Source of the DNA: Selaginella moellendorffii
Lineage: Eukaryota; Plantae; Lycopodiophyta
DNA length: 64,000 bases
Assembly: GCF_000143415.4 (NCBI RefSeq)
Contig: NW_003314271.1
Span: 930,001-994,000 of the forward strand
Direction: 5' to 3'
This document shows, in pieces, positions 1-64,000 of this stretch; position 1 is the first letter of the stretch; each line of letters opens with the position of its first letter. Position numbers and translations under genes: made by a program. A model generated the notes under the pieces. The model worked only from the letters and a program-made list of their open reading frames with translations. It made no database searches and was not told where the DNA came from.

Positions 1-11
1 GGATCCGGATC

Positions 12-476
12 GTGCTCAAGACGTTTGATCTCCGGGAGGAGGGTGCGGCGGAGGCGTTTGAGCAGGAGCAGAAGGCTTATGTTGCTATGCAAGACCTCTA
101 TGGCGTTTATACAGCAACTTTCTATGGGGTGGGCAGGCTGCCTCACTTCAACGCGGTCTACTTGGCGCTGTCGGATGAGGGCACAAGGAAGCTTGGAGAT
201 GACCGGGTGACGAGGCACACTGTGGCTGCGTTGAGGCTGGGGCTGAATCAAATCCACATGCGGGGAGTTCTTCATGGGGATCTCAAGAGGTCCAACGTGA
301 TGATCGCTCGCAATGGAGGGCCCCGGTTCCTCGACTTCGACTGCTCTAAGATGCGGCCTAAACTCTGGGAAATGCAGGAGGAGATGGAACAAGTGCAAGA
401 GCTTTTAGTGGAGGTAGGCTGCGAAGAACAAACTACCTTTAAATCTGTTTTCCTTTTTTTCAGCCGATTGACATGA
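12..476 (+). CDS. Protein kinase-like fragment (5' end probably outside the window)
   Basis: Catalytic loop HGDLKRSNV and DFG-like LDFD; GC-rich coding-like composition; no recognisable APE/C-lobe before the stop. Confidence 0.6.
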   Translation: MLKTFDLREEGAAEAFEQEQKAYVAMQDLYGVYTATFYGVGRLPHFNAVYLALSDEGTRKLGDDRVTRHTVAALRLGLNQIHMRGVLHGDLKRSNVMIARNGGPRFLDFDCSKMRPKLWEMQEEMEQVQELLVEVGCEEQTTFKSVFLFFSRLT

Positions 477-2104
477 CAAAATTCTGGAAAGAATGGCTAA
501 AAGCAGGAGGGCTTCCCAACAAGCCTCTGGTAAGTGCCAAGCCATCTTAAGTTTTGTGATTTTCTAGCTTTCTAGCAACCAGGACCTTCACAAAAGGGAA
601 TGGTACTGTCGTTTGGTTATGAAGTATCCCTCCAGGTGTTTCTAATTGATTTATGAATGATGAACAGTTTAATTTATATATTTTGCACAAGGAACACATT
701 CTTTTCCCAAATTACCGTTTTCCCCGTAAGCTTGTTGCTGCACCTCGCTTCCTTGAAGTCATTCACAGGAGTGGTTCGTGAAACCACAGATTTTCACCCA
801 GCGACACACATATCTCCAAAGCCACATTTCTTCAAATGTGGCAAACGCCACACAACCTGAATCCTCGGCTGACATATCATCCCACCTCTTATTGTGCTCG
901 AGCTTGATAATGGACGAGATCCATGATCTAGCACACTCGCAACAAACTGCTTAAGAGATTACAGCTGCTCCTTGATACGGCTGGACTATCGTTGCTAATT
1001 CATTGCCCATGCTGCCACAAGCCACCTACATTTGATGTAGGAGCATGGATCTATGACAGTTGAGATCTATGGTGCCCTTACTTCCCACTCCTCTTATGTA
1101 AATTGATTTATCATAAAGTGTGAACTAATTGCTAGCCTTGACACTAGGAAAAGCAAATGTCATTGATAAGCTCTTCAAAACGGTTGGTGGCATCTCAAGG
1201 TATTATGGATAACCACCCTTGGCCACGACCTCTCCACACTGATGACAGAATTGATTGAACAATTGGACTTTTGGACCTGGTAATCTCTCCAATGTTAGTG
1301 TGATGCTTAGATGAAGGATAGTGTCTTTTTTGGAATTTATGTGAACACCATCAACCTGAGTCACCAATTCAGTTTCACAATCTACAGTGACCTCACCCCC
1401 TGCAATTGGAAAATCCTACAGTGTTATAGGCTATTTTCCATAAGAGATATTGCAAGGAAATGTTTGTTAACAGATTATTGTTCCAAAACAATTACTTTTC
1501 TTTACTTAAGTTTATTTGTTTCTTCAATGCCATTCTAAGTAATGATATAATTGTAGAATTTTAAAATGATAGATGATTTGATGACAATAAAAAATATTAT
1601 AAATATTTTGAGAAAAAGTTACCCTTTTACTCCAAAATAATAACTCTTAACCATCATTTTCTAAAATACAGTATTAAAAAGAGGCAGAAAAAATATTAAA
1701 ACTTAAACATCCTTAAAGGAGATATTCCAATTTAAGTAAGTTAAAAACAGTTATTAAATAATATAAATAATTACAAAAAGTTTACAATATAATTAAACAT
1801 CAACACAATTTTGTTATTTTACTTTAACACATTATAATGTTATTATTGTATAGTCAAAATGCCCATTGATTAGATGAAGATTTGAATGTCTTAATACTAT
1901 TATAATGGGCTTGAGTACAACTACAAACTTCCAATCGTATGACTATCAAAGTTTCAATGTTTACAATGATTCAAGAGTTTAATATCTATGCTAGATGCTT
2001 TAGGATTGTTCTAAGTCACCATGTGCTCTTGTCCCTTTGCTCCTTAGGCTGTACACTCAAGAGTCACTTTGTAATCCAGTTCTTTCACTCCTTGGTTGCA
2101 AGCT

Positions 2105-2941
2105 ACCCAATGCTAAAACTAGTATGCAAAATGGAGCCAAATGAAATCTAATGCTATTTTAGCATATTGATGATATAATGCGAAGATATAAATACTCCAC
2201 CAACTAGTATAGTGTGGAACTTATGCTTAGACTCAAGCCAAACCCAGAATAAAGACAGGCACGCAAGCAAGAGTTAGACTATACCCTAGATTGGTTGGCT
2301 ATGCTTGATTTACCCATTATCCCTACTATACATTTGAAACCCCCCATAGCCCCACCCCCGCTATGAGGAACACATGCTTTGGGCTTTCACCCTTAGCTAC
2401 CCTTAGTACCAAGAGTTAGTTTTTGGGCCAATTTCGAAATTTATTAAATATGGAATGTTTTTAGATTGCGAATTTGGACACAAGAACAACATTATTGTGT
2501 TCAAGACAATGTTTACATTCTGTAGATATACCAAATGAGCAGATCTAAACACTTTTCATAAATAACATATGGGATCAGAATGATACTAACATAAAAGGCA
2601 TGATAGTGAAGGTGTTTAATAGATATGATAAGCTATCATCCAGCAATATTAAGGGACTAGTCTTAATATGCGAGGGTTCTTGTCACTAGCCAATGCAAAA
2701 CACAAGAAGACAGGAACTCTTTACCATGCTAAGTATGCTTAGCCAATAGCATATAGAAATTCCGTCCTTATGCTCGTTTGGTTTAAGTACACTTGAAATG
2801 CCCAATTAACTTTAGTACCACAAGAGGGATTGATAAAGGGTCTAGCAATACCAACTTCCTGCCATCATGGCAATAAAGAAAGAATATCCGAAAGGACTAG
2901 CCGACAAGTAACTTTTGATACCCGAAGTCACATTTGCGACA
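2105..2941 (-). mobile_element. Partial LTR of Gypsy family A, reverse orientation
   Basis: Ends ...gaagtcacatttgcgaca, the reverse complement of the LTR start that follows the PPT at 5024; body matches 37420-38116 and 53800-54604. Confidence 0.75.
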
Positions 2942-5023
2942 TGCATTGAGTCGTCAGGCTCAGTTTCGGGCAATATCAATAATCAGTTTAGACTGGTTGG
3001 AGGATGTTCGAGTTTTATATAGAAGTGATCCATTGGCAAAAGCAATCTTGCACCATGCGGAGTTGTTAAAGCAAAACTTTGGTAGCAAAGTAGCAAAAGT
3101 TGCTAGTCATGTCAATGTGAAGCTTCACTTATCAGTTTGGGATGGGTTTATTTTCTATAAGCAAGAAAGATTATATATTCCTTCCAAGGATTTACAACAG
3201 TTGTTTTTGTGGGAACATCATGATGTTTCAGTAGCGAGATATGATGGAAAATAAAAGACTCTTGCTTCATTGAAAAATGAATTTTTCTGATTTGGTATAG
3301 AAGGTGATATAGTAGATTATGTCCATTCTTACCCTATATGCCAGCAATGTAAGCATAGAACTGAGAAGCAGGCTGGGAAGTTGCAGTGCATTTCAACACC
3401 GGCATGGCCATTTCAAAATATGACACTTGACTTTATCACTTGCTTACTAAAGTCTAAAGGTTATGATATTTTATAGTGATTATGTATCACTTGTTAAAGA
3501 TTCCACACTTCATTCCAACTATGGAAGAAATGAATGCGAAGCAAGCAGTAAAGCTTTTTTTCCATGTAGTAGTACAGATTTATGGTTTTCCCAAAGGGAT
3601 GATCTCGAATAGAGATTTGAGTTTTATGGGGAAGTTTTAGGGCATATTGTTCCAGTTATTCGGTACCAAATTGAAGTTTAGTACAGCTATTATCCTCAAA
3701 CTAATGGGCAGATTGAACGTGTGAATGCTCAAGTTCAGGATTATCTGCATTACTATGTCACGGCAAACCAACATAACTGGGTTGAGCATTTGGGTACAAC
3801 AAAAATCTTTTATAACAACACATTTCACAGCACTATTGGCTATTCTCCATGGGAGATACTACAAGGGAATGTTCATGGGGTTTCTTAATAGATTGTTATA
3901 CCAAAGCTAATGTCTGAAGTGTTGGTCTTAACTATTGAGACTTATGCGGAGCAACTACACTAAGGTTGGTCTATAGTTACTAAAGTGATTGGACAAGGCT
4001 TAGGATAGGTATCGACATGATAAAGATTAGCATCATCGGAATGTATCTTATCAAGTGGGAGACCAAGTGTGGTTATCTTCCCAAAACTTAAATATTAAAG
4101 GATCTTTGTCCCAAAAGTTATTACCAAAATATGTTTGGCCTTATCAAGTGTTGAAAAGAATTAGTGATGTCTCCTATTAGTTGGATATTCCACAAGAGAT
4201 GTCCAAACTTCATGATGGGTTTCATGTTAGTTTACCCCATATCATGAGGATCCTAGCCATTCTGAGGATGTCCATCCAGCTCTAGATGTTGTTGATGGTG
4301 AACCTAAGTACGAAGTGGAAGCTACTTTGGGTACACACTAGGTTAAATGTTTCAAACATCAAGAGTATCTTGTTAAATGGAAGAGTTACCCAATGTGTGA
4401 ATCTAATTGGGAACTGCCCGTGAGCTTGTTACAGAGTAAATAAAAAATAATTTTTGTTAAATCTTGCAAATCAATAAAGTAATATATTTCTATAACATCA
4501 AAAGATTCATTTCTCTCATTCGATGGTTCTTGGGTCAATGTCGGCAAGTTGACTTTGGTACTTTGGTGCATGGTACAATCTATAATCATAGGGATAACTA
4601 TTATAGACTGATCACAAATCCCCACCTTTCTCTTGTTGACTCATTTTTGAAAGAAGCGTGATCATATAAACAACTTCATCTACCAATTTATAATATTTAT
4701 CTAAATCTTCTCAACGGGGTTGATTTCTTGCTTAGGGGAGTTAGGCTTCTGGCTCCCTGCCTATGTCCCTACGGGTAGGAATGTATCATTCCTTTCTAAA
4801 TTGAGTGGTATTTGGAGCAACAAGGGTGGTTAACTTTGTTTTGTCAGTGATGGCTAAAGCGTGTTTAAGTCTTAACGTCTTTGGATGTGAAGGAGAGGTA
4901 GTTCTATTACTCATGTTTCCCACATAGTGTCTTTCTATTAACTTTTGGAGTTATTTTTTTGACGGTTTGCTAGACTCATGTATACATTAATGAGGACATC
5001 CATCTTCCTTAAGGGGGGGAAAG
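2942..5023 (+). pseudogene. Decayed Ty3/Gypsy (chromovirus) integrase + chromodomain, followed by PPT
   Basis: ALSR, HHD..CQQCK zinc finger, TLDFIT, GPY/F-like KYVWPY and YEVE..YLVKWKSYP..NWE chromodomain, with many stops; PPT aagggggggaaag at 5011-5023. Confidence 0.85.
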
Positions 5024-5800
5024 TGTTGCAAATGTGACCTCAAGTAGCAAAATATACTTGTCAACCAGTTCTTATAGACACTTTCTCTTACTGCCATGAC
5101 GACAAGTGGTTGGTACTGCTAGTTCATTTATCAGCCCCTCTTGTCCAAGTGTTAATAAACTAAATTTAGCATTTGTATTTGGTCAGATGAACATAAGGAA
5201 GAAATTCCTAAATGTCTATTTAGCCAAGCATACTTGGCCCGGTTTGTTAATTCTTTTTTGCTCTATTTTGCACTAGTTTGGCAAAAATCATCATGTATTG
5301 AGTCCAATTCTTTAATATTGCTATATGATAGCTTACCATGTCCACCAAATACCCTCACTATCATGCCTTATGTGTTGGTTTTGTTTCGGATGCATATACT
5401 ATTTATGGTAAGTGTCTAGATTCACCTAAAAGGCATATCTATAGAATGTAGAGAGTGTTATAAATTTTATGATGTTGTTCTTGCTCCTTGATTCATGATC
5501 TAACATCATCCCATATTTAGTAAGTTTTTATGCTTATTCCAAAGACTAACTCCTGGTACTAGGGGTGAAAGCCCAAAGCATGTATTCCTCAGAGGGGGGA
5601 TATAGGGGGTTTCAAATGTATATTAGGGATAATGGTTAGAATGTATGTCCGACCATTTAAGACATTAGTTTGGTTTCCATTAGGCTGTATCGCTCCTTGT
5701 TTTTTGTCTAACTTGGGTTTAAACCTAAGCTTCATGCTGCTTTAGTCAGTGGAGTACCCTCCTCCTCACATTAGGTCACTAGTATGCCAAAATCGTGCCA
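5024..5800 (+). mobile_element. 3' LTR of family A (truncated; right end approximate)
   Basis: Starts with TG immediately after the PPT; reverse-complement similarity to the other family-A LTRs. Confidence 0.7.
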
Positions 5801-7868
5801 GACACTATCTTTGCATGCAAGTGCTAGATATGGGGAGCTGGTACTTGTACAATTGTATCAAACTCTCATTTTATAATGTAATGGGCTTGGGGTTTAACTC
5901 CAAATTCAGATACACTACATCTAAAAGGACTAGCCAACAAGTAACTTTCGATACCCGCAGTCATATTCACAACACTAGAAACCTATTAATCTCCATATAG
6001 AAACTCCATACTAGTGACCTAAGATTCATCGATGGAATCATCATAATATTGTATCTTGGAACTTAATCCTCTCTTGCTATGCTTAGAATGGAAGAAGCGA
6101 GAAGTCTTTTGAGATGTTTCAGGAGAAGAGGCTAGATGGATCTTGTCAGCTAGACACCATCACCTTTAGCACTCTACATTATATTTTGTTTTATATATCA
6201 TCCTCTGTTGTAGAGAGGATGCTATATTGGGGCATATTCTCAAACACAAGCCCACCTTTTTTTCTACAATGCAATGTATGTTTATGAAGGTCTAAGATGA
6301 CTTTTACTAATGGTTGCTACCTAAACCCTAAGTTTTAATTTAGTAAATATGAAATGGTGAATTGGGTTTAGAACACTTTTTACATTCTATAAATATACCT
6401 ATTAGACAGATAAACAGTTACCATAAATAACACATAAAGCAACATGATATAATGCTAGTAAATTTATATGAAACACATAATTTACCTAAGACAACTCATC
6501 TAGAGGATTCAACTTATAGAATACATCACCAACTTGGTTCAACACTTAATAAGGACTAACATATCTTTGTAATAGCTTTTGAAACAAAAATCCCTTAACA
6601 TTTAAGTTTTGTAAGGATAATTAAATTTAATTTCCCACTTGATAGGTTATGTTGATCTTTATCACGTCAATACTTATCTTGAGCTTTACCCATTACTTCA
6701 GTTGTGCTCCACATAAATCTCAATGGCTATAGATTTTACTGAAGTAATCTTATATTTCTATATTACCATACATAAAATTATGGATAAAATTTTAGAATAC
6801 ATATAATATCTAAAATTTATCCATAAATAAATAAAATTTCTTGTTATATTATTTATGTGTTTGAATTTAAATGTTTTATTACTTTTTTTTAAAATAATTT
6901 TTAAAAGTAAATGAACAGAAAATAAAATAAGTGCTAGTGTGTTACTATTTCATTGGATGCTTAGACAAATATATTTTTAAGAAAAAAAAATTTCTCTTGA
7001 ATTTTCTATTCTTAATAGTAGAGCATTTATTCAATTCAACCCAAATAATTAGTTTATTTTCTTATTTTTTATTTTTATCATTTTAAAATACAAAACTTAT
7101 GAATTATCATTAATTAAATAGATGTTTATAACAATTGGAACATGGTCTACAACACGTGGCAGCAGACAGTTGCCCGTGCAGCCCCATCTAAAAATAATTT
7201 TAAATCTATAATTCTTTTTTTAAATGTCATAAGCATATAATATTTCTTTGCAATAAATAATTTACATAAAAAATTAGCAATTTGTAAAGTATGCTACTTA
7301 GTTGCATACATTCTAGCTTTTTAAAAATTCTCCATACAGAATTTTGGGGGCCAGTCATAGGCTTGGCTCGCAAATCCGATCGTAGGAACAGTGACCGAGT
7401 CCCACAACTGTGGTAGTGTCTTCAACAAACGGGACTGGATCATTTCTTCGGCATCAGCGTTTCGATTCACTTTCACTCCACCACCCCGTCTCTATGGCCA
7501 TGAACTATGTATAAACTCATGAAGGAATATTTTCCTCTTAAAGAATGAACAGAAAGTAATTTCACAGCTGCAGCCAAAAACACAAGCACAGAATGCTTAA
7601 ACTCAAGACAGCAAAACTTAACCAATCTACTTCTAAGAGATGACGTTATCACCATTTCATGAGATTTGAATTCTGGCTTTCCCCCGATCTTGGTGAAGCT
7701 CGTACTTAGGCAGAAAAATAGGGCATACGTTTTAACACCGAACTGGATCACTCCAGTGCTTGGACGACTAGATCAAGAATGTTCGCTGATATTTGTAAGT
7801 GTAATATCACTTAATTTATTTCTTTTCCCGAGTGATGAATTTTCTGAAGTATACACATTTCCCAGTTT

Positions 7869-8678
7869 CTATTGGCTGATTTTCCGCTTAGCATCGTCGG
7901 CAGTCTTCTTAGCATCCTCGCTCACGTTGCTCGCACCCTTCTTCAGAGAGCTGGTGGCATCGCTAGCCTTGTCCTGCGCCTCATCGCCGCTGCCCTTGAT
8001 CGCCTCTCCAGCGCTGTTTAGTTTGCTCTTGACGTTCCCGGCCGCATCCTCGAACGCTCCAGTAGCCTTATCCTGGATCAAATCCAACACCCATCACCTC
8101 GCGTCACAGAGAGGAAAACAAAGGAATGGGATTTCGACTAGACTTACTTTCCAACTCTCAGCGTCACCTTGTAGATCGGAGCTCTTGCCCTTTGCGTCTC
8201 TCTCAAAGTCCTTGCCCTTCCTCTGGACATCGTGCTTCGCAGAGCCAGCAGAGTCGGCCAAATCGTCGAACTTGTCCCTGGCACCGCTGGTTGCGTCCTC
8301 CGTCTTGTCCCTGGCGTCGCGGGAGGCCCCTGTGACGAAATCCGAGGTTTGATTTGCGGCATCCTTCACCTTGTCCCCGACTTGAGATGCAGCGTTCTTG
8401 ACATCATCCACAATCCCCTGCGCGAGAAGAGAGGAATACAAGTTAGACTCGATCAAAAGATCATCGCATTGATCGATGGGAAAACAGAGGGAGAGTAAAC
8501 TCACATCATCGGCCGCCCTGACGATGCAAACTCGAGATCTTTGCCTCAAGCTCAACTGTGGAAATCTGGCTGCTCCTGTGCTGACGCTCCCGCGGCCAAA
8601 GCTGCTGTGACTCGGTGGTGCAACGCTGATGTTGCTCGCGGCTAGATTGCTCACGCTCGTCGTCATCGCCAATGCCAT
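7869..8678 (-). CDS. Plastid-targeted LEA (group 3/4-like) hydrophilic protein; exons 8678-8505, 8417-8148, 8072-7869
   Basis: Ser/Ala/Arg-rich transit peptide ending VRA; A/D/K/S-rich repeats (DKVKDAA, DKASDAT); GT-AG introns that keep the frame. Confidence 0.85.
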
Positions 8679-8782
8679 TGCGTGTAGGAAAAATTGCAAA
8701 AGATAAGACTGTGTAGTGATTCACGAAAGATGAGATGTGATCGCGAAAACTGGATGAATGAGAGTTGCGTTGGAACAGCGGG

Positions 8783-8910
8783 ATATATAACAGCGTGAAA
8801 TAAATTTCAGGAGAATTTAAGGCTATCGACACTTGGAAAATTTTACAGCAGGTTGTGGCGATGCAACACGTTGCCACGTCCAAAGCTGGCCATGCAAGAG
8901 ACGCGTGTCT
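8783..8910 (-). promoter_or_regulatory. LEA promoter: TATA box, ABRE (ACGTGGC), RY (CATGCA) and CE3-like ACGCGTGTC
   Basis: Motifs clustered about 105-230 bp upstream of the LEA ATG. Confidence 0.55.
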
Positions 8911-9010
8911 CTTGTAACATGAAAGTCTCGATTGAGATTTTAACGCATGTGAAAAAAATCAAATTTTACGTCAATATCAGGCATGTAGCATATTCGTTCG
9001 TACATTCTTG

Positions 9011-9048
9011 TAACCCCTAGGTCGGGGGATCGAAACCCCTCATTGAAA
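9011..9048 (+). pseudogene. tRNA-iMet-like 3' half fragment
   Basis: taacccctaggtcgggggatcgaaacccct resembles the anticodon/T arm of the tRNA at 17421-17492; 5' half not recognisable. Confidence 0.5.
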
Positions 9049-9089
9049 ATAAGACAGGTCGGGCGATCGAATCTTCTCTGCTGGAATGG

Positions 9090-10781
9090 ATGGCCGACGC
9101 TTCGGCAATTCTCAAGCTGCTAGATTCTTGCCGGAGCGTCCCCACTCTCCACGGATCGATCGAGCCCTCACTCGATCTCTCCGGCAATACATTCCTCGCC
9201 AACAAGCTGATCGAGGTCTATGGCAAGCTCGGCAGCTCCCGGCATGCCCGCCGCGTCTTCGATTCGCTCAATCGCCGGGACCAGTTCTCCTGGGACTTCA
9301 TGCTGCTCGCGCACACCAGGAATTTCGAGATCGCCGACGCCGCGGATCTCTTCCTCGCGATGCCCCGCAAGCGATTGATCTCGCACAACATCCTCCTCTC
9401 CGCCTACACCCGGGCCGGCGCGATCGAGGAGGCCCGCCTCCTCTTCGATCGCATGGCGCAGCAGACGCTAATCTCCTGGAACTCCATGCTTGCGGCCTAC
9501 GCCCACGCCGGGCACCTCGAGCGCGCCAAGAACACCTTCGATTCCATGCCCGAGAGGGATCTAATCTCCTGGAACACGCTCCTCTCCTCCATCGCCCAGC
9601 AGAGCGATCGCCCACACGACGCGATCGCCCTCTTCCACACGATGCCGCAGCACAATCTCCTCTCCTGGACCGCGATGCTCGTCGCGAATTCTCGCCAGGG
9701 ATCGCTCGACACTGCAAGAGCAATGTTTGAATCGATGCCACAGCGCGATGTTGTGGTGTGGACGACGATGCTCGTGGCTTATGGCGAGATCGGCGATCTA
9801 TCCAGCGCTCGCTGGTTCTTCGATCGAATGCCCGAAAGAGATCTAATCTCTTGCACAGCGATGCTAACAGCATATTCCCAAAACGGGCAAATAGATCAAG
9901 CCAAAGCACTGTTTAACTCGATGCCAAACATAAACATGGTTGCCATCACTGCGATGTTGGTTCTTAGCGGACAGACCGCATCTCTCGCGGATGCCGAGAA
10001 AATCTTTGACCGGGTCCCGGAGAAGACCCTAGTATCTTGGACTGCGATGCTCGCAGCATATGCCCAGCACGGGCATCTGGAGAACGCCAAGCAAATGTTT
10101 GATTCCATGCCTTTCCACAACACTATTGCCCACACCGCAATGCTCGACGGATATTCCCTGCGAGGGAATATGCTCGCGGCCGAGGAGATGTTTGATACCA
10201 TGCTGGAGAAGAACACTGTCGCGTGGACGTCTCTTCTCTCGGCAAATGCTCACAATGGAAACCTGCGAAGAGCCACGAAGGTTTTCTCGACAATGCCGGA
10301 GAGGAGTTGCAATACCTGGAGTGCGATGCTGGATGCTCTCACGTTTAAGGAGCGTTCTCTCCAAGTTTTTGATGTCTTCCACGGCATGAAAACGATGGAT
10401 TCGCCTGTTGATGCGAGCTTCACGTCGGTTCTCATTGCCTGTAGCCGGGAAGGCAAAGTCTACCTGGGAAGATCCATCTTTGTGTCGATCAGGATGGACT
10501 TTGAGCTCCACCACCGCAGGCAGCACTACGGATGCATGGTCGATCTTCTCGGGCGCGCTGGATATCTCAATGAGGCGCTGGAGCTCATCGGGAGCATGCC
10601 TTTTGTTCCGGAAGTTTGGGAGTGGACGTCGTTTCTATCCTCTTCTCGCCACCATAACAATTTCGCACTGGGCGCTTATGCCGCGACAAATGTTCTTCGT
10701 TTGAATCCCAAAAGCAATGCCTTTGCGCTCCTGGCAGAAGCGTGTTCCAAGCACCACCAAGACTTAGACTCTCCACTTTGA
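9090..10781 (+). CDS. PLS-class pentatricopeptide repeat protein with C-terminal E domain, no DYW (563 aa, intronless)
   Basis: Tandem ~31-aa repeats (A..F..MP.RD.ISW..ML.AY) followed by HYGCMVDLLGRAG and an E-type tail. Confidence 0.95.
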   Translation: MADASAILKLLDSCRSVPTLHGSIEPSLDLSGNTFLANKLIEVYGKLGSSRHARRVFDSLNRRDQFSWDFMLLAHTRNFEIADAADLFLAMPRKRLISHNILLSAYTRAGAIEEARLLFDRMAQQTLISWNSMLAAYAHAGHLERAKNTFDSMPERDLISWNTLLSSIAQQSDRPHDAIALFHTMPQHNLLSWTAMLVANSRQGSLDTARAMFESMPQRDVVVWTTMLVAYGEIGDLSSARWFFDRMPERDLISCTAMLTAYSQNGQIDQAKALFNSMPNINMVAITAMLVLSGQTASLADAEKIFDRVPEKTLVSWTAMLAAYAQHGHLENAKQMFDSMPFHNTIAHTAMLDGYSLRGNMLAAEEMFDTMLEKNTVAWTSLLSANAHNGNLRRATKVFSTMPERSCNTWSAMLDALTFKERSLQVFDVFHGMKTMDSPVDASFTSVLIACSREGKVYLGRSIFVSIRMDFELHHRRQHYGCMVDLLGRAGYLNEALELIGSMPFVPEVWEWTSFLSSSRHHNNFALGAYAATNVLRLNPKSNAFALLAEACSKHHQDLDSPL

Positions 10782-11129
10782 AAAACACAAGCTTACCAAG
10801 TTTTTCCTCGCAAAAGAAAGAAAATCTTTCGTTCTTTAAGACGCGGGCAGAGGATGGACGGTAATTTTCTCCTGGTATGTTCTTCCGCGCCTCTAGAAAG
10901 CCCGACGGAGAAGCAAGCTGACTGTTAGAAGTAAAAGGAAGCTCTCACGTGATTACCATTGATGAGCTATTGACTTTGATCGTTTTTTATACGCCGAGTC
11001 CAAGTGAAGAGCTGGTTCTTGCACGATCTTGATACAATAAGCTTTAGCCAGTTTGCCTGCACGATCAAATCGGCTATGATCGCAAGAACATTATAAAGAG
11101 GAGCTCCATACCTGAGTGAAGAGCAGCCA

Positions 11130-12749
11130 ATGGATCGCCTACACTTCGCTTGGTGCTTGGTATTTTTCTTTCTCGCACAAGTTAGCAGTGCTTCATCTGA
11201 TGTCTTCGATCCGATAGCAGTTCCTGATATGTGCAAAAATGCCAAATATGAAAAGCTGTGCCTAGAGTTAGTAGCGCAGAACCATACCAAGGATGCTCTA
11301 GTAAGGCAAGCAATGCTCCATGCCAAGGACGGGCTCCAAGAGCTGAGGCATTCCTGCAAGAACATGAGCAGCAGTTCAGATCACGGCGAGGGGAAAATGC
11401 ATGCGGCTCTAAACGACTGCTCTGGGCTGCTCGAAGATGCGTCGGAGCTTGTAGATGACTGTCTCTCTGAAGGCTACTATTTCTCTACGACGGCCAAGCT
11501 GGAGGACATCCAGACATGGATGAGTGCAGCACTTACAGATTGGGATACATGCATAGACGGCTTGAAAGACGCTGGAAGTAGCGGAAAATCTGCAGCACGC
11601 AGACTGGAGAAACAAGGAGCCGAAGTGAACACCATGATCAGTACAGCTCTTTCTCTAGTTGCTTCAATGTACCCACCTGGAACGCACCCAAGTCGGTCTT
11701 GGCTGAGAGGAAGAATTCTAGCAACAGCATCCACACCATTTCCAAACGTCACCGTTGCAAAAGATGGAAGCGGCCAGTTTTCCAGCATCTCGGCCGCCAT
11801 CGCAGCAGCACCTACACAATCAAGAACGAGGTATGTCATATATGTGAAACAGGGAACATACGTTGAGAGCTTCGAGGTTCCAAAGTCAAAGCCCAATCTA
11901 ATGCTCCTCGGAGATGGAATCCGCAAGACAATCATCACAGGCAGCAAGAGCGTCCAGAATCCTGGAGTGACAACTTTCACCTCGGCAACAGTGAGTAAGT
12001 GATAGAACAAAAAACAAGTTCTAGCAAATCTAGAACTACGTATGAACTGACAGATCTTTTCAGTCGTGTCGGGAAACAATTTCCTGGGACAAGGGATCAC
12101 CGTCCAAAACACGGCAGGAGCAGTCAATCACCAAGCAGTAGCACTGCGAGTCACCGCAGACAAAGTAGCCTTCTACAAATGCTCCTTCGAGGGATTCCAG
12201 GACACACTCTACGCGCACTCTCTCAGGCAGTTCTACAGCCAATGCCGGATCTATGGCACGGTCGACTTCATCTTTGGAAACGCGGCAGCCGTGTTCCTCA
12301 ACTCGGAGCTCGTCGCTCGAGTTCCAATGACCAACCAAAAGAACACTTTCACAGCACAGGGAAGAACTGACCCAAGCCAAAACACGGGGTTTTCGTTCCA
12401 GGGATGCACCGTGGATGGCAACGCGGACCTCAAGACCGCGATCCGGAGCTTCCCAACGTACCTGGGCAGGCCGTGGAAGGAGTACTCGCTCACCGTCTTC
12501 CTCAAGTGCTACCAGGGGGACGTGATCAATCCCGCGGGATGGCTGGAGTGGGACGGAGATTTCGCCCTCAAGACGCTCTTCTACGGGGAGTACCAGAATC
12601 AGGGCCCCGGATCTGGAACATCGCGGCGCGTGTCGTGGTCGACGCAGATCACTAGCCAGGACCAAGCGAATCGATTCAGCGCTCGGAATTTTGTGGCCGG
12701 GCAGGAATGGCTGCCCCAGACGAGCTTCCCATTCCAGCTCGACGTGTAA
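11130..12749 (+). CDS. Pectin methylesterase with N-terminal PMEI pro-domain; intron 11995-12063
   Basis: Signal peptide, PMEI cysteines (ALNDC, WMSAALT..TC), GRIL processing-site-like motif, VAKDGSG, QAVALR, QDTLY, DFIFG, YLGRPW. Confidence 0.95.
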
Positions 12750-13589
12750 GCCCTGGGCTCCTACTGTTTGAAAGTTTTTTTTGGGCGGGAAAAGTTTAGG
12801 GTTCTTCATTTTCTAATTGCCTTCCCACAGAGATTTGCCACGGTGGGACAACTGCCACGAAACTTTAGGATGAGGATTTGATAGTTCTCAGCAAGCCATC
12901 AGGATTGGTCCAAGTACTACTGTCTATGAATTATTTTCTTTTCAGGGTGGAAGTGAGTCTAGTCTCCATGATGAGCTTGGCTCTTCAGTTCGAGTACAAA
13001 GAGCCTCCAAGACTGGTACTCTTTTGCTATGAAACGTACAATGATCTTGCTAACGATGTAGGCTCATCGTCTCGATGAGTCTTAGGCGGCACTGTGAAGA
13101 CACTGAAGATCCAGAGCTTCTTAATGCTCAAAAGACACATTTCTGTCCTAGGCAAAGACACTTTATTAAAGTTACATTCCACCGGAAATACCTAGCTCTA
13201 GTGATTGGCGCTCCCATTTCAGCTCCTCTTCTGAAGGTACTACGCTCTCGTTTGATTGCTCACAGATGTGAAAGTGTTGCACAGATGGTGCTGGAAGATG
13301 GAAAATCCGGGCTGACCCCAAGTCCCAAAACGCGACCCAAGAGTATCAGGTTTTGAAGCGTTGTGAGGGGACTCTTTGCGATTGATTTTTTCGCTTGTAA
13401 TTACCTTCTTTCCCTGTACAGGGCTACAACTACGTCCACATTCATCCAGCTCCGCGTGCACTGTGCCTTGGACTTCGGCGGAAAGAAACATGAACGCGGT
13501 GGACCCCAAGACATCAAAGCGTGGGAGGAACAAGACATCTCCACACAAGGGAGCTTCCCATCTCCCGCCTGCGGAAGAAAGCAGGCGCG

Positions 13590-14720
13590 GTGGACTTCGG
13601 CCTGAACCCCGAGCGGATGGTGAAACTTGTTAGTTAACTCTCTCAAGGTTGATCAGCACAGGCGTGCGGTGGAAGTATCTGTTCGTGACCAGAAGCCCAA
13701 TGTGGTGGAGGTGGTCCCTTTCCAGCTCCTGTACCATTTCCTGATCCATCTCCTGCCAGTGGCCAGTTACCCGAACTTTAACACCACCAAGGCTAAGCGC
13801 CTCTCCCACCTTGTGTCGCTCATCTGAGAACACCACCAGCCTCTTGTAACTTCGAAATAGCTGCTTCCAATATGCTCCACCTTTTCCTCCTCGTCGATCG
13901 CCACCTGGTGGAGCTGGCACACACCTTCCAGCGTCACCCTCGCCGGCTCTATCCGCTTGCAGCCTGCAGGTACAGGAGGAGAGTGCACAGAAATAATTGC
14001 ATCCTGATGCCGATACAGAACAGCCTTCACCTGCGAAAAGCAAAGTGGATTTAAAACACGGCGAGAGAGCTGAAATTTAAAGTTGGCATGACCATACCTT
14101 ATGAGCAGGCAGCTTCTCAACCTCCACAACGAGCACCCGGCGCACGTCTCCCACCTCCATGCTCAGGAAGGAGCTGGGTGTCCCAACCAGAACATCACAA
14201 CACTCGAATCCTCGAACACAACCATCACGGTTCAGAAGATAATATCACTCAATCCAGGACAAGCTGCAGCTTCTGCAAAAACACTTGAAAGATTAGAACG
14301 GGTTTATAACGCAGCTCAGACAGATGCTCGTGTAAGACGGCAAGAAACTCACCGTCCATGCGGGCTGGTGGCTTAACCAGGCCGTGAACTCTTCGTGGCT
14401 TTATAACTTTGCGTGGAAGGCAGGGGACCTCAGTGACATGAAAGAAAGTGAACAAGACATCCTCAAGCTGCATCGAAGAGAAACGAATTCTAGACACGGA
14501 TTGGATAATTCTCAAAGAAACGGGAGCGGACGGAATGTGTATATGACCAGCGCAGCAAAGGTGCAGCCAAACATTAGGCCTGATAACGCAAACTCACAAG
14601 CTTCCTCTTGGGTCGCCAACACAATGTCTAGACCACGTATCATCCACTCGTGCTGCTTAACGTTAGGCGAGGATACCAGTCATGTAGTGTGGACATTCGA
14701 AGGTTTTGAACAGTGGATCC
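13590..14720 (-). pseudogene. Highly diverged eIF4A-like DEAD-box helicase remnant
   Basis: Colinear motif echoes across frames: RGLDIVLATQ, DVLVGTPSSFL, TLEGVCQ..DEEEKV, LVVFSDERHKV, EMDQ, LINL; Walker A and DEAD motifs absent; frameshifts; boundaries approximate. Confidence 0.5.
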
Positions 14721-16162
14721 CGTGATAACAAGCACCCCTTGGTCATGCCAAAATACCGCAGCAGCTCCAGGCTCCTGAGAACAAACGGAGTGTTCCTAAT
14801 ATTAGCTGCAAGCACAAACGCAGAGCACATTCTTAGCAAAAATCGATCGATCTTATTTGACATACCGCTTATGTACTTAGTACAAATACTCACGACAGGA
14901 ACCATACATCTGCGCACCCAAATCCCCCAAGCTTGCAGAATCTGGCGACTAGTGAAGCAATCGGTGAAGACTGCATCATCGCTGCAGGCTCTGTGCAGAG
15001 AAGCAGGAGCCGCCATCGCGCTCCCGATGAAAAACGCAGACATCTGGATGGATCGAGCTGCTGTGTCATATTTTAGGTTGGTGGAGTCCGTTTAGCGGCT
15101 AGAGCTTCCGTTCTTTGCAATGCACTGTGCCCCACGGACTTTCGGCTGCCTTGATGAACACAAATGATGCTTGAGCCATGCCCCCATCATTGATGGTATT
15201 CGGGTAGCACAGCGACAAAACAATTCGGAAGTACACATTTACTAACAAGATGTCTCGAAGTCTTCGGACTTCTGCTGCCAGATTCGATCTGTCTTACTGT
15301 TTTTCTTGCAGGTTGTGGTGACCGACATGTAAGAGAATCCTGAAACACCCCATCTTATTACCAGTGTTGCATTTCCAGGCCAGCTTATTCAGCATGACAG
15401 AGATTTTGGACATTCAACTCAGGGACAGATGTAGCTTTCTTCCGGTTTTAGACGATGTAAGTTTCCAAATTTGTGACTACAGAGCCCACAAAACATTAGT
15501 AGTGAACTTTCCAAACAGCAGACCATTCTATTTTGCTAGTAACTTTGCTTGCAAGCTGAACGTCAGCAGGCCATGTCAGAGCACCTTCCTACTTTTCCTG
15601 TTCATCAGAAGTCTCTCCGATACTGGTGAAACTGCCTTTCACAGTTATCAGATACAGGCGTGGTGCAAGAGTGGAGCTCCTCCAGAAACTCTTGCAGCTT
15701 AGCCAGCTCTTTCGGAGTCACAATGTTGATAACGACCTTTGCACCGTATGTGCGATCAATGCCACAGTATGATGAATGCTTTGAGCTCGGATCTCCCCAC
15801 GTTTGCCTCGCCCCTCCCGGTGCTGGCGAATGCAACAATCAAGATCGTCTGCCATGCAAAGACAAGAAAGAATGCGTAAATTGGCCGCTCACGTTCCAAG
15901 AGCTACATTGGATGGATTCTCAGTTTACCTGGCTACGCTATACTTGCGATGTTGGCGAGCCACAGCCACTGAACCGCCCAACACTCACACTCGTAGCCGC
16001 ACAGCCCATGTCGTGCACTTGCTCTTGCTGTCGCTCGTGGGTGGAGCATATGTTTATAATTTATAAGCACAAAGTTTTTGTTTTGGATTCTCTAGAATAT
16101 TCTTAATAACTGCGAATCGTTGTTTTACATACATACCGGTAAACGAAAGTCAAAGAAGGTGG

Positions 16163-16341
16163 TGAGGAGGTTTCGATCCTCCGACCCGTGGGTCACGTTA
16201 GAGAGAGTGCGATGGATGATCTAGCAAATGAAGTGCCGCTGATGATCAAGGGCCTTGTCGGCGGCCATCACTTGCACAGCAGCGCCAAATCCTCCACCGC
16301 TACTTCGCCCTGGGTTGCAAGTTCTACAACATTTACATCGA
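16163..16341 (+). pseudogene. Degenerate duplicate of the tRNA-iMet 3' part plus the 5' end of the NTF2-like gene
   Basis: gaggtttcgatcctccgacc matches 17430-17449; 16201-16341 matches 17621-17762 with a frameshift. Confidence 0.85.
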
Positions 16342-16484
16342 GACCATGTTCAACTATCCATTTAATATTTTGAAGCAGGTTTTTGGTTGAGATGTTTTCA
16401 GGGGTAATCTCATGTTTATAATTGAGGTGCCTTGCAAAGTTGTTGGTTACATTCCTCTAATCTAGCAAAATAATATTAACAAAC

Positions 16485-17369
16485 TTAATAAGAAGTAGAT
16501 GGAGCCAAGCAATACAGAAACTGGCCGCTGTCTTCCTCGCTCACATCCATTCTATACCACTGGAAGCTAACCTGGTCAAATGCAAGGATTGCCTGGTCCA
16601 TAAGGATAGCCATGTACTTGCACCCTTTGGCATGAGCAGGATACATGGATCCCACGTAATTATCCGGATTTCCGATACCTTTGATTGTCCCACCGGTAAA
16701 TCTCAACCTGATCATCCACAAGCGGTACAGCATAGTCCCCAGAATACACAACCAGGAGCATGAGCTCATTGTGGAAGCCTTTGAAGCACCGGCAAATGCC
16801 ATTGGGAAAACCCCAATTCTCATACGTGATTCCCTCAGGCTTTGTGAAACCGGGGTGTTGATACAGCTTATCTTCTGCAAAGTCGTATACATCTCCCAGC
16901 GGAGTTGCAACACGGTTGTCTACATGGTACGCGGCTTCCCAGCCCCCTTTTTCTATACGCTCCACGCGGTCGCATGAATCCATCTCCCTCTCCACGTTGC
17001 AGCTCTGAACCCAGACCTTGCTCTTTGAAGTGTACATAAACTTGTCAACCAGGAGCGTAAACTCCCCAGCCTCTGGAGCGTCCGCAATCAGATAAACATA
17101 CAACCAGAACCGAACCGTCCCATCCTTGTACCAGTTGTAGCCAGGATGCCAAGGGATGGGTGCCCAAATCCCAGTCAAGGGGCTCCCAACAAGCCCCTGC
17201 TTCAAATCAAAATTCTCCACGTACATGTGGCCATGATTTCGAAACCCTCCTCGATCCTGACAGGCCTCAACTCTTGTTTGTGAGGCACCCACGCTTGCAA
17301 TTCACCTGAGCTCGGCACCAGCACTAGAGACTCGCCCGCAAGATCCCTGTCAATCTCAACCGGGGCCAT
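16485..17369 (-). pseudogene. F-box-associated (beta-propeller-like) domain pseudogene with two frameshifts
   Basis: Continuous protein-like reading across three frames; SPLTGIWAPIP (NPLT..W..LP-like), YTSKSKVW, ILAFDQVSFQW; no F-box seen. Confidence 0.55.
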
Positions 17370-17420
17370 GTTAGTAAAAGGTGGTCTTTATTTTAGGGTT
17401 TAAAAAGGGTCAGTTAGATT

Positions 17421-17492
17421 TATCAGAGAGAGGTTTCGATCCTCCGACCTGTGGGTTATGGGCCCACCACGCTTCCGCTGCGCCACTCTGAT
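17421..17492 (-). tRNA. Cytosolic initiator tRNA-Met (CAT)
   Basis: ATCAGAGTGGCGCAGCGGAAGCGTGGTGGGCCCATAACCCACAGGTCGGAGGATCGAAACCTCTCTCTGATA: A1:U72 pair, GATCGAAA T-loop, complete cloverleaf. Confidence 0.97.
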
Positions 17493-17570
17493 CTTTACAT
17501 AAAAAAATAATTAAATATCATTAACGACCTTTTTCCTTTTTCGTTTTTTTCCATGCTATCTGGCAAATTC

Positions 17571-17572
<2 letters not shown>

Positions 17573-17601
<29 letters not shown>

Positions 17602-17627
17602 TGTGTGTGTGTGAGAGAGAGAGAGAG
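17573..17627. repeat. Compound (AG)n/(GT)n microsatellite in the 5' region of the NTF2-like gene
   Basis: Seen directly in the sequence. Confidence 0.95.
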
Positions 17628-17632
17628 TGGCG

Positions 17633-18215
17633 ATGGAGAATCCAGCAAAGGAAGTGCCGAAGGTGATCGAGGGGCTCGTCGGGCGGCCATCGCTCGCGCA
17701 GCAGCGCCAAATCCTCCACCGCTACTTCGCCCCGGATTGCGAGTTCTACCACATTTACATCAACACGCGCGGCCTGGAGGATCTCTCGTCCATGTACCAG
17801 TTCGCCGAGACCATGTTCAACTACCAGGGCGTCAAGTTCCACACCGTCGCCTACGACGCCGCTCAGGAGGTGGTGGCGGTGCGCATGACGGTGCGCATTC
17901 GCCCATGGATCCGCCTTGGCACGCCCGTGGATCTCGAGTTCTTCACGATGCTCGAGCTGGAGAAGTTCCAGGACGAGGTATTGGATTCTTCGTTTTCTCG
18001 AGAGTGTTGGAAATATTTTCTTCTTGTTCTTCTTGCAGGATGGAAGGGAGCTCAAACGCATCAAGGTGCAGCGAGATTTCTTCCAGCGATCGCCTCTGCT
18101 TCAAGCCATCCCCTTCTTTGGAGAGATCTACTCGTGGAATTTGTGGAGGGATCTCCTCGGCCGCGTGGACGCTGCCTTTTTCCGTCTCGTCCAGAGATTG
18201 GTGGCATGGGTCTAA
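17633..18215 (+). CDS. NTF2/SnoaL-fold protein; exons 17633-17977 and 18039-18215
   Basis: MENPAKEV start, YFAPDCEFYH and RIKVQRDFF motifs typical of the NTF2-like fold; phase-0 GT-AG intron joins two ORFs. Confidence 0.8.
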
Positions 18216-18319
18216 AGTCTTGCATTGAGAATGGAAGTGAAAGAGAAACAAATAAAAAAAATCTTCCTTTCTGATGAATATTTTTTTTTTTTTTGCCTGT
18301 TCTTCGTGAGCTCCCACCA

Positions 18320-20002
18320 TCACCAGAGCTTTTCGGCGATTTGCACGGCGTTGAGAGCTGCTCCTTTGCGTATTTGATCGCCGCACACGAATATGTCTAG
18401 CCTGATAGAAAATGCGAGCGTTTTCCTGGCTGAAATCCACAGTGCAAACGGGAAAAAAAAATTGTGCTCACCCGTGGTGGCCATCTTGAGAGAGATCGCG
18501 CCGTATCCTTCCCACAGCAACATCATCCGTGCTCGACACCTGGGGTTCAAGAAAGTGAAAAGTCTAAATCGAATCAAGTGTAGAACTCAGTACCTTTAGT
18601 GGGGTTGGAAAGGAGTTCGCATCCCTGTCGTCAATCACTGTAACTCCATTTGCGCTGGACAATATTTGTCTCGCAGTCTCCTGTTACTTCGTTTCAAGAT
18701 CAAGATAAGCGATCGTGAATAGCAAGTCTACCTCGTCCACTGGCTTTTCGAATTGTAGATTAATGCTTTCGGCGTGGGCTCTCATCACGGGGACACGAAC
18801 ACAAGTAGCTGTGACACGGACTTCATCGTCATCCTGAGACACCATACGTCAAACTACAAGAAATAGCCAAGGAAAATAAAGTACCCAGATTTTTCGCGTT
18901 TCTTTCACAAGCTTAAGCTCTTCCTCGTTGTAGCCATTTTCCTTGACGGACGAGTTGTGGGAGAAGAGGTTGAAAGCGTACTGTGAGAGACAAACGTTAG
19001 CCATTCCTAAAAACCATATTATTTGGAAAAACCACCTGCTGGTTGAAAATTTTGCACGTAGGCTCTTTTCCTTCCAGGACCTCACGCGTTTGCTGCTCAA
19101 GCTCCGCCATGGCAGCGGCACCAGCTCCACTCGCAGCTTGGTAAGTGCTCACGACCATGCGCTTTACCTACAAACATCCAGTGTTACTAAAGCTTGGAAG
19201 CAGCAGGAACACATTCTTAAATCACCTTAGCGTGACGATGAAGAGGTGTGACAGCCATGAGGCAGATTATCGTGGAACAGTTTGGGTTGGCAATGAGAGC
19301 TCCCTTTTTGTTGCTCAATCTTATGTGTGCCATGGCATCTGGATTTACCTGCATTTTCTCTACAAATCAGCATTGAAAAACGCAACCAAAGAGAACTAAC
19401 ACGAACACTTGCCTCAGGAATGACAAGAGGAACACCATCCACCATTCGAAACGCGGAGCTATTGTCGACAACAATCACACCTTTGTCGACCGCAACTGGT
19501 CCAAATTCCTTGCTGCAAAGCTTGAGAGAGTTAGATTTTTCCTTCTCTAGCGTTAAGTTTCTCAAACCAACGTTACCTGATAGATCCACCAGCACTGAAG
19601 AGAGCAATGTCGACACCATTGAAGGATTCATCCGTGAGTTCCTCCACGACATAGTCCCGGTCCTAGAAAAGTAAAAAGAATCACGATCGATCCACGAGTG
19701 AAAGAAAGAGTTTCACACACCTGGAACGTCATGTGTTTGCCGGCGGATCTCTTGCTAGCCAGGAGCTTAAGCTTGCCATACGGAAAATCGCGATCGTCAA
19801 GAACACTAAGAAATTCCTGGCCGACGGCGCCAGTCACGCCAACGACAGCCACAGTCGGCCCATTCTCGCTCAGCGCCATCGTCACGACGCCGCATTGCTT
19901 GCGCCGGCTGGAGATTACAACCCTGTGCTGCGATCGCTGCGAAGACGAGGAGAGAAACGAAGAGATCTGGATGCTCCCGGGCTGGAGCTTGAGAAGCGCC
20001 AT
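18320..20002 (-). CDS. ASD: Plastid aspartate-semialdehyde dehydrogenase (multi-exon)
   Basis: Transit peptide, [57 protein letters not shown]. Confidence 0.97.
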
Positions 20003-20117
20003 CACGTAAAACCCCAGTAGCCGCCATCACAGCAGTAGGGTTCTTCGCTTTTATATTTTTCGTTCGTGGAAGAGTGAAAGAGAGAGAGGCGCATTTCCGA
20101 GAGACAAATAAATTTCC

Positions 20118-20132
20118 AGGGTTTAGGGTTTT
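20118..20132. promoter_or_regulatory. Telo-box (AAACCCTA on the minus strand) in the 160-bp divergent ASD/APC7 spacer
   Basis: agggtttagggtttt lies between two head-to-head ATGs. Confidence 0.5.
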
Positions 20133-20162
20133 CTTGGATCGATCGTTGCCGCGGGCACGAGG

Positions 20163-22734
20163 ATGATGGAGATCCTGCGCGAGCAGATGGGATTCTTGCT
20201 CGATCAAGGCTTGCACGACTCTGCAGAGATTTTGGTAGAGCTTTCTTGGATCTATTCGTGTGATTTTGGAGTGAATGGCGGCATTGCAGGGCTCGTTTCT
20301 TCTGTGCGCGGCCGCGTCCAACAACGATCTGGCTCCTACCGTTCGCGCCGAGAATATGGTATGGAGTTTCTTTGCGGGAGTGATCGCTTTTGTGAAATCT
20401 TTCTGTCGGTCTAGGTGTTGTTTGCCGATGCTTTGTATGGAAGAAGAGAGTACAAAAGGGCTCTTGTAAGTAGCGTTTTTTCTTTTGTTCCATGCTTGAT
20501 CTGGTTTGTTTTTGTTTCCTGCTTTTCAGAACTTTTATCGGCAAGCATTACAACAATGTAGAGTAACGTTGAAACCAAACACGGCTGTCACGAGAAGCAC
20601 TCTTTCTTCGACAGGAAGTCGACCATCGTCCGCAAACTCAAGTTATTGTGGTACTATCAATGACAATGAGGTATGCTTCGATTTTCTACGTTCCAGGCAT
20701 CACTCTCGTTTCTCTTGTCTGTGTCTCCAGGTGAAGTACAAAATAGCTCTCTGTCATATGGGCTTGCGCGACACTCGCTCGGCTCTTACAGAGGTTCGTC
20801 TTGCCAAACATCTACAAGAGACAGAATAAATCCAACGCACCATCTTATCCCAGTGATTGCAGATGGAAGCCATACCATCAAAAGCCAGGACGCTGCGTAT
20901 AAATCTCACGCTAGCAAAGCTCTACCGTGTTACGGGCTACGACCGAGCGGCGGTCGCTTCATATCGAGAGTGTCTAAGGTAGTTTCTCAAGTACTATCTG
21001 TTTGCTCTTTATCTGTTTTCTGACAGGCAATGCCCATACGTCTTGGAGGCCATTATAGCACTGGCTGAGCTTGGAATACCTGCGAAAGATATTCAGCTTC
21101 TTTTTCCTCAGGTATGAGAAGTACTTACATTTTGGAACTTATTTTTTATTTTATATGCAGACTCCTAGCAAGGTTGCTCGAGCACCCTCTGATGGTCACG
21201 AGTCTTCACGCTTACTACAGGTATAATGAAACAGGTACTGTTCGGAGTCTGATATATGTTTCCTTCAGAAACTTACTGAGGTTCATTGCGGGATTGCATC
21301 TTTGGACTACAAAGGTATCTATAATTTCTATGTTCTTGTAGTTAATTTCAGTTTCCTGTAGGAGCTTTAGAGAATTTAAACCAGCTCGCACAACGTTTTC
21401 CAAATAACCTACATGTTTTACTAGAGACAGGGAAGGTAATCGCTTATGAGAGTTTTCTGTTAACCGATAGGAAAAGTTCATATTTCGGTTAAATGCTCAC
21501 ATTCTGGCAGGTTGAAGGAGCTTTGGGGAGAGGCGATGAAGCAGTTCACAGCTTTGAGAAGGTGAGACCTTTTCTGTTTTCTATTACGTCGATTAATGCG
21601 TACGAAGTTTATGTTCCAGTCACGGCAAGTAGATCCCTGTAACTTGACAGATATGGACGAGTATGCGATGCTGCTTAGAATGAGAGGTGATACTGCCGAA
21701 ATGAACCGTCTAGTTTATGACCTGCTCAATGTTGATGCCGGAAGGCCGGAAGTATGGGTCTCATCTGCTGTTTATTGGGAAACACGTGATGACAGAGTTC
21801 GCGCTCTTAGTTATGCTGATAAGGTGACCGCTATTCTTCAGGTATCATATTGATTAATCCGTGTTCGCTTTCAGAGTATACGTGTTGCTGACCGTCATAC
21901 ACCGGCGTATCTTCTGAAGGTACCCATATTTCGTTGAAAATAATCTTTTCTGATCCTTTTTTGAAGGGGAATCTATCTTTATCTTTGAACCACTCTGAAG
22001 CTGCTGTGATGGCTTTTAGAAAAGCTCAATCTTTAAAACCAGATCTCCGATCCTATCAAGGTATGAAAAACCGCAGAGCTTCGTGTATTCACTTCTTGTG
22101 TTGAAGGTCTTGTTAGATCATACCTTGCGTTATCGAAGAACAAAGAAGCTCTCTGTGCTGCCCGCGAAGCCATGAAAGCTATGCCTCATTCTGCCAAGGC
22201 TCTCACCCTCGTAGGTGATGTTTATGCACATGTTCCGGAAGGTCGAGAAAAGGTAAAGCAGCAAAGTTCCAAGATTTTTTACATGCCATGGTTTTTAATT
22301 TCCAGGCTCGCAAGTTTTACGAGTCTGCATTGCGCCTAGAGCCGGGGTATCTTGGTGCTGTGCTTGCGTTGGCAGACTTACACAGAATGGAGTCCCGCAA
22401 TGAAGAAGCTACACTACTTTTGCAACGTTACCTGCAGAACTGGGCAGATGATGCTTTGCACACGAAGCTGGCACAGATACTGGCGCTCACAAACAAGCTG
22501 GGAGAATCTCTATCACATTATCAGGCTGCTCTGAGGTAACATGTCATCCTTGCGTTTCAAGTAATAATTGTGTCGAATTTTTGCAGCATCAATCCGCAAA
22601 ACGAAGCAGCAAGAAAAGGCTTGGAACGTTTGGAAAAACAAATGAAGGGAGTGGATCCTGATGCACTTGAAGAGGACGAAGAGAATGAAGCAGAAGATGG
22701 AGAAGGGGACCCCGAAGAGGCCGAGTTCCTGTAG
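20163..22734 (+). CDS. APC7: Anaphase-promoting complex subunit 7 (TPR protein, many short introns)
   Basis: N-terminus MEILREQMGFLLDQGLHDSAEILG..AEN..LFADAL resembles plant APC7; TPR repeats; acidic C-terminus ending EEAEFL*. Confidence 0.9.
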
Positions 22735-22809
22735 TAAGTTCCATTACAGCTTTTACATTACTACAGATTTTTACCTGTTGTATAACACTACCATTGGCTT
22801 ACTCTTTGT

Positions 22810-24210
22810 ATGGCGAGCATCGCTGGGCTCCGCCCTTGCTGGAGTGATAATCACAGTACCCAGTTGAGGCATTTTTCCAAAGAGCACGGTATCCTTACTG
22901 CCCAGGTTTCTAGCAGACGAAAGAAATTGAGATTGAGATGCAAGGCATCCTCGCAGTCCTCACAACAGCAATCTAGTCTTCTCAGCTTCCTTTGTCCGCT
23001 ACTCAAGCTCATTGGGGTATGTAATTATCTTTTTTCTGCCATCAAACGTCTTCTGTCTAGAGTGGCGATCCATCGGCACCACGGAATGGTTTGCTCGAGG
23101 TGTGGAAGTTTTTCTTCTTTTCGACTTTCAAACAAGGATTGATTTATGTAGTCTGCGACGTCCGGAATTGCAAGCTTGGCAAGGCTGCCTTGGGGAAAGA
23201 ACGTCAACACGCAGATTGTATCTTCACGGACGAAGCAACCACTTGAGCTCTTCAAGCTCTACGAATTCGGTAAAGCTTAAACTCTCGCATTTTTTGCTCG
23301 CCTGTTCATTTTTCTTGTTTGTATATAGAGGCCTGTCCCTTCTGTAGACGAGTGAGAGAAGCATTGACAGAGCTCGATCTTTCTGCCGAGGTAGTGTCTC
23401 GCGGAGGTTGCAGATGGAAACTTTTTCAATCTTTGTGTAGGTGTATCCGTGCCCAAAAGGATCTCGAGTCCATCGTGCGTTTGTGAAAGCGTCTGGAGGC
23501 AAAGAGCAGTAAGTGATACACTCTTGTCTGTAACAGATTCTCATCGAATATGACAGGTTTCCATTTCTCTTGGATCCAAACACCGGCGTGTCAATGTACG
23601 AGAGCTGTGAGTAATTTTTCTTTTCATCACAATCAGCTTGCATCAATGCCTCTCGCAGCCGATATTGTCAACTACTTGTTCCAGGAATATGGTGAGAGAA
23701 GAAGGCCAACATTCGGGATTTTAGAAAGGTAACAAGTTTTACTGAAGTGTAAACTCTTCGGTATTTCATCATAGTGTGTTCCAGCACTTTAGTCACTGGC
23801 TGGGTTCCGACGATAATACGAGCAGGGCGAGGCATGTCACTGTGGAATGGAGCATTGCCAGATCCTCCACAGAAGCTCCTTGAGCTCTACTCATACGAGA
23901 ACAACCAGGTAAAGCGCTGTGTTTTCAAAGAATTCTAAAAGTTTTTTGGTAGTTTGCAAGGCTCGTAAGAGAAGCCCTGTGCGAGCTGGAACTTCCTTAC
24001 ATCCTCTGGAACACGGGCAAAGGGTCACTTAATTGCTCCAAGCTCAAGCAAATCTCGGGTTCAACACAGGTAACCTTTTGATCTATTTTTTCCCTTCATT
24101 ATCATTGTCAAGAACAGGTTCCATATCTGGTTGATCCCAACACCGGCATACAAATGGCAGAGTCTCTTGACATAATCCGCTATCTCTTCGCTAACTATAA
24201 TTCGAAGTGA
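22810..24210 (+). CDS. Plastid thioredoxin-fold protein with two GST N-terminal domains (AT4G10000-like); intact copy
   Basis: Transit peptide, LYEFEACPFCRRVRE, FPFLLDPNTG, LYSYENNQFARLVRE, VPYLVDPNTG; GT-AG introns. Confidence 0.92.
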
Positions 24211-24419
24211 TGTTGATGCAGAGTTTCCTTGGATTGATCAGCTATCATCGTGTTTGGTACTAATAGTGTATCGAGCTTTACTCCCAAGAACAGCGTAGGA
24301 AATGGCAGTTGCTACCATCAGCAAACGGAGGTACCAGCTAAACAGCAGTGTTCCCACAACTATGGACTGGTTGGCTTTCTAGAACGTACGAAGGAGTGTA
24401 CTAGAGAGAGAAAGAGTTT

Positions 24420-25103
24420 AGGGCAGGCATTCCTTTTGTACCCCATTTTCAAGAAATGAGGCATTTGGTGCATCACCTGGTCGCTTTTCTGCTACCGCCG
24501 GGAACGAGCTCAAGGTTGGGAGGTATGGGTCATGATGTGGGGATCGTTCGTGATTTGGGGTCGTGTCCTTCTTGGTAGGAAGAGAGGAAATTCTGCTTCG
24601 CATGCATCCAGGATGTCACGAAGTGCCCTGGGGGGAGGGTGTGATGTCCTGGACTGAGAAAACCCAAAACGATGGCTGGGACAGCAGTGCTTGGGCAGAA
24701 TTCGAGAGCTTTGGATGCGCACACAGTGGCTATCATCCCTGGACACATTGATGAAAGGAAAGTGTTAGGTCTTTCTTTCTTGACTTCTCGACTCACTGAC
24801 CAAACTTTTTGTGACGAGGTTTGAAGTTCTGGAGAGCAAGGACGAGCTTGATCTCATTGGACAACAACCACCAGAACCGCTGCGGCAGTTTAACCAGCGC
24901 TTTCAGTCTTATATTCGTAAATTCGTCCTGTGTGGCGACTTGATACGGCTGTGCATCACTTTGCCAAGTTCCAGCCTTCTTGGATTGGTCCTTATCAGGT
25001 ACTTTCTCGTGCTGGCACTAATTCGTATTGGCTAGCAGAGTTGACGGGCAGGAAACCACCGAAGCCAATCAATGGAGTTGATCTCAAACGGTATTTCTTT
25101 TGA
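24420..25103 (+). pseudogene. Gypsy integrase C-terminal remnant (also at 33470-34119 and 50060-50725)
   Basis: KFQPSWIGPYQV...YWLAEL...PINGVDLKRYFF* GPY/F module. Confidence 0.75.
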
Positions 25104-26284
25104 CTGGTACAGTTCACGTTTCGTTTCTATTCTTTTAATGCTGTGAGTGTCTTTGCGAGAACTGTTTTGTTACTCACAGGCCCGAACCTGATTCGGGAGC
25201 AGGACACTGTCTCCTGGGATAAGTTCTGTCCCATTCGCGATGCGGAGACAGCTTGTTGAGGGGCACGATCCTGTGGTACGTAATGCTTCTCTCTCCCCTG
25301 TCTCTTGAGGTTTCCGATCGTCACAGTTCTGAGGTGCATTCTTTGTCTCAAATCGCTGAGAATGTTAATCTGCATTTCCTTGCTTTCTGTCATAACTGTT
25401 ACATTTGAACTGCTTTCTATGTTTTCTTGTTCCGTGGTCTCGTTCGTCTAGTTGTGGCCTGTCGTTAACAATCTTTCACTGGGGATGGCCAAAGCGCTTG
25501 GTCTCTCTGGCGTTGGAAAGTTTCATGGCGGTTGGTTCTCGTTGACAGTTGGCCAAGTCGCTTGGTCCTTTCGGCTTGTCAATCGACTGCCTATGACGGG
25601 CTGCTTCAAGGATGGATGAGACACGGGAAAATTTGTGTGATGCCTTTCTGTGCTTATTGTCTTTCTTTCATACCATTGCCTCGGAGCTTGAACATCGATG
25701 CTACCTCAGAATCTTTGACTTTGGACCTTCAATCATCTCGAAAGGGAAACTGATTGCGGTGCTCCTGGCTCATGTGGAGTGGTGCCCCACTTGAGTACCT
25801 TGTGGCTCATTGGTCCTCGCCCTTCCTAGGGGCTTGGGCCTTCCCTTCGGGATGGAAGTGGGGGGTAGAGATACCCATACCGAGCCGTTAGGCCACAGTG
25901 TTTCACCCCAACGTCCCGAAGCAAGTGCTGCACCCAAGGCTTGGGATTTAAAGGGTCCCATGATCAAGTCTTGTGGTACCAAGGGGTGTTAGGAATCTGG
26001 AGGCTTGGTGTGCTTGGCTGCTTATGCCTGCGGGGAGTGTAGCCGAACCTTAAGTCCAGTCTAACCCGGGGAGGGGGATTGGGAGAGATTTGGGACTCAT
26101 TCGCCCCTTGAGAGTTGCACACCATCAACACTGAATCTCTTAGTATCTGTGCACTTGGGACGTGCTTTCCCCAGTGAGTTGCCAAACTGGTACAATCCGA
26201 AAACGTACGGGAGAGTGTTATAAGAGAGTTTAGGGTAGACATTCTTTGGATGATGTTAGTGCAGAGGTCATGAAGGGAACCGCC

Positions 26285-29200
26285 ATGGAGATGTGCTCCA
26301 GGTCGAGATAGCTTCGTGTCGGCTGGATATGCAGTGGAAGTCGAGATAGCTTTGTGTCGGCTGGATATGCAGTGGAATGACTCCAGCAGTTGAAGCCTGG
26401 AGAATCTTTTTGTGGTTGAGGAACTATATTTGTAATGAAGAGCAAGAGTCCAAATCTGCATCATTTATGACAAAAAATCAATTATAATAGAATTTGATTA
26501 CAAGCAAAATGGTGAAAGGGCTGAAAGAAAATCGAAACTACTACAATGCTACTTTATGCAAGTAGACTAGCATATCATCAACCATTTTAGGGTTGATCAT
26601 TATTTAACCAAAAAAGTTTGTAAATATATTACTCACAATCACTAAGTTATAAATTAAAAATTGATGAACAATTAACCTGAATATTTATTGATGCTAAAGA
26701 TTGGACAAAACGAGATCAGGACAATATATTATTTTTGTATTAAATTTTTCCATTTGTATCAACTTCTAAACTCAAGTTGTATAAACTATAACTTAAAAAT
26801 AGTTATAAGTTTCCCACCTAATTTCATTTAACTCTAAAATTCATTGAGTTAAATTAAATTTTAGCATTATTGTTTATCTTCTATATTTTATAAAATACAT
26901 TTAAAATTCAGTAAGTGGTGTAAAATACAGTTTAATATGTAAACACATATTAGGCAATTCTACAAGGCACAAAACAAAAATCCTCAGTTTATATTAACCA
27001 AATAAATAAGTAATTTATATTTAAGTTAACATATAACTTAATAAACTAATAAATAAAAAATTTTAGTTTTTGAATTAGATATTTGTAAGTTTTAAAACTA
27101 AATCTGATCTACATTCCATTCAAATATATCATATCAATAAATATTTTTCTAACACTATTTTGTATTGTTTCAAGTTGAATATATCTATATTTGTAGACAC
27201 AAATATTAATCTTTTAGCACCTGATTATTGTTGAATATCCAAATACTAATTCAAACACTTTTAAAAGGAGCTTTAGGTCACCAAGGGTAGTAATATGCTT
27301 TTTGCAAGCTAGGAATAATAGAAATTGTTACCGTCACACTTGAGATCATGAAATGCAAAGATCCTATTTGGAAAAGGATGTCTTTTGAATTCAATAACAT
27401 GCTTATTAGCCATCTTAAGACTTGATAGCTTGCAGGGATAATATTCCAAATTATTGACAGTAACCATAATTGTGCAGCTTCTTTTGGATGTCAATAGACA
27501 TGTCTTAGCCTGCCAAAAGATCAATATATAAGTTTGTTAAAATTTTGCCTTCAACTCCACTTTCACTTGCTTTGTCATGTTTGAATGTAGACTTAGATAA
27601 TTTTTTGTCCAAAAGTAGAACTTTGTTCATGACATCAAAGAACTATAGTTTTTGGTAAAGTTGAGTGAGGATGATATCTGACAATATTATTGTGATGATC
27701 TTGCAATATTTATAGACTCAAAATGATGGTATAATCTAGTTCAACAACCCAATCAATTTTATGTTTATGATGTGCTATAAGGTATGTCTTTCCTTCACTT
27801 TATAAGGGATTATTTATATTTTTTTTGTTTCTATCCTTTAGTAAAGGTCAAGCAAGATGTATATGAACTTGTGTATATGGAGAAGAGTTGGGAAGAGCTC
27901 TTGGCTGAGTTTTTATAAATTGAGTATAAAATTCAATATGTAAAGTCTTCAAAGTTGAAGACACTAGTATGCATTACAAACAATCATAGGCCAAAGGAGT
28001 AGCTAAAGAGTATAGCTAAACTTTATACTCATAAATATAAATTTCTTATTATGTGCTTCATTTTTCTCAATTACACATATTGCTTTTGTAGTGAACAAAA
28101 CTTTAGATGATATGATTTACAATATCACAAAATTGATTTCCATACAAATAACAGATAGAGACTCTAAAGTTCCCCAATGTCTACTTGATGAACAGAGAAA
28201 AAAGGCTGTCATAAGTATTTGAGAACATGATAAGCAGGGTTATCTATATCATGCAAATTGTGAGCAGGGTCTTGGGATATTTAATATCAAAGAGTGGGGC
28301 TCTTGGGGAAAGTTGTAGTTCTCAATTTCTCATGAAAGTGTGAATTTACAAGGAAGTGTGGTGGATTGTAAGCAATTAAAGAGAATGACTTGAGAAATAA
28401 TCTATAAAGGTTCAAATATAAAGGGAAAACCCATGAATAAAAGTGCACCCTTTTTTCCAATTGATTAAAGGTCTTGGGTTATTTGGAGTTAAATGTCTTT
28501 AGGTTTGAATAGTACTGGGCTAAGTGACCTCATGGGAAGTTCAAATTCAATTCAATGACGATGCAAGTGACAATGGAGATGAGGATAAGGAAATTCCAAA
28601 TCAAACTCATATTCCACCACCTGATAACCAGGATCAAGCTCTAATTTCACTACCAAATGATTATATGATAGTAGGGTTTCTTATTCATATAACTCTTCTA
28701 TAACTGATAACATATCAAGGCATTGTGGGTGTCTTCATTGGCTCCTATAGTAAATTGCTGATATCTTTCACAAAAGACGACATGAACATGGAAATACAAC
28801 ACTAGTTTGACCATTAGTGCTAAAAGGTATAAAAACCATTGCAAACTTCATTCTCTTCAACTTTCCAAATAGTTTTCAAATATTGATGGGAAAGTTGAGG
28901 ACTAGAAACTTTCTCACACCTAACCACTTGTGTGATATATTCTTCTTGTCATAAACATTTCTATACGAAGTTGGCTATATAATTTTTATCTTACTAAATG
29001 ACCCCAACTGGATGTATGAGCTTATGATGTGTGTAGCAAAAGTTTATTTCAAGTCATTCTCCTCCAAATGCATCATGGATCCTATTAACATCAATATTAA
29101 GGGCATTCAAAGTAAGTGAGTAAGTATTTCATATTTTTATTTAATTTCTAAACTTTCTCATTTTCCAAGTTATGATGTGAACTGTTGCAAATATGACTTT

Positions 29201-29545
29201 AGGTATCAAAAGTTACCTGTTAGTTAATCCTTGTGGATGTTCTTTCCTTACTACCATGATAGCAAGAGGTCAATATTGTTGGACCCTTTTTTTTAATCTC
29301 CGCCTAAGGTAGTTAGGAAATTGGTCTTTGCATATGCACTTGACTAGATGAGCATCAGGACAGAATTCCTAAGTGCTATTAGTAAAATATATTTGACTTA
29401 GTTAAAGAAACTCATTCATTGACTTGCACTTACTAGTGTTGGGAAACCCCTATGATATTAAGCTTGGTCCCTCAATATTTGTCAGATGATAGTTTACCGT
29501 GTTTACCAAACACCCTTGCTATCATACACTTTGTGTTAATACCAT
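26285..29545. repeat. Left arm of a large inverted duplication (partner ~37760-46455, which carries two extra insertions)
   Basis: Reverse-complement matches, e.g. 26450-26490 vs 46280-46320, 27661 vs the 39590/44879 junction, 29161-29200 vs 38095-38138. Confidence 0.9.
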
Positions 29546-29565
29546 TCAGTGAAACGTGTATATAC
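29183..29565 (+). mobile_element. Family A LTR 5' part, interrupted by LINE sequence
   Basis: Starts tgttgcaaatatgac at the same host junction as the solo LTR end at 38116. Confidence 0.8.
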
Positions 29566-29659
29566 ATTCCCCAATGTCCTGTAGGGATTAATACAAAAAC
29601 CAGGCATGCTGCCCAAAGGTCATGCTATCTAGTGGAGATCTCCTTCATCTAAAGTGAGA

Positions 29660-32100
29660 CTAAGCCTACAGTACAAGCGGCTACTGTTGCCTCCATTGTA
29701 TCGCATCCAGATCTAAGTCCCCCCTTTGTGTTGACTGCAAGATTGACTCCGGGGGGTGCCATCTCCAATGAACCTTATTGTGGTCTCCTTCACCGAAACA
29801 TGGTAGCCATGCTTTTTGCCACTCCTCGAGCCTCTCAAGCTTCCCCCTGTCTTGGAGGATAGCATGGTGAAGTCGTACTGCCCCCAATGTAAGTCTCCAC
29901 CATTCTGCTAGTACCTGTGATACTTTGACCTATGTCCCGTCAAAGTGCACCCAGTTACGTGCTTCCCAAAGGGCTTGGACTCTCATCACACGCCATACCA
30001 CCCATCAAGCATGGCCAAGTGCCTCCCACACGGGGACTCCTATCTCCACCCCAGTCATGTCCTAGTGGACCTGAATCCCCCAACCGTGTCGTCCTTTGCA
30101 CCTGATGTGTTGCAGGGCTGGGCCCTAAGCAGGACCCCTCGCTCCCTCAAACCAGTGGAGCACATCCCCACTGTGGGCCTCAAAATCCTGTGTAATGCCT
30201 AGCTCTTTCCCTACCTTAATGATCTGGCACCACACCTCCTTTGTAGTGTCGCACTCCCACAATGCATGCTTGACTGTCTCAATTTCACCACACTCCTTGC
30301 ACGTGCAACTCACGTCATCCTGGAATTGCTGTCCAACTGAGAGACCATTATTCGCTACCAACCAGGAGGTGACTTTCACTTTTTTCCTGCATGGGCAGCT
30401 TCTAAAAGTGAATTGTGTTGTCCACCACTTGCTCCGTGTCAACCCCCTGTGCTATCCACTTTTGCCATAGCTTTGGAATCTCCTCTCTTGCCTCCTCCCA
30501 TGATGTCAGTAGTCCATTCCACGCTTCCTTGACCGCACAGGAGAAAAAGCTTCCCATCCCTCGTCACCATGTGGCAGGGTCCCAGTCCAGATCTTCAAGC
30601 AGCTGCTGTCACCACCATATCAGTGGTCCATCACCCTCTAGCAAGTCTTCTGATTCCACCACGTCTAGCCTCTTGGGTGACTGCCTAAGCACACGAATCC
30701 TCCCACATACCTCATTGTTCGTGACGTCTGGCATCACTTGTCTCTCAGCCGTTGGGAGGAGCATATCTCCTCTTGTGACGCAAAAAGGCCATCCTATGTT
30801 GTGCTCTGGTGCAGTGACGAACCACACCTCGACATCCCCTTCTTCCCATGCTGGTGTAGGTGTAGTGAATGATTGAGTCCACTTCCCCAATGGATGTCGC
30901 ACTGCATCGTGCTCCTCCCACTATGTTTGCTACTGAATTGCCACAAAGTCCCCTGCTTTAAGGCATCTTCTCGGCCACTTCGTCCCTGCTTTCGTGTCGT
31001 TCACCACCTGGAGGAGTCGCAGAACGTCTAGCAGGATGTTGCATCGCTTCCAAGGTCCAAAAACTTGAGTCCTTCTTGCTGTTCACCACCAATCCCTGTC
31101 GATCATTCCCGCCAGTTGTTTCATGGTCCAAAAGCCATTTGCATGCATTTTTCTCCAGATTGTGTGGTGAGTCTCTTGTCCCAGTGTCACACCTCCCACT
31201 TTGAACAGTGCATTGAAAAACAGAGACTGGTTAAGCCACTCCTCGGCCCTGGTCGGTGGTACTTGCTCCAGCGGAAAGGCTTTCCACAGTCGGTGAAGGC
31301 TCTGGATGAAGTTGCCCCCTTTCACTACTTGAGTTGGTCCTTTTACAAAGAGCCACCATGGGTCCTCCTCCCAGGGTTTGGCTGCATTGTGTTTGGGGTG
31401 TATCGCTAGGAGGCTCTGCTAGAACATGAGTCACCACGGCTGTCTCCCCTGTTGCAGTCCCATAAGAAAAATCTTGTACCTCAACACCTTCGCCATGTCG
31501 CTGGGGTCAATGATCCCGAGCCCTCCTAGGATGCACAGCCTCGCTGTAGACTGCCATGCCACCTTGGCCATGGTTTGCCCTGTAACCAATGCTCCACGCC
31601 ATACGTAGGTTCGCACCATCTATCGCACCTTCTACAATGTAGTTTCCAACACCGGCCAAATCGAGAGGTGGTACCAGATGTTAGGGAGGATCATGCCCTT
31701 GACTACTACGATCCAAGCTGGGAGCCCAAGTTTCCTCAGTGTTCATTTCTGAACTGCAGTCTAGATCCTCCTGAGTAGTGTATCATCCTGTGTGGCCACA
31801 CTGTACTGGACCCCAACCTGGATGCTGAGGTACCGAGTGTCTTTGCCACTAATATCCTATCTCTTGTCCCCAAGCCTCGATGCCTGGCTTTCCCCAGTTC
31901 ACTCCTACTAACTTGTTCCAGTTTATAGCTACTCCCGCTGCCATGTTGAAGATCTTGAGCTTGGACCTTGCTGCGTCCAGGTTCCTTGGGGTGGCGAGCA
32001 GGAAAAGTGCAATATCATCTGCAAATGCCCCATCCTACAACTCTTGTGTCACGACTTGAGTTCCCAGGAGTTGTAGTTGTTCAGAGGGCAGCACCAGGCC
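29660..32100 (-). mobile_element. 5'-truncated LINE (L1/Tx1-like) ORF2: RT C-terminus + zf-RVT, decayed
   Basis: AFADDIALF at ~32010, YLSIQVG, VAW....GGLGI, CKECGEIETVKHALWEC; boundaries approximate. Confidence 0.88.
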
Positions 32101-32164
32101 TTTTATATCCCCTCCATGTACGAGGAAAGAGCCCAGTGTCTCTGCTACTATCAAAAACAGGTAT

Positions 32165-33244
32165 ATGGGTATGTAATTATCTTTTTTTTCTGCCATCAAA
32201 CATCTTCTGTCTTGGGGAATTGGAAGCTTGGCAAGGCCGCCTTGGGAGAGAACGTCAAGACACAGATCGTACCTTCAACTTGAGCTCTTCAAGCTCTACG
32301 AATTCGGTAAGCTTAAACTCTTGTATTGCAGTTGTTTGTTGATTTTTCTTTTTTGTATATAGAGGCCTGTCCCTTCTGTAGACGAGTGAGAGAAGCATTG
32401 ACAGAGCTCGATCTTTCTGCCGAGGTAGTGTCTCGTGGAAGTTGCAGATGGAAACTTTTTCAATCTTTGTGTAGGTGTATCCGTGCCCAAAAGGATCTCG
32501 AGTCCATCGTGCGTTTGTGAAAGCGTCTGGAGGCAAAGAGCAGTAAGTGATACACTCTTGTCTGCAACAGATTCTCATCGAATATGACAGGTTTCCATTT
32601 CTCTTGGATCCAAACACCGGCGTGTCAATGGATGAGAGCTGTGAGTAATTTTTCTTTTCATCACAATCAGCTTGCATGAATGCCTCTGGCAGCCGATATT
32701 GTCAACTACTTGTTCCAGGAATATGGTGAGAGAAGAAGGCCAACATTCGGGATTTTAGAAAGGTAACAAGTTTTACTGAAGTGTAAACTCTTCGGTATTT
32801 CATCATAATGTGTTCCAGCACCTTTAGTCACTGGCTGGGTTCCGACGATAATACGAGCAGGGCGAGGCATGTCATTGTGGAATGGAGCATTGCCAGATCC
32901 TCCACAGAAGCTCCTTGAGCTCTACTCAAACGAGAACAACCAGATAAAGCGCTGTGTTTTCAAAGAATTCTAAAAGTTTTTTGGTAGTTTGCAAGGCTCG
33001 TAAGAGAAGCCCTGTGCGAGCTGGAACTTCCTTACATCCTCTGGAACATGGGCAAAGGGTCACTTAATTGCTCCAAGCTCAAGCAAATTTCGGGTTCAAC
33101 ACAGGTAACCTTTTGATCTATTTTTCCCTTCATTATCATTGTCAAGAACAGGTTCCATATCTGGTTGATCCCAACACCGGCATACAAATGGCAGAGTCTC
33201 TTGACATAATCCGCTATCTCTTCGCTAACTATAATTCGAAGTGA
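32165..33244 (+). pseudogene. 5'-truncated copy 2 of the GST-N/thioredoxin gene
   Basis: Near-identical to 23013-24210 but lacks exon 1 and exon 2; has indels and a GT>AT donor change at ~32944. Confidence 0.93.
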
Positions 33245-35799
33245 TGTTGATGGAGAGTTTCCTTGGATTGATCAGCTATCATCGTGTTTGGTACTAATAG
33301 TGTATCGAGCTTTACTCCCAAGAACAGCATAGGAAATGGCAGTTGCTACCATCAGCAAACGGAGGTACCAGCTAAACCGCAGTGTTCCCACAACTATGGA
33401 CTGGTTGGCTTTCTAGAACGTACGAAGGAGTGTACGGGGTGATCTGGACTAGAGAGAGAAAGAGTTTAGGGTAGGCATTCCTTTTGTACCCCATTTTCAA
33501 GAAAAGAGGCATTTGGCGCATCACCTGGTCGCTTTTCTGCTACCGCCGGGAACGAGCTCAAGGTTGGGAGGTATGGGTTATGATGTGGGGATCGTTCGTG
33601 ATTTGGGGTCGTGTCCTTCTTGGTAGGAAGAGAGGAAATTCTGCTTCGCATGCATCCAGGATGTCCCTGGGGGGAGGGTGTGATGTCCTGGACTGAGAAA
33701 ACCCAAAACCATGGCTGGGACAGCAGTTCTTGGGCAGAATTTGAGAGCCTTGCATGCGCACACAGTGGCTATCATCCTGTTTAAGTCTTTCTTTCTTGAC
33801 TTCTCGACTCACTGACCAAACTTTTTGTGACGAGGTTTGAAGTTCTGGAGAGCAAGGACGAGCTTGATCTCATTGGACAACAACCACCAGAATCGCTGCG
33901 GCAGTTTAACCAGCGCTTTCAGTCTTATATTCGTAAATTCGTCTTGTGTGGCGACTTGATACGGCTGTGCATCACTTTGCCAAGTTCCAGCCTTCTTGGA
34001 TTGGTCCTTATCAGGTACTTTCTCGTGCTGGCACTAATTCGTATTGGCTAGCAGAGTTGACGGGCAGGAAACCACCGAAGCCAATCAATGGAGTTGATCT
34101 CAAACGGTATTTCTTTTGACTGGTACAGTTCACGTTTCGTTTCTATTCTTTTAATGCTGTGAGTGTCTTTGCGAGAACTATTTTGTTACTCACAGGCCCG
34201 AACCTGATTCGGGAGCAGGACACTGTCTCCTGGGATAAGTTCTGTCCCATTCGCGATGCGGAGACAGCTTGTTGAGGGGCACGATCCTGTGGTACGTAAT
34301 GCCTCTCTCTCCCCTGTCTCTTGAGGTTTCCGATCGTCACAGTTCTGAGGTGCATTCTTTGTCTCAAATCGCTGAGAATGTTAATCTGCATTTCCTTGCT
34401 TTCTGTCATAACTGTTACATTTGAACTGCTTTCTATGTTTTCTTGTTCCGTGGTCTCGTTCGTCTAGTTGTGGCCTGTCGTTAACAATCTTTCACTGGGG
34501 ATGGCCAAAGCGCTTGGTCTCTCTGGCGTTGGAAAGTTTCATGGCGGTTGGTTCTCGTCGACAGTTGGCCAAGTCGCTTGGTCCTTTCGGCTTGTCAATC
34601 GACTGCCTATGACGGGCTGCTTCAAGGATGGATGAGACACGAGAAATTCATGTGTGATGCCTTTCTGTGCTTATTGTCTTTCTTTCATACCATTGCCTCG
34701 AAGCTTGAACATGGATGCTACCTCAGAATCTTTGACTTTGGACCTCCAATCACTTGGGATTGAGACTCATTCGCCCCTTGAGAGTGCACTCCATCAACAC
34801 TGAATCTCTTAGTATCTGCGCACTTGGGACGTGCTTTCCCCAGTCAGTCGCCAAATACGAAACGTACGGGAGAGTGTTATAAGAGGGTAGACATTCTTTG
34901 GATGATGTTAGTGCATAGGTCATGAAGGGAACCGCCATGGAGATGTGCTCCAGGTCGAGATAGCTTCGTGTCGGCTGGATATGCAGTGGAATAACTCCAG
35001 CACTGCCAAGGAAGAGAACATAGAATTCAGGTGGTTTTACAACAAACCTGGAGAATCGCTCAGGTTTTTTGTGGTTGAAGAACTACATTTGTAATGAAGA
35101 GCAAGAGTGAGGCATGCAATCCATGACCTAGGTCAATCTGCTGAAATTTAAGTTGAACCTAAGTTGCAAAGATTGCAGGAAATTTCACTAAAGCATAAAA
35201 TAGTGATAAAGTCATCTCTTATCTGTAAATTGTTTTTTAAGTTTTGCCATCTTGAGTTTAAGTATCAGGTGTTGAGTAGGATTGATGCTAATCTACCGTC
35301 AAGCATACAACCTTTTACATATTTATCTAAATATTTATTTCGAAATATTTCTGATATGTAGATGATAAAAGAAAATTTAAAAATTTTAAATATATTTATT
35401 CAAAATGAAAGTAATAAAATACTTTAGTTTTATATTATTTTAAAAAATTATAAGTTAAATTTTTAGTTTAATATAAAATAATGGTAACATGAAGAACAAC
35501 AATATTTTCTAAATTTTGTAATATACTTCTTGTTTGCATCCTTTTTAAAAATATATATACTTATTTATCAGTTTTGATATAAAAAACTTGATCTTGTAAA
35601 TCCATGTAATAACTATAATTAAGATAAGGTTATTGCTAATGGCAATCCCCTTGCACCATTTATGATAAAAAATAAATCTCAATAGAGTTTGATTACAAGA
35701 AAATGATGAAAAGGAAACACAAAAGGAAGTTAAGCAATATAAATTATAACTAAACTTAATTCAATTTATAAATATTGATTATTAAGGTTAAAAATTGTC

Positions 35800-38700
35800 A
35801 ATGTTGTGCCATTTCTAGCCTCCTGATAAGAGTTGTATCACCATGTTTGTGTATAAGTGATATAATCTTAACAATTGCTCAATGTGGCCATCTTCCAATT
35901 GCTATCATATTATTCCATATGTGTAATAACTCTGCCCCAATCCAATCCTAATGTTTTTAATTCAAGGGTTTGTTTTAAATAGCTATTAATAATATTTCAT
36001 TATCTTATGCATTTTTTGGAGGCTTATGTGCATCATATCATAATCATCCATAAAAGAGATGTATTGACTTGTAAAATTCCTTATAGAACAAGTTTTCACT
36101 AATAAACCTTTTTAAATATCTAAATTTAATTAATGCCTCCATTTTTTCTGCTTCTAAAGTAAACAATTACTCCTTTATTTTTGATAGTTAGGTTTAAAAT
36201 GTAGAACTTTTTAATTGTTGCTTGATCAATATTTTGATAGCTTTTATATCCCTTTTAATGACTTATATTTTATTAGATCTTCTCCTTCACTTAGTCTATG
36301 TTTTTTTCATGGAGCTCACTGGTTATTTTAACCATGAATTTGTTAACTTCCTAGCTTTCTTTTATACAATAAATAGTGTATGTGTTTTCAAAGTGTTTTT
36401 TTGATAATGTAGGCTTCTTGATTCCACATCTTTAAGGATTAATATTGTTAACAAAACAGTGATCCAAGAAGTCTTTATACTCTATAGAAATATTTAGTTT
36501 CTCATTATTATGACATAAATTTGGTGACAAATAAAAATGTTTTATTTTTCTTTGATAAAATTAAAATCTCCAGTAACAATCAATGTTGAAGGTTACAAAG
36601 GGAGCTCCTTTAAGATCTCTTGAAAAAAACAACCCCTCTCTAATGAATAACTTACCAATGCGTATACATTTAGAGAGCATTAGTCATATATTTGATTTTA
36701 AATTAAACACATTACACTTGATCCCAGAACCAATATTATGTCTATTATAAAGTAACTCCCACAAACTTTAACCATTACTAGCATCCCCCTACTACATTCT
36801 ATTGTCAAGTTCCAAAAGTTTTTTTTTTTTTGCAAACTTATACACTAAATTCACACTTGAAAGACAATGCTTTTGCATACATAAAAAATCATTTGTGATA
36901 TTCCTTATGATGTTAATAGAATTATCATACATACTTACTATCACGAAACTCGTTATGCATGTTTTTGTAAAAGGCATGATATGTCCATGTAACACACGTG
37001 GTTTTCACCCTTTATTTTATGGTGATTTACCATAGGATAACCACAAAGTGGAATCTAAACCCTCCATATGCCATATGCCATATATCACATATCCAATGGA
37101 CAGCAAAGTGGAACTCGAGTTTTAAGGCCACTCATTGGGCCACTGAATGAAGATACGGAGCTAAACTCCCAAACTTGCAGCTGGGTCTAAGTCCAAGTTC
37201 CATACCATGTTAATTAGTAAATACCCATATCTTTATGTTAGACCACTGGTATATTGAAATAGTGTCAAACTTTATTTGGGTCCGTTTTGCATGCTAGTCT
37301 TGGTATTAGAATGTTGAATGCTCTAAGACTGTTTCTACATCACTCCATACTCCTGTCTCTTCACTTTTTGGGCTGAATGTTCAAAAATCACACCATACTC
37401 CAGTTCTTTCACTCATTAAGTTGGATGCAGAACAAAGATACGCATGCAAATAAGAGTTAAATTATGCCTTAAGTTAGTCGGCCATGCCTGACTTACCCAC
37501 TATCCCTACTATATATTTGGAAACTTTGATAGCCCCCCCTCCTTGAGGAACATATGCTTTGGGCTTTCAACTTTAACTACCCTTAGTACTAGGAGTTAGT
37601 CTCTAGAACTAACTTGAAACTTATTAAATATGGAATGTCTCTAGATTGTAAATATGAATACGAGACCAACACTATTGTGGTTAGAATAATCTTTACATTC
37701 CGTAGATATGCCAAATAAGTAGATCTAGACACTTTCTATAAATAGCATTTGGAACCAAATGGTACTAACAGAAGGCATATGATAGTGAGGGTGTTTGGCA
37801 GACACGGTAAATTATCATTTGGCAAATATTGAGAGACTAAGAAAAATTTTACGAGGGTTCCCAACATTAGTAAGTGCAAGTCAATGAATGAGTTTCTCTA
37901 ACCAAGTCAAGTATGTTTGACTAATAGCACTTAGGAATTCCATCCTGATGCTCATCTGGTCAAGTGCATACGTAAAGACTAGTTTCTTAATTAGCTTAGG
38001 CGAAGACTGAAAAAAAAGGTTTAGCAATACTGCTTGCCGTCGTGGCAATAAAGAAAGAATATCCAAAAAAACTAGCCGATAGATAACTTTTAATACCTGA
38101 AGTCACTTTCGCGACAGTCCACATCATAACTTGGAAAATGAGAAAGTTTAGAAATTAGATAAAATATGAAATACCTACTCATCTTTTTAGGCTTACTTTG
38201 AATGCCCCTAATATCGATGCTAATAGGATCCATGGTGCATTCGAAGGAAAATGACTTGAAATAAACTTTTGCTACATACATCATAAGCTCATACATCCAG
38301 TTGGGGTCGTTTAGTAAGATAAAAATGACATAGTTAACTTCGAGTAAAAATGTTTATAACAAGAAGAATATATCACACATGTGGTCGAGTGTGAGAAAGT
38401 TTCTAGTCCTTGACTTTCCTATCAATATTTGAAGACTATTTGGAAAGTTGAAGAGAATGAAATTTGCAAGGGCTTTTATATCTTTCAACACTAATGGTCG
38501 AACTAGTGTTGTATTTCTATGTTCATGTCTTCTTTTGTGAAAGATGTCAGCAATTTACTATAGAAGCCAATGAAGACACCCATAATGCCTCGATGTGTTA
38601 TTGGGAAAACAAGACAAACCTATAGAAGAGTCATATGAATAAAAAAGCTACCATCTTATGATTGTTTGGTAGTGAAATTAGAGCTTGATCTTGGTTATCA

Positions 38701-39603
38701 AATGGTGGAATATGAGTTTGATTCAGAGCTTCTTTATCCTCATCTCCATCATCACTACATCATCATTAAATTTGAACTTCTCATAAGGTCACTCAACCCA
38801 ATACTATTTAAACCCAAAGAAGTTTAACCCCCAAATAGCCTACCAATTGGAAAAAACAGTGCCCTTTATATTTGAACCTTTATAAATCATTTCTCAAATT
38901 AGTTTACAATCTACCACATTTCCTTGCAAATTCACGCCCTCCTGAAAAGTTGAGAACCACAACTCTCCCTGAGAGCCCCATTTTTTGATATTAAATATCC
39001 CAATACCCTACTCACAAATTGCGTGATATAGATAACCCTCTTTATCATGTTCTCAAATACTTTTGACAGTTTTTTCTCTCTGTTCATCAAGTAGATATTG
39101 AGGAATGCTAGAGTCTCTATTTGTTTTTTGTATGGAAATTAATTTTGGGATATTGTAAATCATATCATCTAGAGTTTTATTCACTACAAAAGTAATATGT
39201 GTAATTGAGAAAAATGAAGCATAAAAAATTTATATTTGTGAGTATAAAGTTTAGCTATACTCTCTAGCCACTCTTTCAACTTGTGATTGTCTGTAATGCA
39301 TATTAGTTTCTTAACCTTTGAAGACTTTACATATTGATTTCTATACTTAATTTGTAAAAACTCAGCCAAGAGCTCTTCTTGACTCTTCTCCAGATACACA
39401 AGTTCATATACATCTTGCTTGACCTTTACTAAAGAATAGAAACTAGAAAAATAAAAATAAAGTGAAGGAAAGATATATCTTATAGCACACCATAAGCATA
39501 AAATTGATTGGGTTGTTGAACCAGATCATACTATCATTTCAAGTCTATGAGTGCTGAACAAGTGTTGCAAGATCATCACAATAATATTGTCAGATATCAT
39601 CCT
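35800..39603 (-). mobile_element. Old decayed LINE (ORF1 knuckle region + ORF2 endonuclease and start of RT) split by the solo LTR
   Basis: ORF2-like start MDPISIDIRGIQ at 38233; DISCLLQKH across the LTR insertion; IVTGDFN at ~36570; IISLIHKHGD at ~35850. Confidence 0.6.
36988..38116 (-). mobile_element. Solo LTR, family A (1129 bp), TSD GTCCA
   Basis: TG...CA termini; gtcca at 36983-36987 and 38117-38121. Confidence 0.92.
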
Positions 39604-39608
39604 CACTC

Positions 39609-42600
39609 TGTCAAGACCCCCAACAAAATCAAGACTCGAAAATGCAGAAGACAAAGAGAAAAGCTAGTGAAAACGAAAAAAAAACCTTAAACTGGCGTTG
39701 ATTCAAATTGTGGAGAAATGGAACAAGGCTAACCTATATATACTATAGGTTGATGAAGTTCCACCACTCTTGGATCGGAGACGGCCTAAATATAGCTAAG
39801 GTCGAGGAGGCACCACGTCATCATCAAGAATGTGGCTCGAGATTTAGGAATCGTACAGGAAATCAGAGAGTCAGGAATAGGGAAGTGTCTTGAAAGTCAA
39901 GAATATGGTCTGTAGGTCAGGAATCCAGTGAGAGTCAGGAATGTGGCAAGAATTGGGGGATTCCTGACAGCACCCCCTCCTCAAGAACGAGTGGAACGAG
40001 GACATGAATGAGAACGAAGAGGAGGATGAGATGGGCGGCGAGGGATAGAAGATGGAGAAAAAGAATGAGGACTGGGATGAGAAAGATAGTGGTGGTGGAA
40101 GTCCTGAACAAGTCAGGAGAATGAATTAGGTTGTCCGCAGGTTCCCAAGTGCATTTCTCAAGTCCATAACCCTTCCAATCTACCAGATAGTAGAGGTTAG
40201 ACCGTGAGATCTTGGAATCAAGGATGTCTTGAACCTCGTACTCACACCCATCCTCGAGCTGCACTGGTGGAGGCGGAGGAATGACCCAATTTGGTATAGG
40301 ACTGGGAATATAAAGCTCAAGGAGAGAGGAGTAAAAAACGGGGTGAATTTGATATGAGGAAGGAAGTGCAAGGCAATAAGTGATAGGATTAATGATGGCA
40401 GTGATAGGGAAAGGACCGAGGCATTTGAAATTAAGTTTGGGACATGGCCTAGTGGTGGACATATTTCACCTGAGGAGCCAGACTTTATCCTCGATATTGT
40501 AAGGGGGACAATCTTGACGATGGACATTGGCAAATGTTTTGTGAGATTCCTAAGCACGATGGAGGTGGAAGGAGATGGAGTTGTGGATTTCCTAGAGGTT
40601 GGAGATAAATGCCTCAGAGCGGGGATTTGAACGAGAGGATTCGGATGGAAAAGGAAGTGAGAGATTGAATTGGGGATTTCGGCTAGAGTTCGCAAAGAAG
40701 GGGGAAACTTGAAGGGAGGAGTGAACAGAATTGTTATAGGAGAACTCAGCAAGGGGAAGGATATCGAATCAGTCATCCTGATGATAGTTGATAAAGCCCC
40801 TCAAGAATTGTTTCAATGTCTGAATTGTTCACTCAGACTGTCCATCACTTTGAGGATGATACGCCGAAGAGAGGTTGGCCTTCACTCCAAGAAACTGCAA
40901 GAACCATTGCCAGAAATGAGAGACAAACTGATGTCCCCGATCCGAAACCACATCTACAGGAATCCCATGAAGTTGGAAAATTTCCCTGAATACCAGTTTT
41001 GCCATGTCCTTGCCCGAAAACTCCTTGGTACACGGCAGGAAGTGTGCCATCTTTGTGAAGCGATTCACCACGACTAAAATGCTGTTGAAGCCTCCATAAC
41101 TCGGAAGATCACTCAAGAAATCCATGGAGATGGATTCTCAAGGACCTAAAGGGACCGGGAGGGAACGAAGCAAACCTGAAGGAAGGTGGCAAGGTACCTT
41201 ATTCCGGGTGCAAGTGTCACAGGAGGTAACAAAAGCTTTGATGTAGTCATCCATGTGAGGCCACCAAAAGTCCTGTGCAACCAGCTCATAGGTTTTCACA
41301 ATGCCGAAGTGACCAGTAATCGGGCTATTTTGGCACGCCATCAGGACCAACCTTCGAGCATCACCTTCAGGAACGTAAAGCTGCTCCCCACGGTACAACA
41401 AGCCATCTAAGAACTTGAACTCGTCAAATCGCTGGTAGTTGGGAGTCACTGGGTATCCAGCTTGAAGATGGGGGAAAATGTCGCTGGTGAGGTCGTTGGA
41501 TTGAAGATTGTTTCTGATCGCATCCATCAAGGAGGAGTCCTGAGGGACCAGGGAAATTGCCATAACTTGAAGCCGATTAGGACTAAGGATAACCTAATCC
41601 TGTTGATTGAAGGCAAGATTACAAGGCCTGAGACTGAGATAGGTGCGCCTTAAAAGAGCATCAGGAAGGCCTTGAAGCTTTCCAGGTCTGTATTTGATAA
41701 TAAAGTCAAATTGACTTAGGAATTGTGCCCACCTTGCCTGACAACAGCTCAAAACTCGGGAAGTGGCAAAGTACTCGAGATTTTTATGATCTGTCCAGGC
41801 CATTGTTTGATGGCTTGCCCCCTCCAAGAAACGACGCCACTCTCCAAAGGAATCCACGATGGCAAGGAGCTCCTTATTGTGGATTTCGTAATTGATCTCC
41901 GCAAGCTAGAATTTCTGAGAATAAAAAGCGATCGGATGAAATTCCTGATCTGCTCTGAGTTGAGACAACACAGCACCGATGGCAAAATTGGAAGTGTCAG
42001 CCTCGATAAAGAAAGGTTGTGAGGGATCAGTGTGGATCAAGACGGGAGCAGAATTGAAGGCCACCTTGAGTGTGTCGAAGGTTTGCTAGGCAGCAGTAAA
42101 CCAAGAGAAGGGAACATCCTTGTGAGTGAGATGCGTGAGAGGAAGGACAATGTCAGAGTAGTGATCAATGAATTTGCAGTAAAAGTTGGCAAAGCCAAGG
42201 AAAACCTGAACGTCCGACATTGATTGTGGAGGCTCCCATTCAAGAATAGTTTTGACTTTGGCAAGATCCATCATGATACCTTTAGAAGTGACAATGTACC
42301 CAAGGAACTCCACAGACTCCTGATCGAAAGAACATTTCTCAAGCTTTGCATATAGGCCATGTTCCCACAGCTTCACCAGCACCTTGTGCACATACTCGTC
42401 GTGCTCCTCTTGAGTTTTTGAGTAGATGAGGATGTCGTCGAGGTAGACAATCACCATCTGATCAAGAAACTCCCGAAAGACGTTGTTCACCATGTGTTGG
42501 AAAACTGCTGGAGCATTTATCAAGCCAAATGGCATGACAGTGTACTCGAAGTGGCCATGGCGAGTTTGGAATGCAGTTTTCCATTCGTCGCTAGGCCGGA

Positions 42601-44873
42601 TTTGGATTAGGTTGTATGCTCCACGGAGGTCGATCTTGGTGAAGAAGCGGGCACCACCGAGGTGTTCTAACAGGTCCGAGATCAAGGGCAACAGATAACG
42701 GTTCCGAATAGTCAGCATGTTCAAACCTCAGTAGTCGATGACTAGCTACAAACTCCCATCCTTCTTCTTGACAAAGAAGACAAGCACTCCAGTCGGGGAG
42801 TACGAATGCTAAATGTACCCCGAGGCAAGATTCTCATCCACATACCCTTTGAGGGCCTTAAGCTCGGACGGAAATAACCCTTAGATAAGCCCCCACGGAG
42901 GTGATGCTCCTTCCTATAAATCAATGGGACAGTCATAAGGTTAACGAACAAGCAGTGCACTAGCTTTTTTCTTGTCAAACACATCCCCAAAATCATGATA
43001 CTTCTCAGGAAGACTGACAAGAGAAACATGCAAAGCAAAAAGGAAAACAAGTTCTTCATGAAGGAGTTCTTTCATAGTGATTGTGGAGATAGGAGGAGGC
43101 GTACGACTAAATGGAATGATGAGACGAGGATACTGTCTAGTGTAAGATGGAAGAGAGGGAAAAGAAGAGGGTGAAAACTTCATAGAGTCAGGAACAGAAC
43201 CTCAATTTGAGTTGAGGGAACTTTTTTTGAGTTGGACTCGATGAACAGTAGGGGAAGCTGTGGGAGATGGTGACATGGGAGAGACGAGCTGTAATTCCTT
43301 CCAACATATCTGAGGTTGGTGTAGTTGGAACCAAGGAAGGCCAAGCACCATAGAGGAGGACTTGCTGTTGATGATGTTGAAGGTGATATCGGTGACGGTG
43401 GACCTGATGTGTACTCAAACGGGCAACGTTTCCCTAAGGCCAGAAGATGGAGACACAAAATGTCTGCCGATGCCTTCAACCCTCAGATCCTGTATGGTAG
43501 GAGAAAGAGGAACATGATGTCGGGCAGCAAAGTTTATGTCCATGAAGCAGGAAGTTGCAGCCGAGTCCAGTAGCACCAGAGCCTTGAGTCCTGATTGTTC
43601 GGTGAAAGAAAGGAGACATAGGATGAGGAAGTTGCGGGAATTGGTGGTGGCTTTGATGAAAGGTGGTGAGGAGCTTGATAAAGAAGAAAAGTGATTTTTA
43701 TTCGGGGAGTCCAAATAGACAGCTCCTATTCTGTTTGGACAGGGTCGTTTCCCAACTACAATAGAGGTGGACCTTGATGCAGAGTGAACTCGAGCAGTCG
43801 GGGAGGCTTCTTGGGACACACAGCTGCTTTGTGATTAGGATCAACATAATAGAGGCAAAGATTATGAGATATTCGACATTGCTTCTCAGTAGGACTCAAC
43901 TTCCCTTTGTTGAGTCGGGGAGTACCAGAAATATCCATTGGGACCGGAGTAGTAGGTTTGGGAGTATGCCCCGAAGACTCAAGCTGGGATTTCTAAATCT
44001 GGGATGGGAAAACGGCGGTGCGGCAACTTTCTTGACGACGTTCAAAGAGACGATTGTCACATCAGCTCTAGAACCGCGACCCCTTTCATGCTCTTCTCTA
44101 GGAGAGGAGAAAACCATGACAAAGCTGCACATCGAGCAACGTCCCGATCACACCGATTTGAGACTTGGGAGTGGGGTACCGCTGATGTTGAAGTGCGAAA
44201 ATCAGCTCCATCTGGTTTAGGAATCCGTGAAGCTCTGAACACTTGCTTGAAAATTTCGCCGGGAAACTCACCTTCGGTTCAAGAACTTTGCTGGGTCCTT
44301 GAGCCGAAAGTGAAGCAAGCTCCTGCTGCATGCAAAGAAGGGTTGCCTTCAGCTCAGTATTCTTAGATTGGATTTTTGTAAGGACTTCGGCAAGAAATCA
44401 GGACAGCTTGAAGACTCCATCGGCAAAGAAGAAAGAAAAAGGGGGAAAAAGACAAAGACAATCAAACAATCAAAATGAGCTAAAGCAAAAATGAAAAAAA
44501 CAATCTGAATTAAATTGTCGAGACCCCCAACAAAATCAAGACTGGAAAATGCAGAAGACAAAGAGAAAAGCTAGTGGAAATGAAGAAAAGGCTTTATACT
44601 AATGTTGATTCAGATTGTGGAGAAATGGAACAAGGCTAACCTATATATACTATAGGTTGATGAAGCTCCACCACTCTTGGATCGAAGACAGCCTAAATAT
44701 AGCTAAGGTCGAGGAGGCACCACATCATCAGGAATGTGGCTTGAGATTCAAGAATTATACGGGAAATTAGAGAGTCAAGAATAGGGAAGTGTCTCGAGAG
44801 TCAAGAATGTGGTCTGCAGGTCAGGAATCTGGTGAGAGTCAGGAATGTGGCAAGAATTGGGGGATTCCTGACA
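39609..44873 (-). mobile_element. Full-length Ty3/Gypsy chromovirus (Tcn1/Tf1-sushi-like) with decayed gag-PR-RT-RH-IN-chromodomain; LTRs 39609-39969 and 44516-44873; TSD CACTC
   Basis: TG..CA LTRs of ~360 bp; cactc at 39604-39608 and 44874-44878; PPT next to 39970; [50 protein letters not shown]. Confidence 0.97.
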
Positions 44874-45257
44874 CACTCAACTCTACCAAAAATTAGAGTT
44901 GTTTTATATCATGAACAAAGTTCTACTTTTGGACAGAAAATTATCTAAATCTACATTTAAATATGACAAAGCAAGTGAAAGTGGAGTTGAAAGAAATTTT
45001 TTAACAAACCTTGCATTGATCTTTTGGCAGGCCAAGATAGATCTATTGATATCCAAAGGAAGCTACATACTTATGGTTACTGTTAATAATTTGGAATATT
45101 ATCCCCACAAATTATTAAGTTTCAGAATGTCTAATAAGCATATTATTGAATTCAAAGGTCTTCTTCCTTTAAATAGGATCGCTGCATTTCACGATCTTGA
45201 GTGTGACGGTAATGATCTCTATTATTCCTAGCTTGCAAAGAGAATATTACTACCTTT

Positions 45258-45544
45258 ATGCTTTATTTCGTTAAAGTGGAACTTTTCATTATCCCACTTA
45301 TGGTGTGTGGCCACATGCCATTTTTATAACAACAATAAAAAATTGAAGTTTTAGCTTTATAATTTATAAATTAAAAATTTTTCATATGATTTTGTGTTAT
45401 AATATTGTGAAATATAAAAAATAAATTAAAAAACTGATAGAAATATTAATAAATATTAATTAAGTACTAGGAAATGGCATGTGGACACATGCTAATTAAT
45501 GTCCCACTTTACTGAATAAGTTCCACTTTAACGAAATAGAGCAT
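45258..45544. mobile_element. 287-bp MITE with 27-bp TIRs and a 4-bp TSD (CTTT)
   Basis: atgctttatttcgttaaagtggaactt ... aagttccactttaacgaaatagagcat; empty site present in the inverted paralog at ~27285. Confidence 0.92.
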
Positions 45545-46455
45545 CTTTAGTGACCTAAAGCTCCTTTTAAAAATGTTTGAATTAGTATTTGGATATTAAA
45601 TGAAATATCTAAATAATCAGGTGCTAAAAGATTAATATTTGTGCCTATAAATATACATGCATTCAACTTGAATCAATACAAAATACTGTTAGCAAAATAT
45701 TTATTGATATGATATATTTGAATGGAATGTAGATCAGATTTAGTTTTAAAACTTACAAATATATAATTAAAAAACTAAATTTTTTATTTATAAATTTTAA
45801 TTATTAGTTTATTAAGTTATATGTTAACTTATTTATAAATGACTTATTTATTTGGTTAATATAAACTGAGGATTTTTGTTTTGTGCCTTGTAGCAATTGC
45901 CTAATATGTGTTTATATATTAAATTGTATTTTATACCACTTACTGAGTTTTAAATGTATTTTATAAAATATAGAAGATAAACAATAATGCTAAAATTAAA
46001 TAACTAGAGTTAAATGAGATTAGATGGGAAACCTAATACAAGGAAAGTTTATTTATTAAGTATTTTTAAGTTATAGTTTATACAACTTGAGTTTAGAAGT
46101 TGATACAAATGAAAAAAATTAATACAAAAATAATATATTGTCTTGATCTCGTTTTATCCAATCTTTAGCATCAATATCCATAAATTCAAGTTAATCATTC
46201 ATCAATTTTTAATTTAGTTAGGACTTATATTCTTTTTCTTCCTTCAGCCCTCTCACCATTTTGCTTGTAATCAAATTATATTATAATTGATTTTTTGTCA
46301 TAAATGGTGCAGATTTGGATTCATGCTCTTCATTACAAATATAGTTCTTCCACCACAAAAAGATTCTCTAGGCTTTTGCAAAACCAACTGCTGGAGTCAT
46401 TCCACTGCATATCCAATAGATATGAAGCTATTTCGACCTGGAGCACATTTCTATG

Positions 46456-46710
46456 CTCTTGTCCCTTCACTCCTTGGGCTAAATGCTCAAGAGTCATTCT
46501 ATGCTCTAATTCTTTTGTTCCTTGGCTTTAAATTTGGGAGTTAGGCTCTGTCCTTTCATTTAGTGGCCCAAGGCCCTAAAACTCAAGTTCTAATCCACTA
46601 TCCCTAGACACATGGTACATGGCATGTGGTATATAAAAGGATAAGTTCTGCTTTGTGGTTATCCTATGGTAAATCACTATAGAATAAAGGCTGAAAATCA
46701 TGTATGCTAT
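46456..46710 (+). mobile_element. Family A LTR 3' fragment
   Basis: Reverse complement of 53497-53755; ends catgtatgctata. Confidence 0.7.
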
Positions 46711-47199
46711 ACTCACTGTTCATAGTAGTGTTCACCACCACCACTATTAATTTAAAGCTTGAATGCCTATCCACTAAATTTTACTAACCTTTGATACTTC
46801 TTCATTATGTAACTATACCTTTGGTCACTAAACAAAAGAATTATTCCTTTTGCTTTCCATAATTTAAAACTTTAGAATGATAATTCGAAATATTGCAACT
46901 CAATGTGAGTCTCATGTGCATGGGTACTCCTAACCATGTGGCTAAAGCAAGTTTCTAATGAACCATACAAGACAATGCCACTCATACTTGAATTAGGAAC
47001 ATTAATCATTTGATCTTTCACAACTATTAAATACTTCATCAAATCACCCCATTTATTTATCCATATTCATTTTACCCTTGGACTCTTTAATAATTATATC
47101 ATTTTCCACCACATGTCTTCCTTAGTCATATTAACCTTTTTTAGCCTCACTAATTCCACTTTGTAGGGATTTATTAAACCTGGAGAAAATCGGTTTAGG

Positions 47200-47430
47200 C
47201 TTTCACCCTTGGATTTAGTCTTGGTTTCAGTCTCAGTCTTGGTCTTGTCCTTAGTCTTAGTTTCAATCTCAATCTCGCTCTCGGATTTGAATTTGAATTT
47301 GGACTCCCTCTCAAACCTATTCTCAACCTTCATTTCTCAGACTTAATTTTGGACTCGGTCTCAGACTCAGTATCAGACTTGAAATCAGTCTTAAACTCAG
47401 TCTTAGACTAAGTCTCAGATTTGGTTTTGA
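47200..47430. repeat. Degenerate hexamer tandem repeat (gtctca/gtctta/gactca)
   Basis: 6-nt periodicity; gives a spurious KT/ET dipeptide ORF. Confidence 0.75.
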
Positions 47431-47517
47431 CACTTTTATGTCTTATAACATTTACCATGTGTTAGTTTTTTTGCATTTTGTTTTAAAGACTTACTTCATC
47501 AATCACTTTATGCTCAT

Positions 47518-47617
47518 NNNNNNNNNNNNNNNNNNNNNNNNNNNNNNNNNNNNNNNNNNNNNNNNNNNNNNNNNNNNNNNNNNNNNNNNNNNNNNNNNNN
47601 NNNNNNNNNNNNNNNNN
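47518..47617. other. Assembly gap (100 N)
   Basis: Run of N. Confidence 1.
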
Positions 47618-48796
47618 AATGATTGGGAGTCGAGGTTAGTGTCTCGCATTTGTGCGCTCAACTTCAAGTTCTTCAGTAGTGCCATGTTTCTAAGGCTGTC
47701 AAGATCTAGGGGTGAAGGGCTGCCTGTCAAGCTGGATTTACTATTGTGGGATTGATGTTACTCATACAAGCCGGATCCACAGGTCAATTATTTTGAAGCT
47801 AGATTTTATGCTAGAGGAGTGGCCAATTGAGTGAAGCTGCAATCTTTTGAAAGAAGAGATTGAAAGTTTGAAGAAAGTAGGTTTCAAGCTAAAGACTTCC
47901 TTAAATATTGTTGTTAATACTGCTATGCCACCAATATCAACACTAGATTAGCATACACGATCAGCTAGGAATGGAAAGGTTGTACAATATAAGTCTTTCA
48001 TTTCAAAAGGTGCACAAGAAAAGATTAAGTTAGCAAAAGAGTTGAAGTGCACAATCCCAAAGACAAATTACATTAATGTTGTGGCTAAGGAGTTTGTTGT
48101 TGTGACTGAGTTGTCAAAGGGTACGAGCTACATTATCAAAAATCTGCAAAAATCCATCTTATACCTGTCCAAATTTTACACTGAGGGAGAATAAGAGAAA
48201 GGTATATTTAGCCTACAAGCACATCTATTACATTTTTATGCAAGAATTAAACCAAGATTCTAAGATTGACCATCACATCCATCAAGTAAGCTTTACAGTT
48301 GTGAAGCTTGAGAAGTGTTTTTAAATTGCTTTTAGTGTTCGGATCTATATTTATATTTGTATTTTATTGGTCAAATTTACTTGGAAATATAGATTAAATC
48401 AAAATTTGAAAAATAAAAAAATGTTAGTTTGGGACGAACCAATGTTTTTCTTGTGTTTGAGAAACCATGAGCTCATGAGCTCAAAACCTACCCAAGCTTA
48501 AGCTGATCTCTCTATAGAACTTGTTCACAGAGATCCACGTAAGGTAGGTGCACTAGAAGTTGGCACCTTGCTCTATATCGAGTTTCCATGGAGGTTGAGA
48601 TAACCAAGGTTTGTGCACTTATCCAATGGAGGAACTTCATTGCTGAGTTTGTTGTCACTCAAGTCAAATATCTCTAGATGATCCAGCTGACTAAATCCTC
48701 TTCAAATGCTACCTGATATGTTGTTATAGTTGAGATGCAATCGCTGGAGAGTCTTCATCTATGTGATCGAATGTGGAATGGGCTTCCTTTTTCAGC

Positions 48797-49845
48797 TATG
48801 GGTATGTAATTATCTTTTTTTTCTGCCATCAAACATCTTCTGTCTTGGGGAATTGCAAGCTTGGCAAGGCCGCCTTGGGAGAGAATGTCAAGACACAGAT
48901 CGTATCTTCAACTTGAGCTCTTCAAGCTTTACGAATTCGGTAAGCTTAAACTCTCGTATTGCAGTTGTTTGTTGATTTTTCTTGTTTGTATATAGAGGCC
49001 TGTCCCTTCTGTAGACGAGTGAGAGAAGCACGATCTTTCTGCCGAGGTAGTGTCTCGCGGAAGTTGCAGATGGAAACTTTTTCAATTTTTGTGTAGTTGT
49101 ATCCGTGCCCCAAAGGATCTCGAGTCCATCGTGCGTTTGTGAAATCGTCTGGAGGCAAAGAGCAGTAAGTGATACACTCTTGTCTGTAACAAATTCTCAT
49201 CGAATATGACAGGTTTTCATTTGTCTTGGATCCAAACACCGGCGTGTCAATGTACGAGAGCTGTGAGTAACTTTCTCGTTTTCTTTCCATCACAATCAGC
49301 TTGCATGAATGCCTCTGGCAGCCGATATTGTCAACTACTTGTTCCAGGAATATGGTGAGAGAAGCAAGCCAACATTCGGGATTTTAGAAAGGTAAGAAGT
49401 TTTATTGAAGTGTAAACTCTTCGGTATTTCATCATAGTGTGTTCCAGCACTTTAGTCACTGGCTGGGTGCCGACAATAATATGAGCAGGGGGAGGCATGT
49501 CACTGTGGAATGGAGCATTGCCAAATCCTCCACAGAAGCTACTTGAGCTCTACTTGAACAACCAGGTAAAGCACTTTGTTTTCAAAGAATTCTAAAAGTT
49601 TTTGGTAGTTTGCAAGGCTCGGAAGCGAAGTCCTGTGCGAGCTGGAACTTCCTTACATCCTCTGGAACACGGGCAAAGGGTAACTTAATTGCTCCAAGCT
49701 CAAGCAAATCTCAGGTTCAACACAGGTAACCTTTTGGTCTATTTTTTCCCTTCATTATCATTGTCAAGAACAGGTTCCACTAGTTGATCCCAACACTGGC
49801 ATACAAATAGTCCGCTATCTCTTCGCTAACTATAATTCGAACCGA
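48797..49845 (+). pseudogene. 5'-truncated copy 3 of the GST-N/thioredoxin gene
   Basis: Same truncation point and exon-2 deletion as copy 2, plus further private deletions. Confidence 0.93.
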
Positions 49846-52800
49846 TGTTGATGCAGATTTTCCTATCAGCTATCATCATGTTCACTCCATTGAGTGGTAC
49901 TAATAGTGTATCGCACTTTTCTCCCAAGAACAGGGAAATGGCAGTTGCTACCATCAGCAAACGGAGGTACCAGCTAAACAGCAGTGTTCCCACAACTATG
50001 GACTGGTTGGCTTTCTAGAACGTACGATACGGGGTGATCTGTACTAGAGAGAGAAAGTGTTTAGGGTAGGCATTCTTTTTGTACCCCATTTTCAAGAAAT
50101 GAGGCATTTGGCGCATCTTTTCTGCTACCGCCGGGAACGAGCTCAAGGTTGCGAGGTATGGGTCATGATGTGGGGATCGTTCGTGATTTGGGGTCGTGTC
50201 CTTCTTGGTAGGAAGAGAGGAAATTCTGCTTCGCATGCATCCAGGATGCCCCTGGGGGGAGGGTGTGATGTCCTGGACTGAGAAAACAAAACGATGGCTG
50301 GGACAGCAGTGCTTGGGCAGAATTTGAGAGCTTTGGATGCGCACACAGTGGCTATCATCCCTGGACACATTGATGAAAGGAAAGTGTTAGGTCTTTCTTT
50401 CTTGACTTCTCGACTCACTGACCAAACTTTTTGTGACGAGGTTTGAAGTTCTGGAGAGCAAGGACGAGCTTGATCTCATTGGACAACAACCACCAGAACC
50501 GCTGCGGCAGTTTAACCAGCGCTTTCAGTCTTATATTCGTAAATTCGTCCTGTGTGGCGACTTGATACGGCTGTGCATCACTTTGCCAAGTTCCAGCCTT
50601 CTTGGATTGGTCCTTATCAGGTACTTTCTCGTGCTGGCACTAATTCGTATTGGCTAGCAGAGTTGACGGGCAGGAAACCACCGAAGCCAATCAATGGAGT
50701 TCATCTCAAACGGTATTTCTTTTAACTGGTACAGTTCACGTTTCGTTTCTATTCTTTTAATGCTTTGAGTGTCTTTGCGAGAACTATTTTGTTACTCACA
50801 GGCCCGAACCTGATTCGGGAGCAGGACACTGTCTCCTGGGATAAGTTCTGTCCCATTCGCGATGCGGAGACAGCTTGTTGAGGGGCACGATCCTGTGGTA
50901 CGTAATGCTTCTCTCTCCCCTGTCTCTTGAGGTTTCCGATCGTCACAGTTCTGAGGTCCATTCTTTGTCTCAAATCGCTGAGAATGTTAATCTGCATTTC
51001 CTTGCTTTCTGTCATAACTGTTACATTTGAACTGCTTTCTATGTTTTCTTGTTCCGTGGTCTCGTTCGTCTAGTTGTGGCCTGTTGTTAACAATCTTTCA
51101 CTGGGGATGGCCAAAGCGCTTGGTCTCTCTGGCGTTGGAAAGTTTCATGGCGGTTGGTTCTCGTTGACAGTTGGCCAAGTCGCTTGGTCCTTTCGGCTTG
51201 TCAATCGACTGCCTATGACGGGCTGCTTCAAGGATGGATGAGACACGGGAAAATTTGTGTGATGCCTTTCTGTGCTTATTGTCTTTCTTTCATACCATTG
51301 CCTCGGAGCTTGAACATCGATGCTACCTCAGAATCTTTGACTTTGGACCTCCAATCACTTGGGATTGAGACTCATTCGCCCCTTGAGAGTTGCACACCAT
51401 CAACACTGAATCTCTTAGTATCTGCGCACTTGGGACGTGCTTTCCCCAGTCAGTCGCCAAACTGGTACAATCCGAGAACGTACGGGAGAGTGTTATAAGA
51501 GAGAGTGTAGGGTAGACATTCCTTTTGGGTAATGTTAGTGCAGAGATCATGAAGGGAACTGCCATGGAGATGTGCTCCAGGTCCAAGAGTCCCCAGGAGA
51601 GGCATGCAATCCATGACCTAGGTCAATCTGCTGAAACAAAGGAAGTACGGTCAAGATTGCAGGAAATTTCACTAAAGCATAAAATAGTGATAAAGTCCGT
51701 CTCTTATCTGTAAATTGTTTTTGAACTTTTGCCATCTTGAGTTTAATAAGTATCAGGTGTGAGATGGATGATGTCGATTTCCCCTGTTAAAGACACACAA
51801 GACTGAGATAATGACCTTTAGTGAAAATTGTTCATCAAGTTTTACATATTTATCTAAATATTTATTTCGAAATATTTCTGATATGTAGATGATAAAGGAA
51901 AATTTAAAAAAATTAAAAATATTTTATTCAAAATGAAAGTAATAAAATACTTTAATTTTTATATTATTTAAAAAAATTATAAGTTAAATATTTAGTTTAA
52001 TATAAAATGATGGTAACATGAAGAACAACAATATTTTCTAAATTTTTTAATATACTTCTTGTTTGCATCCTTTTTAAAATATATATACTTATTTATCAGT
52101 TTTGATATAAAAAACTTGATCTTGTAAATCCACGTAATAACTATAATTGAGATAAGGTTATTGCTAATGGCAATCCCCTTGTATCATTTATGATAAAAAA
52201 TCAATCTCAATAAACTTTGATTACAAGAAAATGATGAGAAGGAAACACAAAAGGAAGTTAAGTAATATAAATTATAATTAAACTTAATTAAATTTATAAA
52301 TATTGATTATAAAGGCTAAAAATTGTCAATGTTGTGCCATTTCTAGCCTCCTGATAAGAGCTACATCACCATATATAAGTGATATAATCTTAACAATTGC
52401 TCAATGTGGCCATCTTTCAATCGGTATCATATTGTTCTATATGTATAATAACTTTGGCCCAATTCAATCCTAATGTTTTTACTTTAAGGGTTTGCTTTAA
52501 ATAGCTATTAATAATATTTCACTATTTTGTGCATTTTTTGGAGGTTTATGTGCATCATATCATAATTATCCTTATTGACTTGTAAAATTCCTTATTTAAC
52601 AATTTTTCACTAATAAGCCATCTTAAATATCTAGATTTAATGAATGCTTCCATTTTTTCCACTTCTAAATTAAATAATTACTCCTTTATTTTTGATAGTT
52701 AGGTTTAAAATGTAGAACCTTTTAGTTGTTTCTTAATCAATATTTTGATAGCTTATATGTTCCTTTTAATGACTTGTATTTTTTTAAATGTTCTCCTTCA

Positions 52801-54604
52801 CTTAATCTATGTTTTTTTCATAGAGCTCACTGGTTATTTTAACCATGGACTTGTTGACTTCCTAGCGTTTTTTATACAATAATTAGTGTATGTGTTTTGA
52901 AAGTGTTTCTTTATATTAATGTAGGCCTCTTGATTCCACATCTTTATGGATTAATATTGTTAATAAAACAGTGATCCAAGAAGTCTTTATACTCTGTAGC
53001 AATATCTAGTTTCTCATTATTATGACATAAATTTGGTGACAAATAAAAATATTTTGTTTGTCTTTGATAAAATTAAAATCTTTCATGACAATCAATGTTG
53101 AAGGTTACAAAGGGAGCTCCTTTAAGATCTCTTGAAAAAAACAGCCCCTCTCTAATGAATGACTTATCAGTGTATACACATTTAGAGAGCATTAGTCATA
53201 TATTTACTTGATCCCATTATGTCCATTATAAAGTGACTCCCACAAACCTTTAACCACTATTAGCATCCACCCACTACATCCAATTGTCAGGTTCTAAATT
53301 TTTATTTTCTTTTTTTTTTTTTGAACTTATACACCAAATTCACACTTGCAAAACAATGCTTTTGCACACAAAAAAAATCATTTGTGATATACCTTATGAT
53401 GTCAATAGAACTATCATACCTAGGCAACATGTATATTATATACTCACTATCATGAAATTTGTTATATATTTTTTTGTAAAATGCATAATAAGTCCATGTA
53501 GCATACATGGTTTTCACCCTTTATCCTATAGTGATTTATCATAAGATAACCACGAAGTGAAACCTAAACTCTTCATGTGCCACATGCCACATGCCACATG
53601 TCCAATGGACAATAGAGTGGAGCTTGAGTTTCAGGGCCTTGGGCCATTGAATGAACGTACGAAGCCAAACTCCCAAACTTGCAGCGAAGGAGCAAAGGAA
53701 CTGGAGTATGGTGTGACTTCTGAGCATTTGGCTTAAAGAGCGAAGGGATAGGAGCACAGAGCGATGTAGGAACAGTTTTAGAGTATCTAACATCCCAATG
53801 CTAAAACTAGCATCCAAAATAAAGCTAAACGAAGTTTAGAAATATTTCAAAATACCGATGACTTAACGCAAGGATATGGGTATTCCACCAACTACTATGG
53901 TATGGAACTTAGGCTTAGACTCAAACCGGATGCAAGTAAGAGCTAAACTATGCCTCAAGTTGGTTGGCCATACCTGACATGCCCACTATCCTTACTATAC
54001 ATTTAGAACCTTTAATAACCCCCCTTCCTTGAGGAACACACACTTTGGGCTTTCACCCTTAGCCACCTTTAGTACCAAGAGTTAGTCTCTAGAACTAACT
54101 TGAAACTTACTAAATATGGAATGTTTCTAGATTGCAAATTTGGACATGGGACCAACACCATTGTGGTCAAGACAATCTTTATATTCTGTAGATATGCCAA
54201 ATGAGAAAATTTAGACACTTTCATAAATAGCATTTAGATTCAAATAATACTAACATAAAGTGTATAATAGCAAGGGTGTTTAATAAACATGGTAAACTAT
54301 CATCTAGTGAATATTGAGGGACTAAGCTCAATATCACGAGGGTTCCTAACACTAGTAAGTGCAAGTCAATGAATGAGTTTTTCTAACCAGATCAAATATG
54401 CTTGATTAATAGCACTTAGAAATTATGTCCTGATACTCATTTGGTCAAGTGTATATGTAAAGACTAATTTCTCAACTAGTTTAGGCAGAGACTGAAAAAT
54501 GGGTTCAACAATACTGACCTCTTGCTGTCATGGTAGTAAAGAAAGAATATCTAAAAGGACTAATTGACAAATAGCATTCGATACCTAAAGTCATATTTGT
54601 GGCA
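48797..54604 (+). repeat. Direct segmental duplicate of 32165-38116
   Basis: Colinear pseudogene, integrase remnant, AT-rich LINE remnant and an identical LTR insertion junction. Confidence 0.92.
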
Positions 54605-57600
54605 CTTTCCCCCCTTTAGAGAAGATTGACGTCCTCGTCGATGCCTACTCCAATCTAGAGCACCACTAAGAAAACAACTCCAAAAAAAGTTCACAATGTT
54701 CACACTATGTGAGAAATGCACCAACTTAAATGAGTTAGGGTAACTTCTTTGTTTCACGCGAATGCACTACCAACTCAAACACCTTCTGACCATCATTGAC
54801 AAGGAAATGATTAATGGAGTTAACCACTCTTGTTACTCTAGGTGTCACCCAACTTACAAAAGTGTGATATGCCTCTATCTGCAAGGATATAGAGAGAGAA
54901 GCTAAAGGCCCCAACCTTTAGTAAAGAAAATAAACCTGTCGGTAAGGTTTAGATAGACTATTGCAAATAAGCAGTTAGAGCAAATAAACACTCATTCATG
55001 ATAACTATTGTACTAGCCAATCTAAATAAATCTTAGTTAACCATACTAAAGAACTCAAATTGCTTAAGTAAGTGTTAGTAACATCTTATCAATATTTCAA
55101 CCCCAAGAGACCAACCAAAGCAAACCACAAAGAATATGTGGTAATGCGAAAAGCCAAAAACTATCAAAGAAAATAATTAACTATTATGAAAGATCATCAA
55201 TCATCCCATTAATAGAGAGATGCATTATCATCATCAAGAAATAATCCACCATCATAAAGAATGGCAATCATTCAACATCAACAATAATTAAGTAAAACCT
55301 TTGACAAAGATAATTAACTATCCTAGATGATAGTCAATCATCATCAATGATTGCCAAATGCAGAAGCTAGCTTTAACATTGAAGCTAATAAACTAAAATA
55401 CCTTCCCCTAACAACTTCTAACAATTAGAATAATGAGTACAACAAAACTTAAAGAACCAAAAGCTCGAAGAAGTTTATAGCTAAATCTTCCTTAATAATG
55501 ATCACGAATCTTGCATGAATTAACTTTAATGCCAAAGAAGAAATCATGGTACAACCCACAACATCTTTCTTAATACATGTAAAAGTGAAACTTTATAATG
55601 CAAAACTATAGTATATCTGTATCAATCCAAAAGCTAAGCATAATAAGTGATTATCAAACCAATCCTCCATGAATCCATTTTCTATAGTAAAACATAACTC
55701 ACTTTATAACAAGTACAAGAAAAATCATCATAACAAGTATAAAAAGAATCATAAATCGATAAGAACCACCAACTTTAATATTGAACGCTAACTCTTTTTT
55801 TTGTAAAGTTAGCATAATTCATAACTAAATCACTTTTCAAGGAAAACCCAAAGCTCAACCCCTACTAAATAATCTCGTCTAGAACATAACTAACTCAACT
55901 TGCTATTTAACTCATTTGAACGCCAACATAGTTGTTAACTAGCTAATGAACGATTGCTAACAACATAAAGCTTTAGCCAAATCATTAATACTATCTACAT
56001 TGAGATTAAGGAAACTCAATATCAAAATTACAGAGAGACATCTCATTTCACTCGAATCTTAACATCAAGAATTTTAATGATAAAGCATCACTTCAATGCC
56101 ATCAACACCAAAACAAAGCTAAAAAAAAGCAAAAGTGAATCACCATTCGAAGCTCTTTAACAACCAAGCTAATCAAAGTCAAAGATATTATACTTAGTAT
56201 TTGAGACCAATCCTTTAATAACACTCAGTTACAAATAATACATCATCAAGGAGTGATTCACCACATCCAAAACTCAATGAAATCCAATACCACAAACTAA
56301 ATGCAATCAAATGATATCGATAAAGATAAAATTGATATGTTAACATGGAAAATCCATGCAACCCACAATATGATCCTCTGTAACACCATCTCGTAAAGCA
56401 AGTCTATCACTGCTAAATCATCATCGAGTAAAGTAAGTGTTAGTAATCCTCGACGAAGTGTATAAGCAATCACTAGTTGCAAAGCAACTAATAATCATTT
56501 TTCAACTTGCCTTCACAAAACCCAAATACTAAACTCATACCATCGAGTCATATATTTATCCAACTTGAACATAACACCCTAGGTACATGAATAAGCATGA
56601 ATTAAATGACCACTCAAATCTAACTCAACCGCAATAAACTCATTAATGTGTATACCCAATACATTTGAGCATGCCTTGAAGAGGTTAATTATACATGATC
56701 ACACTTAGTTGAAATTAAAGTGAAAATCATAAAATGCACTCATATTGGTACACAACCTCCTAATGGACAAAGTTATAATGCAGGTATTAACACCTCAACC
56801 TCAAAAAACTAAATTGGACATCACTATCTTTAGCTAAAGCACAAGGCTATCAAGACCAATTCAAGATTAGAGAGAACTCACTACTCTCATAAAGTCTAAT
56901 GAAATGCAAAGTACAACTTGCCACCAAGTATAACATTACAAGAAAAAGGCACAAGGGTCATCTTTCTAGAAAAGTGCAATAGCCATTTTTCTACACCAAC
57001 TCCAGACTTTATTCAACTTAATTGTTTTAGCCCTAAGAAGTCAACATTTCTTTCGGGCCGCATCATACAAACTACTTATTGAGGTTTAAGCTAACTAAAG
57101 TCAACTCCAACCCCTTCACTAGTTTGTACTAGCTTACGAAAACGGAATGGTTTTTGGATAAAGTGATTAATAGATTAGTTATTGAAAAAGTTTAAGAAAA
57201 TTTGTGGAAAATTTCCCATTCTAGAGAAAGAATAACTCTCAGTCTAGGAATACAAACTTTCAAAATTCAGCAAACTTCCTCCTACCTACAACTTTACAAA
57301 ACTTCACCTCAACACTAATTCTCATGACCCAATAGTATGTTTAAGCATCGAACATCTTACTCATATTTCTAACATCCTATACCATTATCTGCAAAATGCA
57401 AATGAATACCTAAGACATGATCACGAAAACCACATTTTTGGATATCCATATTGTATTAATACTCTTCTTCAATCACCTTCAAGATCTAATGTGAAGCCAA
57501 AACACTAACAAGAAAAATGACATGGAAAATTAAGCTCCAAGAAAAATTCCTTATCACTCAAAACAATAATGCCACTTTCATTAGCACAAGTGCTAGTAAT

Positions 57601-59374
57601 GTTAGTACCTCAACTTCACACCTTCTCCATCTAACAATTTATTCCAAATGCTAACGAATAAACCAACAAGCTATAGCAAGTGAATGCTATAACCTTTTCT
57701 AACAGTTTATGGGCAAACTCTCAAGGAAGTAAGGTATCAACTCAAGCTTAGCATAATAGACCACCATCGAGAATCTAGTCAAAGCTACTTCAATGCTACT
57801 ACTTGCAAATAAATTAACTTCATTATCAACCACTTTGTGGTTAATCATTGGTAACCAAACAACTTTGTAAACACATTACTCATTATCATATGGATATGAT
57901 ATAAATATTATAATGACTTGATCATTAATCAAGCAATACCATAAGCAACACCTATATCACTACTACAAAGGTTTATATGAGTATCAAATGCCAACTCGAT
58001 TCGACAAAATGCAATATAAATGTCACACTCCACCAATAAGGATTTATAATACCAAACACCACTAACTTTTGTTCACAACATAGTAAGGTTCCCCTGAAAA
58101 GAATTGAGCATTGCAATCTAAGTTTTCAATAACAAGCCTAAACAAAATGGTTTAGCACTTCATCGCTATCCATTCCACAACTCACCACTTGTAAGACCAT
58201 AATTTCCAACATGCATCAAAATAGGGACTTTTGATTGCATGATGTAAGTATGAACAATGAATTAACACTTTGTTGTAAATCATCTCTCCAAAAAGAGAAA
58301 ATGATTTATGTGTTTGATCCTTCGTCCCTAATAACTCTTTTTTTGGACTCAATTTTGACCAAACCTCAAGCTTGCTTTATCCACTTATAATAATGCCTAG
58401 AAAGGATCCACTAATTCTATGCTAAACAGCTACAGACTAGCATATTCACCACTCATAGCAAACCCAGGGGAGGTTTACTTTTACCTATAGTACATAGAAT
58501 AATTTATGGTAACCACTAATAGGCTAACATTAATCTTGCCAACTCAAAGTGTAACCTTGAGTTGCTAATGTGCCTCATTCATGAGCCATAGCTCAAACTC
58601 ATACAAACGGAACATTTTTAATCCATTTTATAAGCCAAAGCACAAGCTCATATAATATGGTACAAAAAAGTAACCAAAATCCATACCCAAGGAAGGATTG
58701 CAAAGTCATAGTACCCAAACGTATACCCACTCAGATCATCATTTTCATCTCTGCATATGCAACAAGACCAATTGCCTAATCTCATTGGATAATGCTCACT
58801 AAGACTCATTCTCCGGTACCAAATATAGTATATGTGGTTTTCACCCTTTATCTTATAGTGATTTACCATAGGATAACCATGAACTGCAATCTAAACCCTT
58901 CATATGCCATGTGTCACATGCCACATGTCCAATAGACAGCAGAGTGAAACCCAAGTTTTAAAGCTTTGGGCCACTGAATGCAGGTATGGAGCCAAACTCT
59001 TAAGCTTGCAACCAAGGAACAAAAGAACTAAAGTATAGTGTGACTCCAAGCATTCAGCCCAAGGAGTGAAAGGACAGAAGCACGGAGCAACGTAAAAATA
59101 ATCTTAAAGTATTCAACATCCCAATGCTAAGATTAGCACGCAAAATGGAGCTAAATGAAGTTTGGTGCTATTTCAGTATATTAGTGGCTTAATGCGAGGA
59201 TATGGGTACTCCACCAACTAGTATGGTATGGAACTTGTATTTATACTCAACCTAGACGCAAAATAATGATAGGCACACAAGCGGGAGCTAGAATATGCCT
59301 CAGGCTGGTCGGCCATATCTAACCCTTAGTATCAGGAGTTAGTCTCTGGAACTAACTCAAAACTTACTAAATAT
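53497..59374 (-). mobile_element. Family A LTR retrotransposon: 3' LTR 53497-54604, PPT 54605-54617, heavily decayed interior, PBS 58810-58821, 5' LTR 58824-59374 (interrupted)
   Basis: Two direct LTRs; ctttcccccctt PPT; TGGTACCGGAGA PBS; faint integrase echo (LAVIDLLYEM) at ~56400. Confidence 0.85.
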
Positions 59375-59816
59375 AAGCTCTATTTCGTTAAAGTGGGAAT
59401 TGTCATTATCCCATTTGTAAAATAAGGTTTCCAAACCTTTATATAGTATATAAATATAACAAAATTCAACTGCATTGAGGCACATGCCATTTTATTTTAA
59501 ACAAGGAAATGTCTACTCAATCACTTCTCCTCCCCCTGCCACTGCTTCACCTCTCTCTTCTCCTTGTCATCGTCGTCCAATTTCTTTCCATCCTTTTAAT
59601 ATTGGCTCAGTTGCTCTGAGTCTAGGTGGAGCCCAAGTCCCCATTCAATCTTTACTTTCCCCTTATTAATAAAACAACTTCGTAGACTTCCAATAACATG
59701 CTGTAACACTTCTAGTATAATGCAAATCCTCTTAAAGAATTGTCTTTTAATATTAATACAATGGCATGGAACCCCATGCCATAATAAGTTACATTTTTAA
59801 ATAAATACATGCCATC

Positions 59817-60701
59817 TCAGACTGTTATTTTTTGCCTCCAACGCCTATACAATAATCTTGGAATTTCATCACTCTCCACACTATCAGGATTTAAACCCAA
59901 TAGTAATGCCATCTCTTCTCTAATACGTCCACGCTCATGTTCAGTGGTCGAAGAACCCATCCGGTTAAGCAGATTATGGAGATGTGGATAGTCCTTGGCT
60001 AGACAATATACATGCCATAAATGATGACTGGTGTCTGTCCGATCAAATGGCTTCTGATATACCGTTCCATCTGCCATTTGTTTGATTTCTGCAGCCACCT
60101 CCTGGACTGGCCGGTTCTCTATCACCATCGCTCCAAGCCGTTTTGCAAGGTCCCCCAGAACATACGGTTTCTTCTCCCTAGTTTCCATACTGCAAGAGAT
60201 GGGGTGCACTGCATATGTGTGCGTGTTCGCTGCAGTTTTAATCGCCGAGTCATCGATGATGAGGATTTCACTTGACCTAGCAGTCCGGTTCATCACTACA
60301 GCCTCTGGCTTGACGAAGATGGGCTTGCTACCCCTCACATGGACCATAGTCAAGCAATCCTCCTGCGTTAGGAGAAAGTCAAATGGTAATATTACTCGCG
60401 TCTGATCGTGCATCATCTGTAGCAACGTTAATGCATTGTGGCACATCATGGATGTCCAAACTCCCAATTGCAAATTGAACCCGGCCCTCTGTTTTAAGTG
60501 TCGCATGGTCATTATTAGATCCCGCAGTTTCTCCCGTGTGATTAATGTGAATCTGTCTCTTTTGACCAACTTGCGACCGCAGGCTTTGGAGGGTGCAATG
60601 ACATTCGAGGACGAGCCACGCTCATGGGAGAAAAGGACACCGTTCAGATAAAAAATGATACAGTACCTTCGCCGTGACTCTGAAATGAAATGCGTCAGCA
60701 T
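59817..60701 (-). CDS. FCP1/NIF-like HAD phosphatase domain (catalytic Asp appears lost)
   Basis: IIFYLNGVLF (DLNG/DLDET-like), GVWTSM, LTQEDC, FVKP, ILIIDDS; probably the last part of a larger spliced gene. Confidence 0.65.
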   Translation of the reverse strand: MLTHFISESRRRYCIIFYLNGVLFSHERGSSSNVIAPSKACGRKLVKRDRFTLITREKLRDLIMTMRHLKQRAGFNLQLGVWTSMMCHNALTLLQMMHDQTRVILPFDFLLTQEDCLTMVHVRGSKPIFVKPEAVVMNRTARSSEILIIDDSAIKTAANTHTYAVHPISCSMETREKKPYVLGDLAKRLGAMVIENRPVQEVAAEIKQMADGTVYQKPFDRTDTSHHLWHVYCLAKDYPHLHNLLNRMGSSTTEHERGRIREEMALLLGLNPDSVESDEIPRLLYRRWRQKITV

Positions 60702-61333
60702 AAAAAATGGTACAAGTCAATTTTACCATCTACAATATTAGCGAATGGTGCTCCCGATGGTCGTTGAGAGGGTTTTGGTCGAGGAAACGTGAAGGGCGGA
60801 AATACTCTCCTCTGCAATGTGGGGTCAATCGCATCCGATGGCATGTGGGCATATGCCATTTCAGCTGTAGACTCTGGTACAACTGGCTCAACAGTGGCAT
60901 GGGGTGGTTCCGATGGCGTGTGATCACACGCCATTTCAGCTGGTGCCTCCGTTAGCAAAGTGGACATGATCGAACAGGCAGTAGGGGCGGTGTAGGGAGG
61001 TTCCAACGGCGCGTAGTCAGACGATTGGGCACACGTTGAGTCCGTTGGAAATGAGGATACGACCGGCTCGGCGGCTGGGGCGGCCTCATGCGGGTCCAAT
61101 GGCGCCTGGTCACCGTCAGTTGGATACGTGGACAAGATTGACTCAGTGGTATGGGCAGCATCAAGTGGAGCGTGGTCAGCTTGCTTGGCGTTGATATGGA
61201 TAGTAGCCTCCACCAGCTCTGATGACTCTTGCAGGCAAGTAGAGTCCACTGGCGGATCCATATGCATGTCCAAATATCTCCTTTCGATTGAGATGGTATC
61301 CTCCCGTGCTACTAAAAACAAACTCATTAGCAC
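60695..61333 (-). CDS. Pro/Ala/Thr/Glu-rich low-complexity exon(s) with about five degenerate repeats
   Basis: DHAPLD/DQAPLD/DYAPLE/DHTPSE/AHMPSD units; 212-aa open frame. Confidence 0.5.
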   Translation of the reverse strand: MLMSLFLVAREDTISIERRYLDMHMDPPVDSTCLQESSELVEATIHINAKQADHAPLDAAHTTESILSTYPTDGDQAPLDPHEAAPAAEPVVSSFPTDSTCAQSSDYAPLEPPYTAPTACSIMSTLLTEAPAEMACDHTPSEPPHATVEPVVPESTAEMAYAHMPSDAIDPTLQRRVFPPFTFPRPKPSQRPSGAPFANIVDGKIDLYHFLC

Positions 61334-61570
61334 ATTGAATCGACTATACTGTATTTACCATCAACTGCTATTGAGGAACTAGGACCGATATCACTTGGGC
61401 GCACTGCTGATTCTGAAGGATTGGACATACGTTTCGACCCTTGCTTGGCACTATCCTTCCTCGACACTAAAGGCTAGAGTTTGTAAATTCAACTAAATAA
61501 TCTCTACTTACCATTTGCTCTGCGACCTACATGGACAATGTTAGAAATGGTAAAAGGAATGGGTGTACTA

Positions 61571-63954
61571 TTATTTACCTGATGGTTTGTCTTGTATGAC
61601 CTTCCTCCGCTGCTCTTTGGCCACCTCAGGCTGGCCATCATCGTCATCATCGTCGTCGTCGTTATTGTGATCGTCACCATTGTGAGGACCATCCAAGTCC
61701 TCTTCGTCCTCCTCTTCTTCGTCCTCCTCTTCTTTGTCCTCCTCTTCGTCCTTCTGCTCTTCCTGCTCATTATCTTTCTCTGACTCCTCATCCCCCTCCT
61801 GCATTTCTTCCATAGGCTGCTCAGGCTGGATGGCTTGTTCTTCCAGGACCATCTTGGGAAAATCATCTGGCCGAGTCTCCATCTCAAAATACAAGACATC
61901 CATAGCCTGTTTTAGTGCGTGACCTAGGACCGTATCCTCACCCGACTGTCTTAACATGGTTTCTGCACGTTCTTGCACCCTTCGAAGACGACGAGATGAG
62001 AAAAACGTGGCCCTGACTTGAAAAGCATCCCTCATCCATTGTACCTCTCCATTGAGATTGGGGAAGGGGAGTCCGCCATAGGAATCTGAGTCAGAGGTGG
62101 TGACTGCTTGCTTTCACTCAGCCCTTGATCTGCAATGAATGGCATGAGCACACACGCCATAACCGCGAGGCATTACCTATCATCTTTTCGTTGCCCTTCT
62201 TCCTTTTCGAATCAAACGCCTCTAATCTTGACAACTGTCTAACGTGCTTTCGCTTTTTATGACCACTGTCAGTTTGAGCTTGGCTGGTGCTTGCCTGTTT
62301 TGCCTTTGAAAAAGTGTCTCCTGCAAGGAATGGCATGAGACCACACGCCATTGCAAATATAATTTGTACCTCCTTTTTTCCTATTGCTTGTCTGTTTGTC
62401 CTTCTTCGATGCGCCACCAGTGCGCTTTTCAGTCCTCGTGTCTGAATATTCACAACGATCTATAATCAAAATGGCGTGAGGCCTCACGTGACCTTACCTT
62501 GTGCAGGTTGTGAGCTCGGCCCAACATGGGTATCTTCAACAGTAGCTGTTAACGCCGTTTCAGCATCTAGGGGTGGCCACGCTCCTGCATACAGAGCTTG
62601 TGAGATAACATTTAAACTTAAAGTGTGTACTCACTAGGTTCGCAGAGAAGATACTGTTTTTCTTCGGCAACTGTAATTATATGCTCCATTGAAGTCACCT
62701 CTTCAATGGAGTTTGTCACCGCAACACACGGGACACCCTTGAGTAGTGCGGCTCGAAAGAATAGTCTGCCGCAGTTGTACTCGACAACGCATTTGCCCTT
62801 GGAGTCGGAAGCATGTGACCCACCCGCTATTGCGTTGAAGACCCAGCTGAGCATTTCCCATGTTGCACTTGGAGCTTTCTTTGGATTCGAAAGCTCCATA
62901 GCCGTCTTCAGTTCCTCAGGCACGGGTAAATTGACCTCCCTCAGATCAATTCGATTGGCCTTGTCGAACGAAGCTGGGAAGTCACTCCAGTCCCACTCTG
63001 CTGCAGGACCAATAACAAGGGCGAGTGTGAAGATGCGGACATTCGTCGGTATCTTCTTCTTAGCCATTATCCCATGGATCTCCCGCATCTCCTTGCCTTT
63101 CAACCGAGCCTTCACCTCGTTCAAGGCCTTCTAGAACTTGTGATAGGATTCGGAGTCGTAGATCATATAGTGGACTGAAGATTCCACCTCCGCAAGTCCC
63201 ACCATTAAGTCAATGATGGAGCTGACTTCGTCTGCATGAGTGATCTCCTCGTTTGTGAAGTCCATCACACAAAAGATGTTCTTGACCTGCTCATCTCCAC
63301 GGGAAACAATGCTCCTCCACCTTTGATCCTCATCCGAATTCAAGTATACCCGGTAAGGTTCTCGATAGGCCTCTGCTGCGGGGTCGAGCTGTTTCTGAAG
63401 CCGGCGGTCGACATCTTAATGAAATTTGGATACTGATCCAACTTCTCAGCTTTACTTTTCGTGGCATCCCACAGCAGATTGATGAACTTGGGGGCCCCCT
63501 TCACGTACTCGTCGATGTCTTCATTTGACAAATCCAGCGCTTCCATCATCTCTTGCGTGGTGTCGATGCTCACCCTCTCCACAGCCACTTGCTCAAAGAT
63601 CCAATCCTTCAATAGCGCACGAGCTCTTAGAGTCGTGCACAAGTCCTCGTATGTCACAATATAGCCGGGAGTCATTTTGGTCTTGTTGAAGACTACCTCA
63701 CCACGTAGAAGAGCATTAGCCACTGTCAGAAGGTCGTCGTCGTCTAGAGACCGCGAGAAATGCAAGGCGTTGAGCTTCAAATCATTGGGCTTCCAGCCGT
63801 CCTCCACACCCATTGAGTTTGGCAACTCCCTGTCATGGTACCTCCTCAGCACATCTACCCATTTGTCAAAAACAACTTTTGTCGCGAGTAGAATGTTATG
63901 GATACTGAGTGTGTCATTGACCCCCAGTGTTTTCGAGAGAAGACTCAAGAATTC
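61571..63954 (-). pseudogene. Multi-exon gene of unknown function with an acidic tract, slightly decayed (in-frame stop at 63131, frameshifts near 63345 and 62050)
   Basis: Long ORFs; exons 62498-62584, 62370-62459 and 62177-62320 join in frame through phase-1 GT-AG introns 62585-62634, 62460-62497, 62321-62369 and 62130-62176. Confidence 0.7.
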
Positions 63955-64000
63955 CTGCAATGGAAATGGCGTGAGGCCACATGCTATGCCACATGCAACG

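Follow-up and report, generated by a model that had tools for sequence, protein, structure and literature searches.

In a 64-kb window of the Selaginella moellendorffii genome (GL377575.1:930001-994000, the whole stretch of DNA analyzed here), a 22-bp palindrome, ATGGCRTG-N6-CAYGCCAT, is common to the ends of a TIR transposon family and to several candidate introns of the family's own gene. This association, proposed in an earlier note on the same DNA, stands. On balance, we think it probable that the palindrome is an oriented cis-motif of the family, one that probably binds a protein and, where it lies within the gene, also acts as a 3' splice module; the reading is drawn from one decayed copy of the element, which has a frame shift and a stop codon in the upstream part of the gene. 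The motif itself, its restriction to the family, the pattern of its orientations, the architecture of the neighboring splice signals, and a gene model that preserves the reading frame are direct observations.

The transposon family

The left part of a large TIR transposon occupies positions 59375 to 64000 on the minus strand and runs past the window end at 64000; it carries one long gene, also on the minus strand. The repeat that flanks the element has paralogues at 37631 and 54117, and these read on into GGAATGT instead of the TIR, which fixes the terminus at 59375. Similarity between the TIR (GCTCTATTTCGTTAAAGTGG...; 59377 to 59416, plus strand) and the left end of a MITE reaches 59416, and at 59377-59398 there is a 22-mer that recurs at both MITE ends with zero or one mismatch (three matches versus 0 expected). 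The MITE, a non-autonomous relative of about 290-298 bp at 45258 to 45544, has TIRs of 27 bp with 96% complementarity and contains one palindrome per arm, at 45300 and 45474 as previously reported; the T-rich side of each faces inward. TIRs are common to the long and the short members, as in class II TIR elements, and the termini of the family read A(T/A)GCTYTATTTCG. The flanks of the MITE can be read in two ways, either as a 4-bp CTTT duplication or as TG...CA termini bordered by CCTTTA and TCTTTA, a 6-bp repeat with one mismatch.

The second reading of the flanks invites comparison with GingerRoot of Selaginella lepidophylla, which has TIRs of 100-150 bp, in most cases TA...TA termini, and an integrase-like DDE transposase (PMC6839031). 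GingerRoot, too, is a DNA transposon of a lycophyte, and TG...CA termini with a 6-bp flanking repeat agreeing at five of its six positions are a possible reading of the MITE. However, TIR similarity in the present family extends over only about 27-80 bp, as compared from the left part of the element that lies in the window. Membership in the CACTA (En/Spm) group was rejected, since paralogous empty sites assign the nearby CACTA and TACTA strings to the flanks. A Helitron 3' end was rejected as well: the MITE has clear TIRs, a CTAG end is present only in the right MITE copy, and the intronic copies of the palindrome lead into GCAG or TATAG rather than CTRR. A metagenome scan for the family TIR gave 0 matches. 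Judged from its letters, the copy of the TIR element in the window is decayed and dead. It involves no toxin, effector, or virus gene.

Searches for the identity of the encoded protein gave little. Seven ORFs had no match in Pfam, the 204-aa and 294-aa ORFs had none in a word-indexed protein search, and a PDB sequence search was also negative. When the 168-aa ORF was compared with 1.84 billion representatives using HMMER, two weak matches were returned, neither with Pfam domains related to transposons; the one that was examined, a bacterial Ig-repeat protein, looks spurious. Those two aside, neither the spliced nor the unspliced gene product matched a protein from any source. In exact look-ups, neither the 294-aa nor the 154-aa ORF corresponded to a called gene. 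AlphaFold models built from single sequences of two ORFs reached pLDDT values of 39.5 and 35.5, too poor for a fold search. Within the 4.6 kb of the element present in the window (its left part), no transposase or DNA-binding domain was matched in Pfam, PDB, or the databases.

A directional palindrome confined to the family

The window contains four exact copies of the palindrome, versus 0.00 expected. If up to three mismatches are allowed, there are ten copies, versus 0.71 expected, and 0 of 100 shuffles reach ten. All ten lie within the one TIR-transposon family, that is, in the MITE or in the large element that begins at 59375. They include the copy at 59761 that had been listed before, together with three that had been missed, at 60838, 60913, and 59469 (the last degenerate). 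The earlier note had tied the palindrome both to the TIR family and to splice sites; restriction to the family holds, and the copies at 60838 and 60913, which that note had missed, are in coding sequence.

When the copies are oriented, CAYGCCATT (one half plus the T-run) is retained in ten of ten, and the mismatches are confined to the opposite half; compared in this way, the palindrome is a directional motif. The variants ATGGCATG, ATGGTGTG, and CATGCCAT each represent a single CpG transition, and the CpG observed/expected ratio of the element is 0.72. We take ATGGCGTGTGG/CCACACGCCAT as the ancestral palindrome, from which the R/Y variants arose by CpG decay.

The conserved side faces inward in both MITE arms, in the copy at the left end of the large element, and in two copies about 1.5 kb in. 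The four rightmost copies are oriented oppositely, as expected for sites mirrored about the center of the element. The left-end copy (59469 to 59490, plus strand) is degenerate; it begins 95 nt in from the terminus, and both its conserved half and its T-run face inward. The exact copy at 59761 to 59782 has no clean fit to the orientation rule; it is non-coding and falls between the left terminus and the stop codon (59817). The two copies at 60838 (one mismatch) and 60913 (exact, a perfect 22-bp palindrome) belong to two 75-nt tandem repeat units, one palindrome each, at 60834 to 60954 (plus strand) inside a coding exon. Their T-rich side (GCCATTTCAG) points in the plus direction, antisense to the gene, and they are translated in frame as AEMA(C/Y)(D/A)H(T/M)PS.

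Short repeated motifs near the ends are familiar from plant TIR transposons: En/Spm has 12-bp TNPA sites, which are bound best as inverted pairs, and Ac has AAACGG sites. Subterminal motifs are also present in Lemi1/Emigrant (PMC1636448). As in those elements, a short family-specific motif is mirrored here near both ends in a dimer-like inverted arrangement and is common to an autonomous-type element and its MITE. Unlike the known subterminal repeats, however, the present copies are found at least 4.6 kb into the element, within the introns and an exon of its gene, and binding to them is putative.

The gene of the large element and its small introns

The gene is modeled on the minus strand from the window edge to the stop codon at 59817, with ten GT-AG candidate introns of 38-65 nt. 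One frame-preserving model spans 63124 to the stop codon at 59817-59819. In the upstream coding part (63125 to 63954), the frame shifts near 63340-63420 and is interrupted by a stop codon at 63131-63133; the exon from 63954 onward is open for 204 codons. The earlier note calls the introns tiny. Their size is the host norm: the median intron of S. moellendorffii is 59 nt (PMC3729371), and the distribution of intron lengths in this species is fungus-like (PMC6157073). The single-intron host genes of the window have introns of 69 and 61 nt, as reconstructed from annotated gene spans; this baseline is limited to single-intron genes, multi-intron genes being over-split by the dynamic programme, and the published figures were used. 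The claim that each of the tiny introns carries the palindrome is correct for four of the ten, but the other six, equally tiny and in the same gene, are without it.

One of the palindrome-free candidates, of 38 nt (62597 to 62634, minus strand), has GTGAG...CTCAC arms of its own and must be removed for the upstream frame-0 ORF to continue into the next exon, which is open in one frame only. Another, of 65 nt (61980 to 62044, minus strand), has the donor GAG/GTACAA (the slash marks the exon-intron boundary) and CTCAT at -18. Its removal restores the frame after an 85-nt exon downstream of a 47-nt intron; if it is retained, the frame closes 37 codons after the 47-nt intron. The other small exons in this part of the gene measure 99, 90, and 144 nt. 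The remaining four, with exons between them in the frame-preserving model, occupy 60680 to 61578 on the minus strand, at 61578-61527 (52 nt), 61511-61467 (45 nt), 61358-61312 (47 nt), and 60726-60680 (47 nt), and have the branch-like motifs CTAAC, TTTAC, CTAAT, and CTGAC, each at -15 to -18. The last exon (59817 to 60679, minus strand) codes for some 286 aa, a C-terminal domain for which Pfam, PDB, and protein-database searches gave no relatives, and ends with the stop codon.

Splice signals of the palindromic introns

The four palindromic candidates, all on the minus strand, are introns of 47 nt (62130 to 62176), 49 nt (62321 to 62369), and 38 nt (62460 to 62497) and the 3' part of a fourth (63955 to 64000), whose donor lies beyond the window. 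As first described, the three complete introns begin with GTA and end with AG, and the acceptor AG of the fourth is present at 63956-63955. The palindrome is exact in the 47-nt intron (62160-62139) and the 49-nt intron (62351-62330), has one mismatch in the partial intron (63987-63966), and is degenerate in the 38-nt intron (62492-62471), with three mismatches that are all in the distal half. The gaps between palindrome and acceptor AG in the four copies (7, 7, 9, and 9 nt) agree with the 7-9 nt given before.

The donors are TAG/GTAATG for the 47-nt intron, GAG/GTACAA for the 49-nt intron, and AAG/GTAAGG for the 38-nt intron. The acceptor is TTGCAG except in the 38-nt intron, where it is TATAG; for the 47-nt intron, alternative acceptors are possible at 62104 and 62086. 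The sole branch-like motif in these introns is the CTCAY inside the palindrome, which is CTCAT at -16 in the 47-nt and 49-nt introns, CTCAC at -18 in the 38-nt intron, and CTCAC with its A at -18 in the partial intron. More generally, YTNAY with the A at -15 to -18 is present in nine of the ten candidate introns. The gene-sense half of the palindrome reads CTCAY in four of four intronic copies versus 0 of 13 other half-sites (Fisher p = 4e-4), a statistic that does not stand for four independent events, as the four modules may be copies of one another. By sequence alone, the candidates have what is asked of U2-type introns: GT-AG ends, the donor consensus, a branch motif, and a frame that is kept. 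They look genuine, and one half of the palindrome appears to be the branch point in four of them. A 33-nt variant with its donor at 62492 and the retention of introns in an ORF-maximising model were both judged less likely than the use of AG/GTA donors.

The earlier note reported one open frame after removal of the introns at 62321 and 62460. The frame is indeed open after removal of the introns; however, this argument alone is weak because a 111-aa ORF runs straight across 62321-62369 and a stop-free model that lacks that intron exists. Such stop-free alternatives would also be compatible with an improbable reading in which there are no introns here, and 62036-62617 is a non-coding spacer or regulatory region between two ORFs that contains three binding sites and fortuitous GT and AG dinucleotides. 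The upstream ORF stops at 62618, an ATG for the long ORF that follows is present at 62035, and a single gap of 531 nt (198 intron nt plus 333 exon nt) would keep the frame too; the small "exons" are of low complexity and rich in K, R, and S. Against this reading, each of the three complete intronic copies has one of the eight AG/GTA sequences of the sense strand 8-18 nt upstream of it, the right distance for a donor (p about 6e-5), and the branch-like motif at -16 or -18 has the same position as in the other introns. In addition, the intron lengths prescribe a frame for every small exon, and each exon is open in precisely that frame; in 62596-62498 and 62320-62177, no other frame is open.

Origin of the shared 3' module

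Common to the four palindromic introns is a module of 31-33 nt that ends exactly at the acceptor AG; outside it, neither the 5' parts of these introns nor their flanking exons are related to one another. A tandem duplication of units made up of an exon and an intron was rejected, given that the exons are unrelated and the likeness halts at the AG. The earlier note had suggested introner-like seeding of new introns by a transposon motif. In the form considered here, a portable end-repeat module of about 31-33 nt would insert into transcribed DNA and recruit an upstream GT; the four introns would reflect four independent insertions, and similar insertions may exist in host genes. The boundaries of the module, with unrelated sequence on both sides, are consistent with this proposal, as are two other features: the closest relative of the module is the right MITE arm (GCCATTTCCTAG), and the motif alone carries near-complete 3' splice signals. 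However, there are 0 copies in host genes or host introns of the 64-kb window, and neither target-site duplications nor TIRs or other inverted-repeat hallmarks flank the palindromic introns. All four are in one gene of the element itself, and there is no known mechanism for moving a 31-nt half-module. Furthermore, a survey of 3,325 genomes found no introners in land plants (PMC9860276). We therefore regard introner-like seeding as unlikely.

Introners and other transposon-derived introns are found in Micromonas, Aureococcus, fungi, and dinoflagellates (PMC9860276, PMC12130899, PMC11282704). The present case resembles them in that several introns contain nearly identical sequence that is related to a DNA transposon and supplies splice signals. 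It differs in that only the 3' 31-33 nt are common, the borders have no TSD or TIR, and the four cases are within the transposon's own gene. Within the window, neither a set of many near-identical introns in unrelated host genes nor similarity over whole introns with TSD or TIR borders was found. A still broader form of the idea, in which the palindrome is a portable 3' splice module that has repeatedly made introns in the element's own gene and possibly in host genes, would make this the first introner-like system of a land plant, enabled by the short-intron splicing of Selaginella; we give it little credence.

The four 3' modules might instead descend from one ancestral intron by duplication or gene conversion and have no function at the DNA level, the end repeats having been built from, or converted by, the same sequence. 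Two derived characters, CTCAY and the GAG on the opposite strand, are restricted to the four intronic copies, and conservation is strongest in the half with the splice signals. Splicing cannot account, however, for the conservation of the oriented motif at its other sites, which are placed symmetrically in the two MITE arms, close to the left terminus, and within the coding repeat, and the distal half of the palindrome plays no role in splicing. Copying of this kind seems to us rather unlikely.

RNA structure

The palindrome could also act in RNA. In the predicted folds of the 49-nt intron (62321 to 62369; -14.5 kcal/mol, z -2.5) and the 47-nt intron (62130 to 62176; -16.2 kcal/mol, z -1.7), the branch A is paired within a hairpin of -14 to -16 kcal/mol, and the acceptor region is partly paired as well. 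As modeled, a paired branch A should hinder splicing rather than help it. This would be compatible with splicing autoregulation, also raised in the earlier note, in which the hairpin or a bound protein hides the branch point and acceptor and a product of the element thereby controls intron retention and its own dosage; retention of 62369-62321 or 62176-62130 would put the ATG of the palindrome in frame with the next exon. However, the R/Y differences between the arms are CpG transitions that are inconsistent between strands: on the sense strand they leave G-U pairs in two copies and A-C mismatches in the copy at 63966, with no compensatory pattern. The z-scores are modest (0 to -2.5), the copy at 62471 is without most of the distal arm, and the in-window ORFs have no known RNA-binding domain. 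A search of 59000-64000 against Rfam gave two chance matches, both below threshold, and the gathering score was not reached. Given CpG transitions, no covariation, modest z-scores, and no Rfam family, a conserved RNA hairpin is unsupported. Autoregulation is pure conjecture and, in our estimate, very unlikely.

Proposed dual role of the motif

From the sequence features of the preferred reading, an oriented binding site that doubles as a 3' splice module, we infer protein binding, actual splicing, and the direction of evolution. The palindrome would be bound by an element-encoded protein, probably as a dimer. Sites that point with the gene would be placed at the 3' ends of short spliceosomal introns, where the conserved half, having changed from CACAY to CTCAY, would act as the branch point (at -16 or -18). 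The pyrimidine tract would then come from the T/C-rich flank and the acceptor from (T)TGCAG or TATAG. Sites that point against the gene would be kept in frame in a repetitive, probably disordered segment of the coding sequence.

Splice signals in transposon ends have precedents. Maize Ds1 and dSpm behave as "mobile introns," in which splice sites in the transposon ends permit removal of the element from host transcripts. The present family is similar in having usable splice signals within transposon end sequence. However, whereas in Ds1 and dSpm the whole element is spliced from a host gene, here an acceptor-side module lies in the element's own gene. The arrangement of the intronic palindromes is unusual.

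Implications

If the four modules are instead copies of one intron in a dead element, they are a minor curiosity of one family. If the dual role is real, a transposon keeps protein-binding sites deep within its coding region, with the spliceosome removing them, and one 11-nt half-site has two functions, as a DNA site and as a branch point. Selaginella is a good system for testing the minimal sequence of an intron because its median intron is so short. Under the dual role, the end-repeat motif would already hold most of what a 3' splice site needs and would constitute the kind of raw material called for by introner models, in a land plant, a group with no known introners.

Host genes and transposons in the window

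The window contains a PPR ORF (9090-10778) that lacks introns and is identical to a called gene product on GL377575.1 (GCA_000143415.2, Selaginella moellendorffii), a pectinesterase gene with a single intron of ~70 nt, an NTF2-like gene, and a kinase fragment. The PPR match locates the window at GL377575.1:930001-994000. None of the genes concerned is a toxin, effector, or virus gene. A Ty3/gypsy fragment at 39935-42724 (minus strand) encodes reverse transcriptase, an integrase SH3-like domain, and a chromodomain. CpG observed/expected is 0.72 in the large element, a TIR transposon that runs off the window at 64000, versus 1.12 in the PPR gene.

On its left side the large element starts at 59375. 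The 53 nt that precede it (59322-59374) form the tail of a different repeat, also present at 2399, 5513, 37579, and 54065; the terminus is set at this point because this repeat continues with GGAATGT at 37631 and 54117, where the large element has its TIR instead. The window has five or more copies of this flanking repeat (58823-59374, 53496-54117, 37579-37631, 5513-5566, and 2399-2451), all ending ...AACTTAYTAAATAT; the two longest (53496-54117 versus 58823-59374) are 76-89% alike, and the large element is inserted precisely at the end of one copy. CACTA-like strings do occur near the termini, but as part of the flanking DNA, and assignment as a CACTA element was therefore rejected.

A short non-autonomous relative (the MITE, ~45258-45544) has 27-bp arms with 96% complementarity, and its terminal sequence recurs at 59377-59398 in the large element. 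Weaker likeness of the arms extends on through a palindrome, one of which lies in each arm. The flanks of the MITE fit equally well a 4-bp CTTT duplication or TG...CA termini with a 6-bp CCTTTA/TCTTTA matching at 5 of 6 positions. The latter is how integrase-type elements terminate and recalls one of these, GingerRoot of S. lepidophylla (PMC6839031), whose TIRs, however, are much longer than those of the MITE or the large element; no transposase lies within the window.

The palindrome

The motif is the full 22-bp palindrome ATGGCRTG-N6-CAYGCCAT, perfect at 60913 (copies are named by their plus-strand start). A scan of the window found exact matches at 59761, 60913, 62139, and 62330, with 0 expected; copies with up to three mismatches lie at 45300, 45474, 59469, 60838, 62471, and 63966, giving 10 in total versus 0.71 expected. 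The earlier note had listed these apart from 60838, 60913, and 59469, which it missed. For the conserved half together with the T next to it (CAYGCCATT), there are 11 matches versus 1.1 expected, and 10 of the 11 belong to the MITE or to the large element.

Each half contains only one CpG, and a single transition at that CpG accounts for every R/Y position as well as for the T in ATGGTGTG at 45300; such variation reflects neutral decay in a methylated repeat and not compensatory change. At 63988-64000 the distal half of the 63966 palindrome is duplicated directly upstream (gene sense), placing GCATGTGGC twice in tandem, and another overlapping copy may lie past the window edge.

The gene of the large element and its introns

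Minus-strand translation and frame-tracking models of this single copy reveal one coherent minus-strand gene, entering from the window edge at 64000 and ending with a stop at 59817-59819, ~440 nt short of the element's end. Between 63124 and this stop codon, the model stays open once nine GT-AG candidate introns are removed: 62634-62597 (38 nt), 62497-62460 (38 nt), 62369-62321 (49 nt), 62176-62130 (47 nt), 62044-61980 (65 nt), 61578-61527 (52 nt), 61511-61467 (45 nt), 61358-61312 (47 nt), and 60726-60680 (47 nt), all minus strand. A tenth minus-strand candidate ends at 63955, its donor lying past the window edge. The palindrome is present in only 4 of the 10, namely 62176-62130, 62369-62321, 62497-62460, and the partial intron; the GT...AG borders and lengths (47, 49, and 38 nt) of the complete ones, as well as the palindrome-to-AG gaps of 7, 7, 9, and 9 nt, are as first described. 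Further upstream than 63124, the frame is interrupted by a stop at 63131-63133 and shifts near 63340-63420; the copy is therefore considered dead. Introns of S. moellendorffii have a median of 59 nt and a mean of 110 nt (PMC3729371, Table 3); thus, lengths of 38-65 nt are the host norm and need no special cause.

The gene product has no relatives in Pfam, PDB, a word-indexed protein collection, or 1.84 billion cluster representatives, and single-sequence structure models gave nothing usable. On minus-strand positions 61600-61800, 15-nt-periodic GA-rich repeats encode a long acidic, Asp/Glu-rich tract. By eye, the C-terminal ~286 aa (59817-60679, minus) recall the pattern of FCP1/NIF-type HAD phosphatases, with DxDxT replaced (YLNGV ... 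IIDDS), an impression that no Pfam or PDB match backs.

The open frame is by itself a weak argument for the introns, since a 111-aa ORF reads across 62369-62321 and 62176-62130, an ORF-maximising model dispenses with the 49-nt intron, and one 531-nt gap would likewise preserve the frame. Stronger support comes from donors, branch sites, and small exons. The sense strand of the element has no more than eight AG|GTA sites; each of the three complete intronic palindromes is preceded by one at a distance of 8-18 nt (chance ~6e-5), and the 65-nt and 52-nt introns use another two as donors. In 9 of the 10 candidates there is a YTNAY whose A sits at -15 to -18. In the four palindromic introns the sole YTNAY is CTCAY within the palindrome, at -16 or -18, the same spacing as that of CTAAC, CTAAT, and CTGAC in other introns. 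Finally, for the small exons 62596-62498 and 62320-62177, the frame set by the intron lengths is the sole open one. Judged from these signals, the candidate introns were probably functional in the intact ancestor, and a non-coding spacer whose GT/AG boundaries are accidental is improbable.

A shared 3' module with a preferred orientation

Local alignments show that the four palindromic introns are alike only across 31-33 nt, consisting of the palindrome and the 9-11 nt to the AG. The likeness ends exactly at the AG; neither the 5' portions of these introns nor the exons beside them are related, which rules out an origin by tandem duplication of exon plus intron. Copying of the module among introns, with no function in DNA, is unlikely. 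Faint echoes of the module are seen in two palindrome-free introns, 62597-62634 (GTGAG...CTCAC arms 25 nt apart) and 61980-62044 (AATGGATGAGG ... CTCAT); these could be decayed copies or chance. On the minus strand, palindromes 62160-62139 and 62351-62330 start with ATG and the 63987-63966 copy with ATA, with G at +4; only the 62330 copy has a purine at -3 of its ATG. In those three introns the palindrome shares register with the downstream exon, so that retention would yield an in-frame start or read-through, a match that is not significant given too few independent events.

Conservation of the palindrome is asymmetric. CAYGCCATT is kept in 10 of 10 copies, all degenerate positions fall in the other half, and on the conserved side, here called the head, the flanking T is part of a longer T-run in 7 of 10. 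Heads point inward from each end in the MITE and inward from the left end in copies 59469, 60838, and 60913; the four intronic copies point the opposite way, as for sites of the right side, past the window, and the orientation of 59761 is ambiguous. Heads pointing with the gene fall at intron 3' ends and contain CTCAY in 4 of 4 cases, whereas none of the 13 remaining half-sites does (Fisher p = 4e-4, although the four may not be independent). The two heads against the gene (60838 and 60913) lie in a 75-nt tandem repeat (60834-60954) within a coding exon, where in-frame translation across the palindromes gives AEMA(C/Y)(D/A)H(T/M)PS (AEMACDHTPS / AEMAYAHMPS) in a proline- and alanine-rich segment. 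On the plus strand each 75-nt unit ends in the acceptor-like GCCATTTCAG, with no obvious upstream donor. Such an orientation pattern would be expected if the copies were directional DNA sites arranged in mirror image along a TIR element, with the gene accommodating them.

The proposed RNA hairpin

The earlier note proposed that the introns might hide RNA hairpins and so allow splicing autoregulation. On the sense RNA, arm mismatches are G-U in 62139 and 62330, and A-C in 63966. Fold energies of the three complete palindromic introns are -16.2, -14.5, and -7.5 kcal/mol (z-scores -1.7, -2.5, and -1.2), and that of the partial intron is -11.7 kcal/mol (z-score 0.0). Given this mismatch pattern, the non-compensatory CpG transitions, and z-scores of 0.0 to -2.5, selection for a hairpin was not borne out, and hairpin-based autoregulation is very unlikely. 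The putative branch A is predicted to be base-paired, beside the loop, which would, if anything, hinder splicing.

A DNA motif that may double as a splicing module

We somewhat favor a reading in which the palindrome is a cis-motif of the family, probably a dimeric site for an element-encoded protein. Within the gene, a copy pointing with the gene would also provide a short intron with its branch point, tract, and acceptor, and would then be spliced out of the mRNA.

The introner-like process suggested at first, a portable module that seeds introns, is doubtful and unsupported, since host genes of the window contain zero copies and a survey of 3,325 genomes found no introners in land plants (PMC9860276). 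The motif is like introners in being a transposon sequence that provides splice signals to several introns. The traits that define introners are absent here, however: the introns are not alike over their whole length, no TSD or TIR borders them, and the module has not spread into the host genes of the window.

The motif would work in the way of plant TIR subterminal repeats, by analogy, with the difference that here it extends far into the coding region. The ends of maize Ds1 and dSpm contain splice sites, which the present module recalls. We know of no described transposon with an end-repeat motif serving as a branch-site module in its own introns, as would be the case in this one dead copy.
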